NCBI GenBank assembly: GCA_976551045.1
Contig: CDPCPM010000354.1
Location: forward strand, 6,572,001-6,636,000
Length of the DNA stretch: 64,000 nt
Direction of reading: 5' to 3'
DNA from: Glaucostegus cemiculus
Lineage: Eukaryota
In this document: piece by piece, positions 1 to 64,000 of the stretch
How the letters are laid out: every line of letters starts with the position of its first letter
Numbering within the stretch: position 1 is the first letter of the stretch
Notes under the pieces: model-generated
Seen by the model: the letters and a program-made list of their open reading frames with translations, nothing else
Databases searched by the model: none
What the model was told of the DNA's origin: nothing
Program-made: the position numbers and the translations under genes

Positions 1-598
1 GGTGTACAGAGAGTTGGTAGGCAGGTGAAGCTCTAGGGGAGAGTCCCAATGTCTCCCTGACAGAATTCCTACCTGCAGGGAATGATAAAAATGTCTTCAG
101 TATTACAACTGGCAAGCCATTAGCTCCTGTGAATGATCTTTCTTTCAGAAGGAGCTAATGGCATCATTAACCCATGTAAATATCCCACTAACTTGTCCTG
201 AGTGATTTCCGTGTAGCAGTCTCACTGCAATCTGTCATGGAATTGCATGAACGAGGGGTAGGTAGACTGTTCAAGAGCCAGGTTTCCTGTACCTGGTGTT
301 GCTCCATGTCTCGTTGTACCATTGTAGCAGAGTGTTCACTGTGTGTGGCTCAGGCTAAGTCTGTGTAGCCAGTGGGAGTAAAGGTTAGCTGTTCGTTAAA
401 GCCAGCTTTCAGCAAAGCAGACTTGAGGGACCTGGTAACATATTCTTGCTCCTGCTCCTTGTGTTCTTGTAGAATCTTCATAGAAATCAATGCGCCTTAG
501 ATTATGTTGCAGATTCCGAAGGGTGATTCCTTGTATTGTGCCAGGAATCCCAGGAAGATTCAGCTTCACCACTACGTTCTGTAAAGAACATGGAGATG

Positions 599-952
599 AG
601 GTGGCACAGTGGCACATCTAGTAGAGCCTAGTAGCTGCCGAGACCTGGGTTCAGTCCCAACATCCAGTGCTGTCTGTGTAGAGTTTGCATGTTCTCCCTG
701 TGACCACGTAGGCTTCCCCCAGTGCTCTAGTTTCCACCCACATCCCAAAGATGTGCGAGTTGATAGATTGACTGGCGAGTATAAATTGTCCTTTGTGTGT
801 AGGTGAACGGTAGAATCTGGGGGAGTTGATGGGAACATGAGGAGAGCAAGATAGGATTAGTGTATAGTTAGTGTAAATTTATATTTGATGGTCAGTAAGG
901 ACTAGATAGGCAGAAGGGCCTGTTTCCCTGCTGTATGACTCCATGTTTCTAT
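599..952 (+). mobile_element. HE1-like tRNA-derived V-SINE with CR1/HER1-type 3' tail
   Basis: A-box-like GGTGGCACAGTGG, B-box-like GGTTCAGTCC, V-domain (gtctgtgtagagtttgcatgttctccctgtgacc...cccacatcccaaagatgtgc), tail gaagggcctgtttccctgctgtatgactccatg shared with CR1 3' ends in this window. Confidence 0.85.
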
Positions 953-1004
953 CACACAGATGACTGAGGAAAAACTTCCACCCCTTTGAGTTTACTTTTC
1001 CCCA

Positions 1005-1195
1005 TGTGATTAGGTCGATTAATTGCCTATCGTAAATTGTCCCTATTGTGTCAGTGAATGGTGGGATCTTGGGGGTGGGGTGGTGTTGATCAGAATGTGG
1101 GGAGAATAAAATGTGTTTAATGTAAATAGATGCTTAATGGTTGGCATGGTCAAGGTGGGCCAAAGGGCCTGTTTCCATGCTGTAAGATTCTGTGT
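1005..1195 (+). mobile_element. 3' half of HE1-like SINE
   Basis: gtaaattgtccct...gggccaaagggcctgtttccatgctgta matches the 3' half of the 599-952 copy. Confidence 0.7.
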
Positions 1196-2677
1196 GATGA
1201 CACACAGAGGTCTGGCACTTGCTGGAAGCTCAGACTGGAAGCTCACCAGGATTCAACCGCTAATCTGGCCACTTCAGAAGAAGCAATGTGATCGAGATGG
1301 AAATGAACCCATTTGACTTCATTCTGGAAATCAGATTTTTCTTCAACCCAACTTGCTACGTTATTCAAAAATCAGTAAAGGATGTGCAGGTTCAGTAGCG
1401 CCAGCACAATTGCAAACTTTGAAAATAGTGCAGGGCTACGGCTATTTAAAGGTTTAAGTTTCGATGGACGAGAACGGAAATTATTAGTGAGACATGAAAG
1501 GCTTCTGGAGACCTAGTGTCTGTTTCACAGGGAATAACCTGTGGCCCAGAGATCATGCAGTGAAGGACAGAAATGATTGAAAGGTTGATGGGCAGGGCAC
1601 CACTATCCTCTCAGTCCCAGTCTGAAGAGAAACCATGGTGTTGTTGTGGGAGATAGGTCAGTGGAACAGTCACAGAAACAGCTAGCAACTTAGATATTTC
1701 AATTTCAAATGATCCTAAAGTTCCGTTTGCATTTATCTGAGAACTGAGTATATGTCAGGGTGATGGGGTCTTGGTGCCGGACTGCTAATGATGGGTGGAT
1801 GCAATGATTTGCAATTCTGTCTGTCTGTTAGACTTGGCGTCTATTCCAAGTCACAGAAAGGATTGTTACTGAGTCTCACATAATGGGCACCAATTTACAT
1901 AAACATTTGGACAATTTTCACTGAACTTACAGTCAAGAACTGACCTGTGATGGAAAAGTCAGGGTTTCTCTTTCCTCTTCGTGCCTGCAATCAAAGAGGA
2001 TTCACAGTTCAGTCTGAGTGCCCTGATTCGCTGAGTATATAGGATTTGGATGTTTGATTGCCATTTTTGGTGCCGTCCTAGACTAGCAATTTACATATGT
2101 GTAAAGCGTGAATTAATAAACAGGGAACATCTTAAACCATAGTCAGGTTTAATTGTCAGAGTAGCTATGCATTTACCCTGATTTTGCTGTGAGCCATTTA
2201 ATAGACTATAGTTCATTTCTGTTGGACCCTTCAATCATTGATCTGCATCTATGCTCTTGATTGAGGTAGATACTGAGCTTGTTCAATCTTTCCAAGTTGC
2301 ATCACATCAGATTTTGAGGAGCACCGTGGCTCAAAACTTAACCCTAATTAACTTGCCAAATCTCCTGTTGTAATCTCACATCCGGATTGTGGAGTCTGTG
2401 TTTGATTCGTCGGTGACCGGGGCCTTTTCTGCAGTGGAGACTTCTGCTCATTAATCTTGAACCTGTGCTGCTGTACTTCAAGCTCTGGCAGACCCCCTTC
2501 TCCTGCTCATTACTCTGAGGGTCACTTATTCCATCCTCCCATAATCCTCAAATTTGGTGACTGCTAATGACGGATGTCAGGGTAGCGGAAGAACAGGAGC
2601 AACCTTCCCTGCTGATGTAAGTGGAGGGAGGGTGTGTGCTCTGTGCCATTTCTTTTGCCTTGTTTTGGCCTGGCTGT

Positions 2678-2793
2678 AAAAACAAGATGCTAGAGGAACT
2701 GTTAAAAACTTTTCTCCATGGATGCTGCCTGGCCTGCTGAGTTCTTCCAGCATCTTGTTGTTTTTTCCACCAGGATTCCAGTCCTTTGTTTCT
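2678..2793. mobile_element. Short fold-back Penelope terminal-repeat derivative
   Basis: aaaaacaagatgctagaggaact followed by the inverted ...gagttcttccagcatcttgttgttttt...ggattccagtcctttgtttc; similar to the termini at 59533 and 61232. Confidence 0.65.
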
Positions 2794-3588
2794 CTTGGCC
2801 TGGCTGTGTTTTGTTGTAAAACAAGGACTTGGCATTCATGCTTTATTCTTCTAACCTCTTCTTGTGGAGGTTAGTTCTCCATCTGTTTGAAAGTCTGAGT
2901 GGCCAGTCAAACAACGAACGATGTTGCAGAGAGACTGAAAATACATAATTCATGAACACAAGGGTGTCACTGCAGCACCAGAGGGGGACCAGCCACCCAG
3001 GCCAGGATCATGGAGCAGTTGATGCATTCAATTCCCTTTCCTCGATGGGACATGTCCACCTCCATACACCGACTAACTTCTGAGGTCTACAGACTGAGCC
3101 ACTGCTGCGTTCACTCACCGCTGTGGTCATGCACATTCTGAATGAATCATGTTCAGAATCCTATCTCACTGGACAAAGCATCCAGGACCTGTGTGGTGAG
3201 GTTCTGAACAGCTGTCGGACCTTGCAGGCTGTAATCCTGACAAATCCATCCATCAAAACAGCAGAAAAGTTATTTTGACACCAAAATCATGACCTCATTT
3301 GCTGATTTTTAAGCTTGCTGTCTTTTAGAATGTCGTTGAATGTGCCTAACAGTCAGGAGCATTGACAATCTTGTAACAATCGAATTAACAAGTACAGAGT
3401 AAAAAAAACTATTAAAATTTTAGAGGTATAAAGCAAACCACTCCAAACACTTGACGTATGTTTAAATATCTGAGCACATTAAAGGAAATATAAATAGTTA
3501 GCAAAATGTACTTAACTAATTCCTATCATTCCTTCTTGTAAGCTTAAAATCTCCAATCATATGAAAGTGCTGATGGGTCCTTGGGCAG

Positions 3589-4100
3589 ATCAGAATCAGA
3601 ATCAGAATCAGTTTTTATTGTCACAACCATATACATATATAGTATGCATAGGAGCGAGATACCGTCCTCCTCAGGAGCTCGTCCCATAAAATAACATAAC
3701 AACCAAAAGAGACACACATACACACTTGACAGAATAAACATTACAAAACATTAGACATTAAAAGCTACGGAAGTTAAAATTAAAGTACGCAGATTAAATT
3801 AAAAATAGCCGGTAAATAAATAAATAGTTATTAAAGTGAACGGGCTGGTGTCGGGCATTTAAAGTGCTGGTGCATTTCTGTGCACCTAGCATCTCTTAGT
3901 GTTAACAAAGGAAGATGGAGGGATGAGAGAGTTTGCAGTTCTGATGGCTTGCGGAAAGAAGCTATTGTTCAGCCTGGACGTTCTTGCCCTGATACATTTA
4001 AGCCTCCTCCCTGATGGCAAAATTGTGAAGAGGTGGTGGGAGGGGTGAGAAGGGTCTCACTGGCAGTGTGTCCTGCCCACAGAGTCCTCTGCTTAAGTGT
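3589..4100 (-). mobile_element. Rex1/Babar LINE 3' end with (TCTGAT)n tail
   Basis: Minus strand translates DPSHPSHHLFTILPSGRRLKCIRARTSRLNNSFFPQAIR (C-terminus typical of the Rex1/Babar RT ORF), then a 3'UTR ending gtgacaataaaaac(tgattc)n. Confidence 0.85.
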
Positions 4101-4707
4101 GAGTTGGTTCACCTTCTGCCACTGAATTCCATGGGGACATAATACCCAGGGAGAAAAACTCCTCTCCTGGCAAGATTTGGCAGCACCTTGCACCTCATCA
4201 CTGATGCTGAATGTTTGTCAAAAGGGAAGCCACATTGCTATAAATCAAATCATTAGCAATGTAGACTGATGCATTGTCTGCTGGTCAATAACAGACAGTT
4301 TAACTTCCTATAATTCGATTTTGTACAAAGTGGATCAATAATGTAATTTGCTCACCAATACCTTTGAGTGCTTAGGAGGAAAGTGCATGTTACTGTATAA
4401 TTACAGGAAGCAAATATTTATGAACTGATTCTTTGAACACTTTAATGAAGTGCTGTCTTCCTTTGATTTTACTTTTATTGACATTTCGCTCCCATTCCAA
4501 ATCCATTGGGGTAGATCTCAACCATGAAACATTGTAAAATTGCTCATAATTAGCCTGCATCCAGTGCCAGGCCTTTCCGGATTAATTAAAAAAATGATGT
4601 GCAACAGGTGGTGTTAAGAGGCCAAGATTCATCCCATTGGCTTTGCAGGTGTTGGTCACTCATTGAGTGACTTGTGAGGGGGTTTCATTCGTCGGTACTG
4701 CTGTTGT

Positions 4708-5605
4708 CAGAGTCACACAGCACAGAAACAGGCCTTTTGCCCCAACTTGTCCATGTCAGCTGTGTCGCCCAGTGAGCTAGTTCCATCTGCCACGTTTGAT
4801 CCATAGCCCTCGAAACCTCTCCTATCCATGTACTTATCTGGATGGCTTTTAATGTTGCTAATGTGCCCGCCTCAGCCACTATTTCTGGCAGCTCATTCCA
4901 AATACGCACCATCCTTTGTGTCCTTTGTGTGAAGAAGCTGCCCCTGATGTCCCTTTTAAATCTCTCACCTCTGACCTTAAATCTACGCCCTCTTGTTTTC
5001 AGCTCCCCCTCCCTGGGAAAAAGACTATGCGTTTTCACCCTGTCCATTCCCCTCATGATCTTATACATCTCTATCAGGTCACCCCTCAATCTCCGACATT
5101 CCAAAGAATAAAGTCCTAGACTACACAACCTCTCCTTGTAATTCAGCTCCCCCCAAGTCCAGGCAACATCCTGGTAAATCTTTTCTGCACTCTTTCTAGT
5201 TTAGCGTAATGCTATTACAGCACGAGCGACCCAGGTTCAATTCTGGATGCTGTCTGTTAGGAGTTTGTACCTTCTCCCCGTGTCTGTGTGGGTTTCCTCC
5301 GGGTGCTCTGGTTTCCTCCCACATTCCAAAGACATACGAGTGAGGAAGTTGTGGGCATGCTATGTTGACACTGGAAGCATGGCAACACTTGCGGGCTGCC
5401 CCCAGAACACTCCACACAAAAGATTCATTTCACTGTGTGTTTCTATGTATATGTGTCTAATAAAGATATCTTTTCTATAACAGGGTGACCAAAACTGTAC
5501 ACAGTACTCCAAGTGCAGCCTCACCAATGCCTTATATAACTGCAACGTAAGTCCCAACTCCTACACTCAGTGCACAGAATGATGAAGGCCGGTGCGCCAA
5601 ACACT
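4708..5605 (-). mobile_element. CR1 (HER1-like) LINE 3' fragment, interrupted by a SINE at 5197-5471
   Basis: ORFs LYKALVRLHLEYCVQFWSPCYRKD (5360-5557) and LGLYSLECRRLRGDLIEMYKIMRG...FFTQR..VRIWNELP (4685-5128) are the CR1 ORF2 C-terminus. Confidence 0.92.
5197..5471 (+). mobile_element. V-SINE, second family (Rex1/Babar-like tail), 5'-truncated
   Basis: B-box GGTTCAATTC, V-domain, unique segment ggaagttgtgggcatgctatgttg, tail catttcactgtgtgtttctatgtatatgtgtctaataaagatatctt. Confidence 0.85.
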
Positions 5606-6009
5606 GTTGTTTTGCACTGGCAAACAATTAAATTAAAAATTTTTACAGCTGAACCCTGTTCTGGCTTTGCTGGTCTCCAAACACATGTTTTCCTTCAAGT
5701 ATCAGGAATCAGACAGATTTTAGAATACCCACTTCTAATTACTGTGCATGAATCTCAATGCAAGTAATCAAACTTAGATTAATGCCTTCATGGTTTTAAT
5801 GTAGCAATTGTTCCCAGCAAGGTGCCATGGTCACCATTACTCCCTGACTCTATAAACTAAATATCTTTAGCAATATTGAGTGTTTTGAGCAATTTCTGTT
5901 TTTATTTCAGATTTCCAACATCTGCAGTTATTTGATTTTCAATCACTTGTGTAAATGTGTTTATTGCTCTCCAGAGACTGTCAAATTTAAGTTCCTACGC
6001 AAGCTCCTG

Positions 6010-6140
6010 AATGGCACTTTTCAAAGAAGAATATGGTACTAGATCCCCACGCCGTGGCCAATATTTACTCCTCAACCAAAATACAGATCATCTGCTTCTT
6101 ATCTCGGTGATGAATTTCATTACATTACAACAATAAATAA
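6010..6140 (+). mobile_element. Old SacSINE1/DeuSINE-like fragment
   Basis: atggcacttttcaaagaaga...tggccaatatttactcctcaacc...cagatcatctg resembles the Deu-domain as I recall it; same family as 49972-50390. Confidence 0.55.
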
Positions 6141-6684
6141 CAGAGGGAGATTGGAATCACGAAAAGAGTTTTAGTGAAGACTGACCTTGTTGGCTATACC
6201 TCCTTACTGAACCCTTCCAAGGCTGCTCACCATTTCCCTTAAATCTGGTTGTGAAACACTTTGGGAAGCTTCCTCGCCTAAATCCAGGTTGTTGTTGCTA
6301 ATGTTCACAGTAACCCTTTGGGATTTCCTTGCTGAAATAATGTTCTGGGCCTTGACTCTTTTAGTCTGTTGGTCAGTTCAATAAAATCAAAAGACATTGC
6401 AGTGTACAGATACAGTGTCAAAAACGAAGTCAAAACACACACAAACAAAACTCCCTCCAACTCACTGGAGCCCTTGTTCCTGCCCTCACTTCAGATTCAC
6501 CGAGACCCCATTTCCCCATGTACCAGGACCCCGTATCCCGTGCCCTGGGTTCTGGTAACTCACAATATCATTGTCTACATTTAATAGAAGTGAGCTGAGT
6601 GTGAATTAAGGGGATACCGATGGGAATCACATCCAACAGTTCAGAAGATCAGTGGGTCTGGATCCACCCAAGTTTTTCTGCTGA

Positions 6685-7066
6685 TTCTTTGGAGTTTTGA
6701 AGGTGTCATCTTATTGAAACGTATAAGATTCCAAGGGGGCAAGATGGGGTAGTTGTCGAGATATTTCACCAGAGGGAGAATTTCAAATGAGGGGACATAG
6801 TTCCAAGATTAGGAGACAGTCATTTAAAACTGAGGTGCGTAGACTTTCCTGCACGCGGTGGTAAATCTCTGGAATTCTCTCCCCCAGTGGGTGGGGCAGA
6901 CTGTGGCTCTGCAGGGATTTAAGGAAGTGGATAACATTTTGAAAGATCAGGGGACGATGGGAAACTGGAAGGGAAGAGGAGTTGAGGCCAGCAGGGATCA
7001 GCCATGATCATGTTGAATGGAAGGGTGGGTTTGAGGGGCCGAGTGGCCTACTCCTGCTCTTATATT
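6685..7066 (+). mobile_element. CR1 LINE 3' end (diverged)
   Basis: gtcatcttattgaaacgtataagatt...gtggtaaatctctggaattctct...gatcagccatgatcatgttgaatgg...gaggggccgagtggcctactcctgctc is a CR1 ORF2 end plus 3'UTR. Confidence 0.8.
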
Positions 7067-8641
7067 CTCAAGAACCAGGGTGGGGGGGGCAGTGACTATT
7101 GAGGTGGTGAAGACAGAAACAGTCAGGGCTTTAAAGAGGGAACTGGGTCAATACTTGAGGGAAAATAACCTTAGAGTTATAGGAAAAGGATGGGGCAATG
7201 TACTGACCAGATAGTTATTAACATGATTAGCTGCAACAATTCTTTTGTTATGTAACTGTTGTATTAAGTGGTGTGCGGAATTTTTGTTTTCTTGACCATC
7301 CAGCCAAATTTCCTCCAAGTGTTTTGAATGCGATTGGAAGTATTGTAAAGGGAAGTCTGCATTTCCATGAGATGCAGTATACGGAGATGATGCCAGATTT
7401 ATCACCTAGAATATTCTGAATAAATGCCAGTTCATTATAAACCACTTCACTGTATATACTGAACACCAATTAGATTAGCCACAGCTAAACTAGCAACGCT
7501 GAGGAGATAGGGCAAGAAGGTTCTCTGTTCATGCATGCATTTTATTGAATTTTGAGAAAATTGTATCAACTTTCAAAAATACATAAAGCTCTGGATTTTA
7601 ATACCAATGAGAACTTTGTAATCTGTACAAACACAGCCTAGGAGTAAATGCAAATTAGTTGTAACGTTTTTAATTTTGGTAAAAGACAATTATGGCTTGC
7701 AGGACATGTTTCTTCATCTATTGGATTTCAAGGAATAGATAATACGGACACTGGATGTGGTAATTAGCAGAAGGTGTGTACCGGGCAGAATCTATACAGA
7801 TTTTAACAGAAACTTTGGATCAACTTTTATAATGTTATCTGAAATTTTCATGCATCCATCTCACCTTAATTGCTAAGTCACTAAGGAATAATACATATAA
7901 GCATAGTATGATCTAATGTATATGTGATATTGATAATGATATTTCATTTGCCAATAATTGTGACATGATATATTTAATATTTCTGCAATCTAAATATCAT
8001 AATCACATTTACTTTGCAACAATTTTATTTATCTTTATTTAATATTATTGGTAATTATCCTCTATTATTATGTCAGCCAGTAATACTCTGCTATTTTTGG
8101 TAATAATACTGTGATAAAACCTTACTTTGCAGAAAAACACCACTATAGTTATGCAGAAGTATTCCTGAAACAAATAATAAAGTCATATTTACATATTTGA
8201 AACTTCACCGTTTATTATCCCCAATTGAAGACTGAACTCTGTGTAATCACAATTGTTTTTGACATCACTCAGATTTCTGTTTGTAATGTTTTATTCTGGA
8301 TTTAAAATATGACTAATCCACTCTGTCTTCTATTTAATTTATTGACTCTCATACTACCTTAGGTAAAGATGGATGGCTAAACTTCTAGCACATCAAATAT
8401 ATATGATGGTGTTTCCTATATTACAAACAGTGACTACAATTTGAAAATATTTGTTGGTTGGTTGTGAATGGAACATGAAAGGGGCCGTTAAATGTTAGAC
8501 TTTGGTACCTCTCTTCTGTAGACTCCGCATTTGGTAAGTTTGAGCTCATTGTAGCTTTAGTCTACATTAAATCTGGACAATGAATTAATGATGCTTTCCT
8601 GTAACTGGTCCCATGCAGTTATTCATAGAACCATGAAATTA

Positions 8642-9043
8642 GAGTCATAGTCAAAGAGAGATACAGCACGGAAGCAGGTCCTTTGACCCACCAAGTTCAC
8701 ATCCATCATCAACCACCCATTCATACTAATCATACATTAATCCCCTTTATTTATTTTTCACACCTTCTCATCAACTCCCTCCCCAAAATTCCATGACACA
8801 CCTACACTGGGAACAATCTACAGCAGCCAATTAACCTACCAGCCAGCACATCTTTGGTATGTGGGCGGAAACTGGAGCACGTGGAAGAAATGCACATGGT
8901 CACAGGGAGAACGTGCAAAGTCCATGCAGACAAGTGGAGTATTGTGTTGAGTGTGTACTGAATGTATTGAATTCAGTGCCCAAGGTCAGCATTGAACCCA
9001 GATCTCTGGTGCTGTGAGGTAGCAACTCTACCTGCTGCACCAC
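8642..9043 (-). mobile_element. HE1-like V-SINE
   Basis: Reverse complement has the head (gtggtgcagcaggtagagttgctacctcacagcaccagagatctgggttcaatgc), V-domain and CR1-type tail; includes a ~40-bp internal insertion. Confidence 0.8.
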
Positions 9044-10547
9044 TTTGAATGAGACAACTCACCCAATGGGTTTATGCCAGTTTCTTGCTCTTCAGTCCCT
9101 TTCTTATGCACTTTCCCCATGGCCCTACAAATGATTCCCTTTCGAACACTTGTCCAAGTCCCCTCCGAAGGTGTTGATTGGCACTTTTCCCACAGCCCCA
9201 CACATCTTAACTTCTCTCTGAGAAAATAAGTATTCACATTCTCCTGTTTCTTTTGATCGATCTTTAAAATGTGTCCTCTGGCTTATGAGACATCCGTTTA
9301 TGGTAACAGATCCCTCTATCTATGCGATATAATGAGTCCTAACCTTGTGCACCTCTGCCAGATCTCCCCTTTATTCCTTAGAGAGCAACCCCTTTCTTGC
9401 TCAGCTTTGCTTCCTCATCTCTGGAACCATTTTGGTGTTTGTCTGGCTCTGGTAGACCAACCAATTGCATTGTCACTTACTGGGAGGCAGTTGCTGTCTC
9501 CCAGCTACGTTGCGCATCTTTACATTTGGAAAGGAAAATGGACCTTGCACACTCTGATTCACAGAGTGGAATGCATGGTGTAGGTTATAAAAACAGCATC
9601 ACACTAAATTTGTTATTTCCTATTGCCTGGGAAGTAAGTGCAACACATTTCTATCTTTAGTCCCTTCAAAGGAACTGCCAGGCTCCCATTTACATTATTT
9701 TTGGATGTGGTTTGGAAAGGTTATTGCTTTCCTTAAGAGGTTAAACTCACAGTCTTCAGGGTCTGCTTTAAGACAGCTTCAGTTTGTTTCAAATTATCAT
9801 CAGACATTCTGTCAGAGTGACCCAGGTGAGAAACACAATTGCAAATCGCTCTAACCAAGAGAACAGAAAGGCCTCATCTTTTTGGAAACATCAAAGCCTA
9901 TTTAATGCTTTACATAATCTGCAAGTAAAGAGATGTTTATTTCTTTCTAAAAATCTGATTAATTGCTTGGAGGCTGTTTTCCAAAGGATTAGCTCACCCG
10001 CATTAATTAACAAAAACGGTAGCATTTAAAATATGAGGATGTCATCATTTGAATGTCCGTTGCTACATAATTGATCTCTCTGCCTAAACCATAATCTCTC
10101 ACTTGTGTAGCAGTACAACATTTTCTGCAAATCTTCGATAGTCAGAATTATTTTATCCTTGTGCACATTGAGTGTTGAACATCCGCTGCTTGCCATGTTG
10201 CTATTCTTCACATAAAACCTTCAAAAGCAAAGCTCAGTCAATTATGACCTTGCATCTTATAAAGGGCAGTGGTTCTCTTGTAAAGGACAACAGTTTCCTT
10301 ATGACCCTATTGAAAGCAAATGCAAAGGAAATTCAGATCATTCTCTGAGGGAAAGGATCAAGTCAATTGTGTGTTCTCAAGAGTGTCTGATGAAAATCAT
10401 ATAATTTCATTATTTTTGCATATACTCAGTAAGATTATATTGAATAAGTCATTAGCTCGCTCAAGCCAATTGAAGATGTGAACTATGTTTTCTGTTTCTA
10501 ATTAATTCATCTTTGCAGTGGATCTGATGCCAAAATGCAAATATTCA

Positions 10548-10868
10548 GGTGGCACATCAGAGCTGCTGCCTCACAGCTTTAACGATCTTGGTTCAATCCT
10601 GATATCCGGTGCTGCCTGTACTCCCTGTGACCACATGGGTGCTCCAGTTTCTACTACATCCAAACAATGCTTGGGTTGGCAGGCTGCTGTGGATTGCCAG
10701 TAGTGTGTAGAAGAGCAGTGGTATCTTGGGGGGGGGGCTTGATGGAAATGTGGGGAGAGTAAAATGGGTTAGGATAGGATTAGTGTGAACGTGGGTGCTT
10801 GATAATCGTCATGGACGTGGTGCGATGAAGTGCCTATCTCTGTGCTGCAGCTTTCTCCGTGACCCTAT
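10548..10868 (+). mobile_element. Degenerate HE1-like SINE
   Basis: ggtggcac..gagctgctgcctcacagc..ggttcaatcctga..ctccctgtgaccacatgggt..aatgtggggagagtaaaatgggtt. Confidence 0.7.
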
Positions 10869-11165
10869 AGACAATGGCAGATCTCTTTTCCAGCGGCTGT
10901 TAATAAATACCTGGTCACCTCAAGAAATAACTTTCTTCAGTCTGGAGAAACGATGGAGACAACAATGTTCCTGGTTAGATCTTCGGTAAAACAGACATGA
11001 ACTGGGACTTCAAGGATGCTGTTTATTATCTCGGTGGTTTGGGGCTTAAAACCTTCAGAGACTTCAAAAGGATAAGCAATAAAGGAGGACTAGGCCATTC
11101 GGCCTGTTGTACTCTGCTATCCTATATCATGGCTGATTTTATTTTACTTCAGCATTCCCTTCCGG

Positions 11166-11556
11166 AACTCAGAATCAGGTTATTATCACCAACTTAGATA
11201 ACATGATATTTGTTGTTTTTCAGCAACAGTACAGTACAAAGACATAAAATTACTATAAATTACAAAATAAATAAATAGTGCAAACAAAGGAATAACGAAG
11301 CAGTGTTCATGGGTTCATGGACCGTTCAGAAATCTGATGGTGGAGGGGAAGAAGCTGTTCCTGAACCACTCAGTGTGGGTCTTCAGGCTCCTGTACCTCC
11401 CCCCCGATCGTAGTAACGAGAAGAGGGCAGGCCCTGGATGGTGAGGGTCCTTAGTGAAGGATGCCGCCTTCTTAAGACACCGTCTCTTGAAGATGTCCTT
11501 GATGGTGGGGAGGGTTGTGCCCATGATGTAGCTGGCTAACCTACAACCCTCTGCAG
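11166..11556 (-). mobile_element. Rex1/Babar LINE 3' end
   Basis: ORF 11315-11566 GTTLPTIKDIFKRRCLKKAASFTKDPHHPGPALFSLLRSGGRYRSLKTHT...FRNSFFPSTIRFLN; tail ...aataaacctgattctga. It lies between CR1 3'UTR pieces (about 11065-11160 and 11820-12035). Confidence 0.9.
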
Positions 11557-11589
11557 TTAAACCCATATGCTTTGATTTTTTTAAGATTT

Positions 11590-11808
11590 AAAATACCTTT
11601 ATCAGTCACATGTACATTGAAACACACAGTGATATGCATCTTTTGCGCAGAGTGTTCTGGGGCCAGCCTGCAAGTGCCGCCACACTTCTGGCGCCAACAC
11701 AGCATGCCCACAACTTCCTAACCCGTACATCTCTGGAATGTGGGAGGAAACCGGAGCACCCGGAGGAAACCCACGCAGACACAGGGAGAACAAATAAACT
11801 CCTTACAG
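11590..11808 (-). mobile_element. V-SINE, second family, 5'-truncated
   Basis: Reverse complement is near-identical to the 5197-5471 and 40493-40797 copies. Confidence 0.88.
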
Positions 11809-13956
11809 ATTTGCTCAAATATCAAAATACCTATGGATCTCTACTCTGAATATATCCAGCTCTGACCCACAGAACTCCAAAGATCCACCAGGGGCAAAGT
11901 TATCTCTCCTCATCTCCATCTTGAATAGTTTGAGACCGTGAGCCCTGCTTCTGAACACCCTGGCCAGGATTCCAGTTAAGACCCTACAGCAACCCTGTCA
12001 AGACCGATAAGAATTTTATACATTTCAATGCGCTCACTGCAATAGCTGCAGTTGGATATGCATTCCAGAGGCATTACTCAGAATTTCCAAAATGCTGATT
12101 ATTTAAGTTTTTACCTAATTACATTTTTTTTGGAGCTTGTTGGGCCAAACTAAACAACAGGCAGAAAGATGTCATCTGTCTGCAGAGTCCACAAGTGTTA
12201 TTGTGAGCAGCAATCACTGGCTATCGTCTGGGATCTAAGTTTTCTTCCACTTTATCAAAAGTTTAAAAGTGCAGCCAATTGAATTCCTAGAACGTGAGCT
12301 GTGGGCCAGTTATGGTCAAAGGACGAAAGTAGTACACAAAATGAAGCAGGGTCACAGCCTGATGAATGGAACGTCCAGCGAGAATGGAAATGGTGTCGGG
12401 AAAATTGATCATGTTTCTGTAGAAAATGTCCTTTGAATATGACATGCCCATGGGATTCGCTTCCCAGAGCTTTCCCACGTTTTCCCCAGTCTGCTTCCCA
12501 GGTTTGCCCTTTCCTAACACATTGTGAACAGCAGAAGTGTTAGGGTGGCAGTGTGGGAGACTGGGGAATCTTCAGACTCCCAGCTTCAGAAGGTCAACAT
12601 TTCGGAAATCCAAATATAAAGATCCAAGCTGAACCTGTTAACTACGACTCAAACTGCAGGCTACCACAGACACCCAGTTAAATCACCCACCTTTTATATA
12701 TTACTGATTATTTCTGAAGCATCTTCTGTTCATTATAATTTTGAAGAAAATTTAATCACCATTAACTTATTCAGTTCAACAGTTTCTTTATTGTATGCAG
12801 CTGGCTTTACTGAACTGCTGTTAAGAGCTACTTGCATCGTGGCCTGTGCTTTGATATTGTATCTATCACCTTGAATTTCATGCAGAACTGGCAGGTACTT
12901 GAATGGATGGGATTCTGGAAACAGTATGATGACTATCATAAATTAAAAATCAGGCCATAGCTCTTTAAAATAAACAGCAGATTGCTCCAGCACTGTATGT
13001 TGGTGAATAAGGCTCTATATTAGCATAATACCCTGCAAAACACTGATCCCCTAACAGAGAATTGGTTCCACTTTGTTCAAAGAAAATTAGTGCTATCATT
13101 AAAAATCATCCTCAATCTATATTTTCAATGACCACTGTCAGTTATATTTTCAAAAGGTTTGGAGCAAGAAGTGTTGATCTGGCTTGCACACAACTCAAAT
13201 CTTTCAGAAAAAGATTTAAATTTCATTCCACTTAAGGAGTCCTTTTTCCTGTCTGTCGGGTATGTGAGGGTCTGGTGATTGGGTACAACCAAAATGTAAG
13301 ATTCTGCCCCATTTTGCTGACATATTCTTCACTAATCAGGTGCAAATCAAATGGCACAGTTATCTTCAGACCAGGGTTCAGTTTACTGGGTGCACTTAGA
13401 GACCTTGCTGTGGTGTTGATGTTTTCCTGAACTACAAACTGCTACAGGAGATATCAACACATGGAAACTTTTCTAGTATTCCTTTAAGTTATTAACAAAG
13501 TTGTTGTCTCCGAATCTCCTCAAACAACCTAACTGGACAACTATTTGAAAGTTCTTCAGATTTCTGCCAACCTTGCCAACAACAGTTCATTCTCTGAGAG
13601 TTCTATTACTTTCCAGCAGAATATAAAACAGAGCAGAAAAACTGAAATCAGTGTGAGCAACAGAGCACAGAAGCTGTGGCACTTACACCAGAATTTCCAC
13701 TTCATTTGAAGTTACCAGATATATGTCCCTTTTTCCTGCAGGATTCATTGTCCCAGTTAAAATGAAAGACAGTCTATGGATTCACAATGCTCACAACATT
13801 ACACCAGAGTGTGTGGGGTTTGAGTCCACAACCTTCTGTCTCTAAAGGATTAAAAATGTGCACTGGGTCACATGCATTAAACATGTAATGTAGGAGGATG
13901 TGTGAATTGTACACAGGAAATTTGCCTCCTTCATTTTGTTTCTCCACCATTTACTG

Positions 13957-14275
13957 AATGTGGACATTGCTAGTAGGATTAGCACTTGTTGTCCCTATTG
14001 CCCCTGAACCCATGGTAAATTTGGACCATTTCAGGGGGAGGTTCTTTCCACCACATCAGTGGGTTTGGAGTTACATTTAGGCAAGACTCAGATCTGGGTG
14101 GAAGATTTTCTCCTCTGGAGGACAGAGTGGATCAAATGTATTTTTATGTCAGTTTGGTAGTTTCATGGTAACCATGACCACTAAACCTTTTATTCCAGGT
14201 TATTTAATTTCTCATACTCCTGGTGAGTGGTTTAGGCTCCAGATAGTAGTCCATCAAGGTAACCCCTGTGTCACT
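13957..14275 (-). mobile_element. Old tRNA-derived elasmobranch SINE (unnamed)
   Basis: Reverse complement aligns by eye with 19510-19815 (tggactactatctggag...accatgaaactacc...aaaatcttcc...tgtaactccaaaccca...gggcaatagggacaa...aatgtccacatt). Confidence 0.55.
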
Positions 14276-14964
14276 GGAGTCAACAGAACCATATTTCAGA
14301 GTTAAGTGGTTTGTGCAGCTGGTTTAAAATTCCATGCATAACATCATAGGCAACTGAGAGTGAGGGACCCTGTCGTCCAAATCTGAGCCAGATGGGAAAG
14401 CAGTAACAGAAGAGAGAGAAATGTTATATGACCATTTTATAGATCACATCTCAGTGTTCTGCCAATATAACCTATAGAATGAAGCCAAACATTTTCCTTT
14501 TGCAAGAGTTAAATAGTGCAATCAGTGGAGCTATTCAAAAGGACAGGAACTGAGCCAGATGCCGATTGTGAATGAGTCATCGCAGCTCACAACAAATTGG
14601 AATCAACATAAATCAGCACAAAGGCTCACAGAATGGAATGTCTCAATTACGTTATTAAAGAAGTTTTGTTGTTGAATTCGCCACTGTTTTGTGCCTTGAA
14701 AATTAGTAGACTTTCAAATGAGAAGCAGCGCAGTGGATTTGCTCAATGGGTTGATCTGGTGAATGGTCATTGACCTGACGCATTGGGGGTGAAAATGTTG
14801 GCTTTGATTGCTTGTGTTAATGGTGTATCACCTGAACTTTGTATTCTGCTTTCAAGACTCTGACTAATCCTGATGATAAAGCCAAAGTTTGGAAGCATAG
14901 TAAAGCAAGCAGCCATGATTGAGAATAAATTTCTACTCAAAATGAGTCATACCATGCTCAACAT

Positions 14965-15511
14965 TTGGTGAACCGAGAGACCTGGGGATCCAAGTCCATA
15001 GGTTCCTGAAAGTGGCAACACAGATGGCATGCTTGTCTTCAGAGGTCAGAGCATGGAATACAAATGTTGGGACATTATTTTGCAACTTTACAAAACACTC
15101 CTTAGGCCACATATGCAGTTCTGGTGGCCAAACAAGAAGGATTGCCCTGGAGAGAGTGCAGAGGAGGTTCACCAGTATATTGCCTGGATTGGAGGACTTT
15201 AGTTATGGGGAGAGATTGGACAGGCTGGGCTTGTTTTTGATGGAGTGAAGGAGGCTGGAGGGTAACCTGGGTGGAGGCATGTAAGATGATGGGATGCGTA
15301 GATAGGGGAGATTGTCAGAATCTTTTCCTCATGGTTGGGGTATCAGCAACAAGAGGGGTTTGGCTTTAAGATGAGAGGAAGGAGTTTTAAAAGAGATCCA
15401 AGGGAACATTTTTACAGAGAGCATGGTTGATACCCGGACACACTGCCAGAGGAGGTGGTGGAGTCAGGCACAGTCACTGAGGCCTTTAGACAGATACAGT
15501 AGGGAAACACT
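14965..15511 (+). mobile_element. CR1 LINE ORF2 3' fragment, continues at 16426-16540 after a Rex1 insertion
   Basis: ORF 15012-15248 ...IALERVQRRFTSILPGLEDFSYGERLDRLGLF. Confidence 0.88.
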
Positions 15512-16425
15512 ATCAGAATCAGAATCAGGTTTATTATCACTGACATATGCTGTGAAATTTGTTGTTTTGCGGCAGCAGTACAGTGCAAAGACATAAAAAT
15601 TGCTATAGGTTGCAAAAATAACTAAATAGTGGAAAAGAGGGATAACAAGGTAGTGTTCATGGGTTCATGGACCGTTCAGAAATCTGATGGCGGAGGGGAA
15701 GAAGCTGTTCCTGAAACATTGAGTGTGGGTCTTCAGGCCCCTGTACCTCATCCCTGATAGTAGTAACATAAAGAGGGCATGTCCCGGGTGGTGAGGGTCC
15801 TCAAAGATGGATGCTGCCTTCTTGAGGCATCATCTCTTGAAGATGTCCTCGATGGTGGGGAGGGTGGTACCTGTGATGGAGCTGGCTGAGTCTACAACCC
15901 TCTGCAGCCTCTTGCGATCCTGCACATTGGTGCCTCCATACCAGGCGGTGATGAAACCAGTCACAGCGCTTTCCACGGTACACCTGTAGAAATTTGCAAG
16001 AGTCTTTGGTGACATAGCAAATCTCCTCAAATTCCTAAGGAAGTAGAGCAGCTGGCGTGCCTTCTTCGTGATCGCATCAATGTGTTGGGCCCAGGATAGA
16101 TCCTCTGAGATGTTGACACCCAGGAACTTGAAGCTGCTCACCCTTTCCGCCGCTGACCCCTCAGTGAGGACTGGTGTGTGTTCCCCTGACTTCCCCTTCC
16201 TGAAGTCCACAGTCAATTCCTTGGTCTGACGTTGAGTGCGAAGTTGTTGTTGTGACACCACTCACCCAGCCGATCTCTCTCACTCCTGTACACCTCCTCA
16301 TCGCCATCTGAGATTCTGCCAACAACAGTGGTGTCATCGGTGAATTTATAGGTGGTGTTTGAGATGTTCCTAACCACACAGTCATTAGTGTAGAAAGTAG
16401 AGCAGTGGGCTGAGTGTGCATCCTG
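15512..16425 (-). mobile_element. Rex1/Babar LINE, RT C-terminal half plus 3'UTR (frameshifted)
   Basis: STFYTNDC...YKFTDDTTVVGRISDGDEEVYRSE (FADD-like RT motif), TKELTVDFRK...FKFLGVNISEDLSWAQHIDAITKKARQLLYFLRNLRRF...FYRCTVES; (TCTGAT)n tail. Confidence 0.95.
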
Positions 16426-16540
16426 GAAGGATATGGTCCAAATGCAGGAAAATGGGATTAGCATAGAAGGTTAAAAAGGTTGACATGGAAGTGATGGACC
16501 AAACAGCCTATGTCCTTGCTGTACAACTCCATGACCCTGT
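16426..16540 (+). mobile_element. CR1 3'UTR/tail, continuation of 14965-15511
   Basis: ggatatggtccaaatgcaggaaaatgggattagcatag...ggaccaaacagcct...gctgtacaactccatgac. Confidence 0.75.
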
Positions 16541-16766
16541 AACTCTGTAGTGTGACTTGCAAACACACCCTGAGTGAGCCAGATTAACTCTTTTTGTTAC
16601 CCTGCAGGACAAATTGAGCTCCTGGTCTTGCTGCTGAACTTTTCCCACAGGGGGGAGTGTCTGTGGATGGCAACTGGACCTCAGACGGAGGAACTAAACC
16701 CCTTGATGGTCTAATGGCCTAATGGCTGCTTCAAACTGGTCCTCAGTCTCTCCGATCTGTTGGAGC

Positions 16767-16950
16767 ATTTTAAAAACAAATTAAAAATTAAACATACATA
16801 AATGATATATAAATATATATAAATGATACATATATATAATATGTGTGTGAAAGATAATAGTTAATTTTAAAACACATACATAATATTTATATAAATATTA
16901 TTAAAATATGAATAAATTAAAACATTAATATTATTTAAAATGAAAAAAAA
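16767..16950. repeat. AT-rich low-complexity tract
   Basis: Almost entirely A/T with (AT)n-like runs. Confidence 0.85.
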
Positions 16951-18351
16951 GCCACATATGGATACTTAGCTTTCCCAGCCAGGGATGACCACATTCAGGA
17001 AGGATGGTGTGAAGCTCAGGGGCTAGATGTGAAGCAGATCCATCCTCTCATCTCTGGCCGTTTGTGGTCTCTGTGGTGAGTCCAGTAGCAGAGCCCAGGG
17101 GTTGTGGTGAGGTGGGGTGGTCAGTAGGTGGCTTAGCATCTGATCTCCAGCACATTTTTGCCTTGTGCAGTGATCTTTGCCAGTGGAACATTCCCACAAT
17201 CTTCTTGTTCTGTTTCAAAGGGTTTAATGTTGAATTCCCCAGGGGTGAGTGTTCAACTGAAACACCAAAGGAACCCAGTTAGCCTCTTTATGTTAAGCCT
17301 CAAATGTGAAGAGAAGGGAAAGGCCACCAACTCCAGCGCACAACTGACCTCTCCTCCAACAGGTCCACTGACAATTGGCCACCACAACGTAATGGATGTA
17401 GAAACAGGAAGCTGCAGGGGTTTAGGGTGCTCATTTTTGGGTTTAACCTTTAAGGACAGACTTTGCAATAATTTTAAAGAACGTTTACATATTCCTGTAA
17501 GCAGACAATGAAAAGTTTTAAAAATTTTTCCACGTTCTTCATCTTCCAATTCCAACGGATGTGATTTGTAGTCACTAAGACGACCTCACATTTTTGCCAC
17601 CTGCCATCACATTTCCTTTGATGGTGCTCCAGAGAAGTAGGTTTGGGTGAGAGTCGATGACCTGCTTCCATGGAGTCGAGAAGGGTGGAGTTTAGTGTTT
17701 CAGACAAGAAGTATATGTGATCTTCTTCTCACAATGTGTCCATGGTGGGGTAAGGAAAGCATCAGCAGGTTCAGCTGATTAGTCTCAGAAAGCGGATGGG
17801 GATCCCCAATGTCCAAGTAACCTGCATCTGTTCAGTGGAAAGTGACCAATGTGTCAATATGAATCCACCTGTTTGTTCTAATGATTCCTGCTTGGGGGTC
17901 AGTACTAACCACACTGCTTATTGGTTGGATACAACAGGGGCTTGTGGGATAGGCGGCTTCCCATGGTTACCGCCCAGCCCCACTGAAAGCAAGATACACC
18001 TTGCAATGAGATGATTCATGGAGGCAGCTGGGCTGCACAGATCTCCTGCAGATATGGTGTTCTGCTGAGAGCTCTTCCCATTACCCCTGTCCTCCTCCAC
18101 CACACTGCCCCCCACTCTCTCCTCCTTCCACCATGCCCTGCTCTGCAAAGACACTCATTTTCACAGTGCCAAGAGGAAAGTCTTTGTGGCCTCCATATCT
18201 GGTTTGTCAAAATAAGGACATCAGCAACAGCCAAGCAGCTCCCATGGACTATGGGAACTTTCTGACAGCCAGAAAGAATGAAGCAGGGCCTAACCGAAAA
18301 GTAATTGATGATTGCATTAAACAGCACTGCCCAGTGTTGGAGGTTCTCTTG

Positions 18352-18488
18352 CTCTGACAAAAGGTCTCGCATCTGAAACAGTAACTCTGTTTCTTTTTCC
18401 TCAGATGCTGCCTGACCTGCTAAGTGTTTCCAGTATTTCCTGTTTTAATTTCAGATTTCCAGCATCTACAGCTTTTGTTTATTTTCTT
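18352..18488 (+). mobile_element. Old Penelope-terminus-derived short repeat with decayed hammerhead-like motif
   Basis: ctctgacaaaaggtctcgcatctgaaacagtaactctg...cagatgctgcctgacctgctaagtgtttccagtattt...cagatttccagcatcta. Confidence 0.65.
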
Positions 18489-19509
18489 TGGGGGTTTTCC
18501 ATGTTGAGTGAACGCTCAACGGTGAGAGTTACAGTGGCTTTTGCTGGAGTATAAACTCCAAAATGGCAGCATTGACGATAACAACCAATGTATGCATGAT
18601 GAAGATGCAACCCCCTCACCTGGATGACACCTGGTAAACTTTGTGTCAGGTTTGAAAGTGGAACTTGGTCATGATGTTGGAACTTCGGGGAGCCTCAAAC
18701 CATCCAAAATGTCAGCACATTGTCCCCACTTTCACCCCTCGGTCCCCACCTCAGACATTGCCTCACTTGCTTTGCCTTCACGCCTCAGCAGACTGTAACA
18801 AAAACAAATCTGCGGCTACATTGGGACTGATGTTGAACGAAGGCAGCAGTGATGCACAAAATGCTCCATTTGATGCAATACCATTTGTCTTGTTTTTATG
18901 GCTATGGGTTGGTATTGCTGAGATCACTGATTTGTAGCTTTTGAACTTTATTGCAATGATTTAATAAGCATTTGATTCTCCCTTTACACTAACACACACA
19001 AATTTTAGATAAACATTATGTCTCAGTACAAATTACTCACTTTACAATTGCATTCTGTCCTCTTAACAAAGCTATTTCACTGATACAATTTAAAAATATA
19101 TACGTGCATAAAATATTGACATTCTGAGGTAATGCTTTAAATTTGAAAAATCTTTTTAATTTGTAGACTTTGTAAATAGCTTACTGTTGAATATACATTA
19201 AGCAAATTTACATTTTGGTAATGAATGCTTTAGAAGATATGCCTTGACACAATGCAAGACATTTCTTAATTAGCTGCTTGCTGTTCCAGTTGAATCGCTA
19301 TCTACAGTCACTGCCTGTGCATCAAATTCACTGCAGTTACTGGAGTACACAGCACAAAAGCATTGACTTTGCGCCATTCTAACAATGTTTGGCTAACCCC
19401 TTCATGACTGGCATTCTCCAACAACAACACTGTTGTTTCTAGTTAAGCTATCAGCCACTGGTGTTCACACTTGGTATACACACACCAACAAAATGGTGAA
19501 CAAAACACT

Positions 19510-19815
19510 GAGCTCATGATCCAGAGGCCTGGACCAATAAAAATATGGGTTCTTAATAAAATTCAGCTGATTCAATATATATGGACTTAAAGGACAGGAT
19601 TGATAAAATGAAATGATTGGATTACCATTAAAAACCCTTCTGGTTCATTGATGTATCTTTGGAAAAGAAATCTGCTATCCCTGTCTCATCAGGGTCCATA
19701 TGTTGAATGTTAACTCTGCTTTAAAGTGGAATGGTTCACCGTCTCAGGGGGCTTCCAGGGATAGACAATGAACACTGGATGAGCTGGTGATACCCATATC
19801 CTGAGAATAAATAAA
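19510..19815 (+). mobile_element. Old tRNA-derived elasmobranch SINE (same family as 13957-14275)
   Basis: atccagaggcctggacc...aaaaacccttctggttcattgatgt...aagaaatctgctatcc...gggatagacaatgaacactgg...cccatatcctgagaataaataaag. Confidence 0.6.
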
Positions 19816-20514
19816 GAAATGTTTAACAGTCTGTAAAATCTTAACTTACGAAACCTGATCTCAAGCAAAGTAACAATGAGACAAATGACTTGAAATGATG
19901 TTTTTTAATATCCACTCGACACTGCATTTGGGCACAGACCTCTTGCCAGGTTTGCATGTGTTACACTTGCAGGGAATGGAGGGATATGGATCATGTGCAG
20001 GCAAAAGAGCTCTGGTTTAACTTAGCATTGCGTTCGACACAGACATTGTGGCCCAAAGGGTCTGATCCTGAGCTGTACTGTTCTACATTCTATCTATGTT
20101 ACCATTATTGGTCTTACTATAACAAATTGCCTCTGAGGGAAAGGGGTCCTCACTGTGGAATTGGGAGACCTGTTATGATGGTCCAGAGTGACACTGGATC
20201 AGGAGGAACCCACTCAAACCCTCTTGAACCCTCCAGTTCTGGCTGGTCTGCTCCCTAATTCTACCCAACTCCTTAATCTGTCAATATCAACAAATGGCCT
20301 GGCATCAGTCATGGTTTGTGGAAGAAAATTCTGAATATCCACCAGTCCCTGTGTGGGGAGATGTTTCTCAGCTTCACTCCTGAAAGAATCAGCTCTGGTT
20401 TTACATCATTCCCCGGTCAACTGGCAGAAATTAATCCTCCTTATCATCCTTCCTGTTTGCTTTAACATCTCCCTAATGTTTTGCATTTAAAAGGAAAGAA
20501 CAAATTGAATTTCT

Positions 20515-20842
20515 CTGGCATCTTCCTTGACCTCAGAATGCCTAAAAGCACTCTATTTCTGAACTATGATCACTGCTGTAACATAGAAACCAAATTCAAA
20601 ACACAGCAAGCTCTCACAGATGGCAGTGTGACGACGACCATCTGTTTTCAGTGGTGTTGATTGAAGGATAAATATTGACCAAAAATCCAATGATACCTCC
20701 TCTGAACAGTACCATAGACCATGTACGTCCAAGAGGGAAAGTGGGACCTTGGTTAATCACTCTGGCAGCACCACACTGGACCTTTGTACACAAATCTCTG
20801 GAGTGGGACTTGAAACCTCATCCTTCTGATTCAGAGACAAGA
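20515..20842 (-). mobile_element. SacSINE1/DeuSINE-like SINE (internally deleted)
   Basis: Reverse complement: tctgaatcagaaggatgaggtttcaagtcccactccagagatttgt...gtcaatatttatccttcaatcaacaccactgaaaacagat...tgtgagagcttgctgtgt. Confidence 0.75.
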
Positions 20843-21719
20843 CGGGCCCCCACAGCTAGACAAACAAAACCCCTGAAGCACATCAATGTGCTGATAATAG
20901 GATTGAAAACTCCAGTTTGATATCCAGAACACTTTGAGGATTTCTTTGTAACTGCAACTCTCATCCTCCCTTGTGAATCAGTCACGGGCTAGTTTGCTTG
21001 GCTCTGTCTGTCTCAGTATCTTTCTCTCATTCACCTGATAACTTAAACCACCAATAAAGGTACTTTATTAATAACACTGTACAAGGCAACATTTCCTATG
21101 TGCTTTTCTCTATAGATACAGATGGTCTCCGGGAGCTTCTTCATTAAAACAAAGTTGCAACAGAGGGGGAGAGAGAAGCTGCAGTTACTAAGGTGATACT
21201 GACCAGCATTACAAACGTTACACATCTATCAGACTGCACGTCAAGCCTTCTTGTGCCTTCAACTGCTGGCTCCAAACATGCCTCTCCTGTCACCATTCCA
21301 TCTGTCCCCGATTTTTGGTAACAAGTCACACTGAATCTTTGTTTTCTCATGAAAAGCCAACTCAACCCCTGACAAAACTTCACTCCCTGAACATTTGTGA
21401 TGCTTGTACACACGGTGTGTTCACTCCTCAGCTTCTGGCATTGAGCTGTGGAGGTGACAGAATGTGGGTGGAGCTCTGTAAACTGCTGCGTGCTGGAGGT
21501 CCTATTGTTCTGCTGATGAATACAACTGACCTTTGACAATCCACCTGTCACCTGCCATCTCTAGCTCCACCTCTTTACACCGGCTATCTCCCCACTATCT
21601 CTTAGTCCAGATGAAGGGTCTCAAACCAAAACATAGACTGTTCATTTCACTCCACAGATGCCGAGTTTCTCCAGTAGTTTGTTTTATGCTTGAGAATCCA
21701 CCTTCAGTTCCAGATTTTG

Positions 21720-21938
21720 GAGATACTGAGATACAGTGAAAAGCTTTTGTTTGTCATCCAGACAGAGCATTCCATACATAAGTACATCGAGGTGGTCCAA
21801 AAGGAAAACAGAACGTGGAATGTAGTGTTCCAGTTACAGAGAAAGTGCAGTGCAGGTAGGCAAATAAAGTGCAAGTGCTGTGATGCGGAGTTCATTCTTC
21901 AGTGTATGAGAGGGTCATTCAAGAGTCTGGTAACAGTG
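21720..21938 (-). mobile_element. Rex1/Babar-type 3'UTR fragment
   Basis: gatacagtgaaaagcttttgttt...cagttacagagaaagtgcagtgcagg matches 36745-37185 and 43930-44460; it follows a Penelope-terminus piece at about 21535-21715. Confidence 0.7.
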
Positions 21939-22044
21939 TGAATAAATATATAAAAAATTACCAGGGGATAAAAAGCAAATGACACTACGAATTTTGGAAA
22001 TATGAAAAACAAAGACTGGAATTTCTGATGATCGTAAATTGCTG

Positions 22045-22320
22045 AAAACCAAACATTTAGTCCAGAAAGCTCCAACCTGCCAGGTTGGAAGATAAGGTTT
22101 TGTTCTTTGAGTTTGAGTTGGGCTTCATTGGAATGGTGCAAAGAGTGGAGGTGCAGCGAAGGGAATGGGTTGAGAATTAAAGTTACAGCCCCTGCTGGAA
22201 GCTCAGAGTCACCCCTATGGACCGTACAGAGATGCTTTGCACAGCGATCACCCAGTTTGGTTTCTCCAAGGAAGAGGAGACCACATCATAAGCACTGGGT
22301 GCAGTACACTTAATGGAAGG
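22045..22320 (-). mobile_element. Penelope GIY-YIG endonuclease fragment (degenerate)
   Basis: HHSNEAQLKLKEQNLIFQPGRLELSGLNVWFS is homologous to KCKLEEQHLIFHLGTLQPNGMDIEFS at 60490-60816. Confidence 0.75.
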
Positions 22321-23196
22321 AGAAATAACTTGATCACTGTTTCCCGAGACATGTTGCTTGTGCTGATGGATTTCCTGTTAGTGATGCCACCCCACCCAGA
22401 TCCTGATTTGGAACCCTCCCCAGCCCACACCAGGGTCTCCACAGCACTGTGACACTACGCACATTTAAAACCATGCAAATTACAGTGATTTAAATAATAA
22501 TTTACATTACTAGAGTTGGAAATTACAGAAAGTAAAAAGTACTACTGGCAGTCTGCAAGCAGGGGATGAAATAACTGGAACTTAGAAGCTCTGTTCTGAT
22601 GCTTTCCAAGGCATGTTGCAATTAGTGGTCTCTAAGAAGAGTCGCATTACATTTCAAAAAGGCTTATACTTTCACCTGCCACTTGTCACGGTCCAGAAAG
22701 GAATAAGCCATCATACTCTTTCAAAGCAGAGTCTGTGTAATCTTGTTTGCTGACGTGCATGGTAGCTGTGTGCTGACATTCCAGCAGCAGACAATTTTGT
22801 TGCTGTTTGATGCTTAAGCTGCTGAACTGTCAACAGCACCAATCAAAAATAAAAATGAGCTATTGGTGCTGGTCACCAACGCGACAGCTTCATCTGGAGA
22901 CAAGTGATTCTTTCTTTAAAATCTTCCAATTATGTTGCAGGAGTTGATAACACACCATCAATATTAAAATACCTCGAACAACAAAAAATGACTGATTGTC
23001 TAGGAATAGAACAATCCTGCACAGTTATTGAGTTAATTGGAATTCAAGTATCAGCGATTCTCTTTGCTTCAACCAGTAGATGGTGCAGTTGGTAAAGGAT
23101 AAAATGTCTTTTCCAGACTGAGGCCAGACTGCAATTAGAGACCACCAGAGAACTTACAAATGTATTACATATTTTGGATTATATCGACGTGTACCT

Positions 23197-23585
23197 CATA
23201 GAACACAGAACAGTAGAGCTCAGGAACAGGCCCTTCGGCCCATGATGTCTGTACTGACCATGATGCCAACTTAAACTGACCCCATCTGCTTGCACGAGGA
23301 CTGTACCCCTCCACTCCCTGCCTGTTCATGTGCCAGTCCAAGTTATACCTGCCCCTACCACCTCCCCCGGCAGCACATTCCAGGCACCTACCATTCTCTG
23401 TGTACTAAACTTGCTCTGCAAATCTCTTTTAACCCCCCCCCACCTGGGAAAAAGGACTCTGACTGTCTCAACTATCCCGGCTTCTCAAAATCTTATAAAA
23501 TTCTATCAGGTCACCCCTCAGCCTCTGAAGCTCCAGAGAAAGCAATCCCCAGTTTGTCCAACCTCTCCTTATGGATAACACTCTC
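23197..23585 (-). mobile_element. CR1 LINE 3' end
   Basis: Plus strand catagaacacagaacagtagagctcaggaacaggcccttcggccc is the reverse of a CR1 tail, followed by an ORF2-end remnant. Confidence 0.8.
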
Positions 23586-24837
23586 GAAAGTGCATCTTGA
23601 ATTATTCTTGCAGCATATAAGAAGAAAGCTTAAGCAATGCATTATAATGCTCAGCGAAACCGATTGAACTCCAACCCCTTACTTTGATTGCAACAAAGCA
23701 CCTGCTGGAGGAACTCAACAGGTTGAGCAGCATCTGTGGGAGGAAAGGAATTGACCGTGACTGTTTACTTTGTTGATCTGGAGCGTTCTCAGACCTCTCC
23801 TCCGCCATCTTTACTCCTTTACCTTCGCAGTGAGCTTTCCAGTGTTGGCCATCAAACTAATTCCAGGTAAAATGTCATTCTCACTGACACTGGTCCTGGG
23901 GAGGACTTTGTGAAGTTTTGAATTGCAGTGGGTTGCCATAAAGGGAAAGAAGTTGACCACTTAAAGCTGCTCCATTAGTACATAGCTGGTACCTAACCTC
24001 AGCTCCTACCCTCTTCCCTTTCTCAAGTCCCTCTCATTACTGTGGTTCCAATCTCTTAACCTCACCCATCCTTTTTAAAATCCCACCCTGTGCTCTGCAG
24101 AGGAGCTGAACTGGGACATCCTGGTGTAATTACCTCAATAGTTGTAGCAAAAGAAAAAAATACTGCAGATGCAGGAAGTCTGAAATAAAAGCAGAGAATG
24201 CTGGAAATGCCCTGGAGATCAGACAGCATCTGTGGTAGAGAAATAGCTCACCTTTCAGGTTGTTACTTTTCAACAGGATTGGATAAAGTTGGACTCCAGT
24301 CAAGTGTGAAGGCAGAGAGAAGCTGGAGGGGAACATGAAACCTGTGCCACTGTGGAAAGTAAGGGAGATTCAAGGGTGATTAAACAAAGTGAAAACTGGA
24401 GTGGGACGAATAAGAGCATGGACACAGGTGCCAGCAGGATGCTGCCTCACATCAACATCCCTCTGTTACTTCTATCTTCCTTCCCACCTTGTCACAAGAT
24501 TTTGCTATTGGTAGTTCCTTCCCCTCCCTTTTTCCCTGTCCCTGTGTCCTTGACCTTGACTCCAATGTGCTCCTGACAGGTCTTCTCATAACACTCCATA
24601 AACCTGAGGGTTTTGAAATCTCTGCTGCCCGTTCCCTAACCACCAAGTGCCACCCACCCATCATCTCCGTGCTCCATGACTTCTGTTGGCTCTCACTCTT
24701 GTTTGCAAACCCGCTTATGGTCTTACCCTTCCCCGTCTCTGTAATTTCCTCAGTTGATAACACTCCATGTTCTCTGAGCTCCTTTTTTTTGCATTGCTGA
24801 CCATCCATGGATTTAGTTGAGGTTATTGTTGGGTTAT

Positions 24838-25190
24838 GAGTGACACAGCTGGTGGGGCTGCTGCCTCACTGCCCCGGTAACCAAGGCTCATATCTGACCT
24901 GCAGTTCAGTCTGCGTGAAGATTGCACGTTCTCCCTGTGACCGCGTGGGTTTCCATCAGCTGCTCTGGTTACCTCCCACATCCCAAAGATTTGCCGGTTG
25001 GTGGGTTAATTGGCTGCTGTAAATTGTCAGTGTGTAGGTGAGGGGTAGAATCTGGGGGGAGTTGATGAAAATGTGTGGAGAAAAAGATGGGATTAATGTG
25101 GGAGGAATGCAAATGGATGGTTAATGGTCAGCATAAACTTAGTGGGCTAACAGGCCTGTTTCCCTGCTGTGTGACTCCACGACTCTATAG
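24838..25190 (+). mobile_element. HE1-like V-SINE
   Basis: gctgctgcctcac..., V-domain ctccctgtgaccgcgtgggtttcc...cccacatcccaaag, tail ggcctgtttccctgctgtgtgactccacgactctat. Confidence 0.85.
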
Positions 25191-25655
25191 TTTAGTTCAA
25201 CATTGGCAGCCATTGCCGCAGAGGCCCTGAGTCCTCAGATTCCTTCTCTCTCAACCTGTTGCCTCTCTTTCTGCTTTAAAAACACTTCATTGAACCGACC
25301 TCTTGAACTCTCTTTTTTGATTATCTATCTGAATATCTCCTCACGAGATATACCGTGAATTTGTAGTGTCATATAACTGGGTGTTTTGCTGAAGACATTT
25401 TTGTTTTCTTTAAGCTACTTGCAGGCGTTAATATCCAGGGCTTAGAAAGAACTCTTGTGGCTGTGATGCTGAGTTAAGGCAGAACCTGTTATTTGGCACC
25501 AATCTAAGCTGAAGATAAAGAGCAGTTTATCCTGCTGAACCACCTCAAGGAACCTCTCTCCGATTCACTGTTTTCATGAAAATACTTGATCTGCGGAGAG
25601 ACGGTCCTCAAAAACATTTTAACCCAACAGGTGGTTAAGTGACTAGTGAGCAGTT

Positions 25656-25863
25656 TGTGGTGATGTGATGCTATTAACAATAGAAGTGTGGCAATTACTA
25701 GTCTGCCATATATCGCTAGCAAAACTATTGATCTACTAATTTCTAATCAAGTTAATGTTTATCCTGTTTCAGCAGATGCAGTGCTCTGCAGGTAGACAAC
25801 TATTCCATGAGCTGCAGGAAGCATTGGGAGATTGGCTTGTCCTCTGTTGAGGGTGTAGAAGGG
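25656..25863 (+). repeat. Copy 1 of a ~200-bp local direct duplication
   Basis: Aligns to 26625-26823 with a few substitutions and one ~10-bp indel. Confidence 0.95.
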
Positions 25864-26624
25864 GAGGCTGAGGAAGTTGTAGTCAATGAAACAATAGATG
25901 ATATTGCCAGAAACTTTGGTGAGCCTTTCTCCTGTCTTCCCTAACCTTTCCCCTTGCTTGAGTCTTTACCTCATTCTTTGTTAAGTGGGTGGCAGGTGCC
26001 TGCAGCTATCTAACTCCATGGGTGGGAGGTACAAAGATGGCCTCACATCACATAAGACAATGATTCTGAAGTTAGATGTAGCATCCTGACCTGAGATCAA
26101 CTGTCTCAGCACAGGGAAAGTTGTAACCTTGAGCTTCCTTGTTTGGGTTGTTTACTTAGCTACCAGATGAATCCTCAGGCCCACTGGTATTTTAGGCACC
26201 TTTAAGAAATTAATTGCTTCTCATCTGTGAGATCGTTCATAGTCCGAGTGGGGTGGACATTCATCTGCAGTTGCCTGCTCTACATATACAATATGCTAGT
26301 AATAAAATCTAGTTTCAGAAGCAGAATACAGCTCAGCCATAACTATCTTCCACAGTCAGTGCAGGTGACTGAGGATGAGTTTTTAATCTCAGTCATTGGA
26401 TTAAGACAATTCGAGGTGGTTTGAAAGGACCATGATGATGTCAACAGGTGGGACCCTACAGACAAAATACACAGGCAAGGATCCAACACAGTGATAGGCT
26501 GTTGTGTCTCTCTCTGGAGCACTGCCTCACTTGCTCTCCTGGTCTTTCTGCTCTAGTTACCACTTTACAATTGCCACACCGTTTCCATTAATACTCATGT
26601 AAGTGACAGTAACTTAGCGATTTC

Positions 26625-26823
26625 TGTAGTGATGTGATACTATTAACAATAGAAGTGTGGCAATTACTAGTCTGCCATATATCGCCAGCAAAACTATTGA
26701 CCTACTAATTTCTAATCAAGTTATATGTTTAACCTGTTTCAGCAGATGTAGGTAGGCAACTATTCCATGAGCTGCAGGAAGCATTGGGAGATTGGCTTGT
26801 CCTCTGTTGAGGGTGTAGAAGGG
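26625..26823 (+). repeat. Copy 2 of the ~200-bp direct duplication, bracketed by ~23-bp imperfect inverted repeats
   Basis: Same sequence as 25656-25863; flanks tgacagtaacttagcgatttctg and cagaaatcccaaagttgctgcca. Confidence 0.95.
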
Positions 26824-27749
26824 CAGAAATCCCAAAGTTGCTGCCAGACATTCATTGCTCCACTGCAGAGTATGCAGTTTGCAACTTTTTGCAAATGAAT
26901 CAAAAGAAACCCCTTAAATTGATGAGAATATCAGTTATTTACAAACTCATTCTCTGTAAAATGCTCTGAATATCTTACTTTTGATTATACAAGATCTAAG
27001 TGTTTTTAATAATGTACCAGGCATTAATTACTGCTTGAAAGCCCTTTCTAAAAATTTGATTTTAAGTTGTTGGACTGTAATTCTATCAGATAAATATTTC
27101 AATGTATAAGGGATTTCAGAATTAAAATTGAAGTGATTATTTATGATATTTCAGGTTCCTGTTTTGGTCATATGTGTGTATTCCAATCATTATTTGATAC
27201 TTTACATAGTTTAAAGAAAGTTAGACATTTTTCTGTTTGGTTTGCTGTTTGTTTCTCCATCAGTTTGATGACATCTGCTGGGTGCCAGGGATCCCATTAA
27301 ACTGATGCCTGGCAGAAGGTAGTGTCAAAAGAGGGGACACTCTTGCTGCAGATATTGAAAGTTCTTTGGTTAGTAGTCGTGGGGGATTACCTTCTTCGGA
27401 TTCATCAGTGAGTGCCAATGTTTCATTGATAATTTCAAATTCTGGGCCAATATTTCTCATTTTCAAATAACTAATTCTGTTTTAAAAGTACCTACGCCTG
27501 TCGTTATATTGGGATTTCCATGGAGGTAGAGATAACTGCAGAAATCCTAAAGTTGCTGTCAATGATTCAGCCCTCCTACACAGGCTGCTATCTGTAGTCT
27601 TCTCCAGTGGAATAAAGTGAAATCCATGCAGCTTGAATGCATATCAAACTCCCTTCTGTTGGTTTGCTGCAACATCATTAGTGACCTGTGTGTACCCCTT
27701 ATTCCTCCCTGCTCCTCTGCGTTTAAGGTGTACTTGCTTTCCCAAGACG

Positions 27750-29135
27750 TATGCATCACTTGGCATTCCCCAACATTAAACTGCACTTACTCTGGTTGGC
27801 TCCTTGATGTGTTGATCTAGAAAACTATCTCCAGGAATTCCTACTCCACAGTACTGTTACTAATTTGGTTAGCACATTCTCTGTGTTGATTAAAGTGAGC
27901 CATGACTACAGCTGTACCCTTACTGCACTCTGCTTTCCTGCTTAACGCTGTCCCAACTTCACCACTACTGTTGAAGGGTCAGTACGCAACCCCCATTAAT
28001 GTTTTATCCCCTTTTGTACTTCTCAGCTCTGTCCTTACAAATTTCACAACATCAGAGCTAATATCCTTCCTGCCCATTGTTTAATCTCATTAACCACAAC
28101 AGGATCCCACCTCCTTTTCCTTCTTCGCTGTCCTTCCTCAATATTGAGTACATCTGGATGACCCATTCCCTCCAGGCATGGCCCTGTAGTCCCTGTTATA
28201 TCGTCCACACTTACACCGGTTTACACAATTAATTCATCCACCTTGTTGTGAATGCCGAATACCTCACACATTAAAACTCTCATCCATTAGTCTTGTCTTT
28301 TAATATTCTTATCCTTTAAAATAAGATAGATATCTTTATTAGTCACACACAGTGAAATCCATCTTTGGCGTAGAGTGTTCTGGGGGCAGCCCGCAAGCGT
28401 CACCACACTTCTGGTGCCAACATAGCATGCCCACATCTTCCTAACTTGTACATCTTTGGAATGTAGGAGGAAACCAGAGCACCTGGAGGAAACCCACGCA
28501 GAAATAGGGGGAACGTACAAACTCCTTACAGACAGCAGCCAGAATTGAACCCAGGTCGCTGGCGCTGTAGTAGCATTACACTAACCGCTACACTACTGTG
28601 CCACATTAGATTGTGTCACAGCCATGCTCCATTTCTCCTCCTTGCACTTTTGTTTCTCCCCCTCCTGTTTCTTTTACCTGCTTCCTCTTTCAGGTTCCCA
28701 TCCCCCTGCTGATTTAGTTTAAACCCTCTCCGACTCACTAACACTCCCTCTGGGACATTGCTCCCTGCCCTGCCCAAGTGCAGCCCAACCAGCTTGTACT
28801 GGTCCCACCTCCCCAGAGCCAGTTCCAATATCTCAGGGATTTGATCCTTCCTCTTGCGACATACCTGACTTATCCTTCTATCCGGACTTGCATGTGGTAC
28901 CGGGCATATCCCTATCTTTGCTGACCCATTTTTAAATTAGTTCCTTGCAGGACCTTATGTCCTTTCTCACCTATATCATTGTTCACCCCCCCTCCAGAAT
29001 GCTCTGCAGTCATCATTGACCCTAGCACCAAAGAGGTAACACACTGTCCTAGAGACCCATTTGTGTGGAAGAAACGTCTGCTGCTCCACTTACAATTGGA
29101 TCCCTTATCACTGTAACCCTGCTGTGCAGCAGAGC
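27750..29135 (-). mobile_element. Degenerate CR1 5' region (ORF1 SGNH-esterase-like domain and ORF2 endonuclease remnants), interrupted by a SINE
   Basis: RWDQYKLVGLHLGRAGSNV resembles the DGLHL block and GVNNDIGEKGHKVL the GTND block of SGNH esterases found in CR1 ORF1. Confidence 0.7.
28318..28604 (-). mobile_element. V-SINE, second family, near full length
   Basis: Reverse complement: gtggcacagtagtgtagcggttagtgtaatgctactacagcgccagcgacctgggttcaattctggc...tail gtgactaataaagatatctatcttatt. Confidence 0.9.
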
Positions 29136-29679
29136 CACCTGTGTCTGCTGTGATGCTCAAAAACCTGGAGGAACCCAGTGGGTCAGGCAGCATCTATGGA
29201 GGGACACGGACAGTCAGCAAGATTCCAGCATCTGCTGTCCCTTGTGTCTCCATCCATCACTGCTCCTGCCTCCCCCTGATTATCCACCTCCCCCAACAAC
29301 ATCTATAGCTGTATATCTGTCAGAGAGGGGTTGGACACAGGGGATTGCTCTACTACCTCCCTGCACCACTGTGAATTGCTGTCCCTCATTACTTTCCTAC
29401 TGTGCATTCTCTCCCTCTAGATGTCCTATCCATCTGACTCTACCTCCAGGTATGTAATGCAGTCAACCAGTAGCAGCGGTTGGATACAGCCTCTGCACAC
29501 ACAGTTATGGTTAGTTATGTATCCCTGGCTATGTACATGGTTATGTATCCCTGCATACACAGTGTCCTTGATTTTCAATGTGCTGTAGAAAGAACATGCC
29601 ACAGGTCTGAGCTCTCCTGCCATGGCATATCCTTTAATTACTTTAAATTAAATGAAATTAAAGCTGACTAGTTGCACAT

Positions 29680-29850
29680 TGGTATTGGTTTATTATTGTC
29701 ACTTGCACCGAGGTACAGTGAAAAATTTGTCTTGCACACTGTTCGTACAGGTCAGTTCATTACATAGTGCATTGGGGTAGTACAGGGTAAAAACAACAAC
29801 AGAATGAGGAATAACAGATTACAGTGACAGAGAAAGTGCAAGCAGACAAG
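29680..29850 (-). mobile_element. Rex1/Babar-type 3'UTR fragment
   Basis: ttggtattggtttattattgtcacttgcaccgaggtacagtgaaaaa...gagaaagtgcaagcagacaa. Confidence 0.75.
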
Positions 29851-29854
29851 GAGG

Positions 29855-30110
29855 AATGCAGTGAGGAGGAATTTCTTTAGCCAGAGGGAGGTGAATCTGT
29901 GGAATTCATTGCCACAGATGGCTGTGGAGGACAAGTCATTGTGTATACTTAAAGTGTTGATAGGTTTTTGATTAGTGAGGGCATCAAAGGTTATGAGGAG
30001 AAGACAGGAGAATGGTGTTGAGAGGGAAAAATAAATCAGCCATGATCGAAAGATGGAGCAGACTCGATGGGCTGAATAGCCTAATTCTGTTTCTATGTCT
30101 TATGGTCTTT
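29855..30110 (+). mobile_element. CR1 LINE 3' end
   Basis: gaggaggaatttctttagccagagggaggtgaatctgtggaattcattgccacag...gactcgatgggctgaatagcctaattctgtttctatgtcttatggtct. Confidence 0.88.
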
Positions 30111-30499
30111 TGGACTTGAACAGTCTACCCTTTGGCTTTCTGGCTTAATGTTCCTTATATTTGGCAACTTATGGTAGAAGCTTAATGATTTCTAAATTTC
30201 CCATGGAATTCTCAGTTTTTTCCTTGGTTTGAATAATTTTGATGGTATTATATGTTTTTGAATAATGAGCTCCTCGAACAGCCCATAATCCCGATGCTCC
30301 CTGCTCTAGAAAACTGGGGTAAGAAGCTTATTAGAATAACTGGCATCCTCAGTTTCCAAAACAACAGTCTCTTTTATCTTTCTATGGTCCTACTCTTTTC
30401 ACTAATGTGTATCTAGAAAGCCATTAAGGCTTTTTAATGATTTTGTTAATTTCTTTCATAACATATTTGATTTTTTGGAGTGTTTGGTAATTTTAGTAG

Positions 30500-30845
30500 T
30501 ATCTCAGTGGGTAGTAATCTAAATTATTGAATGTTTGATTCCCAAGAGCTGAGCATAGAGATTTGAGTTGATGTTCGAGTGCACTGCAGAGGGAGGTCTG
30601 CCTACATGAGGTGCTGTCTTTCAAGTAAAACATTAAACCTATTTCATGGAAGAACAGGGAAGCTATCCCTGTTGTCTTCTTTTAACTTGCATTACATTAT
30701 CTGGTCATTGTTTGTGGGAGCTTGCTGTGTGTAGATTAGCTGCTCCACTCCCTACATGACAGCAGTGACCACACTTCAATACCTTTAAAGCACACTGGGA
30801 TAACTGAGGTTGCACAAATCATACAATAAATAAAAATCTATTTTC
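30500..30845 (+). mobile_element. SacSINE1/DeuSINE-like SINE (degenerate)
   Basis: ctcagtgggtag...gaggtgctgtctttc...ttaaacc...ttatctggtcattgtttgtgggagcttgctgtg...cagtgaccacacttcaa. Confidence 0.75.
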
Positions 30846-31519
30846 CTTATTTTATGTTCTTGGGACTTATTGTGCCTTGTAATGTAATTATCCGCTCCGC
30901 AATCACTAACTACTTCTTAATTTCAAATTTGACATGCTTTCCTTATTAGTTCCTGAATCCTCCTCCTTTGATATGTACAGAAAGAAAAAGCGGTCATTAT
31001 GGAGAGCTGTATTTTTTTTGTCTGTTCAGGAGCTTTGCAAGTGCCACAAGAATGTTGGAAATCTTGGAACGTTGCACTGGTGCCAGTCGTCAGACTCAGG
31101 ATATTGCATTGCTCAGCATGTTCAACAATCACGTTCAACAGGAAATGTTTGGGAATCGCAGACACAATTCATCAACAGTTCTGTTAGACAGAGGGTTTTT
31201 GCAAGTCGGAGATGCCGTCTGTGCGATCTGCTGTGCAGATTGTTTGAATTCATATCGATTACTGAACCACAGAACTGTTAACAGCTGTTGTTTCATGCAT
31301 TGTATCTGGGGTCTGAACACCAACCGCTCCTGTCTCAGTGCTGACACTGGCAATGCTCAAATGCTGACTCAAACTTCCGGATGATCGGAGAAACCATTCA
31401 AACTTTTGTGAGGCCAGGTACATCATCTGTACCTTTAGTGAAAGCTGTCCCACAGTCAGAAGGATATCCTCTCCCTGTATCTGTCCCTGTTTCCAAGGTA
31501 ATGCAGCTTTCTCCCCTGC

Positions 31520-31730
31520 TTTTCATGTCAGCATTTTCTGCCAATTCTTAATTGCCCTTACGAAGGTTTGTGGTGAACCAGTCTCTTGATCCACTGTGAT
31601 GCTGTTGGTGAAGGTGCTCCCTTGGTGCTGTTAGGACGGATTTCCAGGACTTAGACCCAGTGACAATGAAGGACTGGCTTATGTATATCTAAGGCAGCAA
31701 CATCGGCAACCCTGAGGGGAACCTACAGCA
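31520..31730 (-). mobile_element. Old non-LTR retrotransposon 3' end (clade uncertain)
   Basis: cagcattttctgccaattcttaattgccctt..gtggtgaacc..gtgctgttagga..ttccaggacttagacccagtgacaatgaagga resembles a common shark LINE tail; its end is similar to the tail of the SINE at 13957/19510. Confidence 0.5.
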
Positions 31731-31944
31731 AACCCTGCCCAACAGATTTCAGATTAGTTTATTGTCATATACACTAGGGTGCATGAAATTCCTTGCTTGC
31801 TTGAAGCTGACAAAGTAAACAGTAAACTTCAGAGGTTGTGGGTTTGAGAGGTTTCTCAGAGAAGCCTTGCAGAGTTGCAGCAGTGCAGTTTTAGTGAGTA
31901 GAAGCTGCAGTCTTGATGTGTTGCTGGGGAAGAACATGCAGATG

Positions 31945-32930
31945 GGGACACAGCAGTCTGCAGATGCTGGAAAGCTGGACCAACACACAAAATGCTGGAG
32001 GAACTCTGTGGGTCAGGCAGCATTTGTGGAGGGAAATGGACAGTTGATGTTCCAGGCTGAGGTCCTTCATCAGGACTGGAAAGGAAGAGGGCCAGAATAG
32101 GGGGAGGGGGAGGAGCAGGAGCTGGTGGGTGATGACTGAATCCAGGTGAGGGGGGCAAGGTAGGTGGGGGGGGAGGGGTGGAGTGAGAATGATGTGTGGA
32201 GCTGGGGGGTGATAGGTGGAAGAGGCAAAAGGCCGAAGAAGATGGAATCTGACACAAGAGGACAGTGGACCATGGAGTGCAGGAAAGGAGGTGGGGAACC
32301 AGAGGGAGAAGGTGTGGGTGATGGGCAGGCCATGGGGTTGGGGGCGGGGGAGGGGAAAGAGAAGGGATAAAGGGGCCAGAGGGATGAGGGAAAACAGAGG
32401 GGAGTGGTTAACCAGAAGTTAGAGAAATCGATGTTGATGCCATCAAGTTGGAGATTGCCGAGACAGAATATGAGGTGTTGTTCCTCTAATCTGTGCCTAG
32501 CCTCAACTTGGCACTAGAGGAGGTCATGGACAGACATGTCGGTGTGGGAATGGGAAGTGGAATTGAAGTGGCTGGCACTGGGAGATCCTGGCTGTTACAG
32601 CGTACGGAGTGAAGGTGCTTGACAAAGTGGCTTCCCACTTTGCGCCGGGTCTCACCGATGTAAAGGAGGTGTGGGGGCAGGTTGCAGGGGTAAGTACCTG
32701 GAGGATGAATCGGTGGGGAGGAACGAGTGGACAAGGGAGTCATGGAGAGAGCGATCCCTGTGGGAGGGGAGGGAAAGGGAAGACGTGCCTGGTGGTGGGA
32801 TCCTTTGGAGGTGGCGGAAGTAGCAGAGAATGACGTAATAGGTGAGGACAAGGGGAACCCTCTCCCTGTTATGTCAGGGTGGGGTGGGGTGAGGGCAGAC
32901 ATACGGGAAATGGAGGAGATGGGGGTGAGA
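31945..32930 (-). mobile_element. Penelope-like element 3' part: GIY-YIG remnant, pyrimidine-rich UTR and terminal repeat with hammerhead-like motif
   Basis: ORF 32486-32950 LLYIGETRRKVGSHFVKHLHSVRCNSQDLPV; minus strand cagtc-CTGATGA-aggacctcagcct-GGAAC-atc-aactg at about 32041-32078. Confidence 0.88.
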
Positions 32931-33051
32931 TATGTAGGATCATAGATCAATTGTTGATTAGGCAGGCTGTGTATGTCTTTGCTGTAGTTCCAGAGTCTCT
33001 TGCTTCCTCACTGTCTGCCTCTTTTTCTCAGTACTTCTGTACTTTCTCTCT

Positions 33052-33079
33052 TATTTTCTCTCTCTCTCTCTCTCTCTCC
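33052..33079. repeat. (CT)n microsatellite
   Basis: ttttctctctctctctctctctctcc. Confidence 0.9.
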
Positions 33080-33087
33080 TTGTGTTA

Positions 33088-33375
33088 TTGATGAGACATT
33101 AAAATTGGGCCCAATCTATTTGCTAAGTTGAAGATCTCAAGGCATCACTTTGAAGAAGGGCGGAGGAATCCTGGCCAATATTTATTGTTCAGTTCACATC
33201 CTGGATACAGATTACCTGGACACGTCACATTGTTATTTGTGGATTCTTGCTGTACACAAAATGGCTGCTGACTACAGTAATGGCTACAATTTAAAGGTAT
33301 TTCATTGGCTGGAAAGAAATCTAGGACATCCTGATGTCGTGAAAGATGACACAGAAGGTAAATCTTCCTTCCTTT
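33088..33375 (+). mobile_element. SacSINE1/DeuSINE-like 3' part
   Basis: gatgagacattaaa...tcctggccaatattta...cagattacctgg...ttcattggctggaaag...ggacatcctgatgtcgtgaaag. Confidence 0.75.
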
Positions 33376-34651
33376 AAGGTATGGGGTAGAATAGAAGGGG
33401 CTGTTTGAGGTAAGATATGTGGAATATCTGCTATCATGGGGAATTGAGCTTCTGCCTTGACACTGTCGTCAGTGGCTTATGACGGCCTTTCAGTTCATCG
33501 TCAGTGATCCAGGGATTAGGAGAATCCTGGAATCACAGAACCTACAAAACAAATGAGGCCATTGGGTCATTGTCTCCATGTGGGTTGAGTAAGTTATTGG
33601 GATCAATTCCACACCCCAGCTTTTGGTCTGTACTTCTACAACACATCAAGACTCATCAGATTCTTTTTAAACATGATGAAGGTTTCTGTCTCCACCAGTC
33701 CATCAGACAGTGAGTTTCAGATCCCTAACACACTTTAGGTAAATAAATCATGTTTTCTTCGCTCAGTCAATTCACTTCAATCTTTGTTCTCTACTTATTA
33801 ACTGCCAAGAGAAATAGGTCCTGTGTGTTCAACCTATCTAAACTCTTCATAATTTTACATGCATTAAAATTACACATTTAACATCTAGACATGGTGTAAG
33901 TAATGTTTTCTTGCAAATTGAGGCTTCAGCAAAGCTGAGGTGTTATAATTTCAAAATAAATCAAACAATCTGCATGGGAAGAATTCCAAGCAGTGAAATT
34001 AGATCCACTGTAAAAGTGTCATCCTGGCCAAGAGTCATCCTGACCATCTATCTGCACTGGAGTTGTCTGTATTAGAGATCTTTTATCACTTTAATATTCC
34101 ATCTTTTCCTCATAGTTCTATCTCTTTTCTCTCAACACAGAAGAAATTCTAAGGAAGTGTTGCAAAAATAAGAAGGATCCAGTAGTAAGGCAGATTAAAA
34201 ATCACACAACACAAAACAGACATCAATGGATAGGTTAACAAGCCAACCTTTTAATCAAGCCTTACTACAGGAAGTCAATACAAATTAAAACATGTGCTGT
34301 GCATTTCACTTCATCAAATAACACCTCAAATAATTCATCAAAATAGTCTGATGTCAACAATGGCAATGCAAGCAGGCAGGATTCGGGCTTGGTCTGGTAT
34401 GGACATGATTTATTCCTCTACATCCTCCAAAAGCATCATCGGTTTATGTCCAAATTTTGACCCTGTAGCTCTGGACTATTCACAGTCATCACTAAGTTCT
34501 GCGTCGTCATGACAACCTGCCAACTTTCAGGTTGTCTGCTCATGTTTGTCATTTACTCCTCCAACCTACTAATTAATTTGGACCATCTGAATAAGAAACC
34601 ATTGATGAGAAAATAGTCCTCGTTATTTTGTTTTATATTTTGACTCTACTC

Positions 34652-35262
34652 TATAAGAACACAAGAAGTAGGGACAGGAATAGGGCACTCTGCTCCTCAA
34701 ACTTGTCCCACCATTCAATGTGATCAGGGTTGATCTGCCCCAAGCCTCAGCTCCTTCTGTCTGCAAAATCTCCATTGCCCTCAATCCCCCAATCTTTCCA
34801 AAATGTATCTACCTCCATTCTCAATGAGCTAGCCTCTGTGACTCTCTGGAAGCGAGAATTCTAGAGATGTGCCCCTCTCTATGAGAAGAAATTTCGACAT
34901 GCTTTGATTTTAAATGACCTGCCCTTTATCTTGAAACTATGTCCCCTCTCCCACTGATGAAAACATCTCATCATCTACCCTGTCACGCCACCTTAGGATC
35001 TTATGTGCTTCGATAAGATCATCCATCATCCTTCTGAACTCCATCACGAGCCTGCCTAACCTCTTTGGGTAGGACAACCCTCTCATCCCAGGAATTGGCC
35101 TGGTGAGTCTCCTTCCAACTGCCTCCAAAGTTACTATATCCTTTCTTAGGAAAGGGGACCAAAACAGTGCAGAGTACTCCAGGTGTGGCCTCACCAACAC
35201 CCTGTACAACTGGAACAACACCTCCCTTTTTCTAATCTCCAATCCTAGTGCCTTAATTCTGA
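34652..35262 (-). mobile_element. CR1 LINE 3' fragment
   Basis: ORF 34937-35275 EVLFQLYRVLVRPHLEYSALFWSPFLRKDIVTLEAVGRRLTRPIPGMRGLSY...DLIEAHKILR. Confidence 0.9.
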
Positions 35263-35585
35263 TGTTGGTCTGCAAGTCCTTTACATTGCCACAGAACAGA
35301 GCACTCAGCTGTTGAGAAGCTAAAGAACACTACATGTTGGAACACAGCTTCAAAGTAATCAAACAATGAACTAAGTAGCCCGACCCTCACCTGGTCAATA
35401 ATTAACCAAGAGAAATAAAACTTCCCTGCTGTTGTTCCTACCAGTGGTTTACAGCTTTGTTTACTGACACAGCCACCTTTGTACAAACTTGGCACAAGTT
35501 TTCAAAGAACAAAGTAGATGTGGAAATCATTTCTGGGCTTTTAGCTGCAACCTGGGTGTTGAGGAGGAATCCAAGTTTGGTTTCT

Positions 35586-36442
35586 ATCAGAATCACTCTC
35601 GGGTTTATTATCACTGATGTATGTCATGAAATTTGTGGCTTTGTGGCAGCAGTACAGTGCAAGACATAAAGACAGAAAAATCACTATAAGTTACAAAAAA
35701 TATAGTCCAAAAGAGGAATAACAAGGTAGTTTTCACGTGGTCATGGACCATTCAGAAATCTGATGGCAGAGGGGAAGAAGCTGTTCCTGAATCATTGAGT
35801 GTGGGTCTTCAGGCTCCTGTACCTCCTCCCCGATGGTAGTAATGTGAAGGGGGCATGTCCCAGGTGGTGAGGGTCCTCAATGATAGATGCCGCCTGCTTG
35901 AGGCACCACCTCTTGAAGATGTCCCTAATGGTAGGGAGGGCTGTGCCCGTGATGGAGCTGGTTGAGTCTACAACCCTCTGTAGCCTCTTTTGATCTGTGC
36001 ATTGGAGCCTCCGTACCAGGCGGTGATGCAACCAGTCAGAATACTCTCCACTGTACATGTGTGGAAATTTGCAAGAGTCTTTGGTGACAGACCAAATCTC
36101 CTCAAACTTGTAATGAAGTGGAACTGCTGACATGCCTTCTTTGTGATTGCATCAATGTGTTGGGCCCATGGTAGATCCTCTGAGATGTTGATGCCCAGGG
36201 ACTTGAAGCTGCTCACCCTTTCCACCGCTGACCCCTCAGTGAGGACTGGTGTGTGTTCTCCTGACCTCCCCTTCCTGAAGTCCACACTCAGTTCCTTGGC
36301 GTTGCTGATGCTGAGTGTGAGGTTGTTGTTGTGACACCACTCACCCAGCCGGTCTCTCTCACTCCTGCACACCTCCTCATCGCCATCTGAGACTCTGCCA
36401 ATGACAGTGGTGTCATTGGTGAATTTATAGATGGCATTTGAG
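35586..36442 (-). mobile_element. Rex1/Babar LINE RT C-terminal half plus 3'UTR
   Basis: ORFs 35968-36372 and 35792-36133 closely match the copy at 15512-16425. Confidence 0.95.
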
Positions 36443-36454
36443 TGTTTCTATTTT

Positions 36455-36730
36455 TTTTAAAGCGGGAAGACTTTTGTAAATTGGGTGCAGCTGTTGTTCA
36501 GTTGTTGCTGGCACATTGCAGGGAGGAGGTGATGACACCTGGAGAGGGTGTAGAAGAGATTTCCAAAATGTTGCCAGAGTTGGAGACTTTTAGTTTTGAG
36601 CAGAGATAGGCGAGGGTGAATGTCAAAATGTTGAGACGTTTCAATAGGGGATTGGGAGCAATCGATTTCCCTTAACAGACAGAACAGCAACAAAGGAGAC
36701 TAGAGTTAACACAGAATAGAGGGCACTTGG
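36455..36730 (+). mobile_element. Degenerate CR1 fragment
   Basis: ggagagggtgtagaagagatttccaaaatgttgccagagttggagacttttagtt encodes an ERVQKRFTRMLPGL-like segment. Confidence 0.6.
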
Positions 36731-36734
36731 TGAA

Positions 36735-37185
36735 TCGGTAAATTGGTTTATTACTGCCACATGGACCGAGGTACAGTGAAGAACTTGTATACCTTCCATA
36801 CAGATCAATTCATTACAACAGTGCATTGCGGTAGTACAAGGGAAAACAATAACGGAATGCAGAATAATGTGTTACAGTTACAGAGAAAGTGCAGTGCAGG
36901 CAGACAATAAGGTGCAAAGCCATAACGAGGTAGATTGTGAGGTCAAGAGTCCATTTTATTGTACTAGGGGACCATTCAATTGTCTTATGACAACGGGATA
37001 GAAGCTGTCCTTGAGCCTGGTGTTATGTGCTTTCAGGCTTTTCTATCTTCTGCCCGATGGGAGGGGGGAGAAGACAGGATGTCTGGGGTGGGTGGGGTCT
37101 TTGATTATGTTGGCTGCTTTACCAAGGCAGCGAGAAGTGTAGACAGAGTCCACGGAGAGGAGGCTGGTTTCTGTGATGTGTTCTG
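36735..37185 (-). mobile_element. Rex1/Babar LINE 3' end (second lineage)
   Basis: Minus strand ITETSLLSVDSVYTSRCLGKAANIIKDPTHPRHP; the 3'UTR ends ...aataaaccaatttaccgatt; same family as 43930-44460. Confidence 0.88.
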
Positions 37186-37861
37186 ATCTTCTGAAATGTG
37201 ATGAGGTTAGAGGGGGCGGAAACCTTCCTCACATTTCAGAAGTGCCCAGATTAACATTAACATTTACCATGGTGTAACTCACACGAGGCTACAGGCGTGG
37301 GATAAGGGACAAAGTGTTAATTTGGTGACCATTGACAGGATGGGATCAATGGCTTTCTTCTACACCCTACGTTTCTATCATTCATTAAACATGTTCTCCT
37401 GTGAGGAACAAAACAAGCTGAGCTGGACAATTTGACAATTCCTTTCCTCCCACAGATGCTGCCTGATGCACTGAGTTCCTCCACCGGATTGTTGTTCCAG
37501 ATTCCAACATCTGCAGGCTCTTGAGTGTCCAAGCTGAGCTGGACGTTTATCTCCGTCCCTTTGCTATAGATGAGCCAATGTTTTGGAAGCTCATTCCCAG
37601 CATCAGGAGAATGCCCCTCTCACCCGCGTTTGGCCTTTGCAGGGAATCAAGGGTAAGGTAAATAAACAGCCAAATCCTGCAAAGGATGGTTTAAAAACAG
37701 CTCTTGGCAGTTAACAAATTCAATGAGTGATTTTCATTCTTCACCACACTCTAAGGCAGAGCCTTCCAAAACTCACATTTAAAATCTAGTCTGGAGTGTA
37801 TCCTCTCCCAAATCTGTCTCTCCAACCCCCCTCAGAACCGGTCCATGTGAATGTTTGACCT

Positions 37862-38081
37862 GAGAGATTCTGCAGATGCTGCAATCTGGAGCAACTCACA
37901 CAAAATGCTGGAGGAACTCAGCAGGTCAGGCAGTATCTAAAGAGGGAAATAAACAGTCGACGTTTCAGGTCGAGACCCTTCATCAGGACCTGTCTCGACC
38001 CAAAAAGTCAACTGTTTATTTCCATCCATGGATTCGGCCTGACCCGCTGAGTTCCTCCAGCAATTTGTGTGCGTTGCTCCA
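37862..38081. mobile_element. Fold-back non-autonomous Penelope-terminus element
   Basis: Arms 37887-37977 and 37992-38081 are imperfect reverse complements around a 14-nt loop; homologous to the terminus of the element at 31945-32080. Confidence 0.85.
37953..37993 (-). ncRNA. Minimal type I hammerhead ribozyme motif (Penelope-associated)
   Basis: Minus strand ACAG-GTC CTGATGA AGG-GTCTCGA-CCT GAAAC GTC^GACTGT: intact CUGAUGA and GAAA core, 3-bp stem II, palindromic ACGT stem III, GUC triplet, stem I GTC/GAC extended by ACA/TGT. Confidence 0.75.
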
Positions 38082-38577
38082 TACAAGTTTTCGCTGACTT
38101 TGATCATGCATTGGTGAGCGCATGATGTGTGCCTTGCATAACCAAGTCTGCAGATAAAGAAAGGCAACTCAAATTCACGTTCCCACTTGGATCAATATTT
38201 TTCTGACACAAGTTCTTTGATTATTCAAATCCACTCTCTTTACTTGAAATCCGTGCTTCAATTAGATTAGTAGGAAGGCACTACTCATATCGATATCAGC
38301 ATTAACAAGCTTCAGCTCCCAAGTATTCAATTCTGATCATATAACAAGATGCGTAAGAAACACACTCTTAATCCAGTGAGGGTTCAGTGTATTATTCAAA
38401 ATGAATAGTCAGGGATTCATTGTGACTTCTTTGTGTTGTCTCATTGAATAGAACAGGGCAGAGAAAGTGATTGGGTACCTTCGGGGCTACATCAAGTAAA
38501 CAAGATACTTTACAATCAAAGAGCAGGATGGGAAATCAGGGAAATGGACAACAGGCCGTGCAATATTGGAGAAGCGG

Positions 38578-38790
38578 AAAGAACATACTTGCATTTCTGT
38601 TGCATCTTTGATGACCTCAGGGAAACCTGAAGCATTTTACTGTCAAATGAGCACTTTGAAAATGCAGACTCTGTTGCAACGTCAGAAACAAGGTGGGCAA
38701 TTTGTGCACAGCAAGCTCCCACAAACAGCAACGTGGCAATGATCAGGCAATTTGTTTTTGTGATGTCGATGAGGGCTAAGTGTTAGCACC
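38578..38790 (-). mobile_element. SacSINE1/DeuSINE-like 3' part
   Basis: Reverse complement ...tgatcattgccacgttgctgtttgtgggagcttgctgtgcacaaattg...ttcaaagtgctcatttgacagtaaaatgcttc...cctgaggtcatcaaagatgc...aaatgcaagt. Confidence 0.75.
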
Positions 38791-38863
38791 CCACAGATCT
38801 CCCTTAACTCTCTTCCCTCTCACATTAAGCCTACGCCCTTGAGTTCTAGACTTCCCTGCCCTG

Positions 38864-39696
38864 TGTTATGAAGTAGCTTACTTAGGCAAATATCCCTTTA
38901 AGATGGGACATTGTGTGTGTGTGCAACGTATTGCGTCAGCAGAAGATGGGACTAACGTGATGAGGTCACTGCAAGAAAGAAAAAGATAAGAGAGAGAGAG
39001 ACAGACAAACAGATGGAAAGAGAGAAGAAGGAGAGATGGCAGCTTGTTTTGTTTCTGTCGTTGGATGAAGGACAGTAACTGGGTTTGTCACTAAAATCCG
39101 TGGATGGATTTCTGGAGTAGTCCAGTGGAGTTCACTTTGTCGGTAACCTGTAGAAGGACACAGGTGTTTGCGTGAACAACCACATTTTGGATGCTCTTCT
39201 GAGTGGCAGATACTGTGGAACAAAGTGACGGAATTCACTTTGCTGCTAACCTGTAGAAGAACACAGGTATTTGCATGGACAGTCAACATACAAGGAGTTT
39301 TCAGGGTGAGAAAGTCACTACTGAGTAAGCCCTGAAGTGTCGTTTGAGTTCCGAGTGGAACATTTGGATTTCGTGATTCCTCTCTAATCTCTCTCTATAT
39401 CTATGTTTTGTCTTCGGTGGACGGTACTTGTGAAGAAGCCTTTTTTCGTGTTTCACTGTACGGCTTACTGAACTGAACTTGAAGAACTAATTCCTGGACT
39501 TGGGAGTTTAGGAATTTGACGCACACACACGACGAGTAGTTTTGAGGTTCTAGTTTTGGGGTTAAGATTCTAACATTTTATTGTGTACTAATATACTAAC
39601 TTTTTATTCTTATTTTACGTATTATCGGATATAGTTATTAATAAAGTAGTTTTAACACTTTATAAGTGTGCTTCTTTTGTTGCTGGTTTCGTAACA
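38864..39696 (+). mobile_element. Solo LTR (833 bp; Gypsy- or ERV1-type)
   Basis: Begins TGTTATGAA and ends TTCGTAACA (8/9 inverted termini, TG...CA); 4-bp TSD CCTG at 38860-38863 and 39697-39700; AATAAA near 39640; internal tandem duplication. Confidence 0.88.
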
Positions 39697-40492
39697 CCTG
39701 TTCAGCTAAAAATAAAAAAAGCTGCGGTTGCTGGAAATCTATAACATTAACTCTCTTTTTCTTCCCATTGATGACCTGCAAAGTGTTTCCAAAACCTGCG
39801 CTTTTGTTTATGTATTTTCATATGGGAAGAAGACAGCATTTTATTCTGACGGTTAACACTTCCAAAGGCTGACCCAAGTCCGCTGGAACCATTGTGTTGC
39901 CTGTAATCCCTGTTCACAGTTACACCACAGTGTTCCAAAGAGAGAGTTAAATCCCATTTACATCCTATTTGTATTTGCATGAATCAGTTCTTCAACATTT
40001 CCCCCAATTCACAGCTTGTTCTTTAGAACTTCATGACAACATCTTTGATCCCTCACAGCATGCTGGGATATTATGTTCAGTCAGTTTATTGTGTGTGGCC
40101 CCTCCTGCATGATTCTGTTTTTACCACCTCTACAAGTCATGAACTTCAGATCCGAACCATTTTCCATCTTGTCACACCACTTTTCCACCTTTTGCTCAAA
40201 ATCTGAAATCTGCCTTCCCATTCCTTAAACCATTGACTGGTGTAAAAGACTTCCTTCTCTTTACCCTGTCTAAACCCAACGTAACCCTGTCCATCCCACA
40301 AATCTCCTCTCAACCTTCTTGCTCCAAGTAAAACATTCTGTGGCTTCTCTAGTGTAAGTCTTGCTGAAATCCTTTGTCTCTGTGACTATTGTGGTCACTG
40401 TGAACATGTAAGAAGTAGAAGGATATTTGGGCAGGACGAGATAGAGAGGGAGATTCAGGGTGGTTACCATTTCAGAAATAGTCGATAATTCT

Positions 40493-40797
40493 GGGCAGAC
40501 ACGGTAGGGTAGCGGTAAGTGTAACGCTATTACACTACTAGTGATCCAGGTTCAATTCCGGCCACTGGCTGTAAGGAGTTTGTACGTTCTCCCTGTGACT
40601 ACGTGGGTTTCCTCCGGATGCTCCGGTTTCCTCCCACATTCCAAAGATGTACAGGTTAGGAAGTTGTGAGCATGCTATGTTGGCGCCGGAAGTGTGGCAA
40701 CACTTGCGGACTGCCTCCAGAACACTCTACTCAAAAGATGCATTTCACTGTGTGTTTCAATAATCATGTGACTAATAAAGAAATCTTATCTCATCTT
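40493..40797 (+). mobile_element. V-SINE, second family, full length
   Basis: gggcagacacggtagggtagcggtaagtgtaacgctattac...GGTTCAATTCC...V-domain...catttcactgtgtgtttc...gtgactaataaagaaatcttatctcatctt. Confidence 0.9.
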
Positions 40798-41604
40798 AAA
40801 GGGCTTGGGCTTATACTCAGCTGTGCTACCTCTTGAACAGCGTCCCTTCAGGTTGTGAGAAAGGGGTCCCTTCGAGACTCACAACTGAATGAAAAATATT
40901 TTGCAGGAACATTGTGGTGAATGCTTGAATGGTATTTGCTCACGTTCCAGCAGTGCCTCACGTTGGGTGTGGGACAACTCTAACCATAGCTACAGATCAA
41001 TCGTGGTAGTTCAGTTCTCCAGATACTCATACTCCGCTTTCACAGAGGGTGTTAGCACTGGATAATTTAGATGGGTTCACATTATTTTTGTTGATCCAGG
41101 AGACTCTTAAACATATCAATGCACACAGTTAAGCAAAATAAGAATTCTACCTTCAATAATTCCGGAGTTTTCATGTTGTATACGTGGCTTGGGGGATTGA
41201 CTGAAACGCTTACAACCTGCTGAATAATTCAATCTCTATTCCCTATGTACATTTACTTATTTCTATTTATAGCCTCTGCTTTTGATTTCATGGATTACTT
41301 TGAAGTAAAGATCTAGGTTTACCTTATCTCTGCCATTTAATATTTTATACATTTCGATGAAGTTTCCCCCCCCTCCACTTAAACTGAATTCTTTCAGCAC
41401 TTTAAAGTGTAATCTTTTTTCATCTTTCACAGTTCATCCTCTTTACACTGGGGATTAACCTTGCTTCTTTTGTCCCTTTTGTGATTCAGGGAATTTTGTT
41501 TTTGGTGCGATGTTTTCAATATTCACAAAGCTCTGTCATAAATATCGAATGAGCAAGTGTGTCATGTGGAGAGCTCGCACACAGGGCAAGGAGCAACTGA
41601 TCCT

Positions 41605-41720
41605 ATGATGTCTACTGCTCTGTGCCTGTGATGCTGCTGCAAGTAAGTTTTTCCTTGCACCTGTACATACACGTACTTGGGCGTATGACAATAAACTCGA
41701 CTTTGACTTTTTGACTTTGA
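41605..41720 (+). mobile_element. Rex1-type 3' tail with (TTTGAC)n end
   Basis: gtgcctgtgatgctgctgcaagtaagttttt...gacaataaactcgactttgacttt; reverse copy at 51955-52270. Confidence 0.7.
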
Positions 41721-41737
41721 TTGACAGAACAGTGCCA

Positions 41738-42570
41738 TTCATAGAGTTCATAGGGTTATACAGCACGGAAACAGGCCCTTTGGCCCGACTGGTCCATGCC
41801 AACCAAGATGCCCATCCAAGATAGTCCCATCTGCCAGCTTTTAGCCCATAACCTTCCAAACCCTTCAAATCCATGGAACTGTCCAACTGTCTTTTAAAAG
41901 TTGTTGTTGTACCTGCCTCAACCACTTCCTCTGGCAGCTCATTCCACATACACACCACCCTTTGTGGAAAAAAACATTGCCCCTCAAGTTCCTAGTACAT
42001 CCCTCCCCTTTCACCTTAAACCTCTGTCCACTAGTTCTTGATTCCCCAACCCTGGGAAAAAGGCTGAGTGCATTCACCCTGTCTATGCCTCTCACGATTT
42101 TATACACCTCTAGAAGATCATCTCTCAGTCTCCTAAGCTCCAAGGAATAAAGTCCTAGCCTGTCTAACCTCTCCCTATAACTCAGTCCCTCAAGTCCTGG
42201 CAACATCCTCGTAAATCTTTTCTGCACTGATATAGTTCCTATAGCAGGGCAACCAAAGCTTCAAGTACAGCCTCACCAGTGTCCTGTATAACCGCACCAT
42301 GATCTCCCAACTTTTATAATCAATGCCCTGACTTGTGAAGGCCACTGTGCCAAAAACCTAGAGAAACAAAGGACTGCAGATGCTGGAATCTAGATGAAAA
42401 ACACAATGATGCTGGAGGAACTCAGCAGGCCAGGCAGCATCCGTGGAGAAAAACAGGTGGTTAATATTTTGGGTCAGGTGCCTTCTTTAGGACTGGCCAA
42501 AAGCCTTCTTCACCACCCTGTCTACCTGTGACTCCACTTTCAATGAACCATGTCCTCGTACTCCAGGGTT
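41738..42570 (-). mobile_element. CR1 (HER1-like) LINE 3' part, interrupted by a Penelope terminus at about 42360-42495
   Basis: QKRFTRMLPGLEGLSYRERLDRLGLYSLELRRLRDDLLEVYKIVRG and WNELPEEVVEAGTTTTFKRQLD. Confidence 0.93.
42360..42495 (-). mobile_element. Penelope terminal fragment
   Basis: gaaacaaaggactgcagatgctggaatctagatgaaaa...ccttctttaggact closely matches 59535-59665. Confidence 0.85.
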
Positions 42571-43929
42571 GGTCTGTTCAAAGCCATAATACACAGGTCC
42601 CCATGGCACAACACCCTCTATCATGATGCCACCGTTCAATGCATGCGAACGATATTCGCAGTTCAGCAGCTTGCTACATGATTCTTGATGTGTCAGACAA
42701 TTTTTTTTCTGTTGTCATCTGACTGTCAGACAGATTTGATAACTAGAGAATCACAACATCTCGTGAAGAGACTTCACCCAACAGGGATTATTACAGAGAC
42801 ACAGGAGATTGTAGGTGCTGGAATCTGGAACAACAAACAATCAGCTGGAGGAACTCAGCGAGTTGAGCAGCGTCTGTGGAGGAAAATAAATTTTTATCAT
42901 TTTAATTTGAAGCCCTGAATCAGGACCGGGGGTGGTTTTGGAAGATAGTCAGTATAAAGAGGAGATAGGAAGTGATGAGACAGGGGCCAGTGGATTATTA
43001 CAGCCTGGATATTCATTCAGTTCCCAGGTGCTCGATTGAAGAATGGGTGACAACAAGGGGGGGCACATGAGACGAGGGGTGTTGGGGGGGGGGTCAACCG
43101 GAGGGTAATCTCTACATCCTGCTCCAGAATTAGAACATAGAACACCTACAGCACAATTCAGGCCCTTCAGCCCCAATGTCCTTTAAACCCCCATGAACAC
43201 TACCTCATTATTCCTCTTTTGCACTATTTATTTATTTTTGTGATTTTAATGCCTTTATGTCCTGCACTGTACCGCTGCTGCAAAACAACTAACTTAATGA
43301 CATATGTCAGTGATAATAGACCTGATTCTGATCCTGACTGCAGCATGATAATAGTTTATAACATTTTCTAACTACTTTTAGTTCCGATGGAAGATTATTG
43401 AGCTGAAACTTCATCCCTGTTCCTCTCTCTGTAGATGCTGCCTGACTTGATGAGTATTTCCAGTGTTTCGGTTTTATTGCAGAAGCTGAAGCATCTGCAT
43501 GAATTTTCTTCCAGGCGATTGTTTAATTCACTGCCACTTCTCCTCCAGGAACGTCCATCATTGAGAATCACTGGTTCACTCTCTGGTAACGGTTCTCTTT
43601 GTCTCTCTTACCCTGTTCGGAAGCTGCCTGACCTGCAGAGTACTTCCAGCATTTTCTGTTATTACTTTGTCTTTCCAACATTTGTTGAGTATTTGCTTTT
43701 GGTTTACATTTGTACATGCCAGATCAGACTCTACAAAAGGAAACTCATTGGTACTTTGTGTGTGGGCTACAAACTTCATTATTTAATGACTAAGCTGAAG
43801 AGAAACTGAAGTTTGCATTAAATCTGGAATGTTTCACAAAGTGCAGATTAAATTTGCCTGATGTGGGGTTACTAATATTTTTAGGAACCATTTATAGAAC
43901 CGGGAACTTCAAGTCAGAAATTCAACCAG

Positions 43930-44461
43930 TTTGCCCACAGCTTGGTATAGCAACTGCTCTACCCGTGACCAGAAGAAACCGCAGAGCGTTGTGGACACAG
44001 CTCAGCACATCACGAAAACCAGCCTCCCCTCCATGGACTTTGTCAACACTTCTCGCTGCCTTGGAAAAGCAGTCAACATAATCAAAGACCCCTCCCACCC
44101 CAGAGATTCTCTCTTTCCCACCCTTCCATTGGGCAGAAGATACAAAAGCTTGAGAACACGCACCACCAGGCTCAAGACAGCTTCTATCCCGCTGCTATAA
44201 GAGTCTTGGACAGTTCTCTTGTATGCTAATGATGAACTTTAGTTCTCACAATCTACCTCATTGTGGCCCTTGCATCTTATTGTGTAGCTGCACTGCACTC
44301 TCTCTGTAACTCTAACACCTTGTTCTGCATTCTGTTATTGTTTTCCCTTGTACTACCTCAAAGTACATGTTTTGAAATGATCTGTATGGATGGCTTGCAA
44401 AAGAAAAATTTTCACTGTATGTCTCGGCACATGTGACAACAATAAACCAATTCCAATTCCA
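43930..44461 (+). mobile_element. Rex1/Babar LINE 3' end (second lineage)
   Basis: TAWYSNCSTRDQKKPQSVVDTAQHITKTSLPSMDFVNTSRCLGKAVNIIKDPSHPRDSLFPTLPLGRRYKSLRTRTTRLK; tail gtgacaacaataaaccaattccaattcc. Confidence 0.92.
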
Positions 44462-44584
44462 TAGTTGCCTGAGAGTTGCAGCAGCCATGTATTGTACTCC
44501 ATTTGTGAACATTGTTTCTGTTGAAAACTGATGGGTCTATGTTTCAGAGACAGACCGCACTAAAGAGCTGCCAGTAAAATGGAA

Positions 44585-44845
44585 TGTGTGAGCTTATTCT
44601 CCCTGTGACTGCATTTCTTTCCTCCAGTGCCCCATTTTCCTCCAACATTCTTGGATGTGTGACTTGTTTGGTTAACTATCTGCTGTAAACTATCCCCAGT
44701 GTGTAGGTGAGTGGTAGAATCTCGGCGAGTTGACAGGACTGTGGGGTAAATAACATAGGATTAGTGTAGGATTGGTGCAAATTTAGACCTGATGGTCTGT
44801 GCGGACCTGATGGGCCGAAAGGCCTGTTTCCATGCTATGATTCCA
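44585..44845 (+). mobile_element. HE1-like SINE, 5'-truncated
   Basis: ttctccctgtgactgc...gtgtgtaggtgagtggtagaatct...gggccgaaaggcctgtttccatgct. Confidence 0.75.
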
Positions 44846-44873
44846 CCGCACAGATGACCAAGGATAAACCTCG

Positions 44874-45305
44874 ACACGAGAGATTCTGCAGATGCTGGAA
44901 TCTGGAGCAATACACAACAAGTGCTGGAGGAACTCAGCAGGTCAGGCAGCGTCCATGGAGGGAAATAAACAGTTGTTGCTTCGGGCCGAGACCCTTTCAC
45001 CCCTTTGAATTTACTTTTCCCGTTCCGTGGATATTGTCCTGAAATTTGCACAAAAAATCCAACAGAATAATGTGAACCTTTGTGTTTTCCAGCTGTTCCG
45101 AAGGGACATCTGCCTACTGTGCCCATACCAGCTTAAATGTACACGGATCAATGGGAAGGTGTTGCTGCGCAAGGCTAAAGTTAACCCGGAGCAACACACC
45201 GGGTGAAGGGTTTTAGCTCGAATCATTGACTGTCCATCCCTGCCTGATCTCCTGAGTTCCTCCAGGGCCTCATGTGTTGCTCCACCTGCAGTCTCTTCTG
45301 TCTCC
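44874..45305. mobile_element. Inverted pair of Penelope termini around a ~200-bp spacer
   Basis: 44874-45000 and 45203-45305 are diverged reverse complements, both ending at the hammerhead-like segment. Confidence 0.7.
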
Positions 45306-45809
45306 TAAAATAAACCTATTGAGGTGGAGATTCTTCCTCAGTCATACATGCTAAAACCACACTATAGTTTTGCTTTAAGTCTCATATTTTCGTAAAAGAC
45401 AGTAGGTAAGCAAGTATAACATATCATTGAAACCGGCTGCTGCAGGAATTGCAATAGAATCTTACAGCACAAAGGAGGCATTTGACTCTTTGTAGGTTTG
45501 CCAGCTCTACAAAGGGCCAATCATTTCTTCCAACTGTTCTTTCCCCACTTATGAATAAGAAATAGGACATTAGATAAAAATCCCTCAACCACACAGCAGG
45601 TTGACCTCCAGCTGAGGAAAGAAAGTAAGTCTGACGTTGATTGGAATCTATCAGCAGAACCAGGGTGGCTCAGGCAGAACCATAAATCACTGATTTAAAA
45701 ACCGCTGTGTTTTGGTATTTGGAAGTTGAAGTTAAAGCAAGGCAGAGATCCCAGTTGGCTGAAACATGGATATTCTGCCAGGTGTGTGAGACATCTTTGG
45801 GGAATACAT

Positions 45810-46106
45810 CCTCAGCTCAGAGTATTGCAGTCACCCTGGGGTTGAGGGTGGCTTGCTTCTACTCCACGTTTGTGGATACTGGGATCTACTGTAGGTCATA
45901 GCAACCAACTGTCCCACATATAGACCATCAGGTGCTTGACAGGGTGGGTAGGAGAGAAGCCTGTGAAGTGGTGAGCTCCCTCAGCCATTTTCTGTGTGCT
46001 TCTGATGTATGCCTTTGAGGTTCTCAACACCACCTTGAATGTTACTTCTTCACTTTGAGCTGCCATGGCCCAGGGATTCCCAGGAGTCAGTGTGGATGTT
46101 GCACTT
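45810..46106 (-). mobile_element. RTE-clade LINE 3' end
   Basis: Minus strand KCNIHTDSWESLGHGSSK*RSNIQGGVENL continues directly from ...KASLKK at 46800. Confidence 0.7.
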
Positions 46107-46451
46107 TGTTAGATTTGGGTTTAAATTGTTATTTTTTTCTTGTGGTTTAACTTTCTTTATGCTTATTTATATATTTGTATAATCACCTGTTTGACTGTAA
46201 ATTTTCAGTAACTTGTAATATAGTTGCTTCTGTAATTCTGCAGTTTCTTTGTCTGTGAGACTGAAGTGTAGCTCAGACAGCACTTTTCCACTGACTGCCT
46301 TTATCAAGGAGACTCCCATATCTTTCCAGTTTGACTGGTTTGCAGTAAACAGAGAGAATATGAGGACTTGCTGTTACTTGCTGTTCCTTGCTGCTACTTA
46401 CTGTTACAGGCTGAAGCTCCCTAACCTGTACTTTGATGAGCATCTAATAAT

Positions 46452-46692
46452 AGGGCGGCATGATAGCGTAGTGGTTAGCGTGACGCTGTTACAGCGCCAG
46501 CAATTGGGGTTCGATTCCCGTCGCTGCCTGTAAGGAGTTTGTACGTTCTCCCGTGTCTGCGTGGGTTTCCTCCGGGTGCTCCGGTTTCCTTCCACATTCT
46601 AAAAGATGTACGGGTAGGTTAGTTTGGGGGGTTTAAAATGGGCGGCGCAGACTCGTTGGGCCGAAAGGACCTATTACCAAGCTGTAAATAAA
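46452..46692 (+). mobile_element. Short, apparently young V-SINE with CR1-like tail
   Basis: gggcggcatgatagcgtagtggttagcgtgacgctgttacagcgccag...GGTTCGATTCCC, V-domain, gactcgttgggccgaaaggacct...gctgtaaataaa; CpGs retained. Confidence 0.88.
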
Positions 46693-46799
46693 TTTTAAAT
46701 TTTAAAAATTTTAATAAATTCAGCTGTAACCATAAGATGGGTGCCTCATTCTTGACTTCTGAAGAACCTTCTGGATAACAATATCTCCAGATCCCATAG

Positions 46800-46968
46800 C
46801 TTCTTCAAAGAGGCTTTCAATTCATCCTTGAATCTTTTCCTCTGTCCACCTGGTGAAGTCTTCCTGTGACAAAGTTTGGAACAGGGTGTCTGCAGTATGA
46901 GTCTGGTGTTGGGTATGTGAACACTGTGGTCTGAACAATGGACCTGACTGAGTGTAATGAGTTGGGGC
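46800..46968 (-). mobile_element. RTE-clade LINE RT C-terminal fragment
   Basis: HIPNTRLILQTPCSKLCHRKTSPGGQRKRFKDELKASLKK resembles the RTE motif RMPDxRLPKQxLYSEL..GKR.PGGQRKRFKD.LKASLK. Confidence 0.8.
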
Positions 46969-47574
46969 TGGAGTGTTGTATATCCTCCGTTGGATGAGTA
47001 AATGATAGTCACAGATCTTCCTGGAGGCAATGGTTGTGTGTTTGAAATCCTACCTGTTTAAAATAGCTACCAGATTCGCAGAATGGTTACAGTGGAAACG
47101 AGGCCATTCATCCGTCTAGTCCATACCACTCTATGTAGGAGCAATACAGCTAGTTTTGCACTCCCATGTTCTTCCCACAGCCCTGCATTAGTTCATTTCA
47201 ACTGCTTATCCAACTTCTTGTTCAATGCTGCCATTTAATTTGTCTCAACTACAACTGAGAGTTTTTCATTACCTCTTTGAATCACCAAATATTTACAACA
47301 GAGAAGTAGGTCATTTGGGCCATCATCTCTGTGCCAGGAAGAGCCCTCCAGACTAATCCCATCTCCAACACGGCTGGTTGTAGGGTCACCAAGAGCACAT
47401 CCATGTTACTGTTTAAAGGACTCTGCTTCCACCAACCCTTCAGGCAGTGAATTTCAGACCATTTCACTCAGGGTGAAAACGATTCCTCATTTCTTTGGAA
47501 TGTTTCCACCTATTATTTTAAATCAACACCTCCCATTTTGGATCTTTTTGCAAAAGGAAATAGGTCCTCCGATT

Positions 47575-47815
47575 TTCTCATCTAGTTCTCGCACTTCTGC
47601 TCTCACCCCTTCTCTTCTCCAGGACAGAGCAAGGACAGAGCTCCCCTTGTCTTCACGATTTCTGCCAACTCCAACAAGATCCCACCACCATACACGAGCT
47701 CCCCTTCCCCTCAAAGGGCCAGTCTTCTTTGTGACTCCTTCGCCCGCTCTCCATCCCCAGACAACCTCTACAGCACCTTCTCAGGAGATGCAACACCTGA
47801 AACTGTATGCACCTC
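47575..47815 (+). mobile_element. Degenerate Penelope internal fragment within old CR1 sequence (about 47295-48145)
   Basis: gcacttctgctctcacccc...tctgccaactccaacaagatcccaccacca is similar to 60160-60320. Confidence 0.6.
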
Positions 47816-48292
47816 AGTGAAGTCTCCCATCCTCTGTTGCAAAGAAAACAACACTGGCTCATCCAGTCTTTCCTCACTGCTGACATTTTTAAGTCCTTGT
47901 AATTTCTTCTGCTTCTTCTCCAGTGCAGTCACATCTTTCCCGTAATGTGCTGGCAAGAACAGTACACAATACTCTAGTTGTAGCCTAATGAGTTTGTCTA
48001 CTACCCCAACAAAACCTGATATACTGCCTCATATTCTATGTCCCAGCAGATAAGGGAAAACATTTTCATGTATTTAACCCACAATATTAATTTGTCCTGC
48101 TTACTCTGAGGATCTGCGGCTGTGTATGCCAAGGTCCCTCCCTCCACACTACTCAATATCCTCCCACTGACCTAAATAATTAATTTTGCTTATTCCTTTG
48201 TTCCCTTTTAAACTGCAGTACAATGTTAACAGTTTTCCAATCCCTTCGCACCAATTCTGCAGCCTGGAAGGATTAAAAATTGTTGTTGTAGG

Positions 48293-49445
48293 ATCATAGA
48301 AATATAGAATCGTACAGGACAGGAAAGGGACCTGTTGGTCCTTTGCATTCAAACCGACTGTGATGTAATATTGGAATATGGCTTTCCAAAATGCGTGACC
48401 TCACACTTGCCTGGAATAAATTCCAACAGCCACCTCTCCGCTCAACTTTCCAACTGATCAACATCCCGTTCCATCCTTAGACAACCGTCTTCACTACCTA
48501 CAGCTCCACCAGTTTCTGTGTCATCTGCAAACTTACAAATCAGGCCACCTACATCCTCATTCAGGTAATTTCTATATATTACAAACAACAAAGGGGTCAG
48601 CACTGATCCCTGCAGTACATCACTTGTTACTGATTTCCGGTCAGAAAAATACCAACCCACCAGTACCCTCTGTCTCCTCTAACCAAGCTAATTTTGGATC
48701 TAGTTTGCCAACATGCCTTGGATCCCTTGTGCTTTAATCTTCTAGACCAGCCTACCATGCAGGTCCTTGTCAAAAGCCTTACTAAAGTCCATGTAAACCA
48801 TGAGTACTGCTCTGCCTTTGTCAATTTTCTTAGTTACCTCCTCAAAAACTCAGTCAGATTTGTGCGAAATGAACCCCTGCACCGAACCATGCTGGCTCAT
48901 ACATTTCCAAGTGAGCATAAATCCTGCCCCTCAGAATCTTCTCCAACAACTTCCCTACCACTGGTGTAAGGCTCACTGATCTATAGTTTCTGGACTTGTC
49001 CCTTCCACCCTTTTGGAACAAGGGGACAACATTAGCCATTTTCCAGTCTTCTGATATCTCACCCATGACTAATGAAGATGCAAAATTTCCCATTAGAGCC
49101 TCAGCAATCTCCTCACTTGCTTCCCTTTGCATCCTGGGATAGAACCCATTAGGCCCAAAGGATTTATCCACCCTACGGTGCTCCAATATTTCGAACATTT
49201 CCTCCTTCCTGATCTCCAGAATATCAACATACCCCTCCCTGCTTTTTTTTTGTTCAGTGTGTCTGTGTGTCTCTGCTGTTTGTTATTTAATGAGACGAGC
49301 TCCAGAGGAGGACGGTATCTCGCTCCTATGCATACCATGTATGTATATGGTTGTGACAATAAAACTGATTCTGATTCTGATTCTGATTCCTTAATTCTCC
49401 AACCTTCATCCTTCTCTCTGGTGAATACTGATGAGAATTCTGTTC
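48293..49445 (-). mobile_element. CR1 ORF2 RT fragment plus a short CR1 tail; Rex1-type tail inserted at about 49255-49390
   Basis: GPNGFYPRM...EDWKMANVVPLFQKGGRDKSRNYRSVSLTPVVGKLLEKILR and VTSDVLQGSVLTPLLFVIY...ICKFADDT. Confidence 0.93.
49255..49390 (+). mobile_element. Rex1/Babar 3' tail with (TCTGAT)n, same family as 3589-4100
   Basis: gacgagctccagaggaggacggtatctcgctcctatgcatac...gttgtgacaataaaactgattctgattctgattctgattc. Confidence 0.9.
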
Positions 49446-49969
49446 ATATCCCCTGACCCCAGGGATAGATAGCTGAACATTCCAGCTTTTCCTTTTTTAT
49501 TTATTTCAGATTTTTGTTTTATTTTGGATATCTTGGATTTCTCTTGTAACCTGCAATACAAGAAGCTCTCAGGTAAAACAGGAACACGTGTGACTACACG
49601 TTGCCCTTTCATGATACTGTAACATTTGGAAAACACACAAACTTGCCAAATTATGGCTAAAAGTGGAAGTAAAACTTTTCCAAGTACTGTAACTGTGGTA
49701 TTTTTGCCCATTCCTATTCAATAGTCAATTTGTTATCACCATAACAGATTCTCTTGATATCTCATACATTTCCTTCAGAAGCTTCCCTTTGTTAGACTCT
49801 TGATGGTGATGATCTTTGCGGACACAGAAAATTGAGTCACCAGAAGCCTTTGAAATTTGAAAAGGTTATCTCAACAAATTAAATTGAATCTTCCAAGTGA
49901 GAAATAAAGCACAGAAGATGGGAATAGCTTCAAGGTCCAACACCAGAGCCCCATATGCTCACAGCAAAG

Positions 49970-50392
49970 GGTGTCAGCTGTGTCTCAGTCGGTAACACTC
50001 TGAAGATTGTGGGTTGGACTCCCTCTCCAGAAGTAGGAGCACAAAATATTCCAGGCTGACGTGCCAGTGCATTCCTGAGAGGGAGCGACACACATTTCTG
50101 AATCAGTGAAGCTGCTAAATGGAGTAACTGTCTGCCCTCACAAATCGTAAATGAGTGCATGGCATTACGTTGAAGAGGAGTAGAAGTGTTAGCCCCATGT
50201 CCTTGTCAATGTTCATTTTCCACCACAGCTTCACGATCACACTTCCACTTGTGGAAGTTTGCTGTGTGTAAACTGCGTGCTGCTTTCCATGGATTACGAT
50301 TGTGCCTTCAGAAAGTATTCCATTGGCTGTGAGAAGCTTTTGGGTGGCCAGAGGTTGGAAATGACTGTGAATTTGCAAACCTTTCCTTTTTA
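49970..50392 (+). mobile_element. SacSINE1/DeuSINE-like SINE, near full length
   Basis: tRNA-like head gctgtgtctcagtcggtaacactct..ttgtgggttggactccctctccaga, then caggctgacgtgccagtgc..., gtctgccctc..catggcattacgttgaagaggag, and 3' ttccattggctgtgagaagctttgg. Confidence 0.78.
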
Positions 50393-51954
50393 TTTAAAGA
50401 ATAGAATCTGTGAAGCAATTAATGACACTTAAAGGTTTAGTTATCTACTGTGATAAGTTATGTCCTGGGTCAGAATTTATTACCAGCTATGTAAATAATG
50501 AATGTGATTACTGTTGGGGTCAAAATTACAAACTTGAACTCAATTTAAACTTTCAAGACAACCTAAATGTGAAGACTCTATTGCATGGTATATTTCCCTG
50601 CTTGTAGATGATGTAATTATCGCTATACCCTCAACCATCTGACAAATAATTAATTTTAACTCTGTAGCTGCCCCTGTCATTGTTAAATTGGGGTCAGTAT
50701 TTTCCCAAAGGGTTTGATGTTTACTTCTAAAAATAATGAGGTTTCTACTGCATTTGATTTATCTGCCTTAGCACAAAAATAATGATGATTTGAAAGTTCT
50801 CAGTAAATGCTAAAACTAATTTTAATTTTGTTCAGCGACCATCCTCTCAACGACAGTAAGATCCAGTCAGTACCTTGAAGGGCATCAAAAGGTGAAACTA
50901 AAGTATCTTGCATAAATCAGAGATTAAGAGCAAGATGTCTTTCTGACTTAAGAAGTGGTCAAACATGTACAATGCTTATTTTCTTTCCCCTGAAAATTGT
51001 TTGATGACAGAAAGAAAAGGGGTTATGATATTCATTAGCAAAGGCAGACCCAGCATACTTCAGATGCAAAGTCAGTAAGTGAATCATGCAATATTCATGA
51101 GTGGAACATGAATACACATTAGCTTGGCTGTTCAGAGATAACAGAGTAAAGTTTTTTTTCCCTTTCTTTGTTTGAGTGTGTTCTCGGGCCAGTATTGATT
51201 AGACTAAAGTACTTCAAAACCAGACTATTCTACCTATTCTGAGAGTTTTAACAATCTAATTACATATTTAACTTTTACAAGGAGGTTCCACATGTCAGGG
51301 TGTGAAACCTGCCTCATCTAAAAGTAGGGCATTTATTGCCAAATACCATGTCAGCCAATCAGTTAGTGAGGTGCGGTTCCAGACTCACAAAAAATTCTAT
51401 ATAGGTCAGCAAACAGGTTCATTCAGAAACAGAGTCTAAAGCTCAGAGCAAATGGAAACTCTGGCAACCTCCACCAGTTAAAGCAGGATTATTTCACCAG
51501 TAAACATGCCTGTAACAAGTTGAAGATAGTTCCATATAAATAATGCTGATAAAGTCAATTCAAGCCACTTAAGACAATCACTAAGCCTGATTGGGTAATT
51601 TCTCTGTCAATCATTTCATTTCTGGCTATGCATATTACGATCATTACATGTAGCCTAAAACTGAAGATTATGAGAAGTTTTGTAATCTTAGGAGAGTCCG
51701 CGGTGGATGATCCAGGACTTTCAAAGTTCCAGCTGTTTATGAGTTCACAACCTTTGTTACCAAATGCAAATACATTTTGCTCAGACTGTAACATTCACAC
51801 ATCAGAGCAACCTCATTGGTAGAAAACATCTCCAGGTTGGGCAGAAGCATTCTCTCGCAAATTAGCCATAGATACAAATAATGGATGCATATAAAGTAAA
51901 ATACACACAAATATTTTAGATAACAAAAATGTTATGAAAATCAAAAATATCAAC

Positions 51955-52272
51955 AAAGTCCAAGTCAAAGTTGAGTTTGTTATCATATGCACAATTAAGT
52001 GTATGTACAGGTGCAATGAAAAACTTACCTGCAGCAGCATCACAGGCACAGAGCATCAGATAAGCAGCATTCACAAGAAAGACATAAATTAAACATAAAG
52101 TATGCACAATTAGAACAAAAAAACTCAAAGTCCACGTTAATACAAACTGATCGAAGTGGTCATAATGTTGCTAAACAGTAATAATTCAGGTTGTGCAGGT
52201 GGGTTCAAGAACAGAGTGGTTGAAGGTAAGTAACTGTTCCTGAACCTGGTGGAGTAGGACTTCAAAAATACT
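51955..52272 (-). mobile_element. Rex1-type LINE 3' end, (TTTGAC)n lineage
   Basis: aagtccaagtcaaagttgagtttgttatcatatgcac...gttgaaggtaagtaactgttcctgaacctggtgg (reverse encodes an RFRNSYLPST-like ORF end). Confidence 0.8.
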
Positions 52273-52479
52273 TCAGGCTCTGGAAATCTGCAACTAAAAC
52301 AGAAAATGCAGAAACAATCGTTAGGTCAGTGACCATCGATGGAAAGGGAAACAGAGTTAACACATTAACATTTAACAGAGTTAATTTTTTCTCTTTTGTT
52401 TTAGATTTCCAGAAGCTGCCGTTTTTAGATTTTAGATAAAGTATACCCCTGGCATTTATAAGAAGCCAGAATATCAATT

Positions 52480-53328
52480 GCAGAGGATTAGATGACACAA
52501 AAATTGGTACAGCTGTAGAGAATGAAGAAGCTTGTCTAAGGATACAACGGGACATAGATCAGCTAGAAAGTTGGGCGGAGTGTGGCAGGTGGATTTTAAT
52601 CCAGACAAGTGTGAAGTAATGCAATTTGGGAAGTTAAATTCTGGTAGGATGAGTAAATGGCAGAGACCTTCAGAGTATTGATTTGAAGAGAGACTTTCAG
52701 GGTGCAAGTCTATAGCTCACTGAAAGTGCTGGCACAGGTGGATAGGGTAGTGAAAGAGGCTTTTGGAATGCTTACTTTCATAGCCTGAGGCATTGAGTAT
52801 AAGACTTGGAACATCCTGTTGCAGTTGTACAAAACATTGGTTAGACTACACTTGGTGTATTGTGCATGGTTCTGGTCACCACACTACAGGAACAATGTGG
52901 TAGCAATGGAGAGAGTGCAGAAGAGATTCACCAGGATGTTGCCTGAAATAAGAGGGCTATTATTATAAGGAGAGACTGGGTTTATTCCCAGTGGAATGTA
53001 GGAGGCTGATGCATGACCTTATTGAGGTATGTAAAATTATCCGGGGCATTAGTAGGATATATAGTCAGCATATTTTTCCCAGGGCAGGGGAATCTACAAC
53101 TAGAGGGCACATTAAGGTGAAGGGGAGAAACTTAAAGGATATGTGAAAGATAAAATTTTCAGACAGAGGATGGTGGTTACCTGGAACAAACTGCCCGAGG
53201 AGGTGGTGGAGGCTGATACAATTACAAAGTTTAAAAAGCACTTGGACAGGTAATTGGAAAGGAAAGCAGTGGGTAGGGATGAGCTTAATGCAGGCAAATG
53301 GGATTAGACGAATGCACTCTGGAATCAT
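52480..53328 (+). mobile_element. CR1 ORF2 3' part (degenerate)
   Basis: gatgacacaaaaattggt (DDTKIG)...tttaatccagacaagtgtgaagtaatgca (FNPDKCEVM)...gagagagtgcagaagagattcaccaggatgttgcct (ERVQKRFTRMLP). Confidence 0.9.
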
Positions 53329-53336
53329 GTGGGCAT

Positions 53337-53697
53337 GAGGCAGCACAGTGGTGGAACGAGTGAGCTGCTGCCTCACAGCTCCAGAAATCTGGGTTCAATC
53401 CAGACCTCCAGTGCTGTCTGCGTGGAGTTTTGCATGTCTTCCCATGACTGTGTGGATTTCCCCTGGGTGCTTCGGTTTCTTCCCACATCCCAAGAATATG
53501 CAGGTTGTCAGGTTAGTTGGCCACTGTAAATTCCCCCTAGTGTGTAGAAGTGCCTGTAGAATTGAGGATAGTTGATAGGATTGTGGGGAGAGTAAAATGG
53601 GATTAGTGCAGGATTAACGTAGATGGGTGCTCAATGGTCAGCATAGCCTCAGTGGACCAAAGGGCCTGTTTCTCTACTGTATGACTCAATGACTCTA
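53337..53697 (+). mobile_element. HE1-like V-SINE, full length
   Basis: ggcagcacagtggtgg..gctgctgcctcacagctccaga..GGTTCAATCC, V-domain, tail gggcctgtttctctactgtatgactcaatgactct. Confidence 0.88.
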
Positions 53698-54676
53698 ATA
53701 CCCCCAGGCAAAATCAGTAGGTGCACATTTGACATGGAAAGTGATGAACCCATGGAAACGCTATTCACACCACAGGGTGCCTGCTGGAAGCTTGGGGTGG
53801 GACATTTTGATTCTGTGACCACATGGCACTACAGGAAAAAAATCAATTTTCAAACACACTATACAATCAGATTGTCATTCTGTTTACACCACACAATGCA
53901 TGACAAACAGGTGTCTCTCAGTGAAGATGGCACAGAGCAAGTATTTAAATCTTATTGTTGACAATATACTGAAAATTCCTGCCAACACGAAGCTATTACC
54001 TACATCGGGTGATGTGCTGAGAAGTGCCTTGAGAATATTTTATTATAAGCTGAAAAGTCATTGTTAGTTTAGATCATTGTTCAGGACATACTTGGAAGAT
54101 TGTGTTCATTGGATTTGAGCCCAGCAGTAGGATAAATTCATCTGTTTAATTCATCAGCATTAAAGTGGCATTAATTTCAACAAAGTACCCAGAACATCTG
54201 GTTTCGCATAATCTACTTGCTAAAATTGCCAAGACTTCAAATATCTCCCCTATGTCACTTTAAAGGCTGTCCAACTGCAATAAAATCTACATTCTATTAA
54301 ATTTGTTCTGGATGCTGCCCTTCCTTTCTTGGATGTCACCATTCTGTCATCTCTTTCTCAATTTCTCCTTGGAGTTCTGTGTTAAGTAGCCATGCATTCC
54401 AGCCTAATCCTGAAATTCAGTTCCACCAGCTTCACTGGCCCAAAGTTTTGGAAGCAGAGTACAACTTCCTGCTGTTGTTAAATTGTGCACTTAGCTCAAC
54501 TGCCCAAGTGTGAATTTCTATCTTGATAAATACAAATATCAACTCATGTCACCACAAGCAGATCTTCCTGAGGGCAGGAGGCTGGAGATCCCTGCTCTAC
54601 AACTTCAGCAACACAAATACACCTGAAGGAAATTTGCTTTATCATCTCTTTGTGAACAAACCATATTTAAAAAATA

Positions 54677-55397
54677 TGGAAAACTCCATTAATCCGGCAC
54701 AATTGGGACATTGGAAATGGTGGACTGCCAAAATTTCCAGTCTATTGCATGTTATTTCTATTTAATACTCCAAAACTGTCATGATTCTGAGTACTGGCCC
54801 TTGATTTGGCTCCTTAGATGCCTCATTGTACAGCACATGGATTCTATGCTGGACTGATTGCACAATGACACACACCTGAGCCCCATCAGGGGCCTAGCAG
54901 AAGTACCTGGGTTTCTCTAGCACTAGTTGCTAGAGTACAGGTTAATTTTTGGCTCCTAGCTGCTTAGAGTGGGCAACTCTAGAGCAGTCCTATGTTCTCT
55001 ATTCCTGCTTGAAGATTCAGTCTGTGTTGGGATTACTACTCAGATCTCTGAGGCAAGATTCCTTCCTGTTGCTGCCTGTGTTTGGTCCTGAGGAAGTATC
55101 CTGATTCCAGTCTTGTACTAGTGTGTTGCATTTGAGTTCTCTGTGAGCTTGCTCTCCAATCAACATTGTGACAAAAACATTTTAATTTCATTTTTTTAAA
55201 GAAATTACACATCTTATGGTGAACCAGTTAAGTTTAAAGGGAGCACAAGAACTGGGGCTGCAGTGGGTGGAAAGGGAGTGTGGGAACTGAGGCCCTGGTG
55301 AGTCAGAACAGAATGCAGCAAACACCACTTAGTGAGTCAGATACTGAACCATTGGGCTTTCCAAATAGTTGGTTAGTGAATAACTGGAATTTTACCA
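54677..55397. mobile_element. Possible old Tc1/mariner (Tigger/pogo-like) non-autonomous element
   Basis: TA flanks (54675-76, 55398-99) and imperfect terminal inverted repeats: TGGAAAACTCCATTAATCC versus reverse-complemented right end TGGTAAAATTCCAGTTATTC. Confidence 0.35.
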
Positions 55398-55469
55398 TAC
55401 AAGCAAAAGTCAGAAGGTTAGATCACACCATAGATGTCACTACTTCATTAATTCATCATGGTTATTTGT

Positions 55470-55660
55470 AATAAAAACATAAAATTGTTGGAAATACTCA
55501 GCAAGTCAGGCACCATCTATGGAGAGAGAAACAGAATTAACACTTAAGGTCAATGACTATTCATCAGTGACCTGAAACGTCAACTCTATTTTTCTTTTCT
55601 TTGCTATTTGACCTGCTGAAGATTTCCAGAACTTTCTGTTTTTATTCCAGCATCTGCAAT
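55470..55660. mobile_element. Older fold-back Penelope-terminus element
   Basis: ttggaaatactcagcaagtcagg...aggtca...ttcatcag | tgacctGAAACGTCaactct...tgacctgctgaagatttccag; same architecture as 37862-38081. Confidence 0.7.
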
Positions 55661-55847
55661 GTTTTACCTTTCACTTTTAATTCAGTGTTTATTTTCAATA
55701 CTTTTCTACTGGCTATATTTTACCTAGAGAAGAATGTTATCTCATGAAAGAATCTCCAGGCAGAGATTAAATTATTGTGAATAAACACTGACTGTGGGAC
55801 AAATTTGATGCACGGAGGAATTTCTTAATCAAGAAATGGTGTAATCA

Positions 55848-56232
55848 ATTGCTTTTCTCTTTGGAGAGAAGGAGGATGAGGGGTGAATTGATAGAGGTGT
55901 ATAAGATGATAAGAGGCATAGATTGAGTGGACAGTCGGAGATGATGATTAACATGAGGGGATATGATTTTAAGGTGATTGGAGGAAGATATAAGGGAGAT
56001 GTCAGGGGTGAGTTTTTTTACACAGAGTGGTGGGTGCATGGAGTGCACTGCCTACAGAGGTGTGTGGGTAGATACACTGGGGACATTTAAGAGACTCTTA
56101 GATAGACATATGAATGATAGAAAAATGGGGGACTATGTGGGAGGGAAGGGTTAGATAGATCTTAGAACAGGATAAAATGCTGGCACAACATTGTGGGCCA
56201 AAGGGCCTGTACTGTGCTGTAATGTTCTGTGT
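55848..56232 (+). mobile_element. CR1 LINE 3' end
   Basis: ttctctttggagagaaggaggatgaggggtgaattgatagaggtgtataagatgata (FSLERRRMRGELIEVYKMI); tail gggccaaagggcctgtactgtgctgtaatgttct. Confidence 0.9.
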
Positions 56233-57049
56233 TAACTTATTAAATCTGGGGTTGATGGATTGAGAGAGCCTCCCCTCTCCCAGAAGGTTTGATACCTCCA
56301 TGAACTGGAAAACAATGTATGTATAACAGATGGAAATGGTTAGCCATACAAAAAATGTTCGCGTGGGTTGGTATTGTTAAACAGGACATCTGCAGAAAGG
56401 TTCTTAGATAGATATATGAACCATAGGCGTCAGATGCTCTGCAAGACAGAAATGAAATTTCTTGTTCAGCTTTATACAGCTCCTGAATATTTTCCCAAGT
56501 ATGGTGAACAGGTTTCTTCATTCCTTTTCATCATTTGTTGATTATGGGATCTTGCTGTGCAACCTCCTGCTCTTTAAAAGCATTTTGTTGGCTGCTCTCA
56601 CCTTGGGAAGCTTAAGTGACATAAATTCCACTTCATTTCCAATTTCTCTTCTAGTCAAACTTTTTCTCCATTTTAAAATTCCCACTGCGCTGAAAGAGTT
56701 TCACACGTTGGTCTAATTTGATATTCTTATGTTCCCAGTGCCCTCAAGCACATCATTGTTCAGAATCACCTCTGTTTGTGTGGTCAGTGACTAATGCCCC
56801 TTGACCCTATGTTAGGGAATGGGCTGTCAGTACCTTTGTAAGGCTTGATTTCCTCTCAGTTACACGCATAGCAACAACACAAGGTCTTCAGCCACCAGTT
56901 GGAGGTTTGTAGACAACCTGCATCACAGACCCATTGTAGTAGTCCAGCCAATCCCTGCTCATATGGAAGCACAGACATCTCATAACTTCCACACACTGGA
57001 GTTAAATAGATGGGTTTACCTCCACCCAACAAACAGTGGTACACCATTT

Positions 57050-57455
57050 GGACCTCGGTACTTGCTCTGCCACATTTCTTGAATATAGTCAGTGCTAATC
57101 TTTTCTCCTCATATCCGGTCTGAGTGACCATCTCCTTATAGTGAGCCCCAGACTCCTGCTTTCAGATACTCTGTTATGGTGAAACATCTGCTCCATGTTT
57201 ACCCTGGAGTTCCCAAGGAATTTTGTAGATTTCAATGGATTCACCTCTCATTTATTTAAGCTCTAGACAGTTTAGGCCCATTCTGCTTCATCTTTTCCCA
57301 AAGGGCGAAGATTTTCCATCTCAGGAATCAATGTAGTGAACTCTCATTTCACTCACTCCATTACATGTAAATCCTTCCCTTGGCAGACAGTCCAGATCCG
57401 CACACAATATTGCAGATACAGTTGCACCAGTGCCCATATAATTGAAGCAAGATGT
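57050..57455 (-). mobile_element. Old CR1 fragment
   Basis: ttttgtagatttcaatggattcacctc...caggaatcaatgtagtgaactctc...gcacacaatattgcagat are reversed CR1 ORF2 motifs. Confidence 0.6.
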
Positions 57456-59532
57456 CTCCACTCTTGGATGTGGTTAGGCAAGGGGCTTCTTCTGTGCTTA
57501 CTTTTCTGCAGTGGTCCTCCTTTGCTTGCAATGACCTTGAAGAAACTTGCCCATCAAGATCTAGCAGAGTCTGTGGCAAGGATATCCTCTTTCCCAATAT
57601 AAATCACAGTCAGGGATCACTTCCAGGGAATCATTGGCATTTAGCAACATTGATACCATTGTGAAGGGTAAGCAGCTAATCACACTGAAGAATTCTTACA
57701 GACAACAAACCAGGCAGCAAAAAGTACTTCATGTCTACAAACATTTAAAAGATTTTACAGAGGGTGAAATAATTACTGAGACATATTAAACTGACTGATA
57801 TATAAATATACCTCAACAAGTATGGAATTCCTAATTAATTATCTGCAGGACTGACAACCAATGTATGTAAAATTAGTTTTGGGTATGAGAAGTTGTTCAG
57901 CAATAATTTTGGTTTATCCTGCTGTTAAAGTTCAGTTATACCATAAGGAACATTTTCAATTCTTTCCATTGAGGACAGTCAATAAGTAGTTGAAGTTCAT
58001 TGTTTTCTACAGGTTACGCTGGAGAAGGCTCCAACAGCATCTTCTCTACTTCCCCATTTCTCCGGAGGTACCAGGCATCCTTACCATGGTTTCTCTATTA
58101 TAACAGTGTTACTCTCTGCAAACTATGGACCAACATGCTTCAGAGGCTATACCCTCAAACTTTATTTGATAACATTCCTGAGAAGCCCATTGAAACAAGG
58201 TTGTTACAATACCTGATTAGGTTTGTGCTCATGTTTACCACAAAGCTGAAGCTTGCACCTTCATTTATCTGAATGCTTCTGAATTTATTGTACAGTGTTG
58301 ACTTGTTGGCATATTCCAGAAATTCCCAACTTGCTCTTAAGCCTGTCCACCTCCTTCAGAAAGCAGATGAGCTCATGAGCCACAGTGGATAGGGAGGAGA
58401 GATTTAATTATCTGACATCTGCCCTGATCACACCGAAGCAGTAGGATTGAAGGAAATGAATGGCCTTGCCAAAAAATCCTTCTCATTGTAAAATGAGAGG
58501 CTTTGTTATGGTTCACTGAATGCATCATGTTTTTTAAACAAATATGAATGTGCTTTAAAAGGATGAAAATAGCCACATATCTGCATGGTTTCACTGTTTT
58601 GCCTGTCAGAACAAGCTCCTGAAATCCCCTTGGCAGTCACTTCAGGTGTGAGTTTCAGGTCACCTATGGAATTGTTTGCAGGGAATATTTAAGATGAAAG
58701 AGAGGTGAACACAACAAAGGCTTTTGATGTGAAAATGAAAGCTGCTCATATTCTGCTGCAGAATTGCAAACAATTGGGTCTGTTCTTTGTTCTTTCCTCT
58801 CTCTTTCGTCTGTGGATCACTGATGAATTGGAACTGAGGTCTCACCGTGAATAAATGTTAGACATAAGATCAGCTGTGCTCACACTGGAGGGAGCTACAC
58901 AGCAGGAAGTCTCCCTGGCTGGCCTGGGCTCCCTATCAATCTCTGGACTGGTGTCAGCTGCATTTCCTTCTTTACTTTGAGTGTTGCTGTAATGTCTGGG
59001 GACCTGGGTCCTCACATAAGGTCAGGGCAGCCTCTGGCCAGGAAGAGAGCAATCCAGATAGGGAAACGTGGACATGAAAAGTCACAAATTTCCATTCAGG
59101 CTGGGGAATTGGACACAAGGCTGTCCCTTTACAACTCCAAAAGGGGCTGGCAAAATTCAACAGATGCTAAAGAGGAAATCTAACATTTAAAGAAACAACA
59201 AAAAAATGCCAGCAATCCATGTTCGATTCTGACCTTGGGTGCCACCTGTGCAGACCTTGCATAATTTTGAAATGTTAACACAAAGGATGGACTGCAGGAG
59301 AGGAGAAAGGAGAAGAGAGAAAGTGAAGTCAGGCATTTTATGAGGGAAAAAAACAACAGTTGCTTTGAAAACTGTGATGGTGGAGAAAGTTGTGCAAACC
59401 CTTGCAAACCACAAAAAATATCTTATGCTTGTTACTTTAAAGTTAGAAGATTTTTTGCAGAAATGATAAATATTGGGTGAAGAATTTCTCTTCTGACAGA
59501 CAATAGTTTGGGGAATAATAGAAACAAGGTTT

Positions 59533-61232
59533 GGGAAACAAAGGACTGCAGATGCTGGGATCTAGATGAGAAGCATGGTGATGCGGGAGGAACTCAGCAG
59601 GCCAGGCAGCATCCGTGGAGAAAAGCAGGCGGTCAACGGTTCAGGTCAGGACCCTTCTTCAGGAATGAAGATGGGAAAAGGGGAAGCCCAATATATCAGG
59701 TGGAAAAGCAGAGCAGTGATAAGTGGACAAAAGAGGGGAGGTGGGGTGGGCACAGGGTGGTGATAGGTAGATGCAGGTAAGAGATAGTGATAGGCAGGTG
59801 TGGGGGAGGGGAGAGCAGATCCACCAGGGGATGGGTCAAAGGTAAGGAGGAAAAAATGGGGGTATAATAAAGAGAGACAGGCTAGGAAAGGGAAGGAAAG
59901 AAGAGGTGTGGTTGGGGGAGGGGTGTGGGGGGAATTGTGGGGATTACCTTAAGCGAGAGAATTCAGTGTCCATGCCGTTAGGCTGCAAGGTTCCAAGATG
60001 GAAAATGAGGAGCTGTTCCTCCAGTTTGCGCTTGGAATTCTGGCATTGGAGGAGTCCGAGGACTGAGAGTTCTGTGACAGTGTGGGAGGGGGAGTTGGTG
60101 ACTGGCAACAGGGAGATGCAGGTTCTGTGATGGAGTCGGAGGGACATCGCTGCCATTTCTAGCACCTCTGCTCTCACTCCCGGCTCTCCTAGACCCAACA
60201 GGGATAGGGTCCCCCTTATCCTCACGTCATCCCACCGGCCTACGGATCCAACACATCATTCTCCACCACTTCCGCCATCTCCAACAGGACCCCACTATCA
60301 AGCATGTCTTCCCCTCCCTTTCTGTCCTTTGCATGGACCGCTCTCTCTGCAACTCCCTAGTTCACACCTCACTGCCCCACCCCCCACACATCCTGCTCCC
60401 ACCCCGGGAACATTTCCACTGCCCCCGCCATAGGTGCAGCACCTTCCCCCTACACCACCTCCATCCAGGGACTCAAACAGTCCTTTCAGGTGAGACAGAG
60501 GTTCACCTGCACCTCCCTTAATATCATTTACTGCATTCAGTGCTCCAAGTGTGGCCTCCTCTACACTGGTGAGACCAAACGCAGACTAGGTGACCATTTG
60601 GCAGAACACCAGCACTCTGTCCGTAACCGTGACCTGCATCTCCCCGTTGCCAGTCACTTCAACTCCCCCTCACACACTATCACTGATACGTCAGTCCTCG
60701 GCCTCATCCGCTGCCGGGAGAATTCCAAGTGCAAACTGGAGGAACAGCACCTCATTTTCCATCTTGGGACCTTGCAGCCTAATGGCATGGACATTGAATT
60801 CTCCCACTTTAAGTAATCCCCACACCCTCCCTCCGCCCCCACATCCCTCCCCCAACCATGCCTCTTCTTTTCTTCCCTTTCCTTACCTCTCTTTTTTCTA
60901 CCCCCCCCTTTTCTCCTTACCTGTGACCCATCCCCCGGTGGATCTGCTCTCCCCTCCTCCCTCACACCCACCTATCACTATCTCTTACCTGCATCTACCT
61001 ATCACCTCCCTGTGCCCATTCCACCTCCCCTCTTTTGTCCACCTATCACTGCTCTGCTTTTCCCTCCTATATACCGGGCTTCCCCTTTTCCTATCTTCAG
61101 TCCTGAAGAAGGGCCCAGACCCGAACCATTGACCGCCTGGTTTTCTCCACGGATGCTGCCTGGCCTGCTGAGTTCCTCCAGCATCATCATGTTTCTCATC
61201 TGGATTCCAGTATCTGCAGTTGTTTGTTCCCC
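59533..61232 (+). mobile_element. Penelope-like element with inverted pseudo-LTR structure
   Basis: 59533-60136 is the reverse complement of about 60614-61232; the middle contains the linker and GIY-YIG coding remnant. Confidence 0.92.
60490..60816 (+). pseudogene. Penelope GIY-YIG endonuclease domain (open frame, 5'-truncated element)
   Basis: RQRFTCTSLNIIYCIQCSKCGLLYTGETKRRLGDHLAEH...PVASHFNSPSH...KLEEQHLIFHLGTLQPNGMDIEF: IIY..YxG motif, CxxC and terminal GxN-like motif of Penelope endonucleases. Confidence 0.9.
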
Positions 61233-61965
61233 TATAAATGAGAAGGAATGGTAAAATATCAGATGGTCTTTAAGTTCCACATGCAATAGTTGAGATGGTG
61301 AGAAAATAAATTGAGCAAAGAGATAATTGTTAACCATAAGCAGATTCTTTCCTGATGTGATAAAGGCGGGGATGCCAGTAACAGATTGAATCAGTTTGAT
61401 GAGTTAAATGAGTGAGAGAACCTTGGTTACTGTGACTGTAATAAGAAAAGGTTTACAACCAAGTAAAAGAAGGAATATATAAAAACTGGGGCAGTCGGTT
61501 TGGCCCAGAGCTTGTATAAGATTCGCTGTGGTGAGTTGGAAAAAGACATCAGGAGTCAGGTAGCGGGTCAATTAATGGATAATCTTAAAATGGAAATTGG
61601 AAGGTTATGGGAATCATCACATTTTTGTGTTAAATAAAAAGCGCATCTAAGCAGGGTTAACACAAAAAATTGCTAAGAACAACCAAATCCTCTACAGCTA
61701 GATTGTCGAGAGAGGATGTGATTTGGAACTCTTAGAATAGAGAATTATGATTCTTTAAATCCAATTATAATCGGTGCAATAATTGAAAAGTTCTTTAATT
61801 AGAAAAGTGATGGATGCTGAATAAAAGCCCAAAATGATATCAAGATAGACACACATTTCTATCGTACCTTTCAGGGGCTCTTGAAGTGCTGCACAGCAGG
61901 GGAAGCACTTTTTGAAGTTTAGAATTTGTAACTTTGGAAATGCAGCAACCAATTTGTGCACAGCA

Positions 61966-62120
61966 GTTACAGAGAAAGTGCAGTGCAGGCAGACAATAAG
62001 GTGCAAGGTCATAACAAGGTAGATTGTGAGGTCGAGAGTCCATCTCATCGTATAAGGGAACCATTCAACAGTCTTATCTCAGTGGGATAGAAGCTGTCCT
62101 TGAGCCTAGTGGTATGTGTT
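61966..62120 (-). mobile_element. Rex1/Babar 3'UTR fragment, adjacent to a DeuSINE-like piece (about 61880-61965)
   Basis: cagttacagagaaagtgcagtgcaggcagacaataaggtgcaagg...gggatagaagctgtccttgagcct, nearly identical to 36875-37025. Confidence 0.82.
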
Positions 62121-64000
62121 GTCGGAGCCCAGCAGGGTTTGTGTTTGTGGAGGGTGGGGAGCTGGAATTGTTCAGTTATGTTCTTACGTCCGCTTTAACA
62201 ACACCGTGTTCATTGGGCATGTATGCTTCATTTCAAGGCAGCGACAAAGCAGCAGAACAGCAATGTGTGTAGGGTGGGGAGACAGAATTGTTCGGTTATG
62301 TCATTTCAGTTTACAACCCTGGCGCTGATTTGTCAGAGATTGCCATGAATTGGAACTGAAATCTCTCCACCATCACCGTGACTGCTGGAAAAGATTTTGA
62401 TCCACTGAATTAAGTCTCCTGCAAGTTGGCCATCTGGGTCTGCTCCACTGACCACTCACACTTTTACAGAACCACTGCTCTGTAAACTTACAGCAAGTTA
62501 CAGATGGGTCGGTTTTTCTTCCTCAAAGGTACGTTAATGAGAAGCTGATTACTTGCTTCATATGTAGTTTGCAGTGTGGCCAAAAATTGAATAATGCAAA
62601 AGCTCTACCAGTTCTGATGGAAGGTCACGGACGTGAAACATTAATTCGGCTTCCCTCACCTTGGAGGCTGCCTTACTTTCGGTGTATTTCCAGCTTTTGC
62701 TAATTTACTGCAAGGAAGAAAAAGCAGGAGATCACAGGAAAACCTTTCCTGGGTCTTTCAGTAGCCTCCTCTTGCACTAAACTTGCTTCCTGGGTCCTGG
62801 TGTCAACTGCTCCTTCAGCCCTGGCCTGAAGTTACACCTTCACAACCTGTGAGCTTTCTAGTGTTGTGACTGTTTTGCAATTTCCCATCTGAGAGTTGCT
62901 GTAGAGAATTTCTTGTGGAACTTCTCTTTATTTTATCATGGAAATATTCTAGGAAACGCACGCTCCGCTTTCACAAATGTGCTAACCTTTTCTGCATGTG
63001 CAGATGGTGGAGGTCTGTATTACGGAGGGTAATAATTAATTTGATCCTTTTCCAGGAGGTTCGTCTGATCTCTGTGATCTGCACTGACTGTCACATATAT
63101 CTCATAGTGAGCATGGAACAGAGAGCCAGTCCTGCTAATACTGATAATGTTCAACTATTTTAAAAGAAAGGTTAAATTTGCCATGCATGAAATTGGAGCA
63201 GATTTCAAAACGTAACAGTCTGACTCTGAAAGGTCCAGAGCTCACTTCACTGCAGATTTAAGTGAAAGACAAAGCGAGAGAGATGGATGAATAAAGGTAG
63301 AGGTGAAGGAATGTGCAATTGTTTTTACTTTCAGCTTTCACATTTACTTTTGTTGGAGAAGTTGAAAACCCATGAGGCAGGAACTTTGGTTGTTAATGTG
63401 AAACAGGCCTCCCAATGTGTTCCATTCCCCAAATTCAGTTCCACTGACCTTATCAACACCACATCGATCCAAATGTCGAGGAGCTTTCTAAATTTATCCC
63501 TGACTTCATCCCTGATTCTGCCTATGTCCACAGATTGTTCCTTATTCATATGAAATTAAAGAGAGAACAGCAAGATTGCAGCAATAAGAAAAGGGACAGC
63601 ACTTTGGAACTGAATGAGCAGTAGGAGTCCAGGAATTTCACATTGTTAATGCACAAACACAATGGATACTGGTTAACCTGGCAACCAAAGAGTAACATTG
63701 CAGTTAAACAGTGCATCGATTAATGAAAGGAAGCTTTGGGTCTGTCATTTTTGACTGCAAAATCACAACATGCAATATAAGGACAAAAATGTCAATCACT
63801 TGTAGAAAATCAAAGTTACGTGGGGAAAGTTAACAGCTGAATGTTATTTTGTGCATGAGGAGCACAAACACAGTGAAGGTTTCAGTGATAGGTAAATTCC
63901 AGTCTGCCATCGATAGTTTTATCTTCTGTCTGTTCTGTCTTAAGGGGAGATCTTTGTGTAGCTTTGATATGGTTAATTGAAGATTAGAACATTTGCCCTG

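Follow-up and report, generated by a model that had tools for sequence, protein, structure and literature searches.

A minimal hammerhead motif in a head-to-head, truncated Penelope-like insertion of Glaucostegus cemiculus, predicted to be locked by its own inverted arm

Minimal hammerhead motifs of Penelope-like elements (PLEs) form a class described in 2014 by Cervera and De la Pena; the genomes of fish, coelacanth and frog are reported to hold thousands of comparable motifs (PMC4209133). They combine a CUGANGA box followed by an extra base, a GAAA box and palindromic positions 15.2-16.2 with a short helix I and no helix III, and they occur mostly as single truncated copies, some of them in opposite-strand pairs. 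The same account reports no activity for them as monomers and weak activity as dimers (PMC4209133), and the dimer requirement invoked in the earlier note on the locus studied here does stand as the published model (PMC4209133, PMC6765202).

Three other systems are close enough to deserve comparison. In PAc, a Poseidon element of Anolis carolinensis, the hammerhead lies about 110-120 nt before the element 3' end and two 3' ends bound an optional tail; this element is active and expressed, and its ribozyme cleaves with its protein, which it requires, although RNA ends at the cut site were not seen in vivo in the work reported (Frangieh et al. 2024, PMC11167929). Non-LTR retrozymes are non-coding, PLE-derived and equipped with type I hammerheads, and they are described as two or more consecutive head-to-tail tandem units, each with its own complete ribozyme (Cervera and De la Pena 2020, PMC7229834; preprint 10.64898/2026.07.22.740005); PLE-linked type I elements are reported from one chondrichthyan (Li et al., preprint 10.64898/2026.07.22.740005). 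Finally, canonical type I hammerheads, as modelled in Rfam (Schistosoma, newt and amniote types), share core boxes and topology with the motif described below.

The motif and its described relatives

We analysed a 64-kb stretch of Glaucostegus cemiculus DNA (hereafter the window), where the earlier note had pointed to a minimal type I hammerhead with every conserved nucleotide on the minus strand. All 11 invariant positions are indeed there (Table 1), and the core boxes together with a descriptor match confirm the minimal type I architecture. Stem III is, as had been stated, only the palindrome ACGT (ACGU in the RNA), and reading C17 at 37959 places the predicted scissile bond at 37959|37958, as claimed. 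The interval 37953..37993 held for the motif itself but not for its 5' end, where an inversion junction occupies 37990-37993 and helix I carries an extra G. Helix I (5' strand GUC, 37989-37987, minus strand) comprises 3-4 bp, extending to 6 bp if a bulged G is allowed, helix II has 4 bp, and helix III is absent. A single unpaired A (37979) directly follows CUGAUGA, as also in 12/12 other copies of the repeat to which the motif belongs, and GAAA is followed by CG, UC and then GAC at 37958-37956.

Table 1 Coordinates of the hammerhead motif, its insertion and the informative family copies in the window.
Feature	Positions	Strand	Details
Minimal type I hammerhead motif of Penelope pseudo-LTR	37953..37992	-	Sequence and descriptor match
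Core box C3-A9 (CUGAUGA)	37980..37986	-	
Helix II GGGU/ACCU, 4-nt loop CUCG	37967..37978	-	
GAAA box, palindrome and C17	37958..37966	-	GAAA 37966-37963, ACGU 37963-37960, C17 37959
Arm 1, 5'-truncated PLE end	37857..37992	-	From 4-6 nt 5' of C3 to roughly +124..+129
Arm 2, inverted second copy	37992..38081	+	Starts within helix II (+11 from C3), ends +99
Older sister insertion, short head-to-head form	55467..55666	.	Junction inside hammerhead (-1, +11), arms 71% alike
Longer head-to-head insertion, same family	59533..61232	.	Hammerhead C3 59662 minus, 61103 plus, both A15.1>C
Frameshifted PLE ORF remnant	60140..60840	+	RT-region end, Cys-rich linker 60420, CCHH-spaced GIY-YIG-type endonuclease
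Second long 5'-truncated PLE copy	31946..32914	-	Endonuclease remnant 32870-32391, pyrimidine-rich spacer, hammerhead, tail

The motif and Infernal searches that had been proposed gave a divided answer. A minimal type I hammerhead descriptor applied to both strands of the 64 kb returned this motif as its single match; in 200 dinucleotide shuffles its loose form gave a mean of 0.105 matches (at least one in 19/200) and its strict form none (0/200). Rfam recovered no hammerhead, with 0 matches at gathering threshold in the whole window and four weak matches at E up to 10 in 37700-38200, none of them a hammerhead. Two of these lie over part of the insertion that contains the motif, UnaL2 at E 7.8 and MIR2275 at E 2.8, and could be taken to suggest a LINE 3' tail or a miRNA-like hairpin, but each falls about 40 bits under its gathering threshold. 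Such an origin, or a motif arisen by chance, is scarcely credible, being refuted by the strict descriptor result in shuffled sequence and by the direct link of the family to a GIY-YIG open reading frame (see below).

Judged by five of six listed features, the motif belongs, or may belong, to the PLE minimal hammerheads: it has the CUGANGA and GAAA boxes with an NUH triplet, the palindromic 15.2-16.2 and no helix III. The sixth feature is self-cleavage as a dimer or with protein, for which folding predictions in the native context are unfavourable (see below). Its helix II lies at the short end of the published lengths (PMC4209133), and the row of an Acropora digitifera Neptune element in Fig. 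S3 of that paper agrees with it in having a helix II of 4 bp, a loop of 4 nt and CGUC. Cartilaginous fish are absent from the 56 motifs of that figure as we read it. The motif differs from canonical type I hammerheads in its short helix I, in the absence of helix III and loop III, and in having no Rfam match at E 10. It also departs from the published opposite-strand pairs, in that its partner abuts it and lacks a core, and would therefore lock it rather than supply a second ribozyme.

One position deserves a comment. The closing pair of helix II is G10.1-U11.1, whereas the inverted arm of the same insertion has C at the counterpart of 37967, and the U would have arisen by CpG deamination. G10.1-C11.1 is described as highly conserved, yet several rows of Fig. 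S3 show G-U (PMC4209133), so that this pair alone should not disable the motif; our literature search found no quantification of its activity. The hammerhead motif is thus genuine, but it is an ordinary leftover of a known class, of which it adds a further member, and the locus itself matters little. No description of the repeat family or of this locus was found among the papers listed by full-text searches, although the supplements of the preprint 10.64898/2026.07.22.740005 may list the family.

The repeat family and its parent element

The motif heads a repeat of ~130 nt, which gave 21 matches in the window with the focal copy as query; in a family profile search, 25/32 matches in the window had E up to 0.01. 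The copies with C3 at 32073 and 61103 run 5' through a pyrimidine-rich spacer into frameshifted ORF remnants that match ray and shark RT/GIY-YIG proteins (E 2e-60 for 60140-60840, plus strand; 4e-26 for 32870-32391, minus strand). The focal copy is truncated before the ORF, and the terminal-repeat location is shown for the family through these two copies. The copy at 32073 carries the lesion A13>G. The A15.1>C change shared by the copies at 59662 and 61103 may already have been present in their template; they belong to a 1.7-kb PLE insertion whose arms are about 90% alike.

In the open frame 60361-60813, the IIY and LYTG motifs flank a CxxC, with two His further on (CCHH-type layout). Its Pfam GIY-YIG match (E 0.009) is below the cut-off. 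The frame has nine homologues, the four named ones coming from Mobula, Leucoraja and Chiloscyllium with 51-63% identity (62% for P0003). The homologues P0008 and P0010 carry both RVT_1 and GIY-YIG domains; in the window copies, the truncation falls after the RT core. The CX2-5CxxC linker, described as absent from Penelope and Poseidon (PMC8557442), is complete in P0003 and P0008, and the window copy retains 2/3 of its Cys. Because of the ORF link, the CCHH endonuclease and this linker, we interpret the repeat as the terminal pseudo-LTR of a PLE with a C-terminal endonuclease. By its linker motif rather than by an RT tree, this PLE is probably Neptune, although Nematis too has a linker. The Penelope-like origin proposed at the outset is thus substantiated by longer copies lying directly 3' of broken GIY-YIG/CCHH frames. 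Like PAc, the focal copy has its hammerhead about 110-120 nt before the element 3' end and two 3' ends around an optional tail; it differs from PAc in being Neptune-like by the linker motif, truncated and ~7% diverged.

Could the repeat instead be an independent short non-autonomous family, SINE-like or a non-LTR retrozyme monomer, rather than truncated ends of an autonomous PLE? Many copies start within a few bases of helix I, the copy at 42360-42495 is framed by an 11-bp target-site duplication, and retrozymes derive from pseudo-LTRs and are reported in a chondrichthyan (preprint 10.64898/2026.07.22.740005). However, the 5' ends range from -973 to +99 and two insertions reach the ORF, none of the seven tandem arrays in the window involves the family (0/7), and a search for a tRNA head gave 0 genes. 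We therefore regard this explanation as unlikely and retain that of truncated PLE ends. A tandem retrozyme was rejected outright: the focal insertion holds one complete hammerhead in head-to-head arrangement and no tandem units.

Upstream of the C3 at 32073 (minus strand), 21608 (plus) and 61103 (plus), a tract of 77-90% pyrimidines ends in CAG/TAG at helix I. By its sequence, it looks like a 3' splice site (a prediction), and the AG is absent in 3/6 of the long copies inspected. An intron end coinciding with helix I is reported for Penelope of D. virilis (PMC4209133).

The surroundings agree with the earlier description of the locus as vertebrate non-coding DNA: CpG o/e in the window is 0.25 and no host-gene domain appeared in 300 ORFs. 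Pfam searches of 129 ORFs of at least 84 aa gave three matches, one GIY-YIG and two ALKBH8_N within a repeat, the latter a domain that we take to be LINE-associated; 171 ORFs of at least 56 aa (from 325 non-repeat ORFs of 45-83 aa) gave 0 matches. More diverged PLE ORF fragments with no adjoining hammerhead match occur at 21902-22359 (minus strand) and 47575-47749 (plus). An RT fragment of another retroelement (48382-48759, minus; 31% identity to P0010) and a PF09004-matching repeat in two copies (15833-16261 and 35971-36447, both minus) are probably LINE remnants. Self-similar repeats make up 24% of the window, with abundant SINE-like families of ~250-300 nt (e.g., 5203-5476, 28345-28600, 40500-40791).

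Insertion anatomy, decay of the core and predicted locking

The focal motif forms the centre of a head-to-head insertion of ~225 bp (37857-38081). Arm 2 is identical to arm 1 at 77/90 positions, lacks CUGAUGA and carries the core changes G12>A and C15.2>A, whereas the last ~25-30 nt of arm 1 (37857-37886, with ~5 nt of uncertainty at the left edge) constitute a tail missing from arm 2. An inverted 5'-truncated neighbour and a one-sided tail of 30-40 bp are described as hallmarks of PLE insertion (PMC8557442). Both are present here, with a tail of ~25-30 nt, and inverted arms also occur at 55467-55666 and 59533-61232. The focal tail ends 117-122 nt past helix II; in PAc, the tail lies between two sites at which reverse transcription starts, 111-118 nt beyond where helix II begins (PMC11167929). 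We infer that the insertion arose from two priming events of reverse transcription by the PLE protein, near +99 and +125 relative to C3, both cDNAs halting within the ribozyme before being joined head to head.

No target-site duplication was found at the focal insertion. Some duplication was returned for 7/15 insertions; in three it measures 11-15 bp, in the other four 7-8 bp, a length that could be chance. The longer ones (15, 11 and 15 bp) frame family copies at 37414-37544, 42349-42506 and 2663-2807. The 42.4-kb copy begins exactly at the helix I 5' strand, and the 37.4-kb copy is coreless and lies on the opposite strand, 330 bp from the focal insertion.

To compare decay across copies, 16/21 family matches were aligned (the five omitted begin at or past the cut site), and three truncated inside the motif were dropped, leaving 13 core-spanning copies. 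The focal copy is the only one with all 11 invariant positions (1/13), in line with its earlier description as the best-preserved core in the window, and the other 12 carry 1-4 lesions. At the observed decay rate, however, 1.7 intact cores are expected among 13. In the 12 non-focal copies, the core is conserved at 110/132 positions (83%) and the conserved tail block at 292/357 (82%; p=0.42); against the whole tail the core is somewhat better kept (83% vs 74%, p=0.08), in a test of low power, the 12 copies coming from several subfamilies. Since one intact core is observed for 1.7 expected and the core is conserved like the tail block, the intact focal core calls for no selection. The excess conservation of core nucleotides across family copies, whose lack the earlier note had named as telling against its claim, was not seen in this window. 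One intact core among many copies is simply what chance predicts, a caution for similar cases.

The focal copy itself tells the same story. Its arms differ at 13/90 sites, i.e., about 7% each if they are taken as coeval, and at this divergence the probability of an untouched core is 0.44. Its private changes are distributed similarly over ribozyme (1/37) and tail (5/91; p=0.67). The three core CpGs retain CG in 2, 1 and 0 of the 12 other copies, CG being taken as ancestral and U17 being possible in some subfamilies. The focal copy keeps 2/3, and we read its G at 37958 as that of a retained ancestral CpG rather than as a derived change. Helices I and II showed no covariation across copies, 66% of helix cells pairing, equal to shuffles (222/500). 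The focal copy has probably decayed neutrally since its insertion.

The motif is moreover predicted to be sequestered. In a minus-strand RNA, arm 2 would be transcribed first and is complementary to 37976-37887; a single extended hairpin is the predicted fold of the region (-148.8 kcal/mol, z=-19.7). Imposing helices I and II around an unpaired core is predicted to cost 3.3 kcal/mol in 37990-37950 and 6.2 in arm 1 alone, and the cost rises to 13.4 with 18 nt of arm 2 and to 28.1 with the whole of it. In simulated growing transcripts, the competing hairpin has a probability of 0.94-1.0 from 37967 on, with helices I and II at 0.000. Nearest-neighbour energies omit core tertiary contacts, Mg2+ and protein help, so that the values for monomer and dimer should be read loosely; the robust part of these modelled estimates is the penalty of 22 kcal/mol from arm 2. 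In any minus-strand read-through RNA, arm 2 would thus pair with arm 1 into a ~100-bp hairpin and remove helices I and II, and the focal copy should for this reason not cleave. According to the model, an RNA whose 5' end lies no more than ~10 nt from 37992 would escape the lock, but nothing points to one. The plus-strand copy, arm 2, is coreless, and the descriptor, run over both strands of the window, returned no second intact core that might serve as a dimer partner in cis. The view of this copy as a promising candidate for an active self-cleaving RNA is therefore not supported, given the predicted sequestration and the lack of a second intact core. More generally, folding predictions suggest that PLE inversion junctions can structurally switch off a ribozyme.

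A functional self-cleaving RNA that acts at this locus in vivo and is maintained by selection, arm 2 perhaps serving as an antisense switch, is very improbable. The locus does have the sole intact core among 13 and retains 2/3 CpGs where other copies mostly lost theirs, but one intact core is the neutral expectation, arm 2 is predicted to occlude the motif fully, the 64 kb hold no second intact core, no host exon was found among the ORFs searched, and RNA ends at the cut site were not reported even for the expressed PAc (PMC11167929). We consider it instead very probable that the motif is the pseudo-LTR hammerhead of a Neptune-like cartilaginous-fish PLE, carried by a doubly 5'-truncated, head-to-head copy that has decayed neutrally and is locked; the focal copy is decaying and probably silent. 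The motif, the family, the GIY-YIG ORF link, the two-arm anatomy and the decay statistics are shown by the sequence analysis. In the parent element, two motifs would pair through ACGU to form a helix III and be cut after GUC, slowly and perhaps aided by the PLE protein.

Compatible with this explanation, and concerning the excised motif only, is the idea of a latent ribozyme: dead in its context, the 41-48-nt motif might cleave slowly once excised, either in an intermolecular dimer or after a helix III has been engineered into it. All the invariant core positions are present (11/11), G10.1-U11.1 has precedents among published PLE motifs, one of them being row S. mansoni (1), from the family tested in vitro, and helices I and II have a pairing probability of ~0.23 in 37990-37950. 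On the other hand, the best predicted fold of the 48-mer is another hairpin (z=-0.59), the best dimer (-29.3 kcal/mol) pairs through GUCGAC, a competing palindrome that spans the cut site, compared with -10.3 kcal/mol for a double hammerhead modelled explicitly but not optimised, published cleavage rates are low, and 1/9 Xenopus dimers is reported to have cleaved. We hold this to be plausible, though a little short of an even chance.

The palindromes 37887-38081 and 55467-55666 would yield 90-100-bp double-stranded RNA if transcribed from either strand, a possible substrate for editing or small-RNA pathways.

Truncation ends within the ribozyme

We collected 17 5' ends of window copies whose position an inversion junction or target-site duplication defines, a small sample read by eye in which paired arms are non-independent and very short copies under-detected. 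Ten of the 17 fall within the 38 nt from -5 to +32 of C3, with 0 in the 50 nt upstream and three in the 50 nt downstream of this interval (p 3e-4 against a uniform distribution, 0.015 against the downstream part alone). Five are no more than 6 nt away from the cut site, but only one (29216) coincides with it. Run-off from cleaved RNA was rejected as a general cause of truncation, the focal, 55.5-kb and 42.4-kb copies spanning the uncut site. Stalling on an uncut ribozyme fits better, because most of the short two-piece insertions (see below) include bases 5' of the scissile bond.

These ends hint, tentatively and with less than even prospects by some way, that reverse transcription of this PLE family halts preferentially in the hammerhead, owing to folded RNA, bound protein or occasionally a cleaved end. 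Preferential halting would explain why both focal 5' junctions lie in the motif, and also how genomes fill with short ribozyme-plus-tail copies. Among the papers listed by a literature search, we found no account of truncation ends concentrated in the ribozyme. If it were true genome-wide, this footprint would offer a sequence-only handle on the in vivo role of the PLE hammerhead, described as still unclear (PMC8557442).

The short two-piece insertions lie at 29158-29253, 39713-39800, 52264-52423 and 2678-2792. In each, a segment starting at +22..+37 from C3 is joined to an inverted tail piece, a geometry that resembles L1 twin priming.
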